Below are positions 1 to 64,000 of a DNA stretch of 64,000 nucleotides, piece by piece. The number at the start of each line of letters is the position of its first letter. Positions within the stretch are counted from its first letter, which is position 1. The stretch is from an uncultured bacterium. Its GTDB lineage: Bacteria > Pseudomonadota > Gammaproteobacteria > Pseudomonadales > JADFDG01. The stretch lies in NCBI GenBank assembly GCA_965232985.1, contig CBDDRC010000043.1, forward strand, positions 9,216 through 73,215. Direction: 5' to 3'. The notes beneath the pieces are model-generated. The model searched no databases and had not been told where the DNA came from. It was given only the letters and a program-made list of their open reading frames with translations. The position numbers and the translations under genes are program-made.

Positions 1-1
1 A

Positions 2-928
2 ACGATGAGTGCAATCCGGCTGGCGCGGGGCTTTACCGGCCGCGACCGTATCGTCAAGTTCGAAGGCTGCTACCACGGTCATGCCGACTCGCTGCTGGTA
101 AAAGCCGGTTCCGGGGCACTGACCCTTGGCGTGCCGAGTTCCGCCGGCGTACCGGCCGATCTCGCGCAGCACACCATCACCCTCGATTACAACGATGCGC
201 AGCAGGTGCGCGAATATTTTGCGCGCGAAGGCAACAAGGTTGCGGCGCTCATCGTCGAGCCAGTCGCCGGCAACATGAACTGCATTCCGCCGACAGCGGG
301 CTTTCTCGAGACGCTACGCGAGGTGTGTGATCGCAGCGGTACGGTGCTGATCTTCGACGAAGTCATGACGGGATTTCGCGTCGCTCTCGGCGGCGCGCAG
401 GCGCACTACAACATCAAGCCGGATCTTACCTGCCTGGGTAAGGTAATCGGTGCCGGATTACCGGTTGGCGCATTCGGCGGCCGGCGCGACATCATGGAAA
501 AAATTGCGCCGCTGGGCCCGGTTTACCAGGCCGGCACGCTCTCCGGAAATCCGTTGGCGATGGCTGCCGGGCTGGCGATGCTCGACGCAATCGAACAGCC
601 GGGCTTTTATGCCGGGCTGACGCGGCGCACCGCGGCGTTAATGGCCGGCTTGCGTGCCGAGGCGAAAAAAGCCGGGGTGCCATTGACCACCAACCAGGTC
701 GGCTCGATGTTCGGATTCTTTTTCACGACCGAACAACAAATTTCGCGCTTCGCTCAGGTGTCGCAGTGCGACATCGAACGCTTCAAACATTTCTTCCACC
801 TGATGCTCGCTGAAGGTGTCTACCTGGCACCGAGCGCCTATGAAGCAGGATTCATGTCCGGCGCACACACCGATGCTGATGTCACCGCCAGCGTGCAGGC
901 GGCCGGGCGCTGTTTCGCGCAGCTTTGA
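2..928 (+). CDS. hemL: glutamate-1-semialdehyde 2,1-aminomutase, C-terminal ~308 aa (5' end outside window)
   Basis: ORF 5..928 is collinear with HemL: [69 protein letters not shown]. The frame is open to the window edge. Confidence 0.93.
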
Positions 929-950
929 TCGCCGCAAGTGCTCGCCCGGT

Positions 951-3302
951 TCACTCGACCAGGCGACGAAAGAAACCCTTGACCCCCTCAACGGCTTCGA
1001 CCGTCGTCCCGCACAGCGTCGCCTTTTCCGGCACGGTGCCGGCAATCACCGGCACCCGCACCGCAGCGCCGCAACCTTCTGCAGCCCGGGCCTCGCCGCC
1101 AGGCACCAACCACGCCCACTCGACACCGGTCGGGGCAACCGGCGACAGCGCCATTTGCGGCAGGCGACCCGTGAAATCGGCCCAGACCCGCAGGGCCCCG
1201 GTTGCGCCCGACAGCGCTGTCGCCCGGTTGTCGTCATAACCAACCCAGGCGATAGCCAGATGGCTGCCGGTAAAACCGGCAAACCAACTGTCACGCGCGT
1301 TATCGGTCGTCCCGGTTTTGCCGGCGGCGTCGATTTCGCGCGACAACAGGTTGTAGACGCTGCGCGCCGTGCCGCGCCGCACGGTTTCCTGCATCGCATG
1401 CGTCAGCAGGAAGGCCGTCGCCGGCGACAGCACACGTTCGGTGCGCGTTTCCCGCACCAGCAATACGGTGCCATCGGCGGCCAGCACCCCGCGCACTGCG
1501 CGCGGACGAATGCGCAACCCGCCGGAAGCCAGCGGCTGATACATCCCCAGCACCTCCAAGGGCGACAGCGTGGCACTGCCAAGCAACAGCGCCGGATATG
1601 GCGGCAGTTCCGCGTCAACACCGAGCGTGCGGGCCTGGCGGATGACCGTCTCAATGCCAAGCTCAAGCCCCAGCCGCGCCGTTGCCTGATTCCAGGAATT
1701 GGCGAGCGCATCCACCAGCATCACCTGGTGATCCGGCGGGTTACCGTGACTGACATGATCGTAGTTGCCAGGTCGCCAGTCCGGGCTGCCCTTCACTTTC
1801 GCGCTGATCGGCGCGTCGCTGATGAAACTGGCCAGTGAATAACGCTGTGGCTGTTGCAGGGCGGCAAGAAATACCACCGGCTTCATTAGCGAACCGATGG
1901 TGCGCCGCGCATCGACAACGCGATTGAACCCGGCGAAATCGACATCGCGGCCACCAACCGCCGCCTCGATCTCGCCGGTCTGCGGCACCGATACCACCAG
2001 CGCGCCTTCAAGACCGGTCATTCCGTTGTCTTTTTCAATTTGCACCAGTGTTTGTGCAAGCGCCGCCTCGGCAGCCTGCTGCACACCAGGATCAAGCGCG
2101 GTAAATACCGCCAAACCGTCACCGGTCAATGCCTCATTGTCGAGCCGCGATTGCAGTTCCGCGCGCACGATGGCCATGTACGCCGGATAACGATTCAGAC
2201 GCAGACGCGGCGTCGGCACAATATTCAGCGGCAGATTTTTCGCAGTCTCGGCGCGCACTCGGTCAACGCCGCCGGTGGCAACCAGCGCATCAAGCACGGT
2301 GTTGCGTCGTTCGCGGGCACGCTCCGGATGCCGCCAGGGATTCAGTTGGCTGGGCCCTTTGATCAGCCCGACCAGCAAGGCAACCTCTTGCAGTTGCAAC
2401 TCCGCCACCGGCCGTCCGAAGTAGTACAGGCTGCCGAGCGCAAAACCATGCACGGCGCGCCGACCTGCTTGCCCGAGATAAATCTCGTTGCAGTAAGTCT
2501 CAAGAATCGTGTTCTTGTCGTAATGAACCTCGAGCAACACCGCCATGATCGCTTCGATCAGCTTGCGCGTCACCGTGCGCTCGTTGTCGAGATAAAAATT
2601 CTTCACCAGTTGCTGGGTGAGCGTGCTGCCGCCCTGCTGGACTTCGCCGGATTTCACATTCACCCACAAGGCGCGCAGCATGCCGCGCGGCGAAATGCCG
2701 ATGTGCTCGGGAAAATTCCGGTCCTCAACCGCCAGCAGCGTCTCAAGCAGAAAGGGCGGCCGCTCGCCGAGCCGCATTAGCACGCGATCCTCAGCGTCTT
2801 TCGGGCGAATGGTGCCGATCACGACCGGCTCCAGACGCAGCACGCGATCCGCCGCAGTCAGCCGTTCGATGCGTGCCGCAGAAAAAGCGATTGTCGCTTT
2901 CTGCGGGCGCGTCCGCCCTTCCGGAAAAGCAAACCCGCGCGCCACCAGCTGCACCGTCAAGCCATCGGCACTGATCGCGAATTCGCCCTGCGCTGCCGGC
3001 GCCGCAACTTCTCGATAACCGAGCTCACGCAGTTCGCCAAGCAATGCCGCCACAGTGAGTGGCCGGCCGGCGTAAAGATCAAGCGGACGGGCATAAACGC
3101 GCGCCGGCACCGTCCAGCGATGCGCATCGAAGGTGTTGGTCACTACCGCATCAAGGTAGGCGACATACAGTGCGCATATCGTCAATCCGGCGATCATTGC
3201 CCGGAGCAGGAAGCGGCGCACTGCAGGCCAGGGCCCACCGCGCAGGCGCTTACGGCGCCCGGCGACCGGGCCTGAGGAGTTATTGCGGGAAGGTTTCGAC
3301 AT
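951..3302 (-). CDS. mrcB: penicillin-binding protein 1B (bifunctional glycosyltransferase/transpeptidase)
   Basis: ORF 951..3788(-) was trimmed to the ATG at 3302 (MSKPSRNN...). It has a basic tail plus one TM, a UB2H-like insert, GT51 motifs (EDRNF, GGSTLTQQLVKN), and the transpeptidase motifs SLMK (SxxK) and KTGTT. The discarded upstream 162 codons overlap the divergent kinase gene. Confidence 0.85.
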   Translation of the reverse strand: MSKPSRNNSSGPVAGRRKRLRGGPWPAVRRFLLRAMIAGLTICALYVAYLDAVVTNTFDAHRWTVPARVYARPLDLYAGRPLTVAALLGELRELGYREVAAPAAQGEFAISADGLTVQLVARGFAFPEGRTRPQKATIAFSAARIERLTAADRVLRLEPVVIGTIRPKDAEDRVLMRLGERPPFLLETLLAVEDRNFPEHIGISPRGMLRALWVNVKSGEVQQGGSTLTQQLVKNFYLDNERTVTRKLIEAIMAVLLEVHYDKNTILETYCNEIYLGQAGRRAVHGFALGSLYYFGRPVAELQLQEVALLVGLIKGPSQLNPWRHPERARERRNTVLDALVATGGVDRVRAETAKNLPLNIVPTPRLRLNRYPAYMAIVRAELQSRLDNEALTGDGLAVFTALDPGVQQAAEAALAQTLVQIEKDNGMTGLEGALVVSVPQTGEIEAAVGGRDVDFAGFNRVVDARRTIGSLMKPVVFLAALQQPQRYSLASFISDAPISAKVKGSPDWRPGNYDHVSHGNPPDHQVMLVDALANSWNQATARLGLELGIETVIRQARTLGVDAELPPYPALLLGSATLSPLEVLGMYQPLASGGLRIRPRAVRGVLAADGTVLLVRETRTERVLSPATAFLLTHAMQETVRRGTARSVYNLLSREIDAAGKTGTTDNARDSWFAGFTGSHLAIAWVGYDDNRATALSGATGALRVWADFTGRLPQMALSPVAPTGVEWAWLVPGGEARAAEGCGAAVRVPVIAGTVPEKATLCGTTVEAVEGVKGFFRRLVE

Positions 3303-3395
3303 GGCGCGCGAGTATAGCCCGCGCGGTACGGCTAGAATGTGCGCCGCCGCAATCTGGCCTTTATGCCCAAACCGCCCTGCCACAGGAGACATCGG

Positions 3396-4397
3396 ATGGC
3401 CCGCTACGACATCTACGGTATGGGCAATGCCCTGCTGGATACCGAGGTTGAGGTCGATGACGCCTTCCTCGCCCGCATGGGCATTGAGAAGGGCATGATG
3501 ACGCTGGTTGATGCTGATCGTCAGCGCACATTGCTGAATGCACTCACCGCGCATAGCCCGGCACACAAACGCGCCAGCGGCGGTTCGGCAGCAAACTCCA
3601 TCATCGCTGCGCAGTATTTCGGCAGCCGCGCGTTTTTTTCCTGCCGCGTCGCACACGACGATGCCGGCGATTTCTATCTGAACGACATGGAAAAAGCCGG
3701 TGTCAGTGTCAACCGCAACGCGCGTGGCGCTGGCGTCACCGGCCGCTGCCTGGTGATGATCACGCCTGATGCCGAGCGCACCATGCACACATTTCTCGGT
3801 ATTTCCGAGACCCTCTCGCCCGTCGATCTCGACGACAACGCTATCCGCGATGCGCGCTGGACCTATCTCGAAGGCTATCTCGCATCATCGGCCACCGGCC
3901 GGGAAGCGGCGCTGCATGCCGGCCGGATTGCGCGTGCTGCCAGCCGCCAGGTCGCCATGACGTTCTCTGATCCGGCCATGGTGCAATATTTCCGCGACGG
4001 TCTGGCAACCATGCTCGGCGACGGCGTTGATCTGCTGTTCTGCAACCATGTTGAAGCGCAGGCATGGACGGGCACCACGACGATTGCGGATGCTGCCCGC
4101 CTGCTCAAAAGTATTGCACGGTCGTTCGTCATCACCTGCGGCGGCAAAGGCGCGCTGGCATTTGACGGCACCGACTTCCACGATATCGCCCCGACGCCGG
4201 TGCATGCCGTCGACACCAATGGCGCCGGCGATATGTTCGCCGGCGCGTTCCTGCACGGCCTGATCCACGGCATGGCATTCGGCGAAGCCGGGCGACTCGC
4301 CAGCGCAGCGGCGGCCAAAGTGGTGTCGAACTTTGGCCCGCGCCTGCACCCGATGGAGCACATCGAAGTGCTCGACGCTGTCCGGCGCAGCGCCTGA
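3396..4397 (+). CDS. PfkB-family carbohydrate/nucleoside kinase (adenosine-kinase-like)
   Basis: The ATG at 3396 is preceded by AGGAGA (3385-3390). The N-terminus is YDIYGMGNALLD and the PfkB signature DTNGAGDMFAGAFL lies near the C-terminus. Confidence 0.8.
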   Translation: MARYDIYGMGNALLDTEVEVDDAFLARMGIEKGMMTLVDADRQRTLLNALTAHSPAHKRASGGSAANSIIAAQYFGSRAFFSCRVAHDDAGDFYLNDMEKAGVSVNRNARGAGVTGRCLVMITPDAERTMHTFLGISETLSPVDLDDNAIRDARWTYLEGYLASSATGREAALHAGRIARAASRQVAMTFSDPAMVQYFRDGLATMLGDGVDLLFCNHVEAQAWTGTTTIADAARLLKSIARSFVITCGGKGALAFDGTDFHDIAPTPVHAVDTNGAGDMFAGAFLHGLIHGMAFGEAGRLASAAAAKVVSNFGPRLHPMEHIEVLDAVRRSA

Positions 4398-4433
4398 AAT
4401 GCTCGCCGTGTCCCCGAATAGAAGGAAGCCCTC

Positions 4434-4769
4434 ATGACCCTGCTCTGCCGCGTCGATGAGGTGCCCGAGGACACAGCGCGCGGCTTCACGTTCGGCGAAC
4501 ACGCGCTGATCGTGGTGCGGCATAACGGTCAGCTGCACGTCTATGTCAACTGGTGCCCGCACCTGGGCATCGAACTTAACTACCAGCCCGATGAGTTCTT
4601 CGACTACGACCACCATTTTCTGCAATGCGCCAACCACGGCGCACTGTTCGAGGTACACAACGGCCTGTGCATCATCGGGCCCTGCAAGGGCAGCTCGCTG
4701 AAGAAGGTCGGGTTCGCCATTGAGGGCGGCGAGATTCACGTGCACTCGGTGCCGATGCGCACCCGGTGA
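4434..4769 (+). CDS. small Rieske [2Fe-2S] domain protein
   Basis: CPHLG...CANHG (CxH-x-CxxH Rieske ligands). RBS GAAGGAAG lies 5 nt upstream of the ATG. Confidence 0.8.
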   Translation: MTLLCRVDEVPEDTARGFTFGEHALIVVRHNGQLHVYVNWCPHLGIELNYQPDEFFDYDHHFLQCANHGALFEVHNGLCIIGPCKGSSLKKVGFAIEGGEIHVHSVPMRTR

Positions 4770-5053
4770 GCATCGTGCCCGGCTTGTTGGCCGGCCCGGA
4801 TCATGTGTGACGCTGACGCTGCCCCTGCAACTGACTGACTGTATGAGTCTTCATAAGTCTTCGGAGCTCGCCGGCATCGCGACCCCGAGGTGTATGATGG
4901 CGCGCCTGCAGCAGCCATGCCCGGCGGCGACCATTGCGGGGCATGACAAACCACAGAGGACGGATTATTTTGTTGCGTCGATTTTCAGGGGTAAGTCGCG
5001 TATTGAGCGTTTTGCTCGGCGCCGACAACAGTGAATCAGAGGGGGAGTCCGAC

Positions 5054-6022
5054 ATGGCCAAGGCTGCCAAGCATAAGGGCAAGGGCGACAAAAAGAAGGA
5101 TGGCAAGCCGGCCAAAGTGCCCGCCAAAGCCAAAAAGGTTGTGCCGAAGGCTGCAAAGCCTGCGCCAAAGGCGCTCAAGCCTGTCAAAGCGCCAGCCAAA
5201 GCGGCAAAGCCTGCCGCCACCAAGCCGCTAAAAGCCATTAAGGCCAAAGCTGTGGCAAAAGCGCCCGCCAAGGGCCAGCCGGCAAAATCTGTCAAACCGG
5301 CAAGCAAGGCAAAAACCACCGCCAAGCCGTTAAAAAACGCCGCGCCGGCAAAGCCGGTTGCCGCCAAGACCACGCCCAAAACTCCGACGAAAGCCCCGGT
5401 GACGGCGCCCGCTAAAGTGCCACCGGCAACGGCTGCCAAGCCGGCTCCGGCCCGGATCGCTGCCGGCACCAAAGCCAGTGCACCCGCCAGGGTCGAGCCG
5501 CTACCAGCCGAAGTCCGCAAACTCGAGCCGAAAAAAGCACCCGTCGTGAAGCTGCAACCGGTCAAACCGATCAATCCGCTCGAACCGCCGGCCAACCCGA
5601 ACACCCTGATTCATGGCCAAAAGCCATACATCGCCCAGACCGGTGAGCAATACATGAGCGACGGTCAACTCGCTCATTTCCGGCGCATCCTCCACGCTTG
5701 GAAACAGGAACTGATGGAGGAAGTGGACCGGACTGTGCACCACATGCAGGACGAGTCCGCTAACCTGCCTGACCCGAACGATCGCGCTACCCAGGAAGAA
5801 GAATTCGCGCTCGAACTGCGTACCCGCGACCGTGAACGCAAGTTGATCAAAAAGATCGACAAGACCCTCACCATTATTGAAGACGGCGATTACGGCTACT
5901 GTCAGGCCTGCGGCATCGAGATCGGCATCCGCCGCCTGGAAGCGCGCCCCACGGCTGAACTTTGTATCGACTGTAAAACGCTTGCCGAGATCAAAGAAAA
6001 GCAGGTCGGCTCCGGCAGCTGA
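5054..6022 (+). CDS. dksA: RNA polymerase-binding factor DksA with a long Ala/Lys/Pro-rich N-terminal extension
   Basis: The C-terminal part is collinear with DksA: YMSDGQLAHFRRIL, DPNDRATQEEEFALELRTRDRERKLIKKI, and zinc finger CQAC-x17-CIDC. The ATG at 5054 is preceded by GAGGGGGAG. gluQ follows, as in enterobacteria and Pseudomonas. Confidence 0.85.
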   Translation: MAKAAKHKGKGDKKKDGKPAKVPAKAKKVVPKAAKPAPKALKPVKAPAKAAKPAATKPLKAIKAKAVAKAPAKGQPAKSVKPASKAKTTAKPLKNAAPAKPVAAKTTPKTPTKAPVTAPAKVPPATAAKPAPARIAAGTKASAPARVEPLPAEVRKLEPKKAPVVKLQPVKPINPLEPPANPNTLIHGQKPYIAQTGEQYMSDGQLAHFRRILHAWKQELMEEVDRTVHHMQDESANLPDPNDRATQEEEFALELRTRDRERKLIKKIDKTLTIIEDGDYGYCQACGIEIGIRRLEARPTAELCIDCKTLAEIKEKQVGSGS

Positions 6023-6048
6023 TTCCTGGCACGCTTTCCTTGACACAA

Positions 6049-6080
6049 GGGGCCGGGGAAAACCCGGCCTTCTGGTTTGT
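6049..6080 (+). terminator. possible partial intrinsic terminator between dksA and gluQ
   Basis: 7-bp GC stem GGCCGGG(6051-6057)/CCCGGCC(6063-6069) with loop GAAAA, followed by TTCTGGTTTGT. Confidence 0.45.
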
Positions 6081-6118
6081 GGACACCCTGCCTGCCCATT
6101 CCCAGCCCCTGACAAAAC

Positions 6119-7024
6119 ATGTACTGCGGCCGCTTCGCTCCCTCGCCTACCGGGCCACTCCACATCGGCTCACTGACTTGTGCGTTGGCAAGTTTTCTTG
6201 ATGCGCGTGCCGCAGGTGGCCGCTGGTTGGTACGTATCGAGGATCTCGATCCACCCCGCGAAAAACCCGGCGCCAGCGCCGGCATTCTGCGCACACTGGA
6301 AGACCATGGCTTGGCCTGGGACGGCGAAGTCGTGTACCAGAGCCGGCGGCACGCGTTGTACGAAGCCGCCCTTGTGCAGCTGGCCCGCGACGGGCACGCA
6401 TTCCGCTGCACGTTGTCGCGCACCCAACTCGATGCTCACGGCAGCAACCATCCCGGCCGCGCGCTCAGCGCGGCACTCTTCGAGCAGACGCTGCTCGACA
6501 AAACGCCGCCCGATGAGCCGCCCGGCTTTACTTGGCGGCTCGACGTACCGACGGCCGATATCCACTTCGTCGATCGCATCCAGGGCGCGCAGCACTGCAA
6601 CCTTGCGCGTGACGGCGGCCCCTTCGTGATCCGGCGCCGTGACGGGCTGTTCGCCTATCAACTGGCGGTTGTCGTTGACGATGCCGCGCAGGGCATCACC
6701 GACGTCGTGCGCGGTTCGGATCTGCTCGATTCGACCCCCCGGCAATTGTTGCTTCAGGAGCGCTTGGGCGTGGCAACTCCTCGCTATGCCCATATTCCGG
6801 TACTCGCTGATGCACAAGGCCAAAAGCTCGGCAAGCAGACGGAGGCTGCCCCGGTGACCGCAGCGCGACGGCTCGCCAACATGAATCTCGCCCTGCGCGC
6901 ACTCGGACAACCCGCGCAACCGGATGCCGACACGCCTGCCGAACTGCTGGCTGCCGCCATCACCCAGTGGTCAAGTGCCCGTATCCCCCACCGCATGGCC
7001 ATTGATCTGACCGCGCTCGCCTGA
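6119..7024 (+). CDS. gluQ: glutamyl-Q tRNA(Asp) synthetase (truncated GluRS paralogue)
   Basis: The N-terminus is GRFAPSPTGPLHIGSL (HIGH-type). It is ~300 aa with no anticodon-binding domain and sits immediately downstream of dksA. Confidence 0.88.
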   Translation: MYCGRFAPSPTGPLHIGSLTCALASFLDARAAGGRWLVRIEDLDPPREKPGASAGILRTLEDHGLAWDGEVVYQSRRHALYEAALVQLARDGHAFRCTLSRTQLDAHGSNHPGRALSAALFEQTLLDKTPPDEPPGFTWRLDVPTADIHFVDRIQGAQHCNLARDGGPFVIRRRDGLFAYQLAVVVDDAAQGITDVVRGSDLLDSTPRQLLLQERLGVATPRYAHIPVLADAQGQKLGKQTEAAPVTAARRLANMNLALRALGQPAQPDADTPAELLAAAITQWSSARIPHRMAIDLTALA

Positions 7025-7120
7025 GCCGGGCGGGCACGCCCGCCACATCATCTTTCGCCTTCACTTTCGCATTGCTCCACCGCTCCCGTATCCTCCGGTA
7101 ACCGATCCGGAATCCACGCC

Positions 7121-7297
7121 ATGTACACCGATCGCCTGCTGCTCCTGTTCATTCTCGGCGGCTACCTGCTGTCACCGGCGCTCATCGAGTGGTGGAGCGA
7201 CGGCGGCACCGCCTGGTACCGGCCCTATCTGATCTGGCTGGCCCTGATCATCTTCAGTTACTGGATCGGCAAGAGCCGCGACCTCGATGACGTTTGA
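7121..7297 (+). CDS. 58-codon hydrophobic small ORF overlapping the cbrA start (cbrX-like)
   Basis: Not in the ORF track (<60 aa). ATG 7121 to TGA 7295-7297 encodes MYTDRLLLLFILGGYLLSPALIEWWSDGGTAWYRPYLIWLALIIFSYWIGKSRDLDDV, with two predicted TM segments. It overlaps the cbrA ATG (7287) by 11 nt. No strong SD is present. Confidence 0.5.
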   Translation: MYTDRLLLLFILGGYLLSPALIEWWSDGGTAWYRPYLIWLALIIFSYWIGKSRDLDDV

Positions 7298-10277
7298 CCT
7301 GACCCTGCTGTTCGTCATCGGCATCAGCTACCTGCTGGTGCTGTTCGCCATCGCGTGGGCCGCCGACAGCGGCCGGCTGCCGGCAAAAATCATCCGTCAC
7401 CCTGCGGTGTATGTGCTGTCGCTGGGTGTTTACGCCAGCGCCTGGGCGGTATATGGCGCGGTCGGTTTCGCGTTCAATCATGGCTACAATTTCCTGTCGT
7501 TTTACGTCGGCATCTCCGGCGTATTCCTGCTCGCACCCATCCTGCTCGCACCGATTCTGCGGCTGTCGCAAACCTACCAACTGTCCTCGCTCGCCGATCT
7601 GTTCGCCTTTCGCTATCGCAGCTCGATGGCCGGCGGGCTGGTCACCGTGTTCATGCTGCTCGGGGTGCTACCCCTGCTCGCCTTGCAGATCCAGGCGGTG
7701 GCCGACTCGATCCACATCCTCACCAACGAAGCCAGCCGCAACAGCCTTGCATTCTGGTTCTGCATGACCATCACCGCGTTCGCGATCCTGTTCGGTGCGC
7801 GGCACACCGCCCCGCGCGAAAAACACGAGGGCCTGGTCGTTGCGATTGCGGCGGAGTCGCTGATCAAGCTTGTGTCGCTGATCGCCATCGCCCTGTTCAG
7901 CATTTTCGTGGTATTCGACGGCCCGACCGACCTGCACGAATGGCTGCGCGACCATCCGGAAACCCTGACGATGCTGTATGCCCCGCTTGCCGACGGCACC
8001 TGGCACAGCCTGATCCTGGCGTTCTTCGTGTCTGCCGTGGTGATGCCGCACATGTACCACATGGCATTCACTGAAAACCTGAACCCGCGGGCACTGCTCA
8101 CCGCAAGCTGGGGCTTGCCGCTGCTGCTGCTTGCCATGAGCCTCGCCGTACCCTTTGTGCTCTGGGCTGCCATGAAAACAATGCCGGGCACCGACCCCGA
8201 ATATTTTTCGCTCGGCGTGCCGCTGGCGATGGGTTCGCCAACGATGGCCCTGGTGGTGTACATCGGCGGCCTGTCGGCGGCGAGCGGCGTCATCATTGTC
8301 TCCACGCTCGCGCTCGCCGGCATGTGCCTGAATCACCTCGCCATGCCGCTGTACAAGCCCGGTCAAAATGGCGACCTGTACCGCTGGCTGCTGCGGGCCA
8401 AACGCATCCTGATCGCGACGATCATCCTCGGGGCATACCTGTTCTATTACTTTCTCGACAACCACAATACGCTGACCGAGCTGGGCATGCTGGCGTTCGT
8501 CGCCACCTTGCAGTTCGTCCCCGGACTGATCGGCGTCCTGTTCTGGCCCGCTGCCAACCGTGCCGGCTTCATCGCCGGGCTCATCGCCGGGTTTGTGGTC
8601 TGGTTTTTCGCGCTGCTGCTGCCCACCATCACTCCTTTCGCCGGCATTGCGCTGCCGTTTTTCGGTATCGATTTTGAACCGAACGCGACCAACTGGCACA
8701 CTGCCGCCTTCACTGCCATCATCCTCAACGGCCTGCTGGGCAGCGTGGTCTCGATGATCACCTCCCGCAGTGACGCCGAGAAGCGTGCCGCCGAAACCTG
8801 TGCCGTCGATAATCTGCGTCGACCCTATCGCTGGAAACTCGGCGCCGTGAGCGTCGAAGATTTCGTCAAGGCACTGGCCTTGCCGCTCGGTGCCGCCACC
8901 GCACGCCGCGAGATCGACTTTGCGCTGCGTGATCTGAAACTCGTCGACAGCGAAACGCGGCCGTACATGCTGCGGCGTCTGCGCGACCAGGTAGAGACGA
9001 ATCTTTCGGGCCTGCTCGGCCCGTCGGTTGCGCACGATATCGTCGATGATGTGTTGCCTTACAAACCACTGGCGGAAGGTCAGGGCGCCGAAGACATCCA
9101 TTTTATCGAGAGCCGGCTTGAGGACTACCAGTACCGGCTCTCCGGTCTCGCCGCAGAACTCGACAACCTGCGGCGTTTCCATCGCCAGACGCTGCACGAT
9201 CTGCCGCTCGGCGTGTGCTCGCTGGGCACCGACCGCGAGATTCTCGGCTGGAATGCGGTCATGGAATCGCTTACCGGCATTCGCGCCAGCGAGATTATCG
9301 GCTCATGGCTACACAATCTGCCGGAACCCTGGCGCCAACTGCTGATGGATTTCGCCGGCAGCAACACCCAGCATGTCCATCAGAAGGCGATTACCATTAA
9401 TGCCCATACCCGCTGGATCAGTCTGCACAAGGCCGCAATCAATCTGCCGGCAGGTCAACAACAACTGGGCGCGCAGGTGATCGTGATCGAAGACCTCACC
9501 GACATGAAAACACTCGAGGCGCGCCTCACGCACAATGAGCGTCTTGCTTCGATCGGCCGCCTGGCCGCCGGTGTTGCCCACGAGATCGGCAACCCGGTGA
9601 CGGGCATTGCCTGTCTGGCACAGGATCTGGCCACGGAAAACGAGAATGTCGTCGTGCGCGATTACACGCGGCAGATTCTTGAGCAGACGCGCCGCATCGA
9701 TCGCATCGTCCAGTCGTTGGTCAGCTTCAGTCATAGCGGCAAGCAACGCGCCACCGCCACCGATCCCGTCGTACTGCACCAAGCCATCGATGAAGCCATC
9801 GCGCTCATTCGTTTGGGCCGCGACGGCCGCGAATTCAATTTCATCAATGAATGCGATGCAACGCTGCGTGTTGTCGGCGATGCCCAGCGACTACTGCAGG
9901 TATTCATCAATCTGCTGAACAATGCCCGCGATGCATCAGCCCCCGGCGACACGGTACGGGTATTTACCGTACCCTCCGGCGACAACACAGTAACCGTCTG
10001 CATCGAGGACAACGGCAGCGGGATTCCTGTCGAGCTGCTGGGCAGGGTGTTTGAGCCTTTTGTCACCACGAAAGATCCCGGCAAGGGCACGGGCCTTGGC
10101 CTCGCGCTCGTTTACAGCATCATCGAAGACCACCAGGGGCACATCGCCATCGAGAGTCCCATCCACCCTGACACGCAACGCGGTACGCGCATCCTCCTGA
10201 CGCTGACGCGCTGGCACGAAGATTCCGCCGAGGCCGCCGCCCACGCTGCCCACAGGCCCGGGGAAGAAAACGCATGA
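7287..10277 (+). CDS. cbrA: CbrA-type sensor histidine kinase (SLC5/sodium:solute-symporter-like domain + PAS + HisKA/HATPase)
   Basis: ~500-aa polytopic N-terminal domain, H-box AAGVAHEIGNPV, and N/G boxes NLLNNARDA, DNGSGI, GTGLGL. It overlaps the downstream NtrC-type regulator by ATGA. Genomic context is dksA-gluQ-...-pcnB. Confidence 0.85.
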   Translation: MTFDLTLLFVIGISYLLVLFAIAWAADSGRLPAKIIRHPAVYVLSLGVYASAWAVYGAVGFAFNHGYNFLSFYVGISGVFLLAPILLAPILRLSQTYQLSSLADLFAFRYRSSMAGGLVTVFMLLGVLPLLALQIQAVADSIHILTNEASRNSLAFWFCMTITAFAILFGARHTAPREKHEGLVVAIAAESLIKLVSLIAIALFSIFVVFDGPTDLHEWLRDHPETLTMLYAPLADGTWHSLILAFFVSAVVMPHMYHMAFTENLNPRALLTASWGLPLLLLAMSLAVPFVLWAAMKTMPGTDPEYFSLGVPLAMGSPTMALVVYIGGLSAASGVIIVSTLALAGMCLNHLAMPLYKPGQNGDLYRWLLRAKRILIATIILGAYLFYYFLDNHNTLTELGMLAFVATLQFVPGLIGVLFWPAANRAGFIAGLIAGFVVWFFALLLPTITPFAGIALPFFGIDFEPNATNWHTAAFTAIILNGLLGSVVSMITSRSDAEKRAAETCAVDNLRRPYRWKLGAVSVEDFVKALALPLGAATARREIDFALRDLKLVDSETRPYMLRRLRDQVETNLSGLLGPSVAHDIVDDVLPYKPLAEGQGAEDIHFIESRLEDYQYRLSGLAAELDNLRRFHRQTLHDLPLGVCSLGTDREILGWNAVMESLTGIRASEIIGSWLHNLPEPWRQLLMDFAGSNTQHVHQKAITINAHTRWISLHKAAINLPAGQQQLGAQVIVIEDLTDMKTLEARLTHNERLASIGRLAAGVAHEIGNPVTGIACLAQDLATENENVVVRDYTRQILEQTRRIDRIVQSLVSFSHSGKQRATATDPVVLHQAIDEAIALIRLGRDGREFNFINECDATLRVVGDAQRLLQVFINLLNNARDASAPGDTVRVFTVPSGDNTVTVCIEDNGSGIPVELLGRVFEPFVTTKDPGKGTGLGLALVYSIIEDHQGHIAIESPIHPDTQRGTRILLTLTRWHEDSAEAAAHAAHRPGEENA

Positions 10278-11620
10278 GCCACATCCTGATCGTCGAGGAC
10301 GAAGCGGTTATCCGCGCGTCGCTGCGCAAGTTGCTGGAGCGCAACGGCTACAGTGTCGCCGAAGCCGGCTCGGTGCAGGAAGTAAAGGAGAAGTACGAGA
10401 TCACCGACTTCGACATGGTACTCAGCGACCTGCGCCTGCCTGGCGAGCCGGGCACCACGATGATCAAACTGGCTGCCCCGGTGCCGGTATTGATCATGAC
10501 CAGCTACGCCAGCCTCAAGTCTGCTGTTGAAGCCATGAAGCTCGGCGCCATCGACTACATCGCCAAACCCTTTGACCACGAGGAAATGTTGCTCGCGGTA
10601 AAACGCATCCTGAAAGAAAGCGCCCTGGAACGACAAGCAGCGGCACTCAAGCAGGATTTGCAACGCAACTACCCGACCACCGGCATTATCGGCAGTTGTG
10701 CGCCCATGCAGGAATTGTTCAAGCGCATCGGGCGCGTTGCACCCACCGACACCACCGTATTGATTCTCGGCGAGTCCGGCACCGGCAAGGAGCTCGTTGC
10801 CCGTGCCCTGCACGAGCAGGGCACGCGCCGCTCCGGGCCGCTTATCTCCGTCAACTGCGCGGCAATTCCTGAGACACTGATTGAAAGCGAGTTGTTCGGC
10901 CACGAGAAGGGCGCATTCACTGGCGCCAACGCCATGCGCAAAGGTCTGTTCGAACCCGCCGACGGCGGCACGCTCTTCGACGATGAGATCGGCGAATTGC
11001 CGCTTGAGGTACAGGCGCGCCTGTTGCGGCTGCTGCAGGAGCGGGAAATCCGGCGCGTCGGCTCAACCGAATCGCGCAAGGTCGATGTCCGCCTCTGCGC
11101 AGCAACCCATCGCGACCTGAAAGCTCTCGTCGGCGCCGGCAAGTTCCGGGAAGACCTTTTCTACCGCCTGGACGTGTTCGAGCTGAAGCTGCCGCCACTG
11201 CGCGAGCGCGGCGACGACGTGATCGAGCTGGCGCAGAAACTCATCGAACGTGCCTGTCGGAAAATCAATCGCAAAACGCTGGCTTATTCCGAGGAATCAC
11301 TGCGCGCCATTCGCAGCTATGCCTGGCCTGGCAACGTGCGTGAACTGGAGAACGCCATCGAGCGGGCCGCGATTCTTTGCGACGACGACGAGATCCTGCC
11401 GGAGCACTTGGGCATTGAGGCCGCCCCCCAGGACCAGGGCGACGCGATGGCGCCTGGCGATCCGTCGGTTGACCTGTCATTGGAGGACTATTTCGCCCGC
11501 TTTGTCCTTGAGCACCAGGACACCATGAGCGAAACCGAACTGGCCCTGAAGCTCGGCATCAGCCGCAAGAGCCTGTGGGAGCGCCGGCAGCGGTTGGGCA
11601 TCCCCCGCAAGAAGAGTTGA
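10274..11620 (+). CDS. cbrB: CbrB-type sigma54-dependent response regulator (REC + AAA+ + Fis-type HTH)
   Basis: REC domain (DMVLSDLRLPG), Walker A GESGTGKE, GAFTGA loop, and C-terminal HTH LALKLGISRKSLWERRQRLGI. Confidence 0.88.
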   Translation: MSHILIVEDEAVIRASLRKLLERNGYSVAEAGSVQEVKEKYEITDFDMVLSDLRLPGEPGTTMIKLAAPVPVLIMTSYASLKSAVEAMKLGAIDYIAKPFDHEEMLLAVKRILKESALERQAAALKQDLQRNYPTTGIIGSCAPMQELFKRIGRVAPTDTTVLILGESGTGKELVARALHEQGTRRSGPLISVNCAAIPETLIESELFGHEKGAFTGANAMRKGLFEPADGGTLFDDEIGELPLEVQARLLRLLQEREIRRVGSTESRKVDVRLCAATHRDLKALVGAGKFREDLFYRLDVFELKLPPLRERGDDVIELAQKLIERACRKINRKTLAYSEESLRAIRSYAWPGNVRELENAIERAAILCDDDEILPEHLGIEAAPQDQGDAMAPGDPSVDLSLEDYFARFVLEHQDTMSETELALKLGISRKSLWERRQRLGIPRKKS

Positions 11621-11641
11621 CCCCTCACCCGGGGCCCTGTG

Positions 11642-11764
11642 TGTTACCAAACGAAACAGGCGGGTACCGTTCATCGGCAGTTAAGTAACATCGCGTCAGC
11701 AGATCATTCCGCCAAAATCAGGTGAATTTTCTGTAACCTTATGTTTTTAAAGCATATTAGTTAC
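11642..11764 (+). promoter_or_regulatory. cluster of TGTTAC/GTAACA half-sites (candidate CbrB upstream activating sequences) plus an A/T-rich bend region
   Basis: TGTTAC 11642-11647, GTAACA 11685-11690, TGTAAC 11732-11737, GTTAC 11760-11764. The A/T-rich stretch 11738-11760 lies between these sites and the sigma54 promoter. Confidence 0.4.
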
Positions 11765-11775
11765 TGTAAAGATAT

Positions 11776-11791
11776 TGGCACGCATCCTGCT
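11776..11791 (+). promoter_or_regulatory. sigma54 (-24/-12) promoter
   Basis: TGGCACGCATCCTGCT. GG is at 11777-11778 and GC at 11789-11790, which is the exact 12-nt register of the consensus TGGCAC-N5-TTGCW. Confidence 0.75.
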
Positions 11792-11801
11792 GTATCTCCA
11801 T

Positions 11802-12080
11802 TGCAACAAGAACAACAACAAACCCGGCTTCTGCACCCATAAAAACAACAACGCAGAAGAAAAAGAACGACAACAGAAGCCAATGCAGTGCATGAACCGA
11901 CGGAGTCAATCCCTCGGTTCTTTTCTTGGACAAGACGACCGGCATCCAAAAACAACAGCCGGCGCCTGCAAGACCGAAGGAAACCCATCGCCATTTGGTG
12001 ATGTAACGGCTTCCTTGATAAAAAGAACAACAAAGATGTACAGAACGGCGGACCGGGAAACCGGCCCGCCGTTCTGCTTT
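11802..12080 (+). ncRNA. crcZ: CrcZ-like A-rich (AAnAAnAA) protein-sponge sRNA; the 5' end is inferred from the promoter
   Basis: It sits between cbrB and pcnB, downstream of a sigma54 promoter. Five A-rich clusters are present: 11805-11822 AACAAGAACAACAACAAA, 11840-11851 AAAAACAACAA, 11856-11878, 11947-11957 AAAAACAACAG, and 12019-12034 AAAAAGAACAACAAAG. They are separated by GC stems and the RNA ends at an intrinsic terminator. There is no RBS or plausible coding potential. Confidence 0.65.
12042..12080 (+). terminator. intrinsic terminator of the CrcZ-like sRNA
   Basis: AGAACGGCGGACCGG-GAAA-CCGGCCCGCCGTTCT followed by GCTTT. Confidence 0.7.
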
Positions 12081-12193
12081 CAGGTTGCTAAAAAGGCCGG
12101 CCGGGCCAAAAGCCGGCACCGGAAAAACTGCCGGAACCCCTCCCCCCTGCTAGACTTGCCGCCGTTTCGTCCCTGACCTGATCGTCGAGCAAC

Positions 12194-13600
12194 ATGCCAA
12201 AACGCCTGGTCGGCTTCATCAGCCGCGTCCTGAATGGCAGCAAGGAACCCAAAGCCGAGCTGCGCGTCATCCCCCGTGAAGCACACCATGTCTCACGCAA
12301 GAACATCAGCCCCAATGCGCTGAAAGTGCTTTATCGCCTGAAGGATGCCGGCTACGAGGCCTACCTCGTCGGCGGTGGCGTGCGCGACCTGCTGCTCGAC
12401 GGCCGCCCCAAGGATTTCGACGTTGCCACCAGCGCGACGCCCGAACAGGTCAAACGGGTCTTCGGCAACTGCCGGCTGATCGGCCGCCGCTTCCGGCTGG
12501 CCCACATCCTCTTTGGCCGCGAGGTCGTCGAAGTGGCGACCTTCCGCGCCAATCATCTGCCGGACGACCCGGGTGACGATGAACACATCCCGGACGACGA
12601 AGACGCCAACGGCTCGGTACACGGCTCCACCGGCATGATTCTGCGCGACAACGTTTGGGGCAATGTCGAGCAGGATGCCTTGCGCCGCGATTTCACCGTC
12701 AATGCGCTCTATTACAACATCGAGAACTTCGCGATCCACGACTACGTCGGCGGCATGAAAGATCTCGAGAAGAAACGCCTGCGGCTGATCGGCGACCCGG
12801 AAACGCGTTACCGGGAAGATCCGGTGCGCATGCTGCGCGCCGTCCGTTTTGCCGCCAAGCTGGGCTTTACCGTCGAGGCCGGCACGGCAAAACCGATTGC
12901 CCAATTGAAGCCCCTGCTGCAACAGGTACCGCCAGCGCGCCTGTTCGACGAAATGCTCAAACTGTTGCTGGCCGGTTATGGCCACGCCAGTTGGGAATGG
13001 CTCGAACGCTTTGGCCTCGACGAGGTGCTGTTCCCCGATACCGCGCACCTCATCCGCCGCGACGCCAACGCACGGAAATTCCTGTTGGCCGCGCTCGACA
13101 ATTCCGATCGGCGTATCGCCGACGGCAAAACCGTTACGCCCGCATTCCTGTTCGCCGCCCTGCTATGGCCAGAAGTCAGTCGTCGCTATCAACAACTGCT
13201 GAGCGAAGGCGTTAACGATCTCGCCGCCATGGCCCAGGCCGGCCAGCAGGTACTCGACGAGCAGTATCGCATCGTCGCCATTCCGCGCCGCTTCTCGGTA
13301 CCGGCACGCGAGATCTGGGAGATGCAGTTGCGCTTGCCCCGGCGCAGCGGCAAACGTGCCGAGGTTCTGCTCGGCAATCCGCGGTTCCGCGCCGCCTATG
13401 ATTTTCTGCTGCTGCGCGAAGCTGCCGGACCAATGGCCGGCGAGCCACCAGACATATTTACCGAGCAACTCGGCAGTTGGTGGAACGACTACCAGCGTGT
13501 CGATTTCGATCAGCGTCAAATCATGTTGCGCGATCTGGAAGCCAGACGGCAGCCTGGCGACGCCGCTGGCCGCAAGCGCCGCCGCCGGCGCAAGAGCTGA
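12194..13600 (+). CDS. pcnB: poly(A) polymerase I
   Basis: Nucleotidyltransferase motif AYLVGGGVRDLLLDGRPKDFDVAT and a basic C-terminal tail. folK follows, as in E. coli and Pseudomonas. Confidence 0.9.
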   Translation: MPKRLVGFISRVLNGSKEPKAELRVIPREAHHVSRKNISPNALKVLYRLKDAGYEAYLVGGGVRDLLLDGRPKDFDVATSATPEQVKRVFGNCRLIGRRFRLAHILFGREVVEVATFRANHLPDDPGDDEHIPDDEDANGSVHGSTGMILRDNVWGNVEQDALRRDFTVNALYYNIENFAIHDYVGGMKDLEKKRLRLIGDPETRYREDPVRMLRAVRFAAKLGFTVEAGTAKPIAQLKPLLQQVPPARLFDEMLKLLLAGYGHASWEWLERFGLDEVLFPDTAHLIRRDANARKFLLAALDNSDRRIADGKTVTPAFLFAALLWPEVSRRYQQLLSEGVNDLAAMAQAGQQVLDEQYRIVAIPRRFSVPAREIWEMQLRLPRRSGKRAEVLLGNPRFRAAYDFLLLREAAGPMAGEPPDIFTEQLGSWWNDYQRVDFDQRQIMLRDLEARRQPGDAAGRKRRRRRKS

Positions 13601-13619
13601 CCCGAAGAGCGCACCGCTC

Positions 13620-14129
13620 ATGTACGCCTGGATCGGTCTTGGCAGCAACATCGGCGAGCCGCCTGTGCAACTGCAGCGCGCTGTCGATGCGCTCGCCAGC
13701 CTGCCTGGTACAAAGGTCATCGCCATCTCGCCGGTCTATCGCAACCCGCCGCTGCAACAGCCGGGGCAAGCACACCAAGGCCAGCCGGACTACCTTAATG
13801 CGGTTGCGCAGCTCGACACGGCGCTCACGCCGCCAGCACTGCTCGACGCACTGCAGGCGATCGAACAGGCGCAAGGTCGCGTACGGCGCGAACACTGGAG
13901 CGCGCGCACACTCGATCTCGACCTGCTTGTGCACGGCAACACGCTGATCACCAGCGCGCACCTGACCCTGCCACATCCAGGCATTGCCGAGCGACGCTTC
14001 GTCCTGCAACCGCTGTATGACATTGCGCCAACACTCACGCTGCCGGATGGTCGCGCGATATGTGCGCTGCTGGCTCACTGTCCGCCCTCACCACTGGTCC
14101 GCGACGCTGATCTGTGCCTGCCACATTGA
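13620..14129 (+). CDS. folK: 2-amino-4-hydroxy-6-hydroxymethyldihydropteridine pyrophosphokinase
   Basis: Trimmed to ATG 13620 ([12 protein letters not shown]...). HPPK motif RTLDLDLL and [12 protein letters not shown]. Confidence 0.88.
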
Positions 14130-14190
14130 CCTGATCGATCACGACACCGACTATAGTGCAGCGCGTTCTTTGTATTCCGAGGTCAACGCC

Positions 14191-15009
14191 ATGTCCTACC
14201 TGAGCGAATCCACCCGCAAGCCGGTGACCATCGCAACGCTGCACAAGATGAAAGCAGCGCGCGAAAAGTTCACCGTGCTGACTGCCTACGATGCAAGCTT
14301 CGCAACCTTACTGTCGCGTTGCGGTGTCGATGTGATCCTGGTTGGCGATTCCCTGGGTATGGTCCTGCAAGGCCACGACAGCACGCTGCCGGTATCGATC
14401 GACGACATGTGCTATCACGTCGCCTGCGTCAAACGCGGCAACGAAGCGGCGTTGATCATGGCCGACCTGCCGTTCATGGGCACTGCCACCATCCAACGCT
14501 GTCTTGACTGGTCAGGCCGGCTCATGGCGGCCGGCGCACACATGGTGAAGATCGAAGGTGGCGGCTGGCTTGCCGAGACAATTGTGGCGCTCAAGCGCAG
14601 CGGCATTCCGGTATGTGCCCACTTGGGGCTTACGCCGCAATCGGTGCACACTTTCGGCGGCTACAAGGTACAGGGGCGCGACGATGCGCAAGCCGCAGCC
14701 ATCATTGCCGATGCAAAAATGCTGGCAGCCGCTGGCGCCGACCTGTTTTTGTTCGAGTGCATTCCGCGGCCGCTCGCGCAACGGATCATGGCTGCTGTGC
14801 ACAACCCGGTCATCGGCATCGGCGCGGCGCCGGAGTGCGACGGCCAGGTACTTGTGCTGCACGATATTCTCGGCGTGTCGCCCGGCAAGCCGGCGCGCTT
14901 CGTAAAGAATTTTCTCGCCGGCCGCAGTGATGGTGTCGAAGGTGCGGTGCGGGCGTACGTGGACGCCGTGAAAAAAGGCGAATTCCCTGCTGCTGAACAT
15001 TGTTTTTGA
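14191..15009 (+). CDS. panB: 3-methyl-2-oxobutanoate hydroxymethyltransferase
   Basis: Trimmed to ATG 14191 (MSYLSES...). Contains [25 protein letters not shown] and VKIEGG. Confidence 0.9.
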
Positions 15010-15870
15010 ATGATGCAAACCGCCCATACCATTGCTGCCGTACGCGCCCAGGTGCATGCTTGGCGGCAGGCCGGCGACAACATCGCCTTCGTCCCGACCA
15101 TGGGTAACCTGCACGCCGGCCATATCGCCTTGGTGCGCGAAGGCCGCCAGGTTGCGCAACGTGTCGTCGCCAGCGTATTCGTCAACCCGACCCAGTTCGG
15201 GCCGAACGAAGATTTCGACAAATACCCGCGCACGTTGGCTAACGACAGCACCCAGCTTGCCGGCGCTGGCTGCGAGCTGCTGTTCGCGCCCTCGGTCGAC
15301 GAGATGTACCCGCACGGCAAGACCCAGACGGTCGTCCACGTCCCCCGTCTGGGCGACGCGCTTTGTGGCCGTTCCCGGCCGGGCCACTTCGACGGGGTCT
15401 CGACCGTCGTCAGCAAGCTGTTCCATATCGTGCAGCCGGATATCGCCTTGTTCGGGCAGAAAGATTTCCAGCAACTGGCGATCATCCGCCGCATGACCGC
15501 CGACCTCGCCTTCCCGATCCGCATCGTCGGGGTTCCCACGGTGCGCGAGGCCAACGGCCTGGCCATGAGCTCGCGCAACGGCTTTCTGGGCGCCGAACAG
15601 CGCCAGACGGCGGCCGTGATCTACCGCGCACTGTGCACTGCCCGTGACGCGATCCTGGCTGGGCGCCGGGATTACAACGCCATCGCGGCCGAGGCGGCCC
15701 AAACCATCAATGCCGCGGGGCTAGTGGTTGATTACTTCGAGCTGCGCGATGGCCACGAGCTGACGCCGGCGACACCGGCCAGCGATTACCTGCTGATCGC
15801 CACCGCCGCCCGCCTCGGCACCACCCGCCTGATCGATAACATCGCGTTTTCCCTCGGGAAATCCGCATAG
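15010..15870 (+). CDS. panC: pantoate--beta-alanine ligase
   Basis: PTMGNLHAGHIALV, FVNPTQFGPNEDF. It starts directly after the panB stop. Confidence 0.9.
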   Translation: MMQTAHTIAAVRAQVHAWRQAGDNIAFVPTMGNLHAGHIALVREGRQVAQRVVASVFVNPTQFGPNEDFDKYPRTLANDSTQLAGAGCELLFAPSVDEMYPHGKTQTVVHVPRLGDALCGRSRPGHFDGVSTVVSKLFHIVQPDIALFGQKDFQQLAIIRRMTADLAFPIRIVGVPTVREANGLAMSSRNGFLGAEQRQTAAVIYRALCTARDAILAGRRDYNAIAAEAAQTINAAGLVVDYFELRDGHELTPATPASDYLLIATAARLGTTRLIDNIAFSLGKSA

Positions 15871-16027
15871 CCTCTATCACATAGCCGCTTACAATCGGGG
15901 CTGGTAACCGACCTTATTGTCTGGCAAAGTCTCGCGCCACTTTGGGTGAACCTGGGCTAGTATCCCCGGCGTCCCCAGACCCGACTCCAAAGCAAGAGCG
16001 GGGGTATCGACCGGCCAGGAGGTGAAC

Positions 16028-16408
16028 ATGCAGTCCATCATGCTGAAAGCCAAGCTGCACCGTGCCCGTGTAACGCACTCGGAATTGGACTACGAGGGCT
16101 CCTGCGCCATTGACGGCGACCTGCTCGATCTCGCGGGCATCCACGAGTATGAGCAAATCCAGATCTACAACATCACCAACGGCGAGCGGTTCACGACCTA
16201 CGCCATCCGCGCCGAAAAAGGCTCACGCATGATCTCGGTGAATGGCGCCGCCGCCCACAAGGCAAAGGCCGGCGATCTCGTCATCATCTGCGCCTACGCG
16301 CAATACACCTCAGCCGAACTGCTCAACTTCAAGCCGCGCATGGTTTATTTTGGCGAAGGCAACGTGGTCTCCCACACCGCCAACGCCATCCCGGTGCAGG
16401 TTGCCTGA
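16028..16408 (+). CDS. panD: aspartate 1-decarboxylase proenzyme
   Basis: [25 protein letters not shown] (self-cleavage G-S site). AGGAGG at 16017-16022 favours ATG 16028 over the GTG at 16022 listed in the track. Confidence 0.9.
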
Positions 16409-16432
16409 TACCGGCTGCCTGATCACCGTCTG

Positions 16433-16460
16433 AAAACGCCCGCCCTCTGCGGGCGTTTTT
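16433..16460 (+). terminator. intrinsic terminator after panD
   Basis: ACGCCCGC-CCTCT-GCGGGCGT followed by TTTT. Confidence 0.85.
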
Positions 16461-16616
16461 ATTAGCGCCCTCATCGGCAGCAATAGCAGGCGATTTGTGT
16501 CGCCTGTTACAGCCCCTGCCTTGAGCAGCCCTCTTCTTTCAGGGAAAGTATGGCTCCCCGCCGGCCACACTGGCAGCCTTCTCCACGATCGACGCGCCCA
16601 GCTAAGGAGTCCTGTG

Positions 16617-18554
16617 ATGAGTGAAGTCCACCTGTACCCCGTTCCGGAATCCTTCCAGCGCACCACCTTGATGACGCGTGAGAAGTACGACCTCTGGTAC
16701 AAGGAATCCATCGAACATCCGGAGAAATTCTGGGCAGCGCGCGCCACTGAATTCCTCACGTTTTTCAAACCCTGGACTACCGTGGTCAGCGCCGACTTCC
16801 ACAAGGCCGAGGCCCGCTGGTTTGCGGGAGCCGAGCTCAACGTCAGTTACAACTGCCTTGATCGGCATCTGGAAAAACGCGCAGATCAGGTCGCGATTAT
16901 TTGGGAAGGCGACGAGCCCGGCGACGACGCAAAGATCACCTACCGTCAGCTGCACGAAAAAGTCTGCCGCCTCGCCAATGTGCTGAAGGCGCGCGGCGTA
17001 AAAAAAGGCGATCGCGTCTGCATCTACATGCCTATGGTGCCGGAAGCAGCCGTCGCCATGCTGGCCTGTACGCGCGTCGGCGCCATTCATTCGGTGGTGT
17101 TCGGCGGTTTCTCGCCGGAATCACTGAAGGACCGCATCCTTGATGCTGATTGCCGCGTGGTGATTACCGCCGACGAAGGTTTACGCGGCGGCAAAAAGGT
17201 GCCACTGAAAGCCAATACTGACGCGGCGCTGCTGCAATGCCCGGACGTACATACCGTGATCGTACTCAAACGTACCGGCGGCAACATTGCCTGGTACCCG
17301 GAACGCGATATCTGGTACCACGAGCACAGCGCACAGGCATCCGTCGTTTGCGCGCCGGAACGCATGCAGGCAGAAGACCCCCTGTTTATTCTGTATACCT
17401 CTGGCTCCACCGGAAAACCCAAGGGCGTTCTGCATACCACCGCCGGCTATTTGCTGCAGGCGACAATGACGTACAAGTACATCTTCGATTATCACGAGGG
17501 TGAAGTTTTCTGGTGTACGGCCGATGTCGGCTGGGTTACCGGCCACTCGTATATCGTCTACGGGCCGCTGGCCAACGGCGCCATCACGCTGATGTTTGAA
17601 GGCGTGCCAACTTATCCGGATGCCTCACGTTTCTGGCAGGTGATCGACAAATATCAGGTAAATATTTTCTATACCGCACCCACGGCATTGCGCGCACTGA
17701 TGGCACTCGGCGATGAGCCGGTGAAAAAAACAAAGCGCTCGTCACTGCGATTGATCGGTTCGGTCGGTGAGCCGATCAATCCGGAGGCCTGGGAGTGGTA
17801 TCACCGTGTAGTCGGTGATGGCCGCTGCCCCATTGTCGATACCTGGTGGCAAACGGAAACCGGCAGCGCGATGATCGCACCGCTGCCGGGGGCCTTCACG
17901 CTGAAGCCCGGCTCGGCTACGCTGCCGTTTTTCGGCGTCAAACCCGAACTGGTCGACGGCGAAGGCAATATTTTGCACGGTGCAGTCAGCGGCAATCTGG
18001 TCATTACCGCCAGTTGGCCGGGACAAATCCGCAGTGTGTACGGCGATCACCAACGCTGCATCGACACCTATTTCTCCACCTACAAGGGGAAATATTTCAC
18101 CGGCGACGGAGCCCGCCGCGACGAAGACGGTTACTGGTGGATCACCGGCCGGGTCGATGATGTGTTGAATGTCTCCGGTCATCGCCTAGGCACGGCGGAA
18201 GTGGAAAGTGCGCTGGTACTGCATCCCAATGTCGCCGAGGCCGCCGTCGTCGGCTACCCGCACAACATCAAAGGCCAGGGAATCTACTGTTATGTCACCC
18301 TGATGAAAGGCGTTGTCGTTACAGATGAATTGCGCAAGGAGCTTGCCGCGTTCGTGGCGAAGGAAATCGGTGCCATCGCCAGACCCGACATCATCCAGTT
18401 TGCACCCGGCCTGCCAAAAACGCGTTCCGGAAAAATAATGCGGCGAATCCTGCGCAAGATCGCCGCCAATGAAATTGATGCGCTGGGCGACACGTCCACA
18501 CTGGCAGACCCGTCGGTGGTCAGTGACCTGATCGAGCAGCGGCTGAACAAGTGA
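16617..18554 (+). CDS. acs: acetyl-CoA synthetase
   Basis: Trimmed to ATG 16617 (RBS AAGGAG). AMP-binding signature [19 protein letters not shown], and C-terminal [11 protein letters not shown]. Confidence 0.92.
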
Positions 18555-18564
18555 GGATCAGACC

Positions 18565-19254
18565 ATGAAGCAACTATTTGCCGTCGCGCTCATTCTCGGC
18601 GCGAGCATGGGCGCCAGCGCCGAGCCACTGAACTACGACGTCGTCAATCTGCAGGCCGATGCCCGTACCGAAGTGGCGAACGATCTGCTTACAGCGACAC
18701 TGTTCATTGAGACAAGCAATGCGAATGCCGCCACGCTCGCTGCCGAGGTAAACCACACGTTGAATCAGGGCGTCCGGCTCGTGCACGAATTCCCCGGTGT
18801 GAAGATCGAAAGCGGAGCACAGTCAACCTGGCCAATTTATGATGTCAAAAACAAACTGACCGGCTGGCGTACCCGCGCCGAACTGCGGGTCGAAAGCAAG
18901 GATTTCGAGGCCGCCTCCCGGGCCATTGCAAAAATTACCGGCAGCATGCAGCTCGCCGGTATCGGTTTCGTGCCGTCACCAGACACGATAACCGCCACCG
19001 AGAATCGTCTGATTGATGCCGCACTCAAGGCATTCCGTACCCGCGCCGACATCATCACCAAATCGATGGGCGCGCGAACATGGAAATCAGTCAATCTCAA
19101 TATCAACACAGGCGGCGGCGGGCCGATGCCCATGCCGAAGTATCGCGCGGCATCTATGGCGATGGCTGTTGATGCGGTGCCGGCACAGGAGCTTGCGGCC
19201 GGCAACAGTGAAATCACGGTGTCGGTGAACGGGGCAATCCAGTTGCAGCCTTGA
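18565..19254 (+). CDS. secreted SIMPL/DUF541-like (YggE-like) protein
   Basis: Signal peptide MKQLFAVALILGASMGASA. Size and overall pattern resemble the SIMPL family. The family call is by recollection only. Confidence 0.55.
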   Translation: MKQLFAVALILGASMGASAEPLNYDVVNLQADARTEVANDLLTATLFIETSNANAATLAAEVNHTLNQGVRLVHEFPGVKIESGAQSTWPIYDVKNKLTGWRTRAELRVESKDFEAASRAIAKITGSMQLAGIGFVPSPDTITATENRLIDAALKAFRTRADIITKSMGARTWKSVNLNINTGGGGPMPMPKYRAASMAMAVDAVPAQELAAGNSEITVSVNGAIQLQP

Positions 19255-19303
19255 GGGTTGCCGGCAACGCGCCATCGGCAGCGTGCAGGCAAAACGCGCG
19301 GGC

Positions 19304-19328
19304 AAAAAAGGGGCCTTGCGGCCCCTTT
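19304..19328. terminator. bidirectional intrinsic terminator between the convergent SIMPL gene and pnp
   Basis: AAAAAA-GGGGCC-TTGC-GGCCCC-TTT. Confidence 0.8.
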
Positions 19329-19364
19329 CCATCACCCAATACCAGCAAGAAAAAGCGCCGGAGC

Positions 19365-21455
19365 TTATGCCTCCTTCGCTTCCTTCATCGACAGTTTGAT
19401 GCGGCCGCGGTTGTCCACGTCCAGTACCTTTACTTTCACCATCTGGCCTTCCGAGAGAAAATCGGTAACGGCATTGACCCGCTCGTCGGAAATCTGCGAG
19501 ATGTGCAGCAAGCCATCAACGCCCGGCATGATCTGCACGAAAGCGCCGAAATCGACAATCCGCACCACCTTGCCTTCGTAGATCGCGCCGATCTCGGCTT
19601 CCGCCGTCACGCCTTCAACGCGCTTGACCGCAGCATCGGCTGATTCTTTGGTCTCGCCGTAAATGCGCACGGTGCCATCGTCGTTGATATCGATGGTGGC
19701 GCCGGTTTCTTCGCAGATTGCGCGGATGGTCGCACCACCCTTGCCAATCACATCGCGAATCTTGTCGGGATTGATCTTCATCTGCACGAAGGTGGGTGCG
19801 TTGGCACTCAGTTCGGCGCGCGGGCTCGCCAGCACTTTGTTCATCTCGCCCAGAATGTGGATCCGACCTTCGCGTGCCTGGTTGAGCGCAACTTCCATGA
19901 TCTCTTCGGTGATGCCGGTGATCTTGATGTCCATCTGCAGGGCGGTAACGCCCCGGGTGGTGCCGGCCACCTTGAAGTCCATGTCGCCGAGGTGATCTTC
20001 ATCACCGAGAATGTCGGAGAGTACCGCGAAGCGCTCGCCTTCCTTCACCAGGCCCATGGCAATGCCGGCTACCGGTGCCTTCAGCGGCACACCCGCATCC
20101 ATCAGCGCCAGCGATGAACCGCAGATCGACGCCATCGAGGACGAACCGTTCGACTCGGTGATCTCGGATACCACGCGGATAGCGTACGGAAAGACATCTT
20201 CAGCCGGCAGCACAGCGGCAACACCGCGCCGGGCGAGACGACCATGACCGATTTCGCGACGCTTCGGCGTGCCGACGCGGCCGGTTTCGCCTACCGAGTA
20301 CGGGGGGAAGTTGTAATGCAGCATGAAGCGATCGTTACGCGTGCCGGCAAGCCCTTCGATCATCTGCGCATCACGCATCGAACCGAGCGTGGCAACAACG
20401 ATGGCCTGCGTTTCACCGCGGGTGAATATCGCCGAGCCGTGCGCCCTGCCAAGCGAGCCGGCCTCAATGAAGATGCGGCGAACGGTCTTGCTGTCACGGC
20501 CGTCGATACGCGGCTTGGCGTCGAGAATGTTACGGCGAACCATGGTGTATTCCAGGTTGCCAAACACCTCCTTCACTTCGTCGGCCTTCGGTTTGCCTTC
20601 TTCCTCACCGGAGAACTGCGCGATAGCCTGCGTACGCAATACGCCGAGGGTTTCGTAGCGCTTCTGCTTGTCGGTGATCAGGTACGCAGCAGAAATCGCG
20701 GCGGCAAAATTGGAATCAATCTGGGCCTTCAGCGTTTCGTTTTCTGCCGGCGCCTGCCAGTTCCACTTCGGTCTGGCGGCCTGGGCGGCCAGCTCATTGA
20801 TCGCCTTGATCGCGACCTGCATTTCCGTATGACCGAACAGCACGGCGCCAAGCATTTCGTCTTCGCTCAGCTCTTTGGCTTCCGATTCAACCATCAGTAC
20901 TGCGTCGGCAGTGCCGGCAACGACAAGGTCAAGATCGGATTCAGCCAGTTGCGTGTATGTCGGGTTGAGGATGTACTCACCGTTGCGGTAACCAACGCGC
21001 GCGGCACCGATCGGGCCCTGGAAAGGGATGCCGGCCAGCGTCAGCGCCGCAGAGGCGCCCAGCAACGCAGCGATATCCGGGTCGTTGTCCTTGTCGGCAG
21101 ACATCACCGTGGCGATAACCTGGACTTCATTCTTGAAGCCCTCCGGGAACAGCGGGCGAATCGGGCGATCAATCAAACGGGAGGTGAGCGTTTCCTTCTC
21201 GGTCGGACGCCCTTCGCGCTTGAAGAAACCGCCCGGAATACGGCCGGCCGCGTAGGTACGCTCCTGGTAGTCGACAGTCAGCGGAAAGAAATCCTGGCCG
21301 GGCTTCGCTTCCTTCTTCGCCACGACCGTCACCAGCACGGTGGTATCACCGATGGTGGTCATCACCGCCGCCGTTGCCTGGCGGGCGATATAACCGGTTT
21401 CCAGGACGACTTTTTGTGCGCCGTACTGAAACTCCTTGCGGACTTTGTTGAACAT
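19365..21455 (-). CDS. pnp: polynucleotide phosphorylase
   Basis: Trimmed to ATG 21455 (MFNKVRKEF...). Two RNase PH domains ([22 protein letters not shown]) plus KH and S1 domains. Confidence 0.93.
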
Positions 21456-21523
21456 TGCTTTTTCTTCCTTCATTTCACTTTTGGGATATCGTGGTGACAA
21501 TCACGGCGTCAGGCGACAGACAG

Positions 21524-21574
21524 AAAAGAAAAAGGGCGCGGGCTTTTCCACAGGTTGGAAAAGCGCTCGCGCCC
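21524..21574 (-). terminator. rpsO terminator / pnp-leader hairpin
   Basis: On the minus strand: GGGCGCGAGCGCTTTTCC-AACCTGT-GGAAAAGCCCGCGCCC followed by TTTTTCTTTT. A second hairpin, CTGCGTTCG..CGAACGCAG, lies at 21590-21608. Confidence 0.7.
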
Positions 21575-21611
21575 TGATCCTGTCGCTACTGCGTTCGAGC
21601 GAACGCAGTCC

Positions 21612-21881
21612 TCAACGGCGCAAGCCGAGCGTCTGGATGAGTTTCTGGTAACTGGCCTCGTCGGTGCGCGCCAGATAATCAAGCAGCTTGCGGCGCTGGT
21701 TGACCATGCGGATCAGACCACGACGTGAGTGGTGATCCTTGACGTGATCCTTGAAGTGACCCTGGAGGTGGTCGATTTGCGCTGACAGCAGCGCAACCTG
21801 CACTTCCGGTGACCCAGTGTCGCCGTCCTTGCGTTGAAACTGCTGGACGACCTTTGCTTTTGCTTCTGCAGTAAGAGACAT
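21612..21881 (-). CDS. rpsO: 30S ribosomal protein S15
   Basis: [33 protein letters not shown]...[18 protein letters not shown]. Confidence 0.93.
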
Positions 21882-21951
21882 GTTGTTGCTCCGTCGATGC
21901 ACATGTTTTAAACCGTACTGCCGCGCATCACTGCAGCAGCCGGCACTTTTG

Positions 21952-22902
21952 TTACCCGGTATTCACCAAACGACGGGGCGCTACGTGTCCGTCGTCACTG
22001 ATTTCACCAACTCCGAGGAAAATCCTGCGCCCCTCACCTGAATTCTCATACATGGCCACTTTCGTGCCCGGAGAAATGACCGGCTCTCCCGCCCGGACCG
22101 CCTGACCGCGGCGCATATAGTACGCGCTTTCCGGTGACAGCGTGACTGCCGGCCATCCATCCAGGGCCGCTTCGGGCGCCAGCAACAACCGGTCCAACCC
22201 CTCTTCGCCCGCTGCCCCGGCCACCCGCTCCACATCTGCGAGGGTTATCGCCTGCGCCAACGTGAATTGGCCGGCTGCCAACCGCCGCAACGCCGTCACA
22301 TGCGCACCACAGCCGAGCGCCTGGCCAATGTCCTCGGCCAGACTGCGGATATAGGTGCCCTTGCTGACGTGCGCCTCGATGGTGAATGTCGGCGCATCGA
22401 ACGCCTCAAGAACCAGCCGACTCACATGCACCCTGCGCGCCTCACGCGCAACCGTCACACCCTGTCGCGCCAGCTCATACAGTGGCCGGCCATTTTGCTT
22501 CAGCGCCGAAAACATCGAGGGCACCTGCGATATCTCGCCGGTAAATTGTCTTAACAGCACTTCAAATGCCACCCGCTCGATCGCCGGCACCGGATGCTCG
22601 GCGATCACCTTGCCGTCGGCATCACCGCTGTCTGTGACGATGCCCAGGCGCGCTGTGGCGCGATAAACCTTGTCGGCATCAAGCAGGTATTGCGAAAACT
22701 TGGTGGCCTCCCCGAAGCACAGCGGCAACACGCCGGTGGCAAGTGGATCGAGGCTACCGGTATGCCCGGCCTTTGCGGCACCGAACAACCACTTGACGCG
22801 TTGCAGCGCTGCATTGGAGGTCATGCCCGCAGGCTTATCCAATACCAGCACGCCATTTACCGGACGACGGCGGCGACGCGGTTGAGCGTCAGTCGTCACC
22901 AT
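21952..22902 (-). CDS. truB: tRNA pseudouridine-55 synthase
   Basis: [15 protein letters not shown] and catalytic Asp motif [11 protein letters not shown]. The start chosen is ATG 22902, which overlaps the rbfA stop by 14 nt. The start is uncertain. Confidence 0.85.
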
Positions 22903-23338
22903 CGTAAACCGGTTTTGTCTTGGCCGATTCCGTGCTGTCGACGGCATCGTCATCATGCCGCGCAACGATCTGACGATCCTCCGCGCGCGCCTTGTCGATC
23001 AGCTCTGACATGGCAATGCCACGGGATGGCGCCTCATCGAAGCGAAACCGCAGGTGCGGCGTCATCCGGAATTTGATCGCACGGCCGATCTGCGTCCGCA
23101 GAAAACCCGCCGCGCTGTCCAATGCCTTCTGTGAATTTTCCGGCTCACCCTTGAGTACGGTGTACCAGACATCGGCGTAGGAAAGGTCTTTCGCCACCTC
23201 AACACTGGTGATCGTGACCATGCCAAGCCGCGGATCCTTGACCTCAAACTGCAGCAACCGCGCGAGCTCTCTTTGCACCTCGTCGCCGACGCGTTGCGGG
23301 CGACTGGAACCGGGGCGCTGGAGGAAGTCGTGGGTCAT
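22889..23338 (-). CDS. rbfA: ribosome-binding factor A
   Basis: RPQRVGDEVQRELARLLQFEVKDPRLGMVTITSVEV. It lies between infB and truB. Confidence 0.88.
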   Translation of the reverse strand: MTHDFLQRPGSSRPQRVGDEVQRELARLLQFEVKDPRLGMVTITSVEVAKDLSYADVWYTVLKGEPENSQKALDSAAGFLRTQIGRAIKFRMTPHLRFRFDEAPSRGIAMSELIDKARAEDRQIVARHDDDAVDSTESAKTKPVYDGDD

Positions 23339-23390
23339 GATTCAACTCGCGGATCAGCTCGAAGAAATGGCATGCATGACATCGCCGCCA

Positions 23391-26090
23391 TTACAGTGTC
23401 CGGGCAATTTCCTTGACTTCATACACTTCGATCTTGTCGCCAGCGCGAACATCGTTGTAACCGCGCACGGCGATACCGCAATCCATACCGGCACGCACTT
23501 CGGCAACATCATCCTTGAAGCGGCGCAGCGACTCGAGCGCGCCCTGGAAGACCACAACATCCTGACGCAATACGCGAATCGGTCGATTGCGGTACACCAT
23601 ACCCTCGACCACCATGCAGCCGGCGACATCGCCGAACTTCGAGGATCGGAACACTTCGCGCACCTCGGCAATACCGAGAATCGTCTCACGCCGCTCCGGT
23701 GCCAGCAGACCACTCATGGCTGCCTTGACGTCGTCAATCATCTCGTAGATGACGCTGTAATAGCGCAGGTCGATGCCTTCACGCTCACACAGCTTCTTGG
23801 CGGTACTGTCGGCGCGCACATTGAAGGCAAGTACGACAGCACGGGAAGTTATCGCCAGATTGACGTCGGACTCGGTAATCGGACCCACACCGCTAGAAAC
23901 GATGTTGACCTTCACCTCATCAGTGCCAAGATCGTGCATCGCACCCATCAGCGCCTCAAGTGAACCACGCACGTCTGTCTTCAGCACGATATTGACGGTC
24001 GGCTTCTCGGCTACACCCATGTTGGCAAAAATATTCTCGAGCTTGGACGACTGCTGCCGTGCCATGCGCGACGTCCGGTCCTTCTCGATGCGGTGCTGCG
24101 CCACTTCGCGCGCGCGCCGTTCGTCCGGCACCACCATCATCTTGTCACCCGCCTCCGGCACGCCGGCGAGGCCGAGTATTTCCACCGGAATCGACGGGCC
24201 GGCCACCTTCAGCGGGCGACCGTGTTCGTCATTCATAGCGCGCACACGGCCGTAATACTGCCCGGCGAGCACCATGTCGCCGGGATGCAATTCGCCCTGT
24301 TGAATCAACAGCGATGCGACCGGACCACGACCCTTGTCGAGACGCGATTCGACCACGACGCCTTCGGCCGGCCCAACCGGCACGGCTTTCAGCTCGAGCA
24401 CTTCAGCCTGGATCAGGATGGCGTCGAGCAGCTTATCGATGCCGGCGCCCGTATGTGCAGAAACCGGCACAAACTGCGTATCGCCGCCCCACTCTTCGGA
24501 CACAACGCTCTGCTGCGTCAACTCGGAGCGCACCCGCTCCGGATCGGCGGAAGGCTTATCCATCTTGTTGATGGCAACGATCAACGGCACGCCAGCAGCA
24601 CGGGCATGGTTGATTGCCTCAATCGTCTGCGGCATGACGCCATCGTCAGCAGCAACAACAATGATGACGATATCCGTTGCCGATGCCCCACGCGCGCGCA
24701 TCGCGGTAAACGCAGCATGACCCGGCGTATCGAGGAAAGTGATCATGCCGTGGCCGGTATCAACGTGGTAGGCGCCAATATGTTGTGTGATGCCACCCGC
24801 TTCGCCAGCCGCAACCTTCGTGCGGCGAATGTAATCGAGCAGTGAAGTCTTGCCGTGATCGACATGACCCATGATAGTAACCACCGGCGCGCGCGGCATC
24901 GGTGCCGCTTCACGGTTGATCGATTCGACGAGCGCTTCCTCGACTGCGTTGGCACTGACAAGCTTCGCCTTGTGGCCAAGCTCCTCGACAACGAGGACGG
25001 CAGTTGCCTGATCAAGAATATGGTTGACGGTGACCATCTCGCCCATTTTCATCAGGGCCTTGATCAACTCGCCCACCTTCATTGACAACTTTTGTGCGAG
25101 CTCGCCAACTGTGATTGCCTCACCAATTTCGACTTCGTAAACCATTTTCGCTGTCGGCTTCTCGAATGCATGCCCCTTATGGAAGGAGCTCTTGAGCGTT
25201 CCTTCGAACGCCATTTTCTGCGTCTGTTTGCGGCGCTTGCCAATCAGCTTGCTCTTGTTGTCCTTCTTGAGATTGTGCGCCTCCTCCTCGATGCTCTGCT
25301 CGAAGGCTCGCGCGACAATGCCGGCAGCAATCGTCGAGGACTCCTCGTCACCCGGAGCCGGTGCCACATCAGTGCGGTGCGCCAATTCCTCGGCAAGACG
25401 CTGGGCACGCTCAACCGTTTCCTTGGCCGCCTTCTCCTCGGCCTCTTTCAGCACACCGGCATTCTGGCGCCGACGCACCTCGACTTCTTCCCGCTTCTTG
25501 CGCTCTTCGGCTTCCAGCTTTGCCGCCTTTTCAGTGGCCTGACGGGCGGCTTCAGTTGTGTGGTGCGGAACCTTGATCACCTTGTGGCGATGCGCGACCT
25601 CGACCGTGTCGAGACTCGCGGGCGCCGATGACTTGCGGCGACGATCATCCTCGTCGCGACGCGCCTTCTCTTCGGCATCACGCCTGGCCTTTTCTTCGGC
25701 ATCCCGCGCCGAGTGCTCCGCCGCAAGCCGAGCCTCCTCTTCGGCGATGCGTTGCGCCTCTTCGCTGGCAGCTTTCGTCTCCAGATCACCGCGCTTGATG
25801 TAGGTGCGGGTTTTCTTGACCTGAACCTCAACCGTCTTGGTCCGACCAGTCGACGCACTCGCAGTCTTGATGGTGGTGTTTTCCTTGCGCTTCAGCGTGA
25901 TGCGCCTGGATTCCCCCTCATCCTTGCCGTGGGCGCGCTTGAGATACCCCAGCAACTGCTCCTTCTCGGTATCGGACACACCCTCGTCAGCCGAGGAATG
26001 CGAAAGGCCGGCGTCGCGCATCTGCGTCAACAGCGTTTCCGCCGCGACGTTCAGCTTATCTGCCAGCTGCCTGACGGTTACCTCTGCCAT
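23391..26090 (-). CDS. infB: translation initiation factor IF-2
   Basis: G-domain motifs [20 protein letters not shown] 26090 (MAEVTV...) is preferred over the TTG at 26102. Confidence 0.92.
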
Positions 26091-26182
26091 ACCGATGCTC
26101 AATCTCCGTTCGTCATGCCATCACCGCGACAAATTTGCCGTCGGCGTCTCATCAACAGCGATATCTCTGTGCCACCGACACC

Positions 26183-27679
26183 TTAACCTTGCTGCGCAGC
26201 AAACCAGGGCTTGCGCGCTTCCATGATCAGGGAGGCGGCGCGCTCTTCAGTCATGGACTCGACATCACGAATATCGTCGATCGCCTGCTCGGCCAACTCT
26301 TCCATCGTGCGTACGCCCCTTGCGGCAAGGGCAAACGCCATCGCGCGATCCATACCCGGCATAGAGAGCAGATCCTCGGCCGGCTCAGAGCCTTCCAGCT
26401 TTTCTTCGGAGGCCAGCGCGCGGGTGATCAGCGCATCCTTGGCACGCTGACGCAACTCGTTGACGATATCCTCGTCGAAGCCCTCAATGGCGAGCATTTC
26501 CTCGAGCGGCACATAGGCAATTTCTTCCAGTGTGCTGAAACCTTCCTCGGCGAGCACCTGGGCGACTTCCTCATCGACATCCAGATCCTTCATGAACACC
26601 TGAACCACCGACTCGGATTCGGTTGCCTGCTTGGCGTTGGCGTCGTCGAGTGTCATCACATTCAATTCCCAACCCGTCATCTCGCTGGCGAGGCGGATAT
26701 TCTGGCCGCCGCGGCCAATGGCCTGGGCGAGCTGATCTTCTTCCACGGCGATATCCATCGCGTGGCGATCCTCATCAACGACAATAGAGGAAACCTCGGC
26801 CGGCGACATGGCGTTGATGACAAACTGTGCCGGATTGTCGTCCCACAGCACGATATCGACACGCTCGCCGCCAAGCTCGCTGGAAACAGCCTGGACGCGC
26901 GAACCGCGCATGCCAATACATGCACCCTGAGGGTCGATGCGCTGATCATTGGATTTCACGGCGATCTTGGCGCGCACGCCCGGATCGCGCGCAGCGCCCT
27001 TGATCTCGATGAGCTCTTCGCCGATTTCCGGCACCTCAATCTTGAACAGCTCAACCAGCATTTGCGGATTGGTGCGCGAAATCATCAACTGCGGGCCGCG
27101 ATTTTCGGTATTGATCGCGTAAAGGACGGCCCGCACACGATCATTGGTACGGAACACTTCGCGGGGCAACATCTCGGTACGGGGCATCAGCGCCTCGGCA
27201 TTGGAGCCAAGATCGAGAATGACGTTGTCGCGTGTCACCTTCTTGACAGTACCGATCACCAGCGTGCCGATGCGATTGCGGAACTGCTCGACAATCTGGG
27301 CTCGCTCAGCCTCGCGCACCTTCTGCACGATCACCTGCTTGGCGGTCTGGGCACCGATGCGGCCGAACTCGACCGACTCGATTTCCTCTTCCCAGATGTC
27401 GCCGATCTTCAGCGCCGGATCCTTTTCGTGGGCTTCGTCCAGCGTCAACTGATGGCCGAACTCAAACAGCTCCTCATCGACAACGACGCGCCAGACGCGA
27501 TAAGACTTGTACTCGCCCGTCTTCCGGTCGATCGCCACGCGAATTTCGACGTCTGCCTCGCGGAAGCGCTTTTTCGTGGCCGCCGCAAGGGCTGCCTCAA
27601 TGGCTTCGAAGATGACGTCACGGTCGACGCCTTTCTCGTTGGAGACGGTTTCAGCTACGAGGAGAATCTCTTTGCCCAT
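26183..27679 (-). CDS. nusA: transcription termination/antitermination factor NusA
   Basis: [19 protein letters not shown]1 and two KH domains ([13 protein letters not shown]), and C-terminal acidic repeats. Confidence 0.93.
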
Positions 27680-27727
27680 CGCCTTGTGCCCATCGCTATC
27701 GTTGTTTCCGGCAATGCCTTCCCGGCA

Positions 27728-28198
27728 TTACCGCTTGTTATTGGGAAACTCCGGCTCGATCTGCGCCTTGTCGATACCCGCGAAGGCAAATGCCTGTTCG
27801 CCGCCATCATCAAGCGCCAGCACGACGCCTTCATCACTCACCGAAACCAGGCGGCCGCGGAAACGGCGGCGTCCTGAAACCGGAGCCTGTAGCCGCAACA
27901 CGAGCAGGCCGCCGACATAACGGGCGTATTGCGCCGGCTCGAACAGTACACGGTCGAGACCGGGCGAGGAGACTTCCAGCGTGTATTCGCCATCAATCGG
28001 ATCCTCGACGTCCAGCACGCCACTTACCTGATGGCTCACCGCTGCACAATCATCGACCGTTACGCCCTCGGGCCCATCGATGTATATCCGCAGCAGACGA
28101 TGCCGACCGCGGACCAGGTACTCAATCCCCCACAACTCGAACCCGAGCACACCCACGGCCGGCTCGAGCAGGGTCTTGAGGTCGCGCTTGCTGGTCAA
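27728..28198 (-). CDS. rimP: ribosome maturation factor RimP
   Basis: LGFELWGIEY...RIYID...VDDCAAVSHQVSGVLDVEDPI...LEVSSPGLDR. The TTG at 28198 is preceded by AGGAG with a 6-nt spacer and gives an E. coli-like N-terminus. The longer track ORF runs into the tRNA gene. Confidence 0.85.
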   Translation of the reverse strand: MTSKRDLKTLLEPAVGVLGFELWGIEYLVRGRHRLLRIYIDGPEGVTVDDCAAVSHQVSGVLDVEDPIDGEYTLEVSSPGLDRVLFEPAQYARYVGGLLVLRLQAPVSGRRRFRGRLVSVSDEGVVLALDDGGEQAFAFAGIDKAQIEPEFPNNKR

Positions 28199-28259
28199 CC
28201 GCTGCTCCTGCGCCTTGCCCGGCGCATCAAATTCCAGACCGCACTGCATCCCAGGCCAT

Positions 28260-28290
28260 AAAAAACAAAAAAAAAGGGCCTGCAAGGCCC
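28260..28290 (-). terminator. intrinsic terminator/attenuator between tRNA-fMet and rimP
   Basis: On the minus strand: GGGCC-TTGCA-GGCCC followed by T9GT6. Confidence 0.7.
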
Positions 28291-28402
28291 ATTTCGCGAA
28301 CGAAGCCTGAAGGTGGACCGCTACGCGAAACCACCTGGCAAAAAACCCCGCAGGGGGGCTTTTCCTGCACAACGTGCAGCGGATCTTTGCCAAGACCCAG
28401 GT

Positions 28403-28479
<77 letters not shown>

Positions 28480-28495
28480 TCAAAACCGGGCGCCG

Positions 28496-28524
28496 ACTAT
28501 AGGGTGGCACCCCCTTACTGTCAA
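28496..28524 (-). promoter_or_regulatory. sigma70 promoter for tRNA-fMet/rimP-nusA-infB
   Basis: On the minus strand: TTGACA-17 nt-TATAGT. An A/T-rich UP-like tract lies upstream, and the -10 element ends ~16 nt before the tRNA 5' end. Confidence 0.7.
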
Positions 28525-28557
28525 CGCGGGAAACACCGCAAAAATACGAAAAATGCA

Positions 28558-28642
28558 TGGTGCCCAGGGTCGGACTTGAACCGACACGGCTTGCGCCACT
28601 ACCCCCTCAAAGTAGCGTGTCTACCAATTTCACCACCTGGGC
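28558..28642 (-). tRNA. tRNA-Leu (GAG)
   Basis: The reverse complement is GCCCAGGTGGTGAAATTGGTAGACACGCTACTTTGAGGGGGTAGTGGCGCAAGCCGTGTCGGTTCAAGTCCGACCCTGGGCACCA. It has a long variable arm and sits immediately downstream of secG, as in the E. coli secG-leuU arrangement. Confidence 0.9.
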
Positions 28643-28652
28643 TTAAAAACGC

Positions 28653-29054
28653 TTATTTACCGGTCTGCTTGTCCGTCGGTGCCGAATTCGTAGCCGGTGC
28701 GGCAGGCACATCGGCGGCCGGCACAGCAAGGGCCGGCGAGGAAGCCGGGGCCGCCGGCACGTCGCCGGTTGCCGCAGCCGGTGCGGACACCTCCGAAACG
28801 AGGGCGCCATTCTGCGCTTCCGAAGCGACCCTCGCAAGGTAAGCCAACCCCAGACTGGTGGAGAAGAAAAAAATCGCCAGCCATTTCGTGGTGCGCGTGA
28901 GGAATGTTGCCGAACCGGCAGCGCCAAAAACAGTCTGCGACGCGCCGGAACCGAATGACGCGCCCGCATCAGCACCCTTGCCCTGCTGCAGGAGAATCAA
29001 GCCGATGAGGGCCAAGGACAAAAGTACATGCACAACCAGAATCGCAACTTCCAT
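28653..29054 (-). CDS. secG: preprotein translocase subunit SecG
   Basis: LLQQGKGADAGASFGSGASQTVFG signature, two TM segments and an Ala/Pro-rich C-terminal tail. ATG 29054 is chosen; the track start at 29060 is a TTG. Confidence 0.88.
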   Translation of the reverse strand: MEVAILVVHVLLSLALIGLILLQQGKGADAGASFGSGASQTVFGAAGSATFLTRTTKWLAIFFFSTSLGLAYLARVASEAQNGALVSEVSAPAAATGDVPAAPASSPALAVPAADVPAAPATNSAPTDKQTGK

Positions 29055-29067
29055 CTTCAATTACCTG

Positions 29068-29832
29068 TTAGCGCGCGGATGCGCAAATTTCGAGAAACTC
29101 GCGGGCATCCAGCGACGCACCGCCCACCAAACCACCATCAATATCCGGCATCTCGAATAACACCCGTGCGTTACTCGCCCTCACGCTGCCGCCGTAAATG
29201 ATCCGGGTCGCAGCGGCAAGTCCTGCATCCTGTTGCGCAAGCCGGGCACGCAGCAATGCGTGAACTTCCTGCGCCTGCATGGGCGCCGCATTGCGCCCGG
29301 TGCCAATCGCCCAGATCGGCTCATAGGCAACCACGGCACCGGCAAAATCTTCTGCGCCAACCCGTAACAACACCGCATCCAATTGGCGGATAACCACCGC
29401 AGCAGTAACGCCGGCATCCCGCTCTGCCAGTGTCTCGCCGACACAAAGTATCGGTACAAGCTGCGCCGCACGCGCGGCAACAAACTTACCGGCAACCTGC
29501 ACATCGGTCTCGCCTGCATGTGCGCGACGCTCGGAGTGGCCAACGATCACCGCTGCGCAACCGGCGTCATGCAGCATCGCCGCCGATATCTGGCCCGTGA
29601 ACGCGCCGGCAGGGTGTTCGCTGACATCTTGGGACGCAACGCCTATCGACGATCCGCGTAATATTTCCGCAACCGCCGGAATGTGCAGGCACGGCGGCGC
29701 GACCAGAACATCACAGGTCAGGCCGGCCGAGCCGGCCAGCAGCATCCGGACCCGGCTCCGGGCCTGCGCTTCACTGCCATGCATTTTCCAGTTGCCGGCC
29801 ACCAGCGGGCGGCGCGTACCTTGCTGCACCAT
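29068..29832 (-). CDS. tpiA: triosephosphate isomerase
   Basis: PLVAGNWKMHG, VIVGHSERR, AYEPIWAIGTG. ATG 29832 follows AGGGGG; the GTG at 29829 is an alternative start. Confidence 0.9.
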   Translation of the reverse strand: MVQQGTRRPLVAGNWKMHGSEAQARSRVRMLLAGSAGLTCDVLVAPPCLHIPAVAEILRGSSIGVASQDVSEHPAGAFTGQISAAMLHDAGCAAVIVGHSERRAHAGETDVQVAGKFVAARAAQLVPILCVGETLAERDAGVTAAVVIRQLDAVLLRVGAEDFAGAVVAYEPIWAIGTGRNAAPMQAQEVHALLRARLAQQDAGLAAATRIIYGGSVRASNARVLFEMPDIDGGLVGGASLDAREFLEICASAR

Positions 29833-29938
29833 AATCCCCCTGGCCAATCACCCCGAAGGACACCTCAAAAGAAGCGCCCCAAAAAGGGAGCGCAATGTTA
29901 GCCGGTACCCTGCAGGAAGCCAACCGCGCTGCACAGAC

Positions 29939-31267
29939 TCAGGCCGATTCGGCCACCCTGCCTGCCAGCCAGCGGGCGAGCTCCTCAACCAGAACCCCGT
30001 CCTCACCCTCGACCATGACCCGCACCACGGGTTCGGTGCCGGAAGGGCGCAGCAATACCCGGCCGCGCCCGGCGAGCCTGGCCTCCACCTCGGCAACTCC
30101 CGACTGCACGGCGGCCCGACTGGCCGCATCACGCGGCGCCCGGACATTGATCATCACCTGCGGCAGCTTGTGCATGCCGCGCCGGGCCTCGTCGAGCGTC
30201 TGGCCACTGCGCGTCAACGCCGCCAGGACCTGCAATGCCGAGACCGTGCCGTCACCGGTACTCGTCTTGTCGAGACAAACAATGTGGCCACTGGATTCGC
30301 CGCCCAACAACCAGCCGCGCGATTCCAATTCCGCCATCACATAACGATCGCCGACATTGGCGCGCACGAAAGGTACGCCGAGCGCACGCATTGCCAGTTC
30401 AAATCCGAAGTTGCTCATCAACGTGCCAACCACGCCGCCGCCGAGTACGCCGCGTGCGTGCCTGTCATGCGCAATGATGTAAAGCAGCTCGTCGCCATCG
30501 ACCACCTCGCCATGACGATCAACCATGATCAAGCGATCGCCATCGCCATCGAGCGCAATGCCGAGATCGGCACCGGTCTCACGCACTTTTGCCTGCAGGG
30601 CAGCCGGATACGTTGAGCCGCAATCGCGATTGATATTGTAGCCGTCCGGTTCGGTGGCGATCTTGGTAACGCGCGCACCAAGCTCGTCGAAAACATCAGG
30701 GGCCGTGTTGTAACAGGCACCATTGGCGCCATCCACGACGATATGCAGCCCGGAAAGATTCAGCCCGAGCGGTACGGTTGATTTGCAGAATTCGATATAG
30801 CGGCCGCGCGCACCTTCCACCCGCACAGCTTTACCGAGCCGAGCCGACGGCACGGTGACCATCGGCTCATCAAGCATGTACTCAATACGGTGCTCGATTT
30901 CATCCGCCAGCTTCCGTCCTTCGCCGGAGAAAAACTTGATGCCGTTATCGTCGAACGCATTGTGCGAAGCAGAGATGACGATACCTGCCTGCGCATGAAA
31001 AGTTCGGGTCAGGTAAGCAATTGCGGGCGTCGGCATCGGCCCGAGCAGGCGCACATCGGCACCGGCAGCAACCAACCCGGCTTCCAGTGCCGACTCGAAC
31101 ATGTAGCCGGAAATACGGGTGTCCTTGCCAATCAGGATTTTCGACTTGCCGCGCTCCTGAAACACCTTGCCGGCGGCCCAGCCCAGCTTGAGAACAAAAT
31201 CCGGAGTGATCGGCGGCTCACCGACGCGACCACGAATGCCGTCGGTACCGAAATATCTTTTGGTCAT
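29939..31267 (-). CDS. glmM: phosphoglucosamine mutase
   Basis: YFGTDGIRG and phosphoserine loop [15 protein letters not shown]. Confidence 0.93.
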
Positions 31268-32121
31268 TACAAAGTTTCCCCTGTCAGCGCCGCAACCACT
31301 GCGAGCGCGTCAACTGTGGCCGCGACATCATGCACACGCAGGATGGTCGCGCCCTTCATCGCCGCGATCACGGCCGCCGCCAGCGAGCCATACAGACGGC
31401 CGGCAACCGGGCGATCGGCTCGCCCGTCGTTGAGCGCGCGACCAATCATCGACTTGCGCGACACCCCGGCGAGCACCGGAACGCCCAATGACGACAGTTC
31501 ATCGAGCCGGCGCAACAACTGCAGATTATGCGTGAACGTCTTGCCGAAACCGAAGCCCGGATCGATCAGCAACCGATCGTAACCGATACCGGTCTCGACG
31601 CAAGCAGCGATACGCTGGCGCAGGAAGTCGCTCACCTCAACCACCACATCATCGTAATGCGGCGATTGCTGCATCGCGCCGGGTTCGCCCTGCATATGCA
31701 TCAAGCATATCGGCAAGCCCGTATCGCGCGCCGCCACGAGTGCGCCGTCGCGACGCAGGGCGCGGACATCATTGAGCAGGTGGGCGCCAGCCGCAGCGGC
31801 TGCGCGCATCAACTCTGGCGTGCCGGTGTCGACCGACACACACGTATCAAGTTCGCGGACAATGCGCTCGACCACTGGCACAACGCGATCAAGCTCTTCA
31901 TGGACACTGACCGGGCGTGCACCTGGCCGCGTGGACTCGCCACCCACATCAATGAGCGCCGCGCCTTCGTCCACCATGCGGCGCGCCTGCACGAGCGCAG
32001 CATCCGGCGTAGTGAAGCGGCCGCCATCGGAAAACGAGTCGGGCGTGACATTGAGGATGCCCATCACGCGCGGGCGCGAGAGGTCGAGGTCACGGTTGCC
32101 GCAACGCAGGTTGCGCCGCAT
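31267..32121 (-). CDS. folP: dihydropteroate synthase
   Basis: [16 protein letters not shown]. Trimmed to ATG 32121. The stop overlaps the glmM start (TAATG). Confidence 0.9.
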
Positions 32122-32195
32122 GAGTGCCTCTGCCGGATCGTTGGCCGAAAAAATGCGGGCCCCGTTCAAGGAGCCCGCTCAGGAAACCTACCGCG

Positions 32196-34124
<1,929 letters not shown>

Positions 34125-34199
34125 GTCGTTCACGGGATTTGCCTCGCGAATTGCGGAAAATTCGCGCATCGCCAACAGACGACGCGGGGATATGTCACG

Positions 34200-34823
34200 T
34201 TACACCATTTCAAACCCCCGCCCCAGCAAATACACCTCGCTGGAACGGGCCCTGGAAGCACCGGGCTTGCGCACGAGCAACTGGCGGAAAGACTGCCGCA
34301 TCTCCTTGCGATAGGCGTCCACGCCCTCACCCTGAAAGGTCTTTACCAGCAAATCCCCGCCCGGCCGGAGCACGCGACGGGCAAGCTCCAGAGCCAGCTC
34401 CGCCAGATACATCGCCCGCGGTTGGTCCACCGACCGCTCCCCTGACATATTGGGGGCCATGTCCGAGATAACAAGGTCGGCTTGTCGATCGCCAAGCACC
34501 GCCAGCAGCGCCGCAAAGACAGCCTCCTCGCGAAAATCACCCAACACGAAGTGAACCCCCGGCAGCGGCTCCATCGGCAGGATGTCCGAGGCGATGACCA
34601 GCCCTTTAACGCCGACGAGGCCGGCGGCAACCTGCGACCAGCTGCCCGGAGCAGCGCCGAGATCGATGACCGTCATGCCAGGGCGCAGGAGGCGGTCTTT
34701 TTCCTGTATTTCCAGCAACTTGAAGACCGCACGCGAGCGGTAGCCCTGCTCCTGCGCCTGACGCACATAAGGATCATTGAAGTGTTCTTGCAACCAGCGG
34801 GAGCTGCTTTTGGAGCGAGACAC
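34200..34823 (-). CDS. rlmE: 23S rRNA (uridine2552-2'-O)-methyltransferase
   Basis: [18 protein letters not shown] motif [14 protein letters not shown] start. Confidence 0.9.
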
Positions 34824-34935
34824 GGCTGTCGTCCATCCGTTCGTGAATATGGCAGGAGCGGGAAAGTCATACTAACGGGCGCAGTGTGAGCGCGGCTAGA
34901 ATGGCCGCCCTTTGGGCTACCTGCCGGAGTTCGCC

Positions 34936-35253
34936 ATGGCGCTGTCCGCCGCCGAGAAAAAATACTTCCGTGGCATTGGCCACCACCTCAAGCCGGTGGT
35001 GCTGGTTGGCGGCGGCGGACTGTCCGAAACCCTGCTCGCCGAACTCGACCGGGCGCTTGAGGATCATGAGCTGATCAAGGTGAAGGTACACGCGGAAGAT
35101 CGCGATGCACGGCGCGCCGTGTTCGATAGCTTGCCGACCGCCTGCGCCTGCGAGCTGATCACCGCCATCGGCGGTATCGCGCTGATTTATCGCGCGGCGA
35201 AAAAGCAGAACAGGAAGCTGTCGAATCCGGTGCGCTACGCGAACACACCGTGA
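34936..35253 (+). CDS. yhbY: CRM-domain RNA-binding protein YhbY
   Basis: LSAAEKKYFRGIGHHLKPVVLVGGGGLSETLLAELDRALEDHELIKVKV. It is divergent from rlmE. Confidence 0.88.
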   Translation: MALSAAEKKYFRGIGHHLKPVVLVGGGGLSETLLAELDRALEDHELIKVKVHAEDRDARRAVFDSLPTACACELITAIGGIALIYRAAKKQNRKLSNPVRYANTP

Positions 35254-35268
35254 CTGCCGCATTTCCTG

Positions 35269-35750
35269 CTATGTGTGGCGAACTTCCTCAATTTCATATT
35301 CAACGACACCACCGGGTGTCTGCACCGGCACCACATCGCCTTCTTCCTTGCCCATCAACGCGCGGGCGATCGGCGACGTGTTTGATATCTTGTTCACTTT
35401 GATGTCGGCCTCATCTTCACCAACGATGGTGTAGGTCACGCGCTCACCCGACGCAACATTGGCGATATCGACGGTCGTGCCAAAAATCACCTTGCCGGTT
35501 TTGGCAATGCGGCTGACGTCGATGACCACGCAATTCGAGAGTTTCATCTCGATTTCCTGAACCCGCCCTTCAGCAAAGCCCTGTTGCTCGCGCGCCGCGT
35601 GGTACTCGGCGTTCTCGCGCAGGTCGCCATGCGCCCGCGCCTCGGCGATCGCGGCAGAAATGCGCTGCCGATCCACGGTCTTGAGCCGTTGCAGTTCCTC
35701 GCGCAGCGCCTCGGCGCCAGCGACAGTCATCGGGTAACGCGTTGGTGTAC

Positions 35751-35754
<4 letters not shown>
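35269..35754 (-). CDS. greA: transcription elongation factor GreA
   Basis: [17 protein letters not shown] coiled-coil tip and a C-terminal FKBP-like domain. The start overlaps the carB stop (ATGA). Confidence 0.92.
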
Positions 35755-39026
<3,272 letters not shown>

Positions 39027-39032
39027 GGTGTT

Positions 39033-40175
39033 CTACCGGCTTTGGCGGCGGGCTTGCATCAGTTCAATGAATTGGTCGAACAACACGTCGGCCTCGTGCG
39101 GACCGGGGCTGGCTTCCGGGTGGCCCTGGAAACTGAACGCCGGCCGGTCCGTGCGCTGGATACCCTGATTACTGCCGTCGAACAGCGAGCGATGGGTGAC
39201 GCGCAGGTTCGCCGGCAACGTTGCCTCATTCACTGCGAAACCATGATTCTGCGCAGTGATCATTACGCGGCCGGTGTGCAGAACCTGCACCGGGTGGTTG
39301 GCGCCGTGGTGACCGAACTTCATCTTCAGGGTCTGCGCGCCGGAAGCGAGCGCCAGCAACTGATGGCCCAGGCAGATACCGAACACCGGCAAGTCGGTGG
39401 TCAGGAATTCGCGGATCGCGGCGATGGCGTAATCGCAGGGTGCCGGATCGCCGGGGCCATTGGAGAGAAAGACGCCGTCCGGCTGAAGTGCACGCACCTC
39501 GGCAGCCGTGGTTTGTGCGGGAACCACCGTAAGCTTGCAGCCGCGATCGACCAGCATGCGCAGGATGTTGCGCTTGACGCCGAAATCGTAAGCGACGACA
39601 TGGAACGGTTGCTGTGCGGGTGCCTGCCGGTGGCCCTTACCCAACTGCCAGGTGCCTTCGTTCCACCGGTAAGCCGTCGCGCAGGTTACTTCCTTCGCCA
39701 AGTCCATACCCTGCAAACCCGGGAACGCCCGGGCGACGGCGACAGCTGCCTGCTCGTCGATCTGTTCGCCGGCAACGACGCAGCCGTTCTGGGCGCCCTT
39801 GTCGCGCAAAAGGCGCGTCAGGCGGCGGGTATCGATCTCGGCGATGCCAACGATGTTGCGCGCCCGCAGCCAGCCCGACAGATCCTGTGTCGCGCGAAAG
39901 CTCGATGCCACCAGCGAGGCGTCACGAATCACCAGCCCGGCACACCAGGCGCGGCCAGCCTCGTCATCCTCATCGTTCACCCCGGTATTGCCGATATGCG
40001 GGTGCGTGAGCGTGACGATCTGGCGGGCATAGGACGGGTCGGTGACGATCTCCTGGTAACCGGTCATCGCGGTGTTGAATACCACTTCCCCGACGGATTG
40101 CCCGCTGGCGCCCAGGGCGACGCCGCGGAACAGGCTGCCATCTTCGAGTGCGAGCAGGGCGGGTGTAACAGCCAA
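39033..40175 (-). CDS. carA: carbamoyl-phosphate synthase small (glutaminase) subunit
   Basis: [13 protein letters not shown] and catalytic Cys in [10 protein letters not shown]. The TTG at 40175 follows GGAGG with an 8-nt spacer. The track start, GTG 40190, directly abuts a stop codon and overlaps that SD. Confidence 0.9.
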
Positions 40176-40280
40176 GGGACCTACCTCCACTTAAGGTTGT
40201 GCGCAGCCTCCCCGCAGCCAGCGGTGCTGCAGGGTCCACCGGGAATCCCGACGTTTGGACTTTGAAAGATAGCTGACCAC

Positions 40281-40312
40281 AAAAAAGCGAGATGAAGCCG
40301 GCTTCATCTCGC
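40281..40312 (-). terminator. intrinsic terminator downstream of dapB and upstream of carA (may act as a carA attenuator)
   Basis: On the minus strand: GCGAGATGAAGCCGGCTTCATCTCGC (11-bp GCGAGATGAAG/CTTCATCTCGC arms around a CCGG loop) followed by TTTTTT. It lies ~150 nt after the dapB stop and ~105 nt before the carA start. Confidence 0.8.
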
Positions 40313-40464
40313 TTTGTGAATCTGTCTGATCATGGGGCCTGGCCGTGCCGGGAAGACGCCCCGCCCCGGGTCCGGGATTCTAGGCGCAAAGCTCTCCTGC
40401 CGCCACCCCGAATCGGTCTGCCGGCAAGCGGATCAGCCTCGATTCGCGCCGGCGCAAACAGCGC

Positions 40465-42437
<1,973 letters not shown>

Positions 42438-42501
42438 GATCTTCTCCGCTCCGTGTGAAAAACAAAGTGCCTGATGATAAAAACTTTTTTGAAAAATCTG
42501 C

Positions 42502-43656
42502 TCAGAATTGCGAAATGAGGAACGGCTCGCCCGTCACGCAGTACAGGTTTTTCCCCGTCCGGTTCTGATACTTGCGCCGTTTGCGGTCGTAACTGCCGAA
42601 ACCGCCACCGAACGCCTTGTAGTCCTGCACCTCTGCCAGTCGCTTTTTCGCGTAGGCGATATCAAGCGCCTCGATCGCATGCCTGGGCGTAAACGACGCG
42701 GCCAGCTCCAGCTGGGTGATGGCTTCGTCGATTGCTGCAGCGTTGTCCACGTACAGCATCGCATTGGCATATTCAAAACGAGTCAACGCCACATCCGGCA
42801 CCAGCGCAAAGGATGTCTCGAAACGAGTTTTCGCATCGTCAGCGCTGGTGCCGAACACCATCTTCGCGCCAAATGCGCCGGCGCGGCGGATGATATTGGC
42901 GCCAATCCCGGCCGAGAGCGCAAGTCCCATCGGGTGCTCAGGATAAGCAGTGAGGATATCGTTACTGGCTTCCGTGACCTTGCCGATGTAATCGCGCAGC
43001 AGCGCCGTGGGAATCGACACATCCTCGGCAACACGGCCAACACCATAGGCGTAACCCAGACGGATCATCGCGTAATCGGCACGATACTGCGGATCGTCCG
43101 CCGGGCGCGGCTGGAACACCGTGCCATAGTAGATGATGCCGCCTACGGCATCCTGCAACAGCGCGTGCTTCTCCTTGAGAGTATCGGCAAGATAGATCGA
43201 ATAAATAAGCTGCGCGAATAGCGCGGGTACGCGCGCGAAGCCGCCGTACTCGTTGCCAAGCTCGCGCGCGGCCTGAAAATCGCCACGGAAGAAAAGCAGC
43301 CAGACTTCCAGCGCGTTGCGGCTATGCAGCGCATAGTCCTCGTCCTGAAATTTCAGCTCCGTCCACAACTGCGGGTAGCGCGCGTAGCGTTTGCGCAGAT
43401 ATTCGGGTGACGGGAACGGGATCAGGTAGCCGCGCAGCAAAGTGTCCCAATGCGTCTCCATCTCCGCAAAGGTATAGCTGAACGATGTTGCATCGAAGGG
43501 CAAGGCACGCCATGGCCGCCGGGTGTAGTCGGCGTCGGCAGTGAGCGTGTCGGCAAGCTCACCTTCGTCGTTGGCCCGCAACCCGAACGGCGTCAACAGG
43601 AGCGAAGCTGAAGTGCCGGCGAGGAATGCGCGCCGGGTAAAGCCGGGATTTGTCAT
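42502..43656 (-). CDS. Tat-signal periplasmic protein of unknown function (helical, TPR-like feel)
   Basis: Trimmed to ATG 43656: MTNPGFTRRAFLAGTSASLLLTPFGLRA, a twin-arginine motif T-R-R-x-F-L followed by an h-region. No recognisable catalytic motifs. Confidence 0.6.
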   Translation of the reverse strand: MTNPGFTRRAFLAGTSASLLLTPFGLRANDEGELADTLTADADYTRRPWRALPFDATSFSYTFAEMETHWDTLLRGYLIPFPSPEYLRKRYARYPQLWTELKFQDEDYALHSRNALEVWLLFFRGDFQAARELGNEYGGFARVPALFAQLIYSIYLADTLKEKHALLQDAVGGIIYYGTVFQPRPADDPQYRADYAMIRLGYAYGVGRVAEDVSIPTALLRDYIGKVTEASNDILTAYPEHPMGLALSAGIGANIIRRAGAFGAKMVFGTSADDAKTRFETSFALVPDVALTRFEYANAMLYVDNAAAIDEAITQLELAASFTPRHAIEALDIAYAKKRLAEVQDYKAFGGGFGSYDRKRRKYQNRTGKNLYCVTGEPFLISQF

Positions 43657-43785
43657 TATTGTTGTCCCACGTCCTTGCGCACTGCCCCGGAGAATACGGG
43701 AGCCGGCGCCAGCGGGGCAACGCAGGCCCGCCCGGCGGCTGGGCCGCACGTCCGAACTACGAAGAACGCACGAGCCGCGCGCGGC

Positions 43786-44901
43786 TCAGATATCGCTGAA
43801 GAACTTCTTCAGCGAGTCGTACCAGCCCTGCCGCCGCGGCGAGTTGGACGCCTGTTTGAGCGAATCCTGGAATGCGCGCAGCAACTCCTTCTGCTTGCCA
43901 TTGAGACTGACTGGCGTCTCGACCACGACACGGCAGATGAGGTCGCCTTGGCCTGCGCCCCGCACGTTCGGCACGCCCTTGCCGCGCACCCGGAACAGCT
44001 TGCCGGTCTGACTCTCGGCCGGAATCTTCAGCTTCACGCGGCCATCCATGGTTGGCACTTCAAGCTCGCCGCCAAGCGCGGCATCAACAAAGGAGATCGG
44101 TACCTCGCACAACAGGTCGTTACCCTCGCGCGTGAAGAACTCGTGCGCGTTGACCGACACCTGCACATACAGATCCCCCGGCGGCCCCCCCATCGGGCCG
44201 GCCTCACCTTCACCGGCCAGGCGGATGCGATCGCCGCTGTCGACACCGGCCGGGATGGTCACGCTGAGCGTCTTCGATTTCTGCACCCGACCCTGCCCGC
44301 GGCAATCAGGGCAGGGATCCTTGATCGTCTTGCCGGTGCCACGGCACGCCGGACAGGTTTGCTGCAGCGTGAAGAAGCCCTGCTGCATACGCACCTGGCC
44401 GTGGCCCTTGCAGGTAGTGCAGACGACCGGCGTCGAGCCCTTCTTCGCACCGGAGCCGGCGCAGGTGCCACAGGCCTCCAGCTTGGGCACCTTGATCTGC
44501 ACCTTGCTGCCGCGCACCGCATCTTCCAGTTCAATCTCAAGCGTGTAGCGCAAATCGGCGCCACGCTGCGCAGCGCTACGGGCGCGGCCGCCACCACCAC
44601 CGAAGATATCGCCGAATACGTCGCCGAAAATATCGTTGAAACTCGGGCCTGCACCGCCACCGGCGCCCATGCTCGGATCGACACCGGCATGGCCGAGGCG
44701 ATCGTACGCCGCACGCTTCTGCTCGTCAGAAAGGATCTCGTAGGCTGCCTGTACTTCCTTGAATTTTTCTTCGGCGGACTTGTCGTCCGGATTGCGATCC
44801 GGGTGATGCTTCATCGCCAGCTTGCGATAAGCCTTCTTGATGTCTTCTGCCGAAGCATCCTTGGCAACGCCAAGCACTTCATAAAAATCACGTTTCGACA
44901 T
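43786..44901 (-). CDS. dnaJ: chaperone DnaJ
   Basis: J-domain HPD (KHHPDRNP), a G/F region and four CxxCxGxG repeats. Confidence 0.95.
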
Positions 44902-44960
44902 GACGCCCAGGCTCCGTGCTGCTCAATACAGCGATCAGGGATACATACATCGGCCGCTGC

Positions 44961-44999
44961 GAAAAACACGAAAGCGCGGACCTGTGCCGCGCTTTCGTG
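44961..44999 (-). terminator. intrinsic terminator/attenuator between dnaK and dnaJ
   Basis: On the minus strand: 13-bp stem CACGAAAGCGCGG..CCGCGCTTTCGTG followed by TTTTTC. Confidence 0.8.
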
Positions 45000-45012
45000 A
45001 AAGCACTGCAGT

Positions 45013-46938
45013 TTACTGCTTGTCGTCGCCTTTCACTTCCTCAAACTCGGCATCGACGGCACCTTCATGTGCCTGCGGCTGCGCGCCAGCATCACCTGCG
45101 CCGGCCTGCTGCGCGGCCGCTGCTGCTGCAGCCTGAAGCTTCTGCGCGATTCCTTCCGATGCCTTGGCCAGCAACTCGGTCTTCGCCTCGATGGTCGCCT
45201 TGTCGTCGGACTTGATCGCCTCCTCAAGATCCTTGATCGCTTCCTCAACCTTGGCTTTCTCATCGGCAGTCGCGGTGTCGCCCGCTTCAGCCAACATCTT
45301 TTTCGTCGCATGCACGATGCCGTCAGCCATATTGCGCGCCAGCACCAGTTCCTCGAACTTCTTGTCGGCTTCCTTGTTCGCCTCGGCGTCCTGGACCATG
45401 CGCTTGATTTCTTCCTCGGTCAGGCCACTCGACGCCTTGATGACGATCGACTGCTGCTTGCCGGTGTTCTTGTCCTTGGCGCTCACATTGAGGATGCCGT
45501 TGGCGTCGATGTCGAAGGTGACCTCGATTTGCGGCATGCCGCGCTGCGCCGGCGGAATATCGGCCAGATCGAAGCGGCCCAGCGTCTTGTTCTGGCTGGC
45601 CTGCTTGCGCTCACCCTGCAGGACGTGCACGGTAACGGCAGGCTGATTGTCTTCCGCCGTCGAGAACACCTGCGACTTCTTGGTCGGGATGGTGGTGTTT
45701 TTGTCGATGAGCGCCGTCATCACGCCACCCATGGTCTCAATACCAAGCGTCAGCGGCGTAACGTCGAGCAGCAGCACGTCCTTGCGCTCGCCGGAAAGAA
45801 CCGAGCCCTGAATTGCCGCGCCAACCGCAACGGCCTCGTCCGGATTCACGTCCTTGCGCGGCTCCTTACCGAAAAATTCCTTCACCTTCTGCTGCACCAG
45901 CGGCATGCGCGTCTGGCCACCGACAAGAATGACGTCGGCGATCTCGGCGGCCGACAGACCGGCATCCTTCATCGCGATGCGGCACGGCTCGATGGTGCGC
46001 GCGACCAGATCCTCGACCAGCGACTCGAGCTTGGCGCGCGTCAACTTCAGGTTGAGATGTTTCGGGCCGCTGGCATCGGCGGTGATATACGGCAGGTTGA
46101 TGTCGGTCTGCTGGCTCGACGACAACTCGATCTTCGCTTTTTCAGCGGCCTCCTTCAGGCGCTGCAGGGCCAGCGGATCCTTGCGCAGGTCAACTGACGA
46201 ATCCTTCTTGAATTCTTCCACCAGGTAGTCGATAACGCGCATGTCGAAGTCTTCGCCGCCAAGGAAAGTGTCGCCGTTGGTGGAGAGCACCTCAAACTGG
46301 TGGTCGCCCTCGACATTGGCGATCTCGATGATGGAAATATCGAAAGTGCCGCCGCCTAGGTCATACACGGCAATCTTGCGGTCGCCTTCCTGCTTGTCGA
46401 GCCCGAACGCGAGCGCAGCAGCAGTCGGCTCGTTGATAATGCGCTTGACGTCCAGACCGGCGATGCGGCCGGCATCCTTGGTTGCCTGGCGCTGCGAATC
46501 GTTGAAATAAGCCGGCACCGTGATGACGGCTTCGGTCACCGGCTCACCGAGGTAATCCTCGGCGGTCTTCTTCATCTTTTTCAGCACTTCGGCAGAAATC
46601 TGCGGCGGCGCCATTTTCTTGCCGCGCGCTTCCACCCAGGCATCGCCATTGTCGGCCGCAACAATTTTGTACGGCACCATCTTGATGTCCTTCTGCACGA
46701 CATCGTCAGTAAACTTGCGGCCGATCAGCCGCTTCACCGCAAACACGGTGTGCTGCGGGTTGGTGACGGACTGGCGCTTGGCGCTCTGGCCGACGAGGAT
46801 CTCGTCGTCGGTGTAGGCAACAACCGACGGCGTGGTGCGCGCGCCCTCGCTGTTCTCGATAACCTTGATGTTGTCGCCATCCAGGATGGCGATGCAGCTG
46901 TTGGTGGTGCCGAGGTCAATCCCGATGATCTTGCCCAT
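45013..46938 (-). CDS. dnaK: chaperone DnaK (Hsp70)
   Basis: [28 protein letters not shown]; 641 aa. Confidence 0.97.
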
Positions 46939-47021
46939 GGTCGTATGCTCCGTTTGTGGCAGCCGGCGCGCTTTGGTGGCGCCCCGGCGGGGTCATGTGT
47001 TCAGTAGCCTGCTCGATGGCC

Positions 47022-47049
47022 TAGATGGGGCCGCCGGGCGACGGTTCAA
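47022..47049 (-). promoter_or_regulatory. sigma32-type heat-shock promoter for dnaK
   Basis: On the minus strand: CTTGAA-14 nt-CCCCATCT (consensus CTTGAAA-N13-15-CCCCATnT). The -10 element ends 83 nt before the dnaK ATG. Confidence 0.75.
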
Positions 47050-47073
47050 GGTGTAGCGCCAGGATGGGTGCAC

Positions 47074-47637
47074 TCAAGGTGCGCGTGCCACCACCACAAT
47101 CGCCGGGCGCAGCAGGCGGCCAGCAAGCTGAAAGCCCTTTTGCATCACCTCGATAATGGTGTTCGGGGCCAGATCGCCGCGCGGAACCTGCGCCACCGCC
47201 TCGTGAAACTGCGGATTGAACGGCTGGCCCGCCGGGTCGATTTCCTCAACATCGAACTTGCGCAGGGTGTCCTTGAACAGCTTCAGCGTCAGCGCCATGC
47301 CGTCGCGGGCCGGCTGCTGACCCGGGTCGTCGGCACTGAGCGAGACCAGGCCGCGATCGAGGCTGTCGACCACCGCGAGTAACTCGCCGGCAAACTTCTC
47401 GAGCACATATTTGCGGCTGTTCTCGGCATCACGCTCCAGGCGCTTGCGGACATTCTGGAGCTCGGCATGGGCGCGCAAGGTGGCCTCGGCAGCTTCCTTG
47501 CGGGCCGCCTCAAGCTCGGTGCGCAGGACAGCGAGCTCGGCTTCGGCGCCGGCCAGGGCCGCCTCGGCGTCATAGGCAGGTGCTGCGCCAGAGCCTGCCC
47601 GTTGCGGCGGGGGCTGCTGCGTAACGTCGTCGGTCAT
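47074..47637 (-). CDS. grpE: nucleotide exchange factor GrpE
   Basis: Trimmed to ATG 47637 (RBS GAGGAG). RAHAELQNVRKRLERD, LPVVDSL-like AVVDSLDRG, GYQL-like KGFQLAGRLLRPA. Confidence 0.92.
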   Translation of the reverse strand: MTDDVTQQPPPQRAGSGAAPAYDAEAALAGAEAELAVLRTELEAARKEAAEATLRAHAELQNVRKRLERDAENSRKYVLEKFAGELLAVVDSLDRGLVSLSADDPGQQPARDGMALTLKLFKDTLRKFDVEEIDPAGQPFNPQFHEAVAQVPRGDLAPNTIIEVMQKGFQLAGRLLRPAIVVVARAP

Positions 47638-47702
47638 GTCGACTCCTCGGGACTTAAGGCGATAGGCGGCCGCAGGCTGTGACGTGCAGTCCGGTGGGCC
47701 GG

Positions 47703-47730
47703 ATGTGGGGGCCGGAACGGCGATTTCAAG
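47703..47730 (-). promoter_or_regulatory. sigma32-type heat-shock promoter for grpE
   Basis: On the minus strand: CTTGAAA-13 nt-CCCCACAT, ending 65 nt upstream of the grpE ATG, in the cti-grpE spacer. Confidence 0.65.
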
Positions 47731-47820
47731 CACCCCTGCCGGCTGCTGCGGGCCGCCGCAGGGCCGCCATGATGCCCAAAGGCCGCCGGACTGGCGAGGG
47801 GGAACCGTCTTGCCGGGCAA

Positions 47821-50175
47821 TTACAGGTTCTGGTAGCGGCTCATATCCAGGATCGCCGCCTCGAGGGGCTCCTGTTCACGCATATATGCCGTGTAGTCAT
47901 GAAACAGGCGCCAGAACTCCGGGTGGGTGCGCCGCACGCCCCAGCGCTGCACGATTTTCTCAAAATCTTCAGGGCGACTCGCGGCCTGCATCGCCACGGA
48001 AAAATCGTCGACTTCCGCTGCCGGAATATTGAAGGCGAAATTCGGGTAGCTGGTGAGCACGCCCGGGTAGATGGTCAGGGTGTCTTTTCCCGGCTGGTAG
48101 CGCATGGATTCCAATGTCATATACGCCACATTGCTGTGCGCACGATTGCGCAGCATCGTATAGACCTCGCGCAATCCGCTGGGCGTGTAAACGCGCAGGA
48201 TGCTGGCCTCCGGCAGGAAATCAATCACCGGCATGCCTTGGGCGGGTCTGGCCGCCATGCGGCTGAAAGCCTGATCGGCGCTACGCGCCCAGGCCGGGGC
48301 ACTGTCACGGTAACAATGATCCTTGTCTTGATCGTTGCCGCAGCGATTGATGGGATCCGGCCTGGCGTTGATCTTGCTGAAACGACTCAGCAGCATGCCG
48401 GCAAATTCTGTTTTTGGGTCGGCACTCTTGTAGACGATAGCGCTGGGCTGTCTTGTTTCGATTTTGGGGTAGGACAACCACATTTTCAGTTTGCCGCTAC
48501 CCTGATACCAGTCGTCGCTCAATTTCTGGCGCGCGTTGGCCGGCATCAGCCGCAGAAAAGCGGATTCCGCATCGTGACGGATCAGATCGAAGTACCAACG
48601 TGTTTGCGTCTGGTGCGAGACCGTGCCGAAAACATTGAAATCAACAACCAGGCTGTAATAAGTACGCTCCAGCAACGGATAGTCCATCAGCCACATTGTT
48701 CGCGGGATTTCTCCCCACAAGCCCTTACGCACGGAGGCGCTGTCGTATTGCCGGTAAATGGACAGGACAGCATTGTCATTGCTGCCATCACCAGCCCAGA
48801 TGTCGGCAAAGGCCGCACCTTTGGGCTGCAACTTACCGTAATCGCGCTTGCGTAACTCACCGTAATCTGTGCGCAACCCGCTGTATTTCAGCGTTTGCGC
48901 AAAAAAATCGCGAATGCCGGTTTTCTGGCCCGGCACGCCCAGCAGGGGCGTGGCCGCCTCACGGTGGCTGGCATCGGTGATGTAAAGATCGCGCTCGGGC
49001 GCCTGGAAGAACGTCCAGAAATTGTCACGTATCACATTGGTAGCGATATTGCCGCGGCAGACCGGCCCGCGAATAAAGGTACGGACGAAATATTCGGCGT
49101 TGTCCAGCATGAACTGATAGCGGGCCCGGGCAGGGATAGCCGCAAAGGTGACAAAAGGATTGGTGCGCGCATCCTGACCATAACGCGGAGGATTACCGGC
49201 CTGCCACGCACTGCTGAAAAAAAGCGCATTGATGCGGCTGATTTTCCCCGGGCTGAGCGGATAAGTGATATGGGTTTTGTGCACAATGGCGCCCTGCACG
49301 GGGCGCAAGCGATAATAAACCCGCTCAACGCCAGGCGGATCATTGGGCTGTGCCGTCGCAATCAAATCAATCGCCTTGTCCCTGCCCGTGCGCGAGCGCA
49401 CCACTTCAAAAAAGTGGCTGCCGCTGATGTTTTCAAAATAAAGGTGGGCAAGGAAAAGATGCTCATACAACCAACGCGATACCAGCTTCTCACGCGGGCC
49501 GGGCTGATTGAAAAGCTGTTCCCACGCGGCAACTTGCAGTTCTTCTTCGACGCTGGCCTTGATGGGCTCGCCATCCACCACTGCACCCTGAGCCAGCCAG
49601 GTTGTCAGCGTCTGGTACTGCGCATTGCTCAGGCCGGTGACGCCATAAGGCATACCGTGGTGCGGGTATTTGTGCGCAAAAAGCGCCATTTCATCATCAT
49701 CAAGCGCGCACTGCTTGGCGAAGTCAGTGCCGATCAGAATGCTGTCAGGCAATTTGCTGTTGGGCGCAAAGGGCTGCTCGTGGCCCATCGTCACCATGTG
49801 TGCCAACAGTGACGTGCTGGCATCGCTGCTGTCCTTGCTGTCCTTGCCGAGCACACCAACAAATCCCTTGGTACGCCATGCTGCCGTGCTTTGCGCGTCG
49901 ATGAAAAGGCGGGTTGGTGCCTGGGTCTCAATGCGGGTGCCGTCATAAACCTTGATTTTGGTCGCGCCACGAAGCAGGCCCTCGCCACTGCCCAGGTTGA
50001 GCTGGCAGGGCGCATCGTTGCAGGCATGACAGGCCACGCATTTCTGCGCAAAAATCGGCTGAATGCTTTGACTGTAGGAAACCAGCGCGGCGGCCCGCAG
50101 CAAGCCACTGAAACTCATGCACAGCAGGAAAAAACCGGCAATGCGCAGGTGCAGGGGCCACCGAATATTATTCAA
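47821..50175 (-). CDS. cti: periplasmic cytochrome-c-type fatty acid cis/trans isomerase
   Basis: 784 aa. Signal peptide, then IFAQKCVACHACNDAPCQLNLGSGEGLLRGA (CxxCH haem-c site), as in Pseudomonas/Vibrio Cti. The size matches. The TTG start lies 3 nt after the hrcA stop. Confidence 0.8.
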   Translation of the reverse strand: MNNIRWPLHLRIAGFFLLCMSFSGLLRAAALVSYSQSIQPIFAQKCVACHACNDAPCQLNLGSGEGLLRGATKIKVYDGTRIETQAPTRLFIDAQSTAAWRTKGFVGVLGKDSKDSSDASTSLLAHMVTMGHEQPFAPNSKLPDSILIGTDFAKQCALDDDEMALFAHKYPHHGMPYGVTGLSNAQYQTLTTWLAQGAVVDGEPIKASVEEELQVAAWEQLFNQPGPREKLVSRWLYEHLFLAHLYFENISGSHFFEVVRSRTGRDKAIDLIATAQPNDPPGVERVYYRLRPVQGAIVHKTHITYPLSPGKISRINALFFSSAWQAGNPPRYGQDARTNPFVTFAAIPARARYQFMLDNAEYFVRTFIRGPVCRGNIATNVIRDNFWTFFQAPERDLYITDASHREAATPLLGVPGQKTGIRDFFAQTLKYSGLRTDYGELRKRDYGKLQPKGAAFADIWAGDGSNDNAVLSIYRQYDSASVRKGLWGEIPRTMWLMDYPLLERTYYSLVVDFNVFGTVSHQTQTRWYFDLIRHDAESAFLRLMPANARQKLSDDWYQGSGKLKMWLSYPKIETRQPSAIVYKSADPKTEFAGMLLSRFSKINARPDPINRCGNDQDKDHCYRDSAPAWARSADQAFSRMAARPAQGMPVIDFLPEASILRVYTPSGLREVYTMLRNRAHSNVAYMTLESMRYQPGKDTLTIYPGVLTSYPNFAFNIPAAEVDDFSVAMQAASRPEDFEKIVQRWGVRRTHPEFWRLFHDYTAYMREQEPLEAAILDMSRYQNL

Positions 50176-50178
50176 TAC

Positions 50179-51225
50179 TCAACCCTGCGACGGATTCAAC
50201 GCCGCCCCCAGCAAACGGGCGGTGATATCGACCAAAGGCACCACCCGCTCATAGGCCATGCGCGTCGGGCCGACCACCGCCAGCACGCCGAGCGCATCGC
50301 CACCCTTGCCATAGGGCGCGGTGATGATTGAGCAACCGGCAAAGGCGTCGTAGCCCGATTCACTGCCGATGAAAACCGTTACGCCCGACGCCGCGCCGCA
50401 GCGATCCATCAGGTCAAGAATGTCGCGTTTGTGCTGGAACGCCTCGAAGATATCGCGCAGCCGCGACATATCGGCCTCACCGGACAGCCCGGCAATCAGG
50501 TTCGATTCGCCAGCCAGCTTGAACTCCGGGCTCGATTCCTGCGCTTTGAGCGCTTTATCGGCCATATCGAGCGCTTCCTGCATCAGCATATCCATGCGTT
50601 CCTTGTCGGCGCGCATCAGCTCGACGATGCGATTGCGAATGCCTTCGATGTCGTGACCCGCAAAATGCTGATTAATGAAGTTCGCCGCCTGGCGCAATTC
50701 GATTTCCGAATACTCGCGTAAAGTATCGATGATCTGGTTCTGCACTTCGCGCTGGTTGAGCACGAAAATCACCAGCACGCGATTACCCGCCAGCGGCAGA
50801 AACTCGACCTGGCGCAGGGTGCCGAAACGACGGCGCGGCACGGCAACAACACCGGTCATGCGTGAGAAATCCGACAACAGTCGGGATGCCGCATCGACCA
50901 GTTCGCCCGTGGTTTTTTCCGCCGTCAGCGCGCCGGACAACTGCTGCAACTGCCGCTGCTCCAGCGGCGAGAACGTGACCAGACTGTCGACGAACAACCG
51001 GTAACCCTGCTCGGTCGGCACCCGCCCCGCCGAAGTATGCGGCGAGATGACATAACCGCGCTCCTCAAGCTCGACCATGATGTTGCGCACGGTCGCCGGA
51101 CTCACGGACATTGCCGTCTCGCGCACCAGCGTTTTCGAACCCACCGGCTGGCCCTCGCGGATGTAACACTCCACGAGAGTCTTCAGCAGGCGCTGCGCGC
51201 GTTCGTTGATGATCGGGACGGACAT
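50179..51225 (-). CDS. hrcA: heat-inducible transcription repressor HrcA
   Basis: NERAQRLLKTLVECYIREGQPVGSKTL winged-helix N-terminus; 348 aa, full-length collinear with HrcA. Confidence 0.9.
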   Translation of the reverse strand: MSVPIINERAQRLLKTLVECYIREGQPVGSKTLVRETAMSVSPATVRNIMVELEERGYVISPHTSAGRVPTEQGYRLFVDSLVTFSPLEQRQLQQLSGALTAEKTTGELVDAASRLLSDFSRMTGVVAVPRRRFGTLRQVEFLPLAGNRVLVIFVLNQREVQNQIIDTLREYSEIELRQAANFINQHFAGHDIEGIRNRIVELMRADKERMDMLMQEALDMADKALKAQESSPEFKLAGESNLIAGLSGEADMSRLRDIFEAFQHKRDILDLMDRCGAASGVTVFIGSESGYDAFAGCSIITAPYGKGGDALGVLAVVGPTRMAYERVVPLVDITARLLGAALNPSQG

Positions 51226-51387
51226 CGGGTATCCCCGGTGGTGCGGGTATGGGGGCTCAGGAAGCTTGCGGCAAAGGTCGCTGGCAAAAAATGGTAGCCA
51301 ACCGCAGTCTAGGCAGGCGCTGACGGCTTATCAATGCAATGGCGCGGGGCTTATGATCCGGGCTTCCCGCCCGATGTTGCAACGCCG

Positions 51388-53061
51388 ATGCTCAACACCC
51401 TCTCGATCAGCCATTACGCCATCGTCGACGCCCTCGAGATCGAGTTCGCGCCCGGGCTGACCGTCGTCACCGGCGAGACCGGCGCCGGCAAGTCGATCAT
51501 GATCGACGCGCTGGCGCTGACTCTGGGGGACCGCGCCGACGCCAGTACCGTGCGCCCGGGTGCCGAGCGTGCCGACATCATCGCCACCTTCGACATCAGC
51601 CGGCTGGCGGATGCCCGGGCCTGGCTGGCAGAGCGGGAACTTGATGCCGGCACTGCCGAACAGGCCGACTGCATCCTGCGCCGTACGGTCGGCGCCGATG
51701 GCCGCTCACGCGCGTTCATCAATGGCAAACCCTCAACGCTTGCCGATCTGAAGAGCCTCGGCGAGTTGCTGATCGACATCCATGGCCAGCACGAACACCA
51801 GTCACTGCTGCGGCGCGACATGCACCGCGTGCTGCTCGATCAGTACGGCGGCCTTGCGGCACAGGCGAAGGCCGTCGCGCAGGCCTTCCGCGCGTTTCGC
51901 GACCAGCGCGACGCGCTCGCCGCACTCGAACAGGCGGCTAGCGATCGCGATGCCCGCCGCGAATTGTTGAAATTCCAGGTCGATGAATTTGACCGCCTCG
52001 GGCTCAAGGCCGGCGAATATGCCAAGCTCGATGCCGAGCACAAGCGCTTGGCGAACGTCGACGGTTTGCGCGCCGCCTGTGCACAGGCTTTCGCACTGGT
52101 CTATGAACACGAAGACGGCGCCGCCCGCGACCGTCTCGAACGCGCCCGTTACGCGCTGGAAAACCTCGAGGACGCGGAACTCAAACGCGCTGCGGAACTG
52201 TTGTCTTCGGCGATCGTTCACACCGAAGAAGCCGCCGACACCCTGCGCCACTACCTCGACCGGCTGGAAGCGGATCCCGCGCGCTTAGGCGAAGTCGAGG
52301 CGCGGCTGTCGAGCTGCTTCAACCTGGCGCGCAAGCATCGTGCGCAGCCCGAGGATCTCGTCGATATACATGCGCGACTGGCGACAGAATTTGATCGCCT
52401 GGAGCACCACGACACGCATCGCGCCGCACTTGAACGTGATGTCGCCGAACTGCGCGAAGCGTTTATCGGCGCCGCCAGCCAACTCGCCGCAGCGCGGCGA
52501 AAAGTCGCAAAGAAACTTGAAAAGGATGTCGGCGAACAGCTTGTCCAACTCGGCATGCCCGGTGGTCGTCTCGTCATCGCGTTCACGCCGCTCGCCGAAA
52601 AAGATTTCGGCACTGCCGGCATCGACACCATCGAATTGCTGGTCAGTCTCAATGCCGGTCAACCGCCGAAGCCGCTGACAAAAGTCGCGTCGGGCGGCGA
52701 GCTCTCGCGCATCAGCCTCGCCATCCAGGTGATCTGCGCCGAGCAAAGTACGATACCAACGCTGATTTTCGACGAGGTCGATGTGGGCATCGGCGGCGGT
52801 ATCGCCGAGGTCGTCGGCAAGCTGCTGCGCCGCCTCGGTGAGCGCGGCCAGGTAATCTGCGTCACCCACCTGGCGCAGGTTGCCGCCTGTGGCCGCCAGC
52901 ATCTGCGCGTCGAAAAGCACTCGGACGGCAAGCAGACCGCGAGCGCCGTCGTTACCCTCAATCGCCAGGAGCGCGTGCAGGAAATCGCGCGCATGGCCGG
53001 CGGGCTCACCGTCACGCCGGAGGCGTTGAAACACGCCGAAGCGATGCTTGCAGGCAGTTGA
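51388..53061 (+). CDS. recN: DNA repair protein RecN
   Basis: Trimmed to ATG 51388. Walker A GETGAGKS, long coiled coil, signature ASGGELSRISLA and Walker B LIFDEVDVG. Confidence 0.93.
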   Translation: MLNTLSISHYAIVDALEIEFAPGLTVVTGETGAGKSIMIDALALTLGDRADASTVRPGAERADIIATFDISRLADARAWLAERELDAGTAEQADCILRRTVGADGRSRAFINGKPSTLADLKSLGELLIDIHGQHEHQSLLRRDMHRVLLDQYGGLAAQAKAVAQAFRAFRDQRDALAALEQAASDRDARRELLKFQVDEFDRLGLKAGEYAKLDAEHKRLANVDGLRAACAQAFALVYEHEDGAARDRLERARYALENLEDAELKRAAELLSSAIVHTEEAADTLRHYLDRLEADPARLGEVEARLSSCFNLARKHRAQPEDLVDIHARLATEFDRLEHHDTHRAALERDVAELREAFIGAASQLAAARRKVAKKLEKDVGEQLVQLGMPGGRLVIAFTPLAEKDFGTAGIDTIELLVSLNAGQPPKPLTKVASGGELSRISLAIQVICAEQSTIPTLIFDEVDVGIGGGIAEVVGKLLRRLGERGQVICVTHLAQVAACGRQHLRVEKHSDGKQTASAVVTLNRQERVQEIARMAGGLTVTPEALKHAEAMLAGS

Positions 53062-53062
53062 C

Positions 53063-54904
53063 ATGGGCGCACCCGGCAGCAATTCGCGGCAGTTCATTTT
53101 GCTTGGCTGCGTGGCGCTGCTGCTGATCAGCGCCGGTGTTACCGGCTGGCTTACCCGTCTCGACCAGACCGGCCTCGACGGATTGTTGCGCCTGAATGCA
53201 CAGTCGCGCACGCTGCCCGCCGACATCGTGTTGATCGACATCGATCAGAAAAGTCTCGAAGACATGAACGCAATTGCCGGCAGTTGGCCCTGGCCACGCG
53301 CGGTGCATGCGGAACTCATCGATGCGCTCGCGCACCAGCAGCCCAAAGCGATGGTGTTCGATTTACTGCTCAACGAAGCCGACTCCTTCCGACCGGAAAG
53401 TGATGCGCTGTTTGCCGACACCGTCGCCGCGCAGCCCAATGTCTACTTACCGACCATGCTGCTCGCCGATGGCACCGGCGCGCGACTCGCCGATTTCCCG
53501 CCCGCCATGCACATCGCCCGCACCGCGAATGCCGATAACAACGCCAGTGCACCGCTGCTGGTACCGCTGATCGTCGCACCGGAACACTGGCGCGGCGGCA
53601 CGATCAACTTCCTCGCCGACGATGACGGCACCGGCCGCCGCTATGACCTGTATCGCGACATCGCCGGCTGGCAGATACCTTCGCTGCCAAAACGCATCGC
53701 CGACGATTTCGGCTGGCCAACGCCGCCGGCCGACCACTTCCCGCTCAACTGGTACAGCAGCCCGCGACAGCGTTACAGCTATGCCACGGTCTACAACGAC
53801 CTCACCGGCTCGGCACCACAACTTGCCGACGCATTCCGCAACAAGATCGTGATCATCGGCGCGGCGGCGCCGGGCCTCGGCGATTTGCGGCCGACGCCGA
53901 TGGGCGGCACCTACCAGGGCATGCTGGTGCTCGCTACTGCGATTGGCAATTTACATGCCGGCGACTGGCTCACCGACACACCATGGGGCCTCGCACTCTA
54001 CCCACTGCTGCTCACGCCGCTGCTCCTGGCTTTCCGGCGCAAGATCGGCCCGTTGCGTATTGGCATCGGCCTGCTGGCGCTGTCGATCGTGCTGGTGGTA
54101 CTTGAATACGTACTGCTGGCGAAATTGCGTCTGATCAGCCATGCCGTCGCACCGGTCGCTGCAGCCTGGTTGATGTTCCTCGCACTGGCACTGGTGTCCT
54201 GGTGGGGAGAGCGCCAACAACGCGAACAGGCAATAACAATCTTCGGCAGGTTTCTCGACCCGCGCGTGGTGCGTTCGCTGGTCGATGGCGGCGCTGTCGC
54301 CGACGCGCGCGCGACACAGGCACGCGAAATCAGCATCCTGTTTTCCGACATCCGCGGCTTCACGACGATGTCCGAGCGCAGCACGCCCGAGCAGGTCGTC
54401 ACCCTGCTCAACGATTATTTCAGCCAGCAGGTACGGGTGATCTTCCACACCCAGGGCACGCTCGACAAATTCATCGGCGACGCCATCATGGCCTTCTGGG
54501 GCGCGCCCGCCAACGACCCGCAGCACGCCGTGCATGCGGTCGAGGCGGCGCTGGAAATGGTCGACGTCCTGCTGATGTTCAAAGCCGGTCTGGGCGAGGC
54601 CGGCGAGCACTTCGACGTGGGCATCGGCGTGCATTCCGGCCCGGCGGTAGTTGGTTTCATCGGCTCGCACGACCGGCTGGACTACACGGCAATCGGCGAT
54701 AGCGTTAATCTCGCTTCACGGATTGAAGGCGCCACCAAGGGTATCGCCCGGGTCCTTGTTTCCGAAGACACCATGCGTGCCTGCGGCGATACGTTCGATT
54801 TTATCGACCACGGCATTGTCCACGTGAAAGGACGCGAACAGGGAGTAAGACTCTATGAACCGTTCCGAAAGAATACTGCTGCCGGCACTGCTGCTCACGG
54901 CTAG
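53063..54904 (+). CDS. membrane CHASE2-domain class III nucleotidyl (probably adenylyl) cyclase
   Basis: N-terminal TM, a periplasmic CHASE2-like region (DIVLIDIDQKSLEDM...WPWPR), three or more TM segments and a cyclase domain (ILFSDIRGFTTMSE, DKFIGDAIMAFWGAP, YTAIGDSVNLASRIEG). The Lys/Thr specificity pair suggests ATP. ATG 53063 lies 2 nt after the recN stop; a TTG at 53048 is an alternative start. Confidence 0.8.
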   Translation: MGAPGSNSRQFILLGCVALLLISAGVTGWLTRLDQTGLDGLLRLNAQSRTLPADIVLIDIDQKSLEDMNAIAGSWPWPRAVHAELIDALAHQQPKAMVFDLLLNEADSFRPESDALFADTVAAQPNVYLPTMLLADGTGARLADFPPAMHIARTANADNNASAPLLVPLIVAPEHWRGGTINFLADDDGTGRRYDLYRDIAGWQIPSLPKRIADDFGWPTPPADHFPLNWYSSPRQRYSYATVYNDLTGSAPQLADAFRNKIVIIGAAAPGLGDLRPTPMGGTYQGMLVLATAIGNLHAGDWLTDTPWGLALYPLLLTPLLLAFRRKIGPLRIGIGLLALSIVLVVLEYVLLAKLRLISHAVAPVAAAWLMFLALALVSWWGERQQREQAITIFGRFLDPRVVRSLVDGGAVADARATQAREISILFSDIRGFTTMSERSTPEQVVTLLNDYFSQQVRVIFHTQGTLDKFIGDAIMAFWGAPANDPQHAVHAVEAALEMVDVLLMFKAGLGEAGEHFDVGIGVHSGPAVVGFIGSHDRLDYTAIGDSVNLASRIEGATKGIARVLVSEDTMRACGDTFDFIDHGIVHVKGREQGVRLYEPFRKNTAAGTAAHG

Positions 54905-55394
54905 CGTCTTGCTGGCACCCCTGGTTGGCGCCGCCGACCAGGCAACTCTCGCGCGGGACACGGAATTGCGCGCCAAGCCGCTCGGCGATGCGGCCGTCGT
55001 CGCGCCGCTCAAATCGAAAACTACCGTAACGATTGTCTCGCGCAGCGGGGCCTGGGCGCAGGTCACGACTGGCGATGGTCAAACCGGTTACGTTCGCATG
55101 CTCAATCTGCGTACCGGCAGCAGCCAGAAAGGCGACAGCGGCATCGGCGCACTCGCCAGCGTGTTCAGAACCGGATCAAGTGGCAACAACGTCGCTACCG
55201 GCGTGAAGGGCATGTCCGAGGAAGACCTCACCGGCGCCACGCCATCGCCGGAGGCAGTCGAGCATCTCTCGCATCACCAGGCAAGCGAAAAAGAAGCCCG
55301 CAATGGCGCCAAGAATGTCGGCCTGAAAGCAAAAGAGGTGGCATATCTTGCCGCGCCGGAAAAAGACGCCATGCGCCAGGATAACGGGGAGTAA
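54855..55394 (+). CDS. secreted SH3b-domain protein with a disordered C-terminal half
   Basis: Signal peptide ...LLAPLVGAADQ and an SH3_3-like core (LRAKPLGDAAVVAPLKSKTTVTIVSRSGAWAQVTTGDGQTGYVRMLNL). RBS GGAG. It overlaps the cyclase 3' end by 50 nt. Confidence 0.65.
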   Translation: MNRSERILLPALLLTASVLLAPLVGAADQATLARDTELRAKPLGDAAVVAPLKSKTTVTIVSRSGAWAQVTTGDGQTGYVRMLNLRTGSSQKGDSGIGALASVFRTGSSGNNVATGVKGMSEEDLTGATPSPEAVEHLSHHQASEKEARNGAKNVGLKAKEVAYLAAPEKDAMRQDNGE

Positions 55395-55400
55395 ATCGCC

Positions 55401-56303
55401 ATGAAAAAACTTTCTACTCTGCTGTGTGCATGGGTATGCGCTTCGCTTGCCGTCACACCAGCGCACGCCTTTGATCTCGGCAACCTCAAGGATCTGGATC
55501 GCGTCAAGAAAGCGATCAGCATCGGCGGCAAGGTCGTCAAGGCCAACCGCGAAATCAATCAGGAAGAAGAAATTGAAATCGGCAAGGGCGTGGCCGCCCA
55601 GGTGATGGGCGCGGCGCCGCTGGTCGAAAACACGGCGTTGCAGCAATACGTCAACCAGGTTGGTCTGTGGCTGGCATTACAAACTGAACGTCCTGACCTG
55701 CCCTGGCAGTTCGGCGTCATTGCCAGCGACGACGTCAACGCCTTCTCGACCCCGGGCGGCACCATTCTGGTGACCCGCGGCATGTATTCACGCTTTCGCA
55801 GCGAGTCTGAGCTCGCCGGTGTGCTGGCGCATGAAATCGGCCATGTGCTTGAGAAGCATCAGCTCAAGCAGATCCAGAAGGCGCTGGGCAACGAATGGAA
55901 GATGGAACTGGTCAACGCCGCCGCCGAAGACAAGGGCAAACAAAGTGGGCAGAACCTTGCCAAGGCCTTTTCAGCCGGTACCGAGGTCTTCACCCGCGGC
56001 CTCGACAAGCAGGACGAATTTGCCGCCGACCGCCTCGGCGTCGTGATCGCCGCGCGCGCCGGCTATAACCCGTACGGGCTCGTTAGCGTGCTGCAAACAT
56101 TGGGCGAAATCGGCAGCCAGGATTCGGCAATGGCATTGATGTTCAAGACGCATCCTTCAGCCGGCACGCGACTCGACACCCTTGCCGTTGCGATGGGCGA
56201 ATCGCTGGATGCATACGCTGGCGGTGTCGAAAACACGAAACGCTTTATTCCGCTCAAGGCCGAAGCCGCCTCGGACGCAGCACGCGAAGCAGCGCAGAAG
56301 TAG
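55401..56303 (+). CDS. secreted M48-family zinc metalloprotease
   Basis: Signal peptide MKKLSTLLCAWVCASLAVTPAHA, HEIGH (LAHEIGHVLEKH) and a downstream DEFAAD third ligand region. Confidence 0.8.
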   Translation: MKKLSTLLCAWVCASLAVTPAHAFDLGNLKDLDRVKKAISIGGKVVKANREINQEEEIEIGKGVAAQVMGAAPLVENTALQQYVNQVGLWLALQTERPDLPWQFGVIASDDVNAFSTPGGTILVTRGMYSRFRSESELAGVLAHEIGHVLEKHQLKQIQKALGNEWKMELVNAAAEDKGKQSGQNLAKAFSAGTEVFTRGLDKQDEFAADRLGVVIAARAGYNPYGLVSVLQTLGEIGSQDSAMALMFKTHPSAGTRLDTLAVAMGESLDAYAGGVENTKRFIPLKAEAASDAAREAAQK

Positions 56304-56346
56304 GAAGTCAAAAAGCTGGTAACACAATAAACCGCACGCCGCCGGC

Positions 56347-56781
56347 TCAGACCGGCGCGGTTTTCACGCAGTCGGCGCAGATGCCATACAGATAGAGGCT
56401 GTGGTGTGTCAGGCGGAAACCGTGCCGCGTAGCGATTTCCTGCTGCCGCTGCTCGATGAGCGTATCGCTGAACTCGGTAACGCGATTGCAGCGCAGGCAG
56501 ACCAGATGGTCGTGGTGCGCACCGGATTCGAGCTCGAACACCGCCTGATCGGCATCGAAATTATGCTTGATGACAAGACCCGCATCCTGAAACTGGGTCA
56601 GCACCCGGTAAACAGTAGCAAGACCAATATCCTCGCCGCCGTCGCGCAGGGAACGAAATACGTCCTCGGCAGTCAGATGACGGTTCCCGCGATGGGCTTC
56701 CTCAAGCAACCCAAGGATCTTGATGCGCGGCAACGTGACCTTGAGGCCGGCCTTGCGCAATTCGTTGTCCTGCTGGCTCAT
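56347..56781 (-). CDS. fur: ferric uptake regulator
   Basis: Trimmed to ATG 56781. LKVTLPRIKILGLL, HHDHLVCLRCNRV, YGICADC. Confidence 0.92.
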   Translation of the reverse strand: MSQQDNELRKAGLKVTLPRIKILGLLEEAHRGNRHLTAEDVFRSLRDGGEDIGLATVYRVLTQFQDAGLVIKHNFDADQAVFELESGAHHDHLVCLRCNRVTEFSDTLIEQRQQEIATRHGFRLTHHSLYLYGICADCVKTAPV

Positions 56782-56903
56782 CGGTATTGCCGCCTCCCGT
56801 TGGCCGGTGCGCGAGTGATCCGCTACCATGGCGCTCCGCGAAGCTTGGGCCTGCGGTTCCGGCTGGTCATGGCCAATCAACCTTAGACGAAAAGCTCACT
56901 CCG

Positions 56904-57311
56904 ATGCAAAAGCGCCTCACCGCCCTGCTGATCTGCATGCTGCTCCTCACCGGCTGCAGCAGCCTGCGTTTTCCCGGCGTTTACCGGATCGATATTGAGC
57001 AGGGCAATATCGTTACCGACGACATGCTCGCCAAACTCAAGGTGGGCATGGATGAATCGCAGGTTCGCTATGTGATGGGCACCCCGCAACTGACCGACCC
57101 GTTCGAGCCGGGCCGCTGGGTTTATGCCTACCGGCTGCGGCGCGGCGACCGCAATGGCGAGATCATCGAGGGCAAGGTCGTGCTGACCTTCGAGAACAGC
57201 ACCCTGGCGCATTGGGAAGGAAAGACGGTGCCAATGGCGGCACGTACCCGTATCGACACCAGCAGCAGTGGCGCCACCGGCAGCACCGCACCGCCACTGC
57301 CATCACCCTGA
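56904..57311 (+). CDS. bamE: outer-membrane assembly lipoprotein BamE (OmlA/SmpA)
   Basis: Trimmed to ATG 56904. Lipobox LLTGC and IDIEQGNIVTDDMLAKLKVGMDESQVRYVMGTP. It is divergent from fur, as in Pseudomonas. Confidence 0.88.
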   Translation: MQKRLTALLICMLLLTGCSSLRFPGVYRIDIEQGNIVTDDMLAKLKVGMDESQVRYVMGTPQLTDPFEPGRWVYAYRLRRGDRNGEIIEGKVVLTFENSTLAHWEGKTVPMAARTRIDTSSSGATGSTAPPLPSP

Positions 57312-57351
57312 TCAGCCGCACGATTGGCCGTGCCGCAAACCTGCAAGCCTG

Positions 57352-57672
57352 TTACTCCCCGTGCGTGCGTTTTTGCCTGGCTTGCTGCGCGCGCTGCTTG
57401 CGTGAATCGTTCGGGCTGGCGGTAAGTGGCCGATAAAGCTCAACGCGCTCGCCATCGGCCAGTATGCGTAACTTCGGGCTCGTCTCGATCTGCGCGAACA
57501 CCCCCATCGGGGTCTGTTCCGGGTCGATCATGCCCGGAAACTGCGCGGCAATGCCGGAGCGCACGACAGCATCGAACATCGTCACTCCTGCCTCCACCTC
57601 AAGGGCAATCACCACTTGCTTGTGCGGCAACGCATAGGCCACTTCAATATGAATTTTTTTAGCCTCGCTCAT
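57352..57672 (-). CDS. rnfH: RnfH-family ubiquitin-like protein (UPF0125)
   Basis: IHIEVAYALPHKQVVIALEVEAGVTMFDAVVRSGI...DGERVELYRPL. It lies downstream of ratA. Confidence 0.85.
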   Translation of the reverse strand: MSEAKKIHIEVAYALPHKQVVIALEVEAGVTMFDAVVRSGIAAQFPGMIDPEQTPMGVFAQIETSPKLRILADGERVELYRPLTASPNDSRKQRAQQARQKRTHGE

Positions 57673-57681
57673 CGGTCACCT

Positions 57682-58128
57682 TCAGAACCGCTTGCCGTAC
57701 AACCGGGCTGCCCGCTTCTGGAATGCATCGATCGCCAATGCTGCCGCCTCGTTAACCAGCGCATTGACAGCCAGATGCGCAAGCCGCGATGCGATCTCGA
57801 ACTCGAACTCGATCGTGAACACCACCTTGCTGGCCGATGCGCCCAGCGGCTGAAAATCCCAGGCGCCGCGCAGCACCTCGAACGGGCCGTCGATCAGCTC
57901 CATCTCAAGCCGATATGGCGCGACGTGACGATTGCGCGTCGTCACGCCCTGCCGTACCCCTGCGCGCGCGAATGCCATATGCGCCGTCACACTGCTTTCA
58001 TCACGTTGCAGCACGCGTGCTTCAACGCAAAACGGCAGGTACTGCGGATAGGCCTCAACATCGCTGACCAGCGCAAACAACTCGGCCGGCGAGTAGGCAA
58101 CCAGCGCGGTGCGGCTGACGGTGGGCAC
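57682..58128 (-). CDS. ratA: SRPBCC-family protein RatA/YfjG (ribosome-association toxin / CoQ-binding homologue)
   Basis: VSRTALVAYSPAELFALVSDVEAYPQYLPFC. The GTG at 58128 gives a canonical N-terminus and a 4-nt gap to the upstream transporter. ATG 58161 is an alternative start. Confidence 0.8.
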   Translation of the reverse strand: MPTVSRTALVAYSPAELFALVSDVEAYPQYLPFCVEARVLQRDESSVTAHMAFARAGVRQGVTTRNRHVAPYRLEMELIDGPFEVLRGAWDFQPLGASASKVVFTIEFEFEIASRLAHLAVNALVNEAAALAIDAFQKRAARLYGKRF

Positions 58129-58132
58129 ACCG

Positions 58133-59497
58133 TCAGCCCAACAAGCCGACAAGCAGCACAACGAGAATCAGCAGCGGCGCTACAACGCGCACCGCCACGC
58201 GCCAGGCGAGATACAGCCCCATGTTTTTCATGGCGAGTTCTTTCATGACCCGCGTGTCCTTCATCACCCAGCCAGCGAAAATTGCCAGCAAGACGCCACC
58301 CACCGGCAGCAGGATATTCGCGGTCACATAGTCGAGCAGTTCATACAGGGTGCGGCCGCCAACCTGCACCCCGGCCAGGACATTAAATGACAGCACCGTA
58401 ACGATGCCCAGCGCCCAGGCCGCAGCACACAACACCAGTGTTGCCCGCACTCTCGACGCGCCCCGTTCGACCAGCCACGCCGCAAAAGGCTCCACCAGGC
58501 CGATGGCCGAACCCCAGGCGGCAAACAGCACCATCAGAAAAAATGCGCCGCCAAGGAACATACCGCCCGGCATTGCCTCGAACACTACCGGCAAGGTCAC
58601 GAACATCAGGCCCGGCCCCTCCGCAGGGCTCAGCCCGCTGGCGAACACCAGTGGAAACATCGCCAGACCAGCGAGCAGCGACACCAGCGTATCAATCGCA
58701 ATAATCCAGACTGTGCTCACGGCAATCGATTGTTGTGCGGGCATGTAGGCTCCGTATGCCAACAACGCGCCCATACCAATACTCATGGTGAAAAAACTGT
58801 GCCCCATCGCCACGATCACACCGTTCCATGTGAGCTGCGAAAAATCGGGAGTGAATATGAAAGCAACCGCTTCGGCAAAGTTGCCATACATCGCGCTATA
58901 GGCAACAACCACGACCAGCAGTATCAACAGGCCCGGCATCAGGATGCGAACCGCCTGCTCCAATCCGCGCTCAACGCCGCGCATGACAATCAATGCCACA
59001 ACGAGCATGAACAGTGTATGCCAGCCGAACATTTCTGCCGGACTCGCAAAAAAATCATCAAGCGTCGCCTTGGCCGTTGCCGCATCTGCGGCCGGCGCGA
59101 AGCCCAACGGAAATTTCACCAGCCAGGCCAGCACCCAGCCACCAATCACACTGTAGTAGGAAAGAATCAGAAACCCGGTGAGCACCCCAAGCACACCAAC
59201 CCAGCGCCACTTTGACGATGCCTTCGCTTCAACGGCCAGCGCAGCAAACGAATTGACCGGCGATTGACGGCCACGGCGACCGATCATGATCTCGGCCATC
59301 ATCAACGGAACCGACAACAACAACACACAGCCCAGGTAAACCAGTACGAAGGCTCCACCACCGTTCTGGCCGATGATGTAGGGCAGTTTCCAGATCGAAC
59401 CGAGACCAACAGCGGAACTCGCAGCGGCGAGGATGAAAATCAGGCGGCCGCTCCAGGCGCCATGAATCGATACGGCTTGCTGCGGCTGAGCTGTCAT
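58133..59497 (-). CDS. sodium-dependent transporter of the NSS/SNF family
   Basis: GLGSIWKLPYIIGQNGGGAF signature and ~12 TM segments; 454 aa. Confidence 0.85.
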   Translation of the reverse strand: MTAQPQQAVSIHGAWSGRLIFILAAASSAVGLGSIWKLPYIIGQNGGGAFVLVYLGCVLLLSVPLMMAEIMIGRRGRQSPVNSFAALAVEAKASSKWRWVGVLGVLTGFLILSYYSVIGGWVLAWLVKFPLGFAPAADAATAKATLDDFFASPAEMFGWHTLFMLVVALIVMRGVERGLEQAVRILMPGLLILLVVVVAYSAMYGNFAEAVAFIFTPDFSQLTWNGVIVAMGHSFFTMSIGMGALLAYGAYMPAQQSIAVSTVWIIAIDTLVSLLAGLAMFPLVFASGLSPAEGPGLMFVTLPVVFEAMPGGMFLGGAFFLMVLFAAWGSAIGLVEPFAAWLVERGASRVRATLVLCAAAWALGIVTVLSFNVLAGVQVGGRTLYELLDYVTANILLPVGGVLLAIFAGWVMKDTRVMKELAMKNMGLYLAWRVAVRVVAPLLILVVLLVGLLG

Positions 59498-59616
59498 TGG
59501 GATCCCCTGAGTGGCCGGTGCGGTGCGCGCGGCGGCATTGTCCGCCGGCCGACGGACAGGCTCAAGCCAAGGCCATCGTATCGGCGAAGAGCACGACTGC
59601 CTATAATCCGCCGCCT

Positions 59617-60096
59617 ATGGCAAAAGACAAAAAAGCGCCTCCCGCGACGGTTGCCGTCAACCGGAAGGCACGTCACGAATACCAGATAGGCGATACCTTC
59701 GAAGCCGGCATGATGCTGCAAGGCTGGGAGGTGAAGTCCATGCGTGCCGGCAAGTGCAATTTGTCCGACGCCTACGTCACCGTGCGCGACGGCGAGGTGT
59801 TCCTGTTCGGCTGCCAGATACAGCCGCTACAGACCGCTTCCACTCACATCCACCCGGACCCGCTGCGCACCCGCAAACTGCTGCTGCACGATCGCCAGAT
59901 CAGTCAGATTCTCGCGGCGGTGTCGCGCGAGGGCGAAACCTGCATCCCGCTCAAGATTTACTGGAGCCACGGGCTCGCCAAGTGCGAGATAGCACTCGCT
60001 ACCGGCAAAAAACTGTTCGATAAACGCGAAAGCGAGAAAGAGCGCGACTGGGACCGCGAGCGGGCGCGCCTGCTGCGCACGCGCACCAAAGGCTGA
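59617..60096 (+). CDS. smpB: SsrA-binding protein
   Basis: Trimmed to ATG 59617. NRKARHEYQI, LQGWEVKSMRAGK, RTRKLLLH, and a basic C-terminal tail. Confidence 0.93.
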   Translation: MAKDKKAPPATVAVNRKARHEYQIGDTFEAGMMLQGWEVKSMRAGKCNLSDAYVTVRDGEVFLFGCQIQPLQTASTHIHPDPLRTRKLLLHDRQISQILAAVSREGETCIPLKIYWSHGLAKCEIALATGKKLFDKRESEKERDWDRERARLLRTRTKG

Positions 60097-60105
60097 ATCG
60101 GAAGC

Positions 60106-60133
60106 AAAAAAAAACCGGCCTGATGCAGGCCGG
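60106..60133 (-). terminator. intrinsic terminator of the minus-strand small membrane-protein gene (hairpin shared with the smpB 3' end)
   Basis: On the minus strand: CCGGCCTG-CAT-CAGGCCGG followed by T9. Confidence 0.8.
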
Positions 60134-60204
60134 CTCACCCATGGCAAGACCCGCAGACGGGGCCTTGCCGTATCAGGGCAACAAAGAATCAGTTGTTCAG
60201 CTGC

Positions 60205-60492
60205 TCAGCCAATGCGGGGCAGGTTATGGCTGTCGAGGCCAAGACGGCGCTCGACCGTCCGGAGCCAACGCAGACCAACACTCAGCACCACCGGCATGCC
60301 AAAAATCGCGTACATGACAACCAGGAGATGCCCTTTGCCGGTCATCTGGTCGATAAAAACGATGCCGCCGATGTACAGTGCGAGAACTGCCAGCAGCTCC
60401 AAGGTACGGACGGCCAGAGGGGCGCGCCGAACGACACGGCGGCCGGCCTGATTCAGGCTTCCCACTGAAATACTATGTGCGTTCATCTTCAT
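60205..60492 (-). CDS. 95-aa two-TM membrane protein, family not recognised
   Basis: RBS GAGG before ATG 60492. Two hydrophobic helices (LELLAVLALYIGGIVFI and LLVVMYAIFGMPVVLSVGL). It has its own terminator. Confidence 0.5.
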   Translation of the reverse strand: MKMNAHSISVGSLNQAGRRVVRRAPLAVRTLELLAVLALYIGGIVFIDQMTGKGHLLVVMYAIFGMPVVLSVGLRWLRTVERRLGLDSHNLPRIG

Positions 60493-60777
60493 TACCTCTT
60501 CCAGTCACTGCGGGATCTAGGTGAGCCTGCGGCGCTCGCCGCCATCTGCCCACGCCGCACATGTTAAGTGAACATCCGTGCTCCGCCTTAAACATTGTAG
60601 GACAATGAAACATAAAATCTAAAATATTTGGGGTTTTTATGGCCCATGTCAGACAAACGTATTCAAAATCACCCCTGTTTGCCATTTCCATGCGCTTCTG
60701 GGCGCCGCGCCGCCCGCCCCGCGACGATATCCCACATTGAATTCCCTGCCCTCAGCCCCCACACTGGCCCTTCCAAA

Positions 60778-61135
60778 GGGGGCGACATGGCTTCGACGCC
60801 GGTAACAAACCCCAAGGTGCATGCCGAGCCGCTGGCCCAGGCTCGTAAATACACAGCCAGATCAAGTTAGTCGCCAACGACGAAACTTACGCTCTAGCCG
60901 CTTAATCGCGGTTAGCCGTTTTTAGGAAGTTGTCCGTAACTTCCGAAAAAAACGGTCATCCGATACGGAATAGCCTGACGGGACGTCCACGACCGGCAAG
61001 CGAAATTCAGTGGAATCGCTCCAAGCACCCCGCCTGCCGGGTCGCCCAGGAGTTAACTCAATAGGCAACGCTAAGCATGTAGAGCCAAGGGCGGAGTGCT
61101 GACGGACGCGGGTTCGATTCCCGCCGCCTCCACCA
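60778..61135 (+). ncRNA. ssrA: tmRNA (SsrA)
   Basis: The 5' end GGGGGCGACATGGCTTCGACGCCGG pairs with the 3' end ...GGACGCGGGTTCGATTCCCGCCGCCTCCACCA (G3-U, tRNA-Ala-like acceptor). The tag reading frame GCC AAC GAC GAA ACT TAC GCT CTA GCC GCT TAA (60873-60905) encodes ANDETYALAA. Confidence 0.92.
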
Positions 61136-61182
61136 AATCAGGGTCCCGCGCCATCCGGCAAAGGCCCGAAACCCCAGCAAAG

Positions 61183-61210
61183 ACGCGGCTTAGGCCGCGT
61201 TTTTTGTTTC
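61183..61210 (+). terminator. intrinsic terminator downstream of ssrA
   Basis: ACGCGGC-TTAG-GCCGCGT followed by TTTTTGTTT. Confidence 0.75.
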
Positions 61211-61239
61211 TGGCGATCCGGGAGCATCCATTGCAATCC

Positions 61240-61298
61240 GGGGGTACGTGGGGGTACTTTTGTGGGGTACCTGAAACCCCCGCCGGGAATGTACCCCC
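61240..61298 (+). repeat. three direct and one inverted copy of GGGGTAC upstream of int
   Basis: GGGGGTAC 61240-61247 and 61250-61257, GGGGTAC 61264-61270, and inverted GTACCCCC 61291-61298, just before the int ATG at 61301. Confidence 0.6.
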
Positions 61299-61300
61299 AA

Positions 61301-62533
61301 ATGGCCGCCGACAAGCTCACCGACACCAAGGCCCGCACGGCAAAACCCGCTACCAAACCATACAAGCTGGCCGATGGGGGTGGACTGTTCCTGCTGGTCA
61401 ACTCTGACGGCCGCCGCTACTGGCGATTGAAGTACCGCCACGCCGGCAAGGAAAAACTGCTGGGGCTGGGAACCTACCCCACCGTGACACTGGCCACCGC
61501 CCGTGCCCTGCGCGGGGAAGCCAAGGCCAAACTGGCGGCAGGGATCGACCCCAGCCAAGCCCGGCAGGACATGAAGCGCCAGCGCGCCATCAGCGCCGCC
61601 AACAGTTTTGAATCAGTCGCCCGTGAATGGCACGCGCTGCAAACGGCAGGCCGCTGGACAGAACGCTATGCGCTCAAGGTCATGCAGGGTTTTGAGAAAC
61701 ATATCTTCCCGATCCTTGGCTACCGTCCACTGAAAGAAATTACCGCCAGCGAATTACTGACCGTGCTGCGCACCATGCAAACCGGCGGCACCATCGACCG
61801 TGCCAACCGCTTGCGCCAAACGTGCGGGGAAGTTTTTCGCTATGGCATCGTGACCGGCCGCGCCGACAGCAACCCGGCAGCCGATCTGGTGCGCGCACTC
61901 CAGCCGAGCAGGCAACGCCACTTCGCGGCGCTCACCAAAGAACAGTTCCCCGTGTTTCTGCGCGCATTGAAAAAAGAAACACGCCTTGCCGAAACCACGC
62001 GCCTTGGTTTGCGCCTTCTGGCGCTCACTTTTGTGCGGCCCGGCGAATTGCGGCAGGCCAGGTGGCAAGAATTCGATCTTGAAAACGCCACATGGGACAT
62101 ACCCGCCGAGCGCATGAAAATGCGGGAAGGCCATATCGTGCCCCTGTCAGGCGCCGCACTGGACACACTGCGCGAGTTGCAGGCATTTACCGGACAAGGT
62201 GAACTTTTATTTCCCGGCCGCTCCAATGTGCGCCAGCCAATCAGCGACAACACCTTCCGCAAGGCGTTGCACGACATGGGCTTTGCAGTAACTGCGCACG
62301 GCTTCCGTTCCACCGCGTCTACGATCCTGAATGAAATGGGCTTTCGTGCTGACGTTATCGAGCGCCAGTTATCACACGGAGAGCGCAACAAGGTCCGCAA
62401 GGCGTACAACCGCGCGCAGTATCTTGAAGAGCGCCGCGACATGATGAAACACTGGGGCGAATATCTGGCCGCGCTGGAGCAAGGCGGAAAAGTAATTCCG
62501 ATCAATCAACGAAAAGGCGCAAAACCCGCCTGA
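61301..62533 (+). CDS. int: P4-type tyrosine integrase (DUF4102 arm-binding N-domain + catalytic domain)
   Basis: YKLADGGGLFLLVNSDGRRYWRLKYRHAGKEKLLGLGTYP N-domain. The catalytic region has RPGELRQARW (Arg I), HGFRSTAST (H-x-x-R) and LSHGERNKVRKAYNRAQY (catalytic Tyr). Confidence 0.9.
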   Translation: MAADKLTDTKARTAKPATKPYKLADGGGLFLLVNSDGRRYWRLKYRHAGKEKLLGLGTYPTVTLATARALRGEAKAKLAAGIDPSQARQDMKRQRAISAANSFESVAREWHALQTAGRWTERYALKVMQGFEKHIFPILGYRPLKEITASELLTVLRTMQTGGTIDRANRLRQTCGEVFRYGIVTGRADSNPAADLVRALQPSRQRHFAALTKEQFPVFLRALKKETRLAETTRLGLRLLALTFVRPGELRQARWQEFDLENATWDIPAERMKMREGHIVPLSGAALDTLRELQAFTGQGELLFPGRSNVRQPISDNTFRKALHDMGFAVTAHGFRSTASTILNEMGFRADVIERQLSHGERNKVRKAYNRAQYLEERRDMMKHWGEYLAALEQGGKVIPINQRKGAKPA

Positions 62534-62632
62534 TTCAACCGAACCGCTGCGCCTAGCCCGACGGGGCGAAAACGGGGAACCCTACCACGCTGGCGTGGCG
62601 ACTTTTTAGGGAGTGCTCAAGGGGGTGCAACG

Positions 62633-63232
62633 ATGCCTATCGGTGCGGATGTGGGAACAAAGTGTGACCACCATTCACTCATGGAATCACTCACCACTAA
62701 GATGGACGATAAAAAGGTAATCTGGTTGATTAAGAAATACTGGGAACACAGCGACAACGTGGCCGCAAGAAATCAACAGATGGACGGCAAGAAAAGCACG
62801 CGTGAGATTTTACAATTTATGATCGATTTTTCCGACATGGACGATTCGATAAAGGACACGCTATTGGAAGGCGCAAGGAAAGACCCTATCGCGTGGGAGG
62901 TAATGCGGGAACACTTGGCAAAGGCGGTTTTGTCTGGCGAACCCATTAGCAAAACTGACTGGGAATTTCTGTTGCTCATTTTGAGTGAAGAAAAACCAAG
63001 TCGAAGGGGCAGAAGAGTTAAGCCTGCTGACTTTCACACCCAATTGCAGTTGCATTTTCTGGTCTCGTTGGTCAACAAAAAAGCTGGCTACTCATTGGGA
63101 ACGGATGGCACTAACCAACGTGACGCTTTCGATATTGTTGGGCAGGCCACCAGCACAAATCGGGAGACAGTAAGGGACGCATGGCGCATTTTAAAGAAAT
63201 TCCAGAAAGGCAAAGGCAAGGGGAAGAAATAG
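62633..63232 (+). CDS. orphan 199-aa protein, no recognisable domain; Lys-rich C-terminus
   Basis: ORF with GGGGG RBS-like tract upstream. It is markedly A/T-richer than its surroundings and is followed by its own terminator. An internal ATG at 62681 is an alternative start. Confidence 0.5.
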   Translation: MPIGADVGTKCDHHSLMESLTTKMDDKKVIWLIKKYWEHSDNVAARNQQMDGKKSTREILQFMIDFSDMDDSIKDTLLEGARKDPIAWEVMREHLAKAVLSGEPISKTDWEFLLLILSEEKPSRRGRRVKPADFHTQLQLHFLVSLVNKKAGYSLGTDGTNQRDAFDIVGQATSTNRETVRDAWRILKKFQKGKGKGKK

Positions 63233-63241
63233 CGCCTATTT

Positions 63242-63272
63242 CCGCCTCCCCCTGAATGAGAGGCGGTTTTCT
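63242..63272 (+). terminator. intrinsic terminator after the orphan gene
   Basis: CCGCCTC-11-nt loop-GAGGCGG followed by TTTTCT. Confidence 0.65.
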
Positions 63273-63307
63273 ACAGTTGGGAGACCTAGCAACCCGAGGC
63301 CGTCCCG

Positions 63308-63571
63308 ATGAACAGCGCAACAATCCCCACCGTAGGTTTTATCCGCATCACCACGATCCTGTCAGCCATCCAAATCGGCAAGTCTACGCTTTGGAAAATG
63401 GTGGCCGACCGACGCTTCCCACAACCTTGTAGGCCTTCGCCGTTCGGCCCTGCCGTCACTGTCTGGCGCGCGGAGGATATTCACGCCTTCATCCGGGGTG
63501 AGTGGAAACCCGATACGCCCCCCGCTGACACAACGCGGGGTGAGTGGAAACCGGAAGGGGGCGCGAAATGA
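63308..63571 (+). CDS. alpA: AlpA-family phage regulatory protein / excisionase-like HTH
   Basis: GFIRITTILSAIQIGKSTLWKMVADRRFPQP...VWRAEDIHAFI matches the AlpA/Xis MerR-like HTH pattern. Confidence 0.8.
   Translation: MNSATIPTVGFIRITTILSAIQIGKSTLWKMVADRRFPQPCRPSPFGPAVTVWRAEDIHAFIRGEWKPDTPPADTTRGEWKPEGGAK
63494..63552 (+). repeat. 17-nt perfect direct repeat, period 42 nt
   Basis: CGGGGTGAGTGGAAACC occurs at 63494-63510 and 63536-63552. It is in frame in the alpA 3' end (RGEWKP x2) and lies 16 nt upstream of the next start codon. Confidence 0.9.
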
Positions 63572-63936
63572 AAAAGCGCCCGACCGTTTCCGATACGAGC
63601 GCCCCTGACACGGCAGACTCTAGCACCGCCAGCCACACACCGCGACCCACCAAACAAGCGCGAATCTTGCGCCTGCTAACCGACGGGGTGAGCCTTAACA
63701 GGTTCGAGGCCGAACGGCTTGGGGATCATGCGTTGCCGAGCACAATAAGCACGCTGCGCCACATTCATGGCTTGCCGATCATTGGCACGTCTGAAACCGT
63801 CCCCACACGCTTCGGTAGGCCCGCACATCCGAAGCGTTATCACTTGCCCGACAACGCGCGCCACTTGGCTATTGCGCTGCTGGCGCAATGGGGCGCTCCC
63901 GCCAATGACTCGCACGGCGCTGGAGGTGTGGCATGA
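63568..63936 (+). CDS. island-encoded putative winged-helix DNA-binding protein
   Basis: ATG 63568 overlaps the alpA stop (ATGA). QARILRLLTDGVSLNRFEAERLGDHALPSTISTLR is HTH-like. The family was not recognised. Confidence 0.5.
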   Translation: MKKRPTVSDTSAPDTADSSTASHTPRPTKQARILRLLTDGVSLNRFEAERLGDHALPSTISTLRHIHGLPIIGTSETVPTRFGRPAHPKRYHLPDNARHLAIALLAQWGAPANDSHGAGGVA

Positions 63937-64000
63937 CCGGCAACCTGCTGGCGACATTTCCGCGCACCGACCGCACCGAGGTCCGGCTTTGCGTTTCGCA
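63933..64000 (+). CDS. 5' end of a further island ORF (truncated by the window edge)
   Basis: ATG 63933 overlaps the preceding stop (ATGA). It reads MTGNLLATFPRTDRTEVRLCVS... and is open to the window end. Confidence 0.3.
   Translation, partial: MTGNLLATFPRTDRTEVRLCVS

Follow-up and report, generated by a model that had tools for sequence, protein, structure and literature searches.

CrcZ of Pseudomonas aeruginosa and P. putida (Rfam RF01675), which is encoded between cbrB and pcnB, is the closest described system to the locus examined here. CrcY and CrcX of P. putida and P. syringae, together with CrcZ and CrcY of Azotobacter vinelandii, are likewise A-rich RNAs that depend on CbrB and sigma-54 and counteract Hfq/Crc (PMC6292655, PMC8871633). 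According to reviews and primary papers, only Pseudomonas and Azotobacter have the CbrAB system and its CrcZ-family RNAs (PMC8871633, PMC6296734). Our search of the literature (covering Marinobacter, Alcanivorax, Halomonas, Cellvibrio, the Oceanospirillales, Acinetobacter and others, with few subscription journals included) found no cbrB-linked CrcZ-type RNA outside these two genera. A further A-rich, Hfq-associated RNA from outside Pseudomonas is sRNA99 of Acinetobacter baumannii, which has three A-rich (AAN) motifs and is likened to CrcZ by its authors; the parts of its description available to us mention neither linkage to cbrB or pcnB nor a sigma-54 promoter (PMC12802169).

The locus we describe lies in a 64-kb stretch of DNA (referred to as the window, by which we mean the whole stretch analysed) from a host outside Pseudomonas and Azotobacter, and it occupies the crcZ position, unlike the genes for CrcY and CrcX, which are found at other genomic sites. 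The gene order is gluQ, a cbrX-like ORF, cbrA, cbrB, the RNA, pcnB, folK, panB, panC and panD, which is the cbrX–cbrA–cbrB–RNA–pcnB–folK–panBCD neighbourhood of Pseudomonas, and the cbrB–RNA–pcnB order is the same in the three Pseudomonas loci compared (L001, L002 and L004). The predicted CbrA aligns with Pseudomonas CbrA from end to end (residues 1–975) at 56–57% identity, and has the expected multi-pass, transporter-like membrane domain (11 TM-like segments in residues 1–490, with no SSF match in Pfam at E ≤ 1e-3) fused to PAS, HisKA and HATPase_c domains. CbrB has the Pfam REC, Sigma54 activator and AAA lid domains and a GAFTGA motif at residue 213, and its best relatives are the CbrB proteins of Pseudomonas, Phytopseudomonas and Gilvimarinus (63–64% identity), with generic NtrC-family proteins reaching no more than 48%. 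Upstream of cbrA and overlapping its start is a small ORF whose translation includes two hydrophobic stretches and which has no Pfam match. We liken it to P. putida CbrX, also of 58 amino acids, which overlaps cbrA by 17 nt (compared with 11 nt here) and is linked to it by translational coupling (PMC6591292). On these sequence comparisons, the CbrA and CbrB of the window are true orthologues of the Pseudomonas proteins. PcnB scores 509.5 bits against its NCBIfam model (cut-off 305.65) and is 50–53% identical to Pseudomonas PcnB. The coordinates of these genes and of the features of the RNA are listed in Table 1.

Table 1. Positions of the genes, regulatory sites and RNA elements at the cbrB–pcnB locus (numbered from the first nucleotide of the window).
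Feature	Position	Strand	Basis
cbrX-like ORF, 58 aa	7121–7297	+	ORF list; 11-nt overlap with cbrA start
cbrA, sensor kinase with N-terminal multi-pass membrane domain	7287–10277	+	Identity, Pfam
cbrB, sigma-54-dependent response regulator	10274–11620	+	Pfam, GAFTGA, identity
Upstream activating region, three CbrB-type subsites	11642–11690	+	Clade alignment
F1 subsite, TGTTAC	11642–11647	+	Perfect match
R1-like subsite, GGTACC	11663–11668	+	Degenerate match
R2 subsite, GTAACA	11685–11690	+	Perfect match
Conserved AT-rich block (AACC.ATTGTTTTTAAAGG in relatives)	11735–11752		Alignment reading
Sigma-54 -24/-12 promoter, TGGCACGCATCCTGCT	11776–11791	+	Pattern match, conservation
Module 1, predicted short isoform (~125 nt)	11803–11928	+	Conservation, R1 model
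A-rich cluster 1, AACAAGAACAACAACAAA = (ARN)6	11805–11822	+	Only (ARN)6 run in the window
Stem 1 (GGCUUCUG/CAGAAGCC), enclosing clusters 2 and 3	11826–11881	+	Folds
A-rich cluster 2	11841–11852	+	Enclosed by stem 1
A-rich cluster 3	11855–11878	+	Enclosed by stem 1
Invariant 13-mer, CCAAUGCAGUGCA	11879–11891	+	Identical in 7/7 clade sequences
Internal intrinsic terminator T1	11894–11927	+	Hairpin 11894–11920 (-13.6 kcal/mol) and UUUUCUU
Hairpin CCGGC...GCCGG with cluster 4 in loop	11936–11964	+	Fold
A-rich cluster 4 (AAAAACAACAG)	within 11936–11964	+	14-nt hairpin loop
Variable structured spacer	11965–12016	+	Paired in fold; poorly conserved; 21-nt indel among relatives
A-rich cluster 5, AAAAAGAACAACAAAG	12020–12035	+	Motif matches
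Terminal terminator T2	12041–12085	+	15-bp hairpin (12041–12076), -31 kcal/mol, weak U tail
Extended -10 element, TGcTAGACT	12148–12156	+	Sequence reading
pcnB, poly(A) polymerase	12194–13600	+	NCBIfam TIGR01942

The sigma-54 promoter is the only TGGCAC-N5-YTGCW match on either strand of the 64 kb, and as 28 of 100 shuffled windows gave at least one match, a lone match is not significant by itself. Its weight comes instead from its conservation and position. It is identical in six of the seven sequences of the clade described below, with a single C-to-T change in the seventh, and matches the crcZ promoter of P. fildesensis (TGGCACGCACCCTGCT) at 15 of 16 bases. Further upstream are three CbrB-type subsites with centres 21 and 22 bp apart, in agreement with the TGTTAC, GTAACA and GTAACg subsites spaced 20–25 bp apart in the P. 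putida crcZ promoter (PMC6296734). R2 is invariant in the clade, as is the GTTAC of F1 (CGTTAC in L083), and the R1 subsite is GGTAAC or CGTAAC in four of the seven sequences; L081 has lost it, and the window has a degenerate copy. Between these subsites and the promoter there is an AT-rich block at the place of the IHF site in Pseudomonas crcZ promoters; as we read the alignment, the relatives deviate from the reverse IHF consensus YAANNNNTTGATW at a single base, and the copy in the window is a poorer match. Conservation is low from the promoter to ~11803 and high beyond, and this onset, together with the analogy to Pseudomonas, suggests that the RNA starts at about 11803.

The region that follows is unusually rich in the motif AANAANAA, which occurs 50 times in the window compared with 14.0 ± 4.3 times in shuffled sequence, and 12 of the 50 matches are on the plus strand within ~230 nt (11805–12033). 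Similarly, six of the 36 runs of at least four ARN triplets in the window are in this region. The predicted fold of the 284-nt RNA is more stable than expected (z = -7.3, with none of 200 shuffles as good), and it places the A-rich clusters in loops or single strands, in keeping with the several unpaired A-rich Hfq/Crc motifs of CrcZ. Clusters 2 and 3 are enclosed by stem 1, for which there is an alternative pairing with GCAGAAG at 11853–59; both GGCUUCUGC pairings are kept in 97–98% of cells, are equally conserved and have no compensatory change. Module 1 ends in T1, and beyond it the CCGGC...GCCGG hairpin, with AAAAACAACA in its loop, and cluster 5 lead to T2, whose core (GGCGG.CCGG....CCGG.CCGCC) is conserved and whose U tail is weak in the window (CUUUCAGG) and better in L082, L084 and L085. 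The two intrinsic terminators lead us to predict two forms, one of ~125 nt ending at T1 with three clusters, and a read-through form of ~280 nt ending at T2 with all five. The scanner also reported terminator-like sites on the minus strand, which are these palindromes read from the other side with complemented A-rich clusters behind them, and were discarded as separate features. No second copy of the RNA was found within the window.

Much of this anatomy had been anticipated by a sequence-only reading made before the present analysis. Its proposal that the 573-nt spacer (between the end of cbrB at 11620 and the start of pcnB at 12194) is occupied holds in full, with every part it listed present where it had been placed, including a near-consensus -24/-12 promoter, five AAnAAnAA clusters (12 motif matches and six ARN runs by our count) and a CCGGC...GCCGG stem displaying a motif in its loop. 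Two points need amendment. The terminal terminator had been described as strong, which is true of the hairpin but, in the window, not of its U tail. T1, the conserved terminator that divides the RNA into two modules, had been overlooked.

Six related uncultured genomes or contigs (L081–L085 and L163) have kept both the promoter and the RNA, and with the window they provide a clade of seven sequences. The hosts are uncultured gammaproteobacteria, and PcnB identity is 72–98% for L081–L085, which lie on contigs JBMOOP010000136, JADFDG010000018, JBKHWN010000018, JBMOON010000040 and JBKHWA010000029. L163, which is cut at a contig end, was found by scanning metagenomes for a pattern specific to the clade; the scan also returned a near-identical copy (L161) and one chance match (L162). 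Mean column identity across module 1 is 83%. An A-rich stretch before T2 is present in all four full-length relatives, and in L084 and L085 the cluster-4 hairpin has changed from CCGGC/GCCGG to GCGGC/GCCGC with the pairing and the A-rich loop both retained, as read from the alignment. In L083, module 1 is the whole RNA and T1 the sole terminator; two T1 base pairs have compensatory changes in this relative, and every relative retains the T1 U tract. Support from covariation is thin, as these two pairs are the only compensatory pairs detected in the seven sequences and values as high as those observed were obtained in 23–31 of 500 shuffles. A possible panhandle between cluster 1 and the T1 U tract has one compensatory change (G:C to U:A). 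The sequence-only reading had named a lack of conservation of the motif clusters in related genomes as an argument against itself, and the clusters proved to be conserved.

The same alignment bears on whether the region might encode a small Asn/Lys-rich protein, as the mechanical ORF list includes a plus-strand ORF of 133 aa (11775–12176) and minus-strand ORFs at 11757–12119 and 11761–12033. The plus-strand ORF starts within the promoter and crosses both terminators, the longest open frames of the relatives fall in different frames and strands with unrelated sequences, and GC3 is 0.60 compared with about 0.72–0.79 in neighbouring genes. The RNAs of the relatives differ by indels of 1, 2 and 21 nt, and have no ORF in common. 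We have rejected this explanation as highly improbable because of the indels, the absence of a common ORF and the GC3 value, in agreement with the sequence-only reading, which had regarded the two ORFs it saw over the region as simple translations of the A-rich motifs into Asn/Lys runs.

The conservation of the 13-mer in all seven sequences is not explained by a model in which the RNA acts solely as a sponge for Hfq, and raises the alternative of a base-pairing, Hfq-dependent class II sRNA, in which single-stranded CCAAUGCAGUGCA would be the mRNA seed and titration a secondary, still compatible, role. Class II sRNAs bind the distal face of Hfq through ARN motifs and the proximal face through the U tail of the terminator. 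A module of ~125 nt with a terminator and conserved U tract would suit such a function, as would the presence of module 1 alone in L083. However, the three to five long ARN clusters are far above the need of a base-pairing sRNA, promoter, position and motif design all correspond to CrcZ, and the predicted fold pairs some of the 13-mer (in an AUGC/GCAU hairpin). We regard this alternative as unlikely.

A second alternative is that the sigma-54 promoter drives pcnB itself and the region is a 5' leader, in which the hairpins would serve as attenuators and the A-rich sites would place translation of pcnB under Hfq control. The region immediately precedes pcnB in the same orientation, the adjacency is kept in all lineages examined, and T2 has a weak U tail in the window. 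Against this, two terminator hairpins (including the -31 kcal/mol hairpin of T2) stand between the promoter and pcnB, and the equivalent unit in Pseudomonas is a separate sRNA gene. There is also an extended -10 element 3' of the RNA terminator which is kept in all clade members (TAGACTTGCCGCC) and for which P. fildesensis has TGcTAGAAT at the equivalent place; judging from its sequence, this is probably the promoter of pcnB itself. The succession of T2 and a conserved extended -10 before pcnB argues that the RNA is an independent transcription unit, and we give the leader explanation very little credence.

We then consider how far the RNA can be related to CrcZ itself. A search of the whole window with Rfam at the gathering threshold returned no CrcZ match, and at E ≤ 10 the region 11600–12200 gave noise plus a CrcZ match over 48 nt of A-rich sequence only. 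The cmsearch with the Rfam CrcZ model which the sequence-only reading had proposed as a check therefore did not recognise the RNA, scoring 15.8 bits against a cut-off of 95. When Rfam was applied to 18 related loci, CrcZ was found in true Pseudomonas alone, and these positive controls scored 234–350 bits. A reciprocal covariance model (R1) built on module 1 of the clade scored clade members at 123–149 bits and Pseudomonas CrcZ at ≤13 bits; it finds the clade alone, with other cbrB-linked RNAs reaching ≤20 bits through A-rich-plus-terminator similarity, so that its scores speak neither for nor against a deeper homology. Since the scores are 15.8 bits in one direction and ≤13 bits in the other, homology of the RNA body is not demonstrable.

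Nonetheless, the RNA (11803 to ~12085) resembles CrcZ in its position 3' of cbrB and 5' of pcnB, its promoter, its TGTTAC/GTAACA subsites at ~21-bp spacing, its terminator, the A-rich stretch at its very 5' end and its several unpaired AANAANAA motifs. It differs in having a body without detectable homology, in an internal terminator that produces two modules, and in its length, which at ~280 nt to T2 or ~125 nt to T1 falls short of the ~370–410 nt of CrcZ. The sequence-only reading had correctly expected an RNA shorter than that of P. aeruginosa (the Rfam CrcZ model has 398 positions), and its assignment of CrcZ-like architecture and position is borne out by the flanking orthologues, the promoter, the CbrB subsites and the adjacency to pcnB. 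Its further suggestion of an undescribed family member beyond the known range stands in part: the RNA is absent from Rfam and the literature searched confines such RNAs to Pseudomonas and Azotobacter, but membership of RF01675 is not supported. What the sequence comparisons do support is an RNA that would work like CrcZ. The same logic, in which a two-component system controls an RNA with many short protein-binding motifs, is found in RsmY, RsmZ and CsrB, which bind CsrA/RsmA through GGA motifs in hairpin loops, whereas the RNA of the window uses ARN repeats; no Rsm or Csr family match was returned by Rfam at the locus.

The association with cbrB was examined in a survey of 80 listed pcnB loci, in which AANAANAA motifs were counted within 350 nt. 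All 12 loci with cbrB upstream, which include those of Motiliproteus and the Alcanivoracaceae, have 5–14 motifs between the two genes, and the remaining 68 have three or fewer and no A-rich cluster, so that among these 80 loci such an RNA is strictly associated with cbrB across lineages. Gilvimarinus and a Cellvibrionaceae MAG (L005), fetched separately, have the same cbrB–RNA–pcnB layout, with two tandem copies in L005, and a further MAG (L006) has a 60%-identical CbrB-like gene without such an RNA downstream. The RNAs of Motiliproteus, the Alcanivoracaceae, Gilvimarinus and the Cellvibrionaceae are positioned like that of the window, mostly with a sigma-54 promoter and TGTTAC/GTAACA sites, and have A-rich motifs in hairpin loops and a 5'-terminal AAYAACAAG-type stretch, the latter being found 3' of the promoter in the Pseudomonas, Motiliproteus, Gilvimarinus and Alcanivoracaceae RNAs. 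Their repeat units and stems are unlike those of the window RNA (e.g. the CAAUAAAAAUAAAAA loops in Motiliproteus), and none scores above noise with either the Rfam CrcZ or the R1 model. The Alcanivoracaceae RNAs share a GGCU...AGCCAAU.CAG.CAUG string, which may reflect deeper homology. We found no description of the RNAs of these four groups in the literature searched.

These data also dispose of the notion that the spacer is chance low-complexity A-rich DNA with fortuitous hairpins and no function. The lack of significance of a single promoter-pattern match, noted above, would be compatible with this, but the motif enrichment and the fold lie far above shuffled sequence, column identity in module 1 is high for relatives whose proteins can be as little as 72% identical, and co-occurrence with cbrB is perfect across the 80 loci. 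The conservation data contradict it, and we consider its probability to be negligible.

Our preferred explanation, which we consider likely, is that 11803 to ~12085 on the plus strand encodes an RNA that is driven by CbrB and sigma-54, titrates Hfq (alone or together with Crc) and is the positional and functional counterpart of CrcZ, with a diverged body. Its anatomy, its conservation and the orthology of its flanking genes and promoter are as described above, and work in Pseudomonas provides the basis from which we infer transcription, dependence on CbrB and RpoN, Hfq/Crc binding and a physiological role. When preferred carbon sources are exhausted, CbrA would activate CbrB, which would bind the three subsites ~115–160 bp upstream of the start and then activate the sigma-54 promoter, probably helped by an IHF-like bend. 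The transcript would present five (ARN)n/AANAANAA clusters, left unpaired at the 5' end, within large loops and ahead of the terminator. Judged by ARN motif content alone, it should bind Hfq (with Crc), the clusters filling the Hfq distal face together with Crc if the genome encodes it. Catabolic mRNAs would thereby lose Hfq from the A-rich sites of their translation-initiation regions, and catabolite repression would be relieved. Neither crc, hfq nor rpoN is among the genes of the 64-kb window, where tblastn gave no hfq match and none of the 30 proteins scanned, from the 53 predicted, is Crc-like (Exo_endo_phos).

The distribution of these RNAs suggests that the circuit is much wider among marine and uncultured Gammaproteobacteria than Pseudomonas and Azotobacter. 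A broader reading, which we offer tentatively and as a possibility we hold in some doubt, is that an old CbrAB-sponge module is spread across gammaproteobacterial families (the uncultured clade, Motiliproteus, Alcanivoracaceae and Cellvibrionaceae) and would not be an invention of the Pseudomonadaceae. Selection would hold only the promoter, the adjacency to pcnB, the 5'-terminal ARN site and the motif count, and the RNA body would be replaced too fast for covariance models to cross lineages. In the present clade the RNA would be modular and tunable, as the internal terminator would yield 3-site and 5-site forms and the 5'–3' panhandle between cluster 1 and the T1 U tract may gate the strongest Hfq site, so that sponge capacity could be adjusted once transcription has started.

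The locus reveals no new mechanism. If confirmed, it would provide a clear case in which promoter, position and motif grammar are kept and the RNA sequence is beyond the reach of family models, and this would be a warning to annotation pipelines that rely on Rfam. It would also offer cultivable models for the circuit outside Pseudomonas, such as Motiliproteus or Gilvimarinus, and would extend 'reverse' catabolite repression by Hfq titration to a wider range of environmentally important heterotrophs.

The genes around the A-rich RNA were identified with NCBIfam and Pfam in the order gluQ, kinase, regulator, pcnB, folK, panB, panC and panD, and this neighbourhood is the Pseudomonas cbr locus. 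The kinase shares 56-57% identity with Pseudomonas CbrA in an alignment across residues 1-975 and has 11 TM-like segments in residues 1-490, and the regulator contains GAFTGA and shares 63-64% identity with CbrB of Pseudomonas, Phytopseudomonas and Gilvimarinus, compared with no more than 48% for generic NtrC-family proteins. The wider gene order (acs, pnp-rpsO-truB-infB, tpiA-glmM-folP-ftsH-rlmE, dapB and dnaK-grpE) also resembles that of Pseudomonas; crc, hfq and rpoN were not found in the 64-kb window. At the start of cbrA there is a cbrX-like ORF, which at 58 aa equals P. putida CbrX in length and is arranged in the same way (PMC6591292); cbrX has been reported to be conserved in Pseudomonas and Azotobacter only.

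Further features were seen elsewhere in the window. An S15 ribosomal leader (21825-21944, minus strand; Rfam 45.3 bits) upstream of rpsO-pnp is an ordinary feature. A tmRNA (60778-61135), with a tyrosine integrase gene (61262-62533) and then an int-alpA RNA (62546-62611) after it, resembles the border of an island or prophage inserted at ssrA. No Pfam, NCBIfam or PADLOC match was obtained for a 288-aa and a 1212-aa ORF (35742-40265, plus strand), whose GC3 of 0.63 is below the ~0.72 of their neighbours.

The end of cbrB (11620) and the start of pcnB (12194) leave a spacer of 573 nt which the sequence-only reading had held not to be empty, and every element it listed was present when we read through 11400-12400. 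The A-rich clusters give 12 plus-strand matches to AANAANAA at 11805-12033, from a window-wide total of 50 (14.0 ± 4.3 in shuffles). Runs of at least four ARN (A-R-N) triplets, the Hfq distal-face motif, number 36 in the window, compared with 8.8 ± 2.4 expected from first-order Markov simulations; six fall in the RNA region, including the only (ARN)6 run, AACAAGAACAACAACAAA at 11805-11822. The 284-nt RNA has a fold energy of -96 kcal/mol (shuffles, -64 ± 4.4; z = -7.3), and the clusters lie unpaired in loops or single strands of the predicted fold. A chance feature is a less likely explanation of this stretch than a CrcZ-type RNA.

A pcnB-anchored scan of species-representative genomes recovered five uncultured gammaproteobacterial MAGs (L081-L085; PcnB identities of 98, 84, 78, 74 and 72%, the next match being Motiliproteus at ~55%), and an additional metagenome scan provided one further relative (L163); with the window, these make up the seven clade sequences. 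Absence of the motif clusters from relatives had been named as evidence against the CrcZ-like reading, and we found the promoter and RNA in all five MAGs. Module 1 (11803-11928), the predicted short form, has a mean column identity of 83%, with 97% of cells paired and two compensatory pairs, though the small and closely related sample limits the covariation, and 23-31 of 500 shuffles reached the observed values. That the conserved stretch encodes a small protein is less likely than that it acts as RNA.

The -24/-12 promoter that had been proposed (TGGCACGCATCCTGCT, 11776-11791) is present as the sole TGGCAC-N5-YTGCW match on either strand of the window; one match alone is not significant, as at least one occurred in 28 of 100 shuffles. 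It is identical at 15 of 16 bases to the P. fildesensis crcZ promoter TGGCACGCACCCTGCT and, judged by sequence, is orthologous to Pseudomonas PcrcZ. In P. fildesensis (L001), the Rfam CrcZ start (4633) lies 13 nt past the C of the -12 GC in TGGCACGCACCCTGCT, and the same offset puts the start of our RNA at ~11803. The 11 nt from promoter to 11803 are variable in the clade alignment, with conservation resuming from GCAACAA. The CbrB-type subsites F1, R1-like and R2 further upstream have centre-to-centre distances of 21 and 22 bp, and resemble in sequence and spacing the three CbrB subsites of P. putida PcrcZ (TGTTAC, GTAACA and GTAACg, 20-25 bp apart), where IHF is also required (PMC6296734). 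Reading the sequence by eye also picks out, at the expected position, a putative IHF site in an AT-rich stretch that is conserved and reads AACCCATTGTTTTTAAAGG in relatives. We note that Rfam family 'P36' matches two Pseudomonas loci (L001 and L002, 4477-4537) across their CbrB subsites and the hairpin immediately downstream of cbrB; what is catalogued there as an "sRNA" may in fact be the terminator of cbrB plus the crcZ enhancer region.

Coordinates of genes, upstream subsites and RNA elements in the window
Feature	Position	Remarks
gluQ	6119-7024	NCBIfam/Pfam
cbrX-like 58-aa ORF	7121-7297 (+)	Two hydrophobic stretches; 11-nt overlap with cbrA start
cbrA	7287-10277	996-aa PAS/HisKA/HATPase kinase; NCBIfam/Pfam
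cbrB	10274-11620	REC-sigma54-AAA+ regulator; NCBIfam/Pfam
F1 subsite TGTTAC	11642-11647	CGTTAC in L083, the one clade variant
R1-like subsite GGTACC	Between F1 and R2	GGTAAC or CGTAAC in 4/7 clade sequences
R2 subsite GTAACA	11685-11690	Invariant in clade
Cluster 1, (ARN)6	11805-11822	
Stem 1, GGCUUCUG/CAGAAGCC	11826-11833/11874-11881	Clusters 2 and 3 inside its 40-nt loop
13-mer CCAAUGCAGUGCA	11879-11891	Invariant in all seven clade sequences
T1 (internal terminator) hairpin	11894-11920	-13.6 kcal/mol; followed by U tract UUUUCUU
Hairpin	11936-11964	Cluster 4 in loop
Variable stems	11965-12016	
Cluster 5	12020-12035	
T2 (terminal terminator) hairpin	12041-12076	-31 kcal/mol; U tail weak
Extended -10-like element TGcTAGACT	12148-12156	Before pcnB, downstream of T2; conserved in clade

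The anatomy proposed from sequence was recovered in its listed elements, including the GC stem displaying a motif in its loop, but had missed T1; the strong terminator expected at the end has the hairpin (T2), but its U tail in the window is weak. The T1 U tract is kept in all relatives, two T1 base pairs are compensatory in L083, and L083 (2254-2384) has module 1 only, with the RNA stopping at T1 and the pcnB upstream region directly after; this points to two predicted transcripts, of ~125 nt (to T1) and ~280 nt (read-through to T2). The element TGcTAGACT, whose P. fildesensis counterpart ahead of pcnB is TGcTAGAAT, probably serves pcnB as an extended -10 promoter of its own. This speaks for the RNA being a separate transcription unit, and a pcnB leader is the less likely reading.

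Within module 1, GGCUUCUGC (11826-11881 region), in the 5' arm of stem 1, can pair equally well with either conserved CAGAAG copy (11853-11859 or 11874-11881); both pairings are kept to the same degree in the seven sequences, and may form a structural switch. Cluster 1 (at 11807-11812) pairs with the T1 U tract (11923-11928) in the minimum-energy fold for five of six clade members, and a single compensatory event (AAGAA:UUCUU in the window, AAUAA:UUAUU in L082) is suggestive of this closure. The RNA might instead be a base-pairing, class-II-like sRNA using the invariant 13-mer, which is less likely, and compatible with a sponge role. Alcanivoracaceae RNAs have a similar string after a GGCUC...GAGCC stem (L150, ~2163-2179, GAGCCAAUACAGCAUGG; likewise L090). 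Together with the invariance of the 13-mer in the clade, this may point to a seed, to a processing site or to homology at greater depth.

Rfam found no match in the spacer at gathering threshold. The suggested search with the CrcZ model (RF01675) fell short, reaching 15.8 bits under permissive settings, over a single A-rich stretch, against a cut-off of 95; three Pseudomonas loci serving as positive controls scored 234-350 bits, whereas the loci tested from Cellvibrionaceae, Motiliproteus, Alcanivoracaceae and the clade all stayed below the threshold. Our module 1 covariance model gave 123-149 bits for clade members and no more than 20 bits for all else. The RNA is thus CrcZ-like by every testable sequence-level criterion but is not a member of RF01675 as modelled, and homology between the two RNA bodies cannot be demonstrated.

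Among the 80 pcnB loci best by identity, 12 have a cbrB orthologue upstream of pcnB (those of the clade, four from Motiliproteus and three from Alcanivoracaceae MAGs), and all 12 have 5-14 AANAANAA motifs inside 350 nt of the cbrB-pcnB interval, compared with no more than three in the remaining 68. The cbrB-linked Motiliproteus RNAs (L086, 1590-1800; L087, L088 and L091) show CAAUAAAAAUAAAAA in hairpin loops that repeat CAAUAAAAAUAA(A/C)AA, lie downstream of a sigma-54 promoter and of several sites of the TGTTAC/GTAACA type, and had no Rfam match. An equivalent cbrB-RNA-pcnB layout was found in Gilvimarinus agarilyticus and in the Cellvibrionaceae MAG L005. In the latter, the cbrB-pcnB interval holds two tandem units of sigma-54 promoter and A-rich RNA (4650-5200), as if CrcZ and CrcY were neighbours. 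An AAYAACAAG-like stretch opens the RNA in all lineages examined. A CbrB-like gene (60% identity) in a MAG labelled Pseudomonadaceae (L006, 3143-4643), with neither A-rich RNA nor pcnB downstream, is an exception to this rule or a paralogue.

In its position, promoter and motifs the feature is real and the CrcZ-type interpretation correct at the sequence level, with its anatomy, conservation and the orthology of flanks and promoter directly observed. A CrcZ-type mechanism, as established in Pseudomonas (reviewed in PMC8871633), is most likely: CbrA/CbrB and sigma-54 would drive an ARN-rich RNA which would occupy the Hfq distal face, with Crc, and so free catabolic mRNAs. By this analogy we infer its transcription, regulation, binding and physiology. 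A 2022 review (PMC8871633) and a 2018 paper (PMC6296734) describe CbrAB and its sRNAs as restricted to Pseudomonas and Azotobacter, and our search of literature pairing CrcZ or CbrB with other genera, which did not cover most subscription journals, found no cbrB-linked CrcZ-type RNA described outside these two. The nearest item was A. baumannii sRNA99, similarly A-rich and Hfq-associated, and likened to CrcZ by its authors (PMC12802169). The RNA points to a wider taxonomic range for the Cbr/CrcZ circuit than this stated distribution, and adds a modular form with two terminators to the known CrcZ-type design; it reveals no new mechanism and illustrates the fast turnover of sponge RNA.
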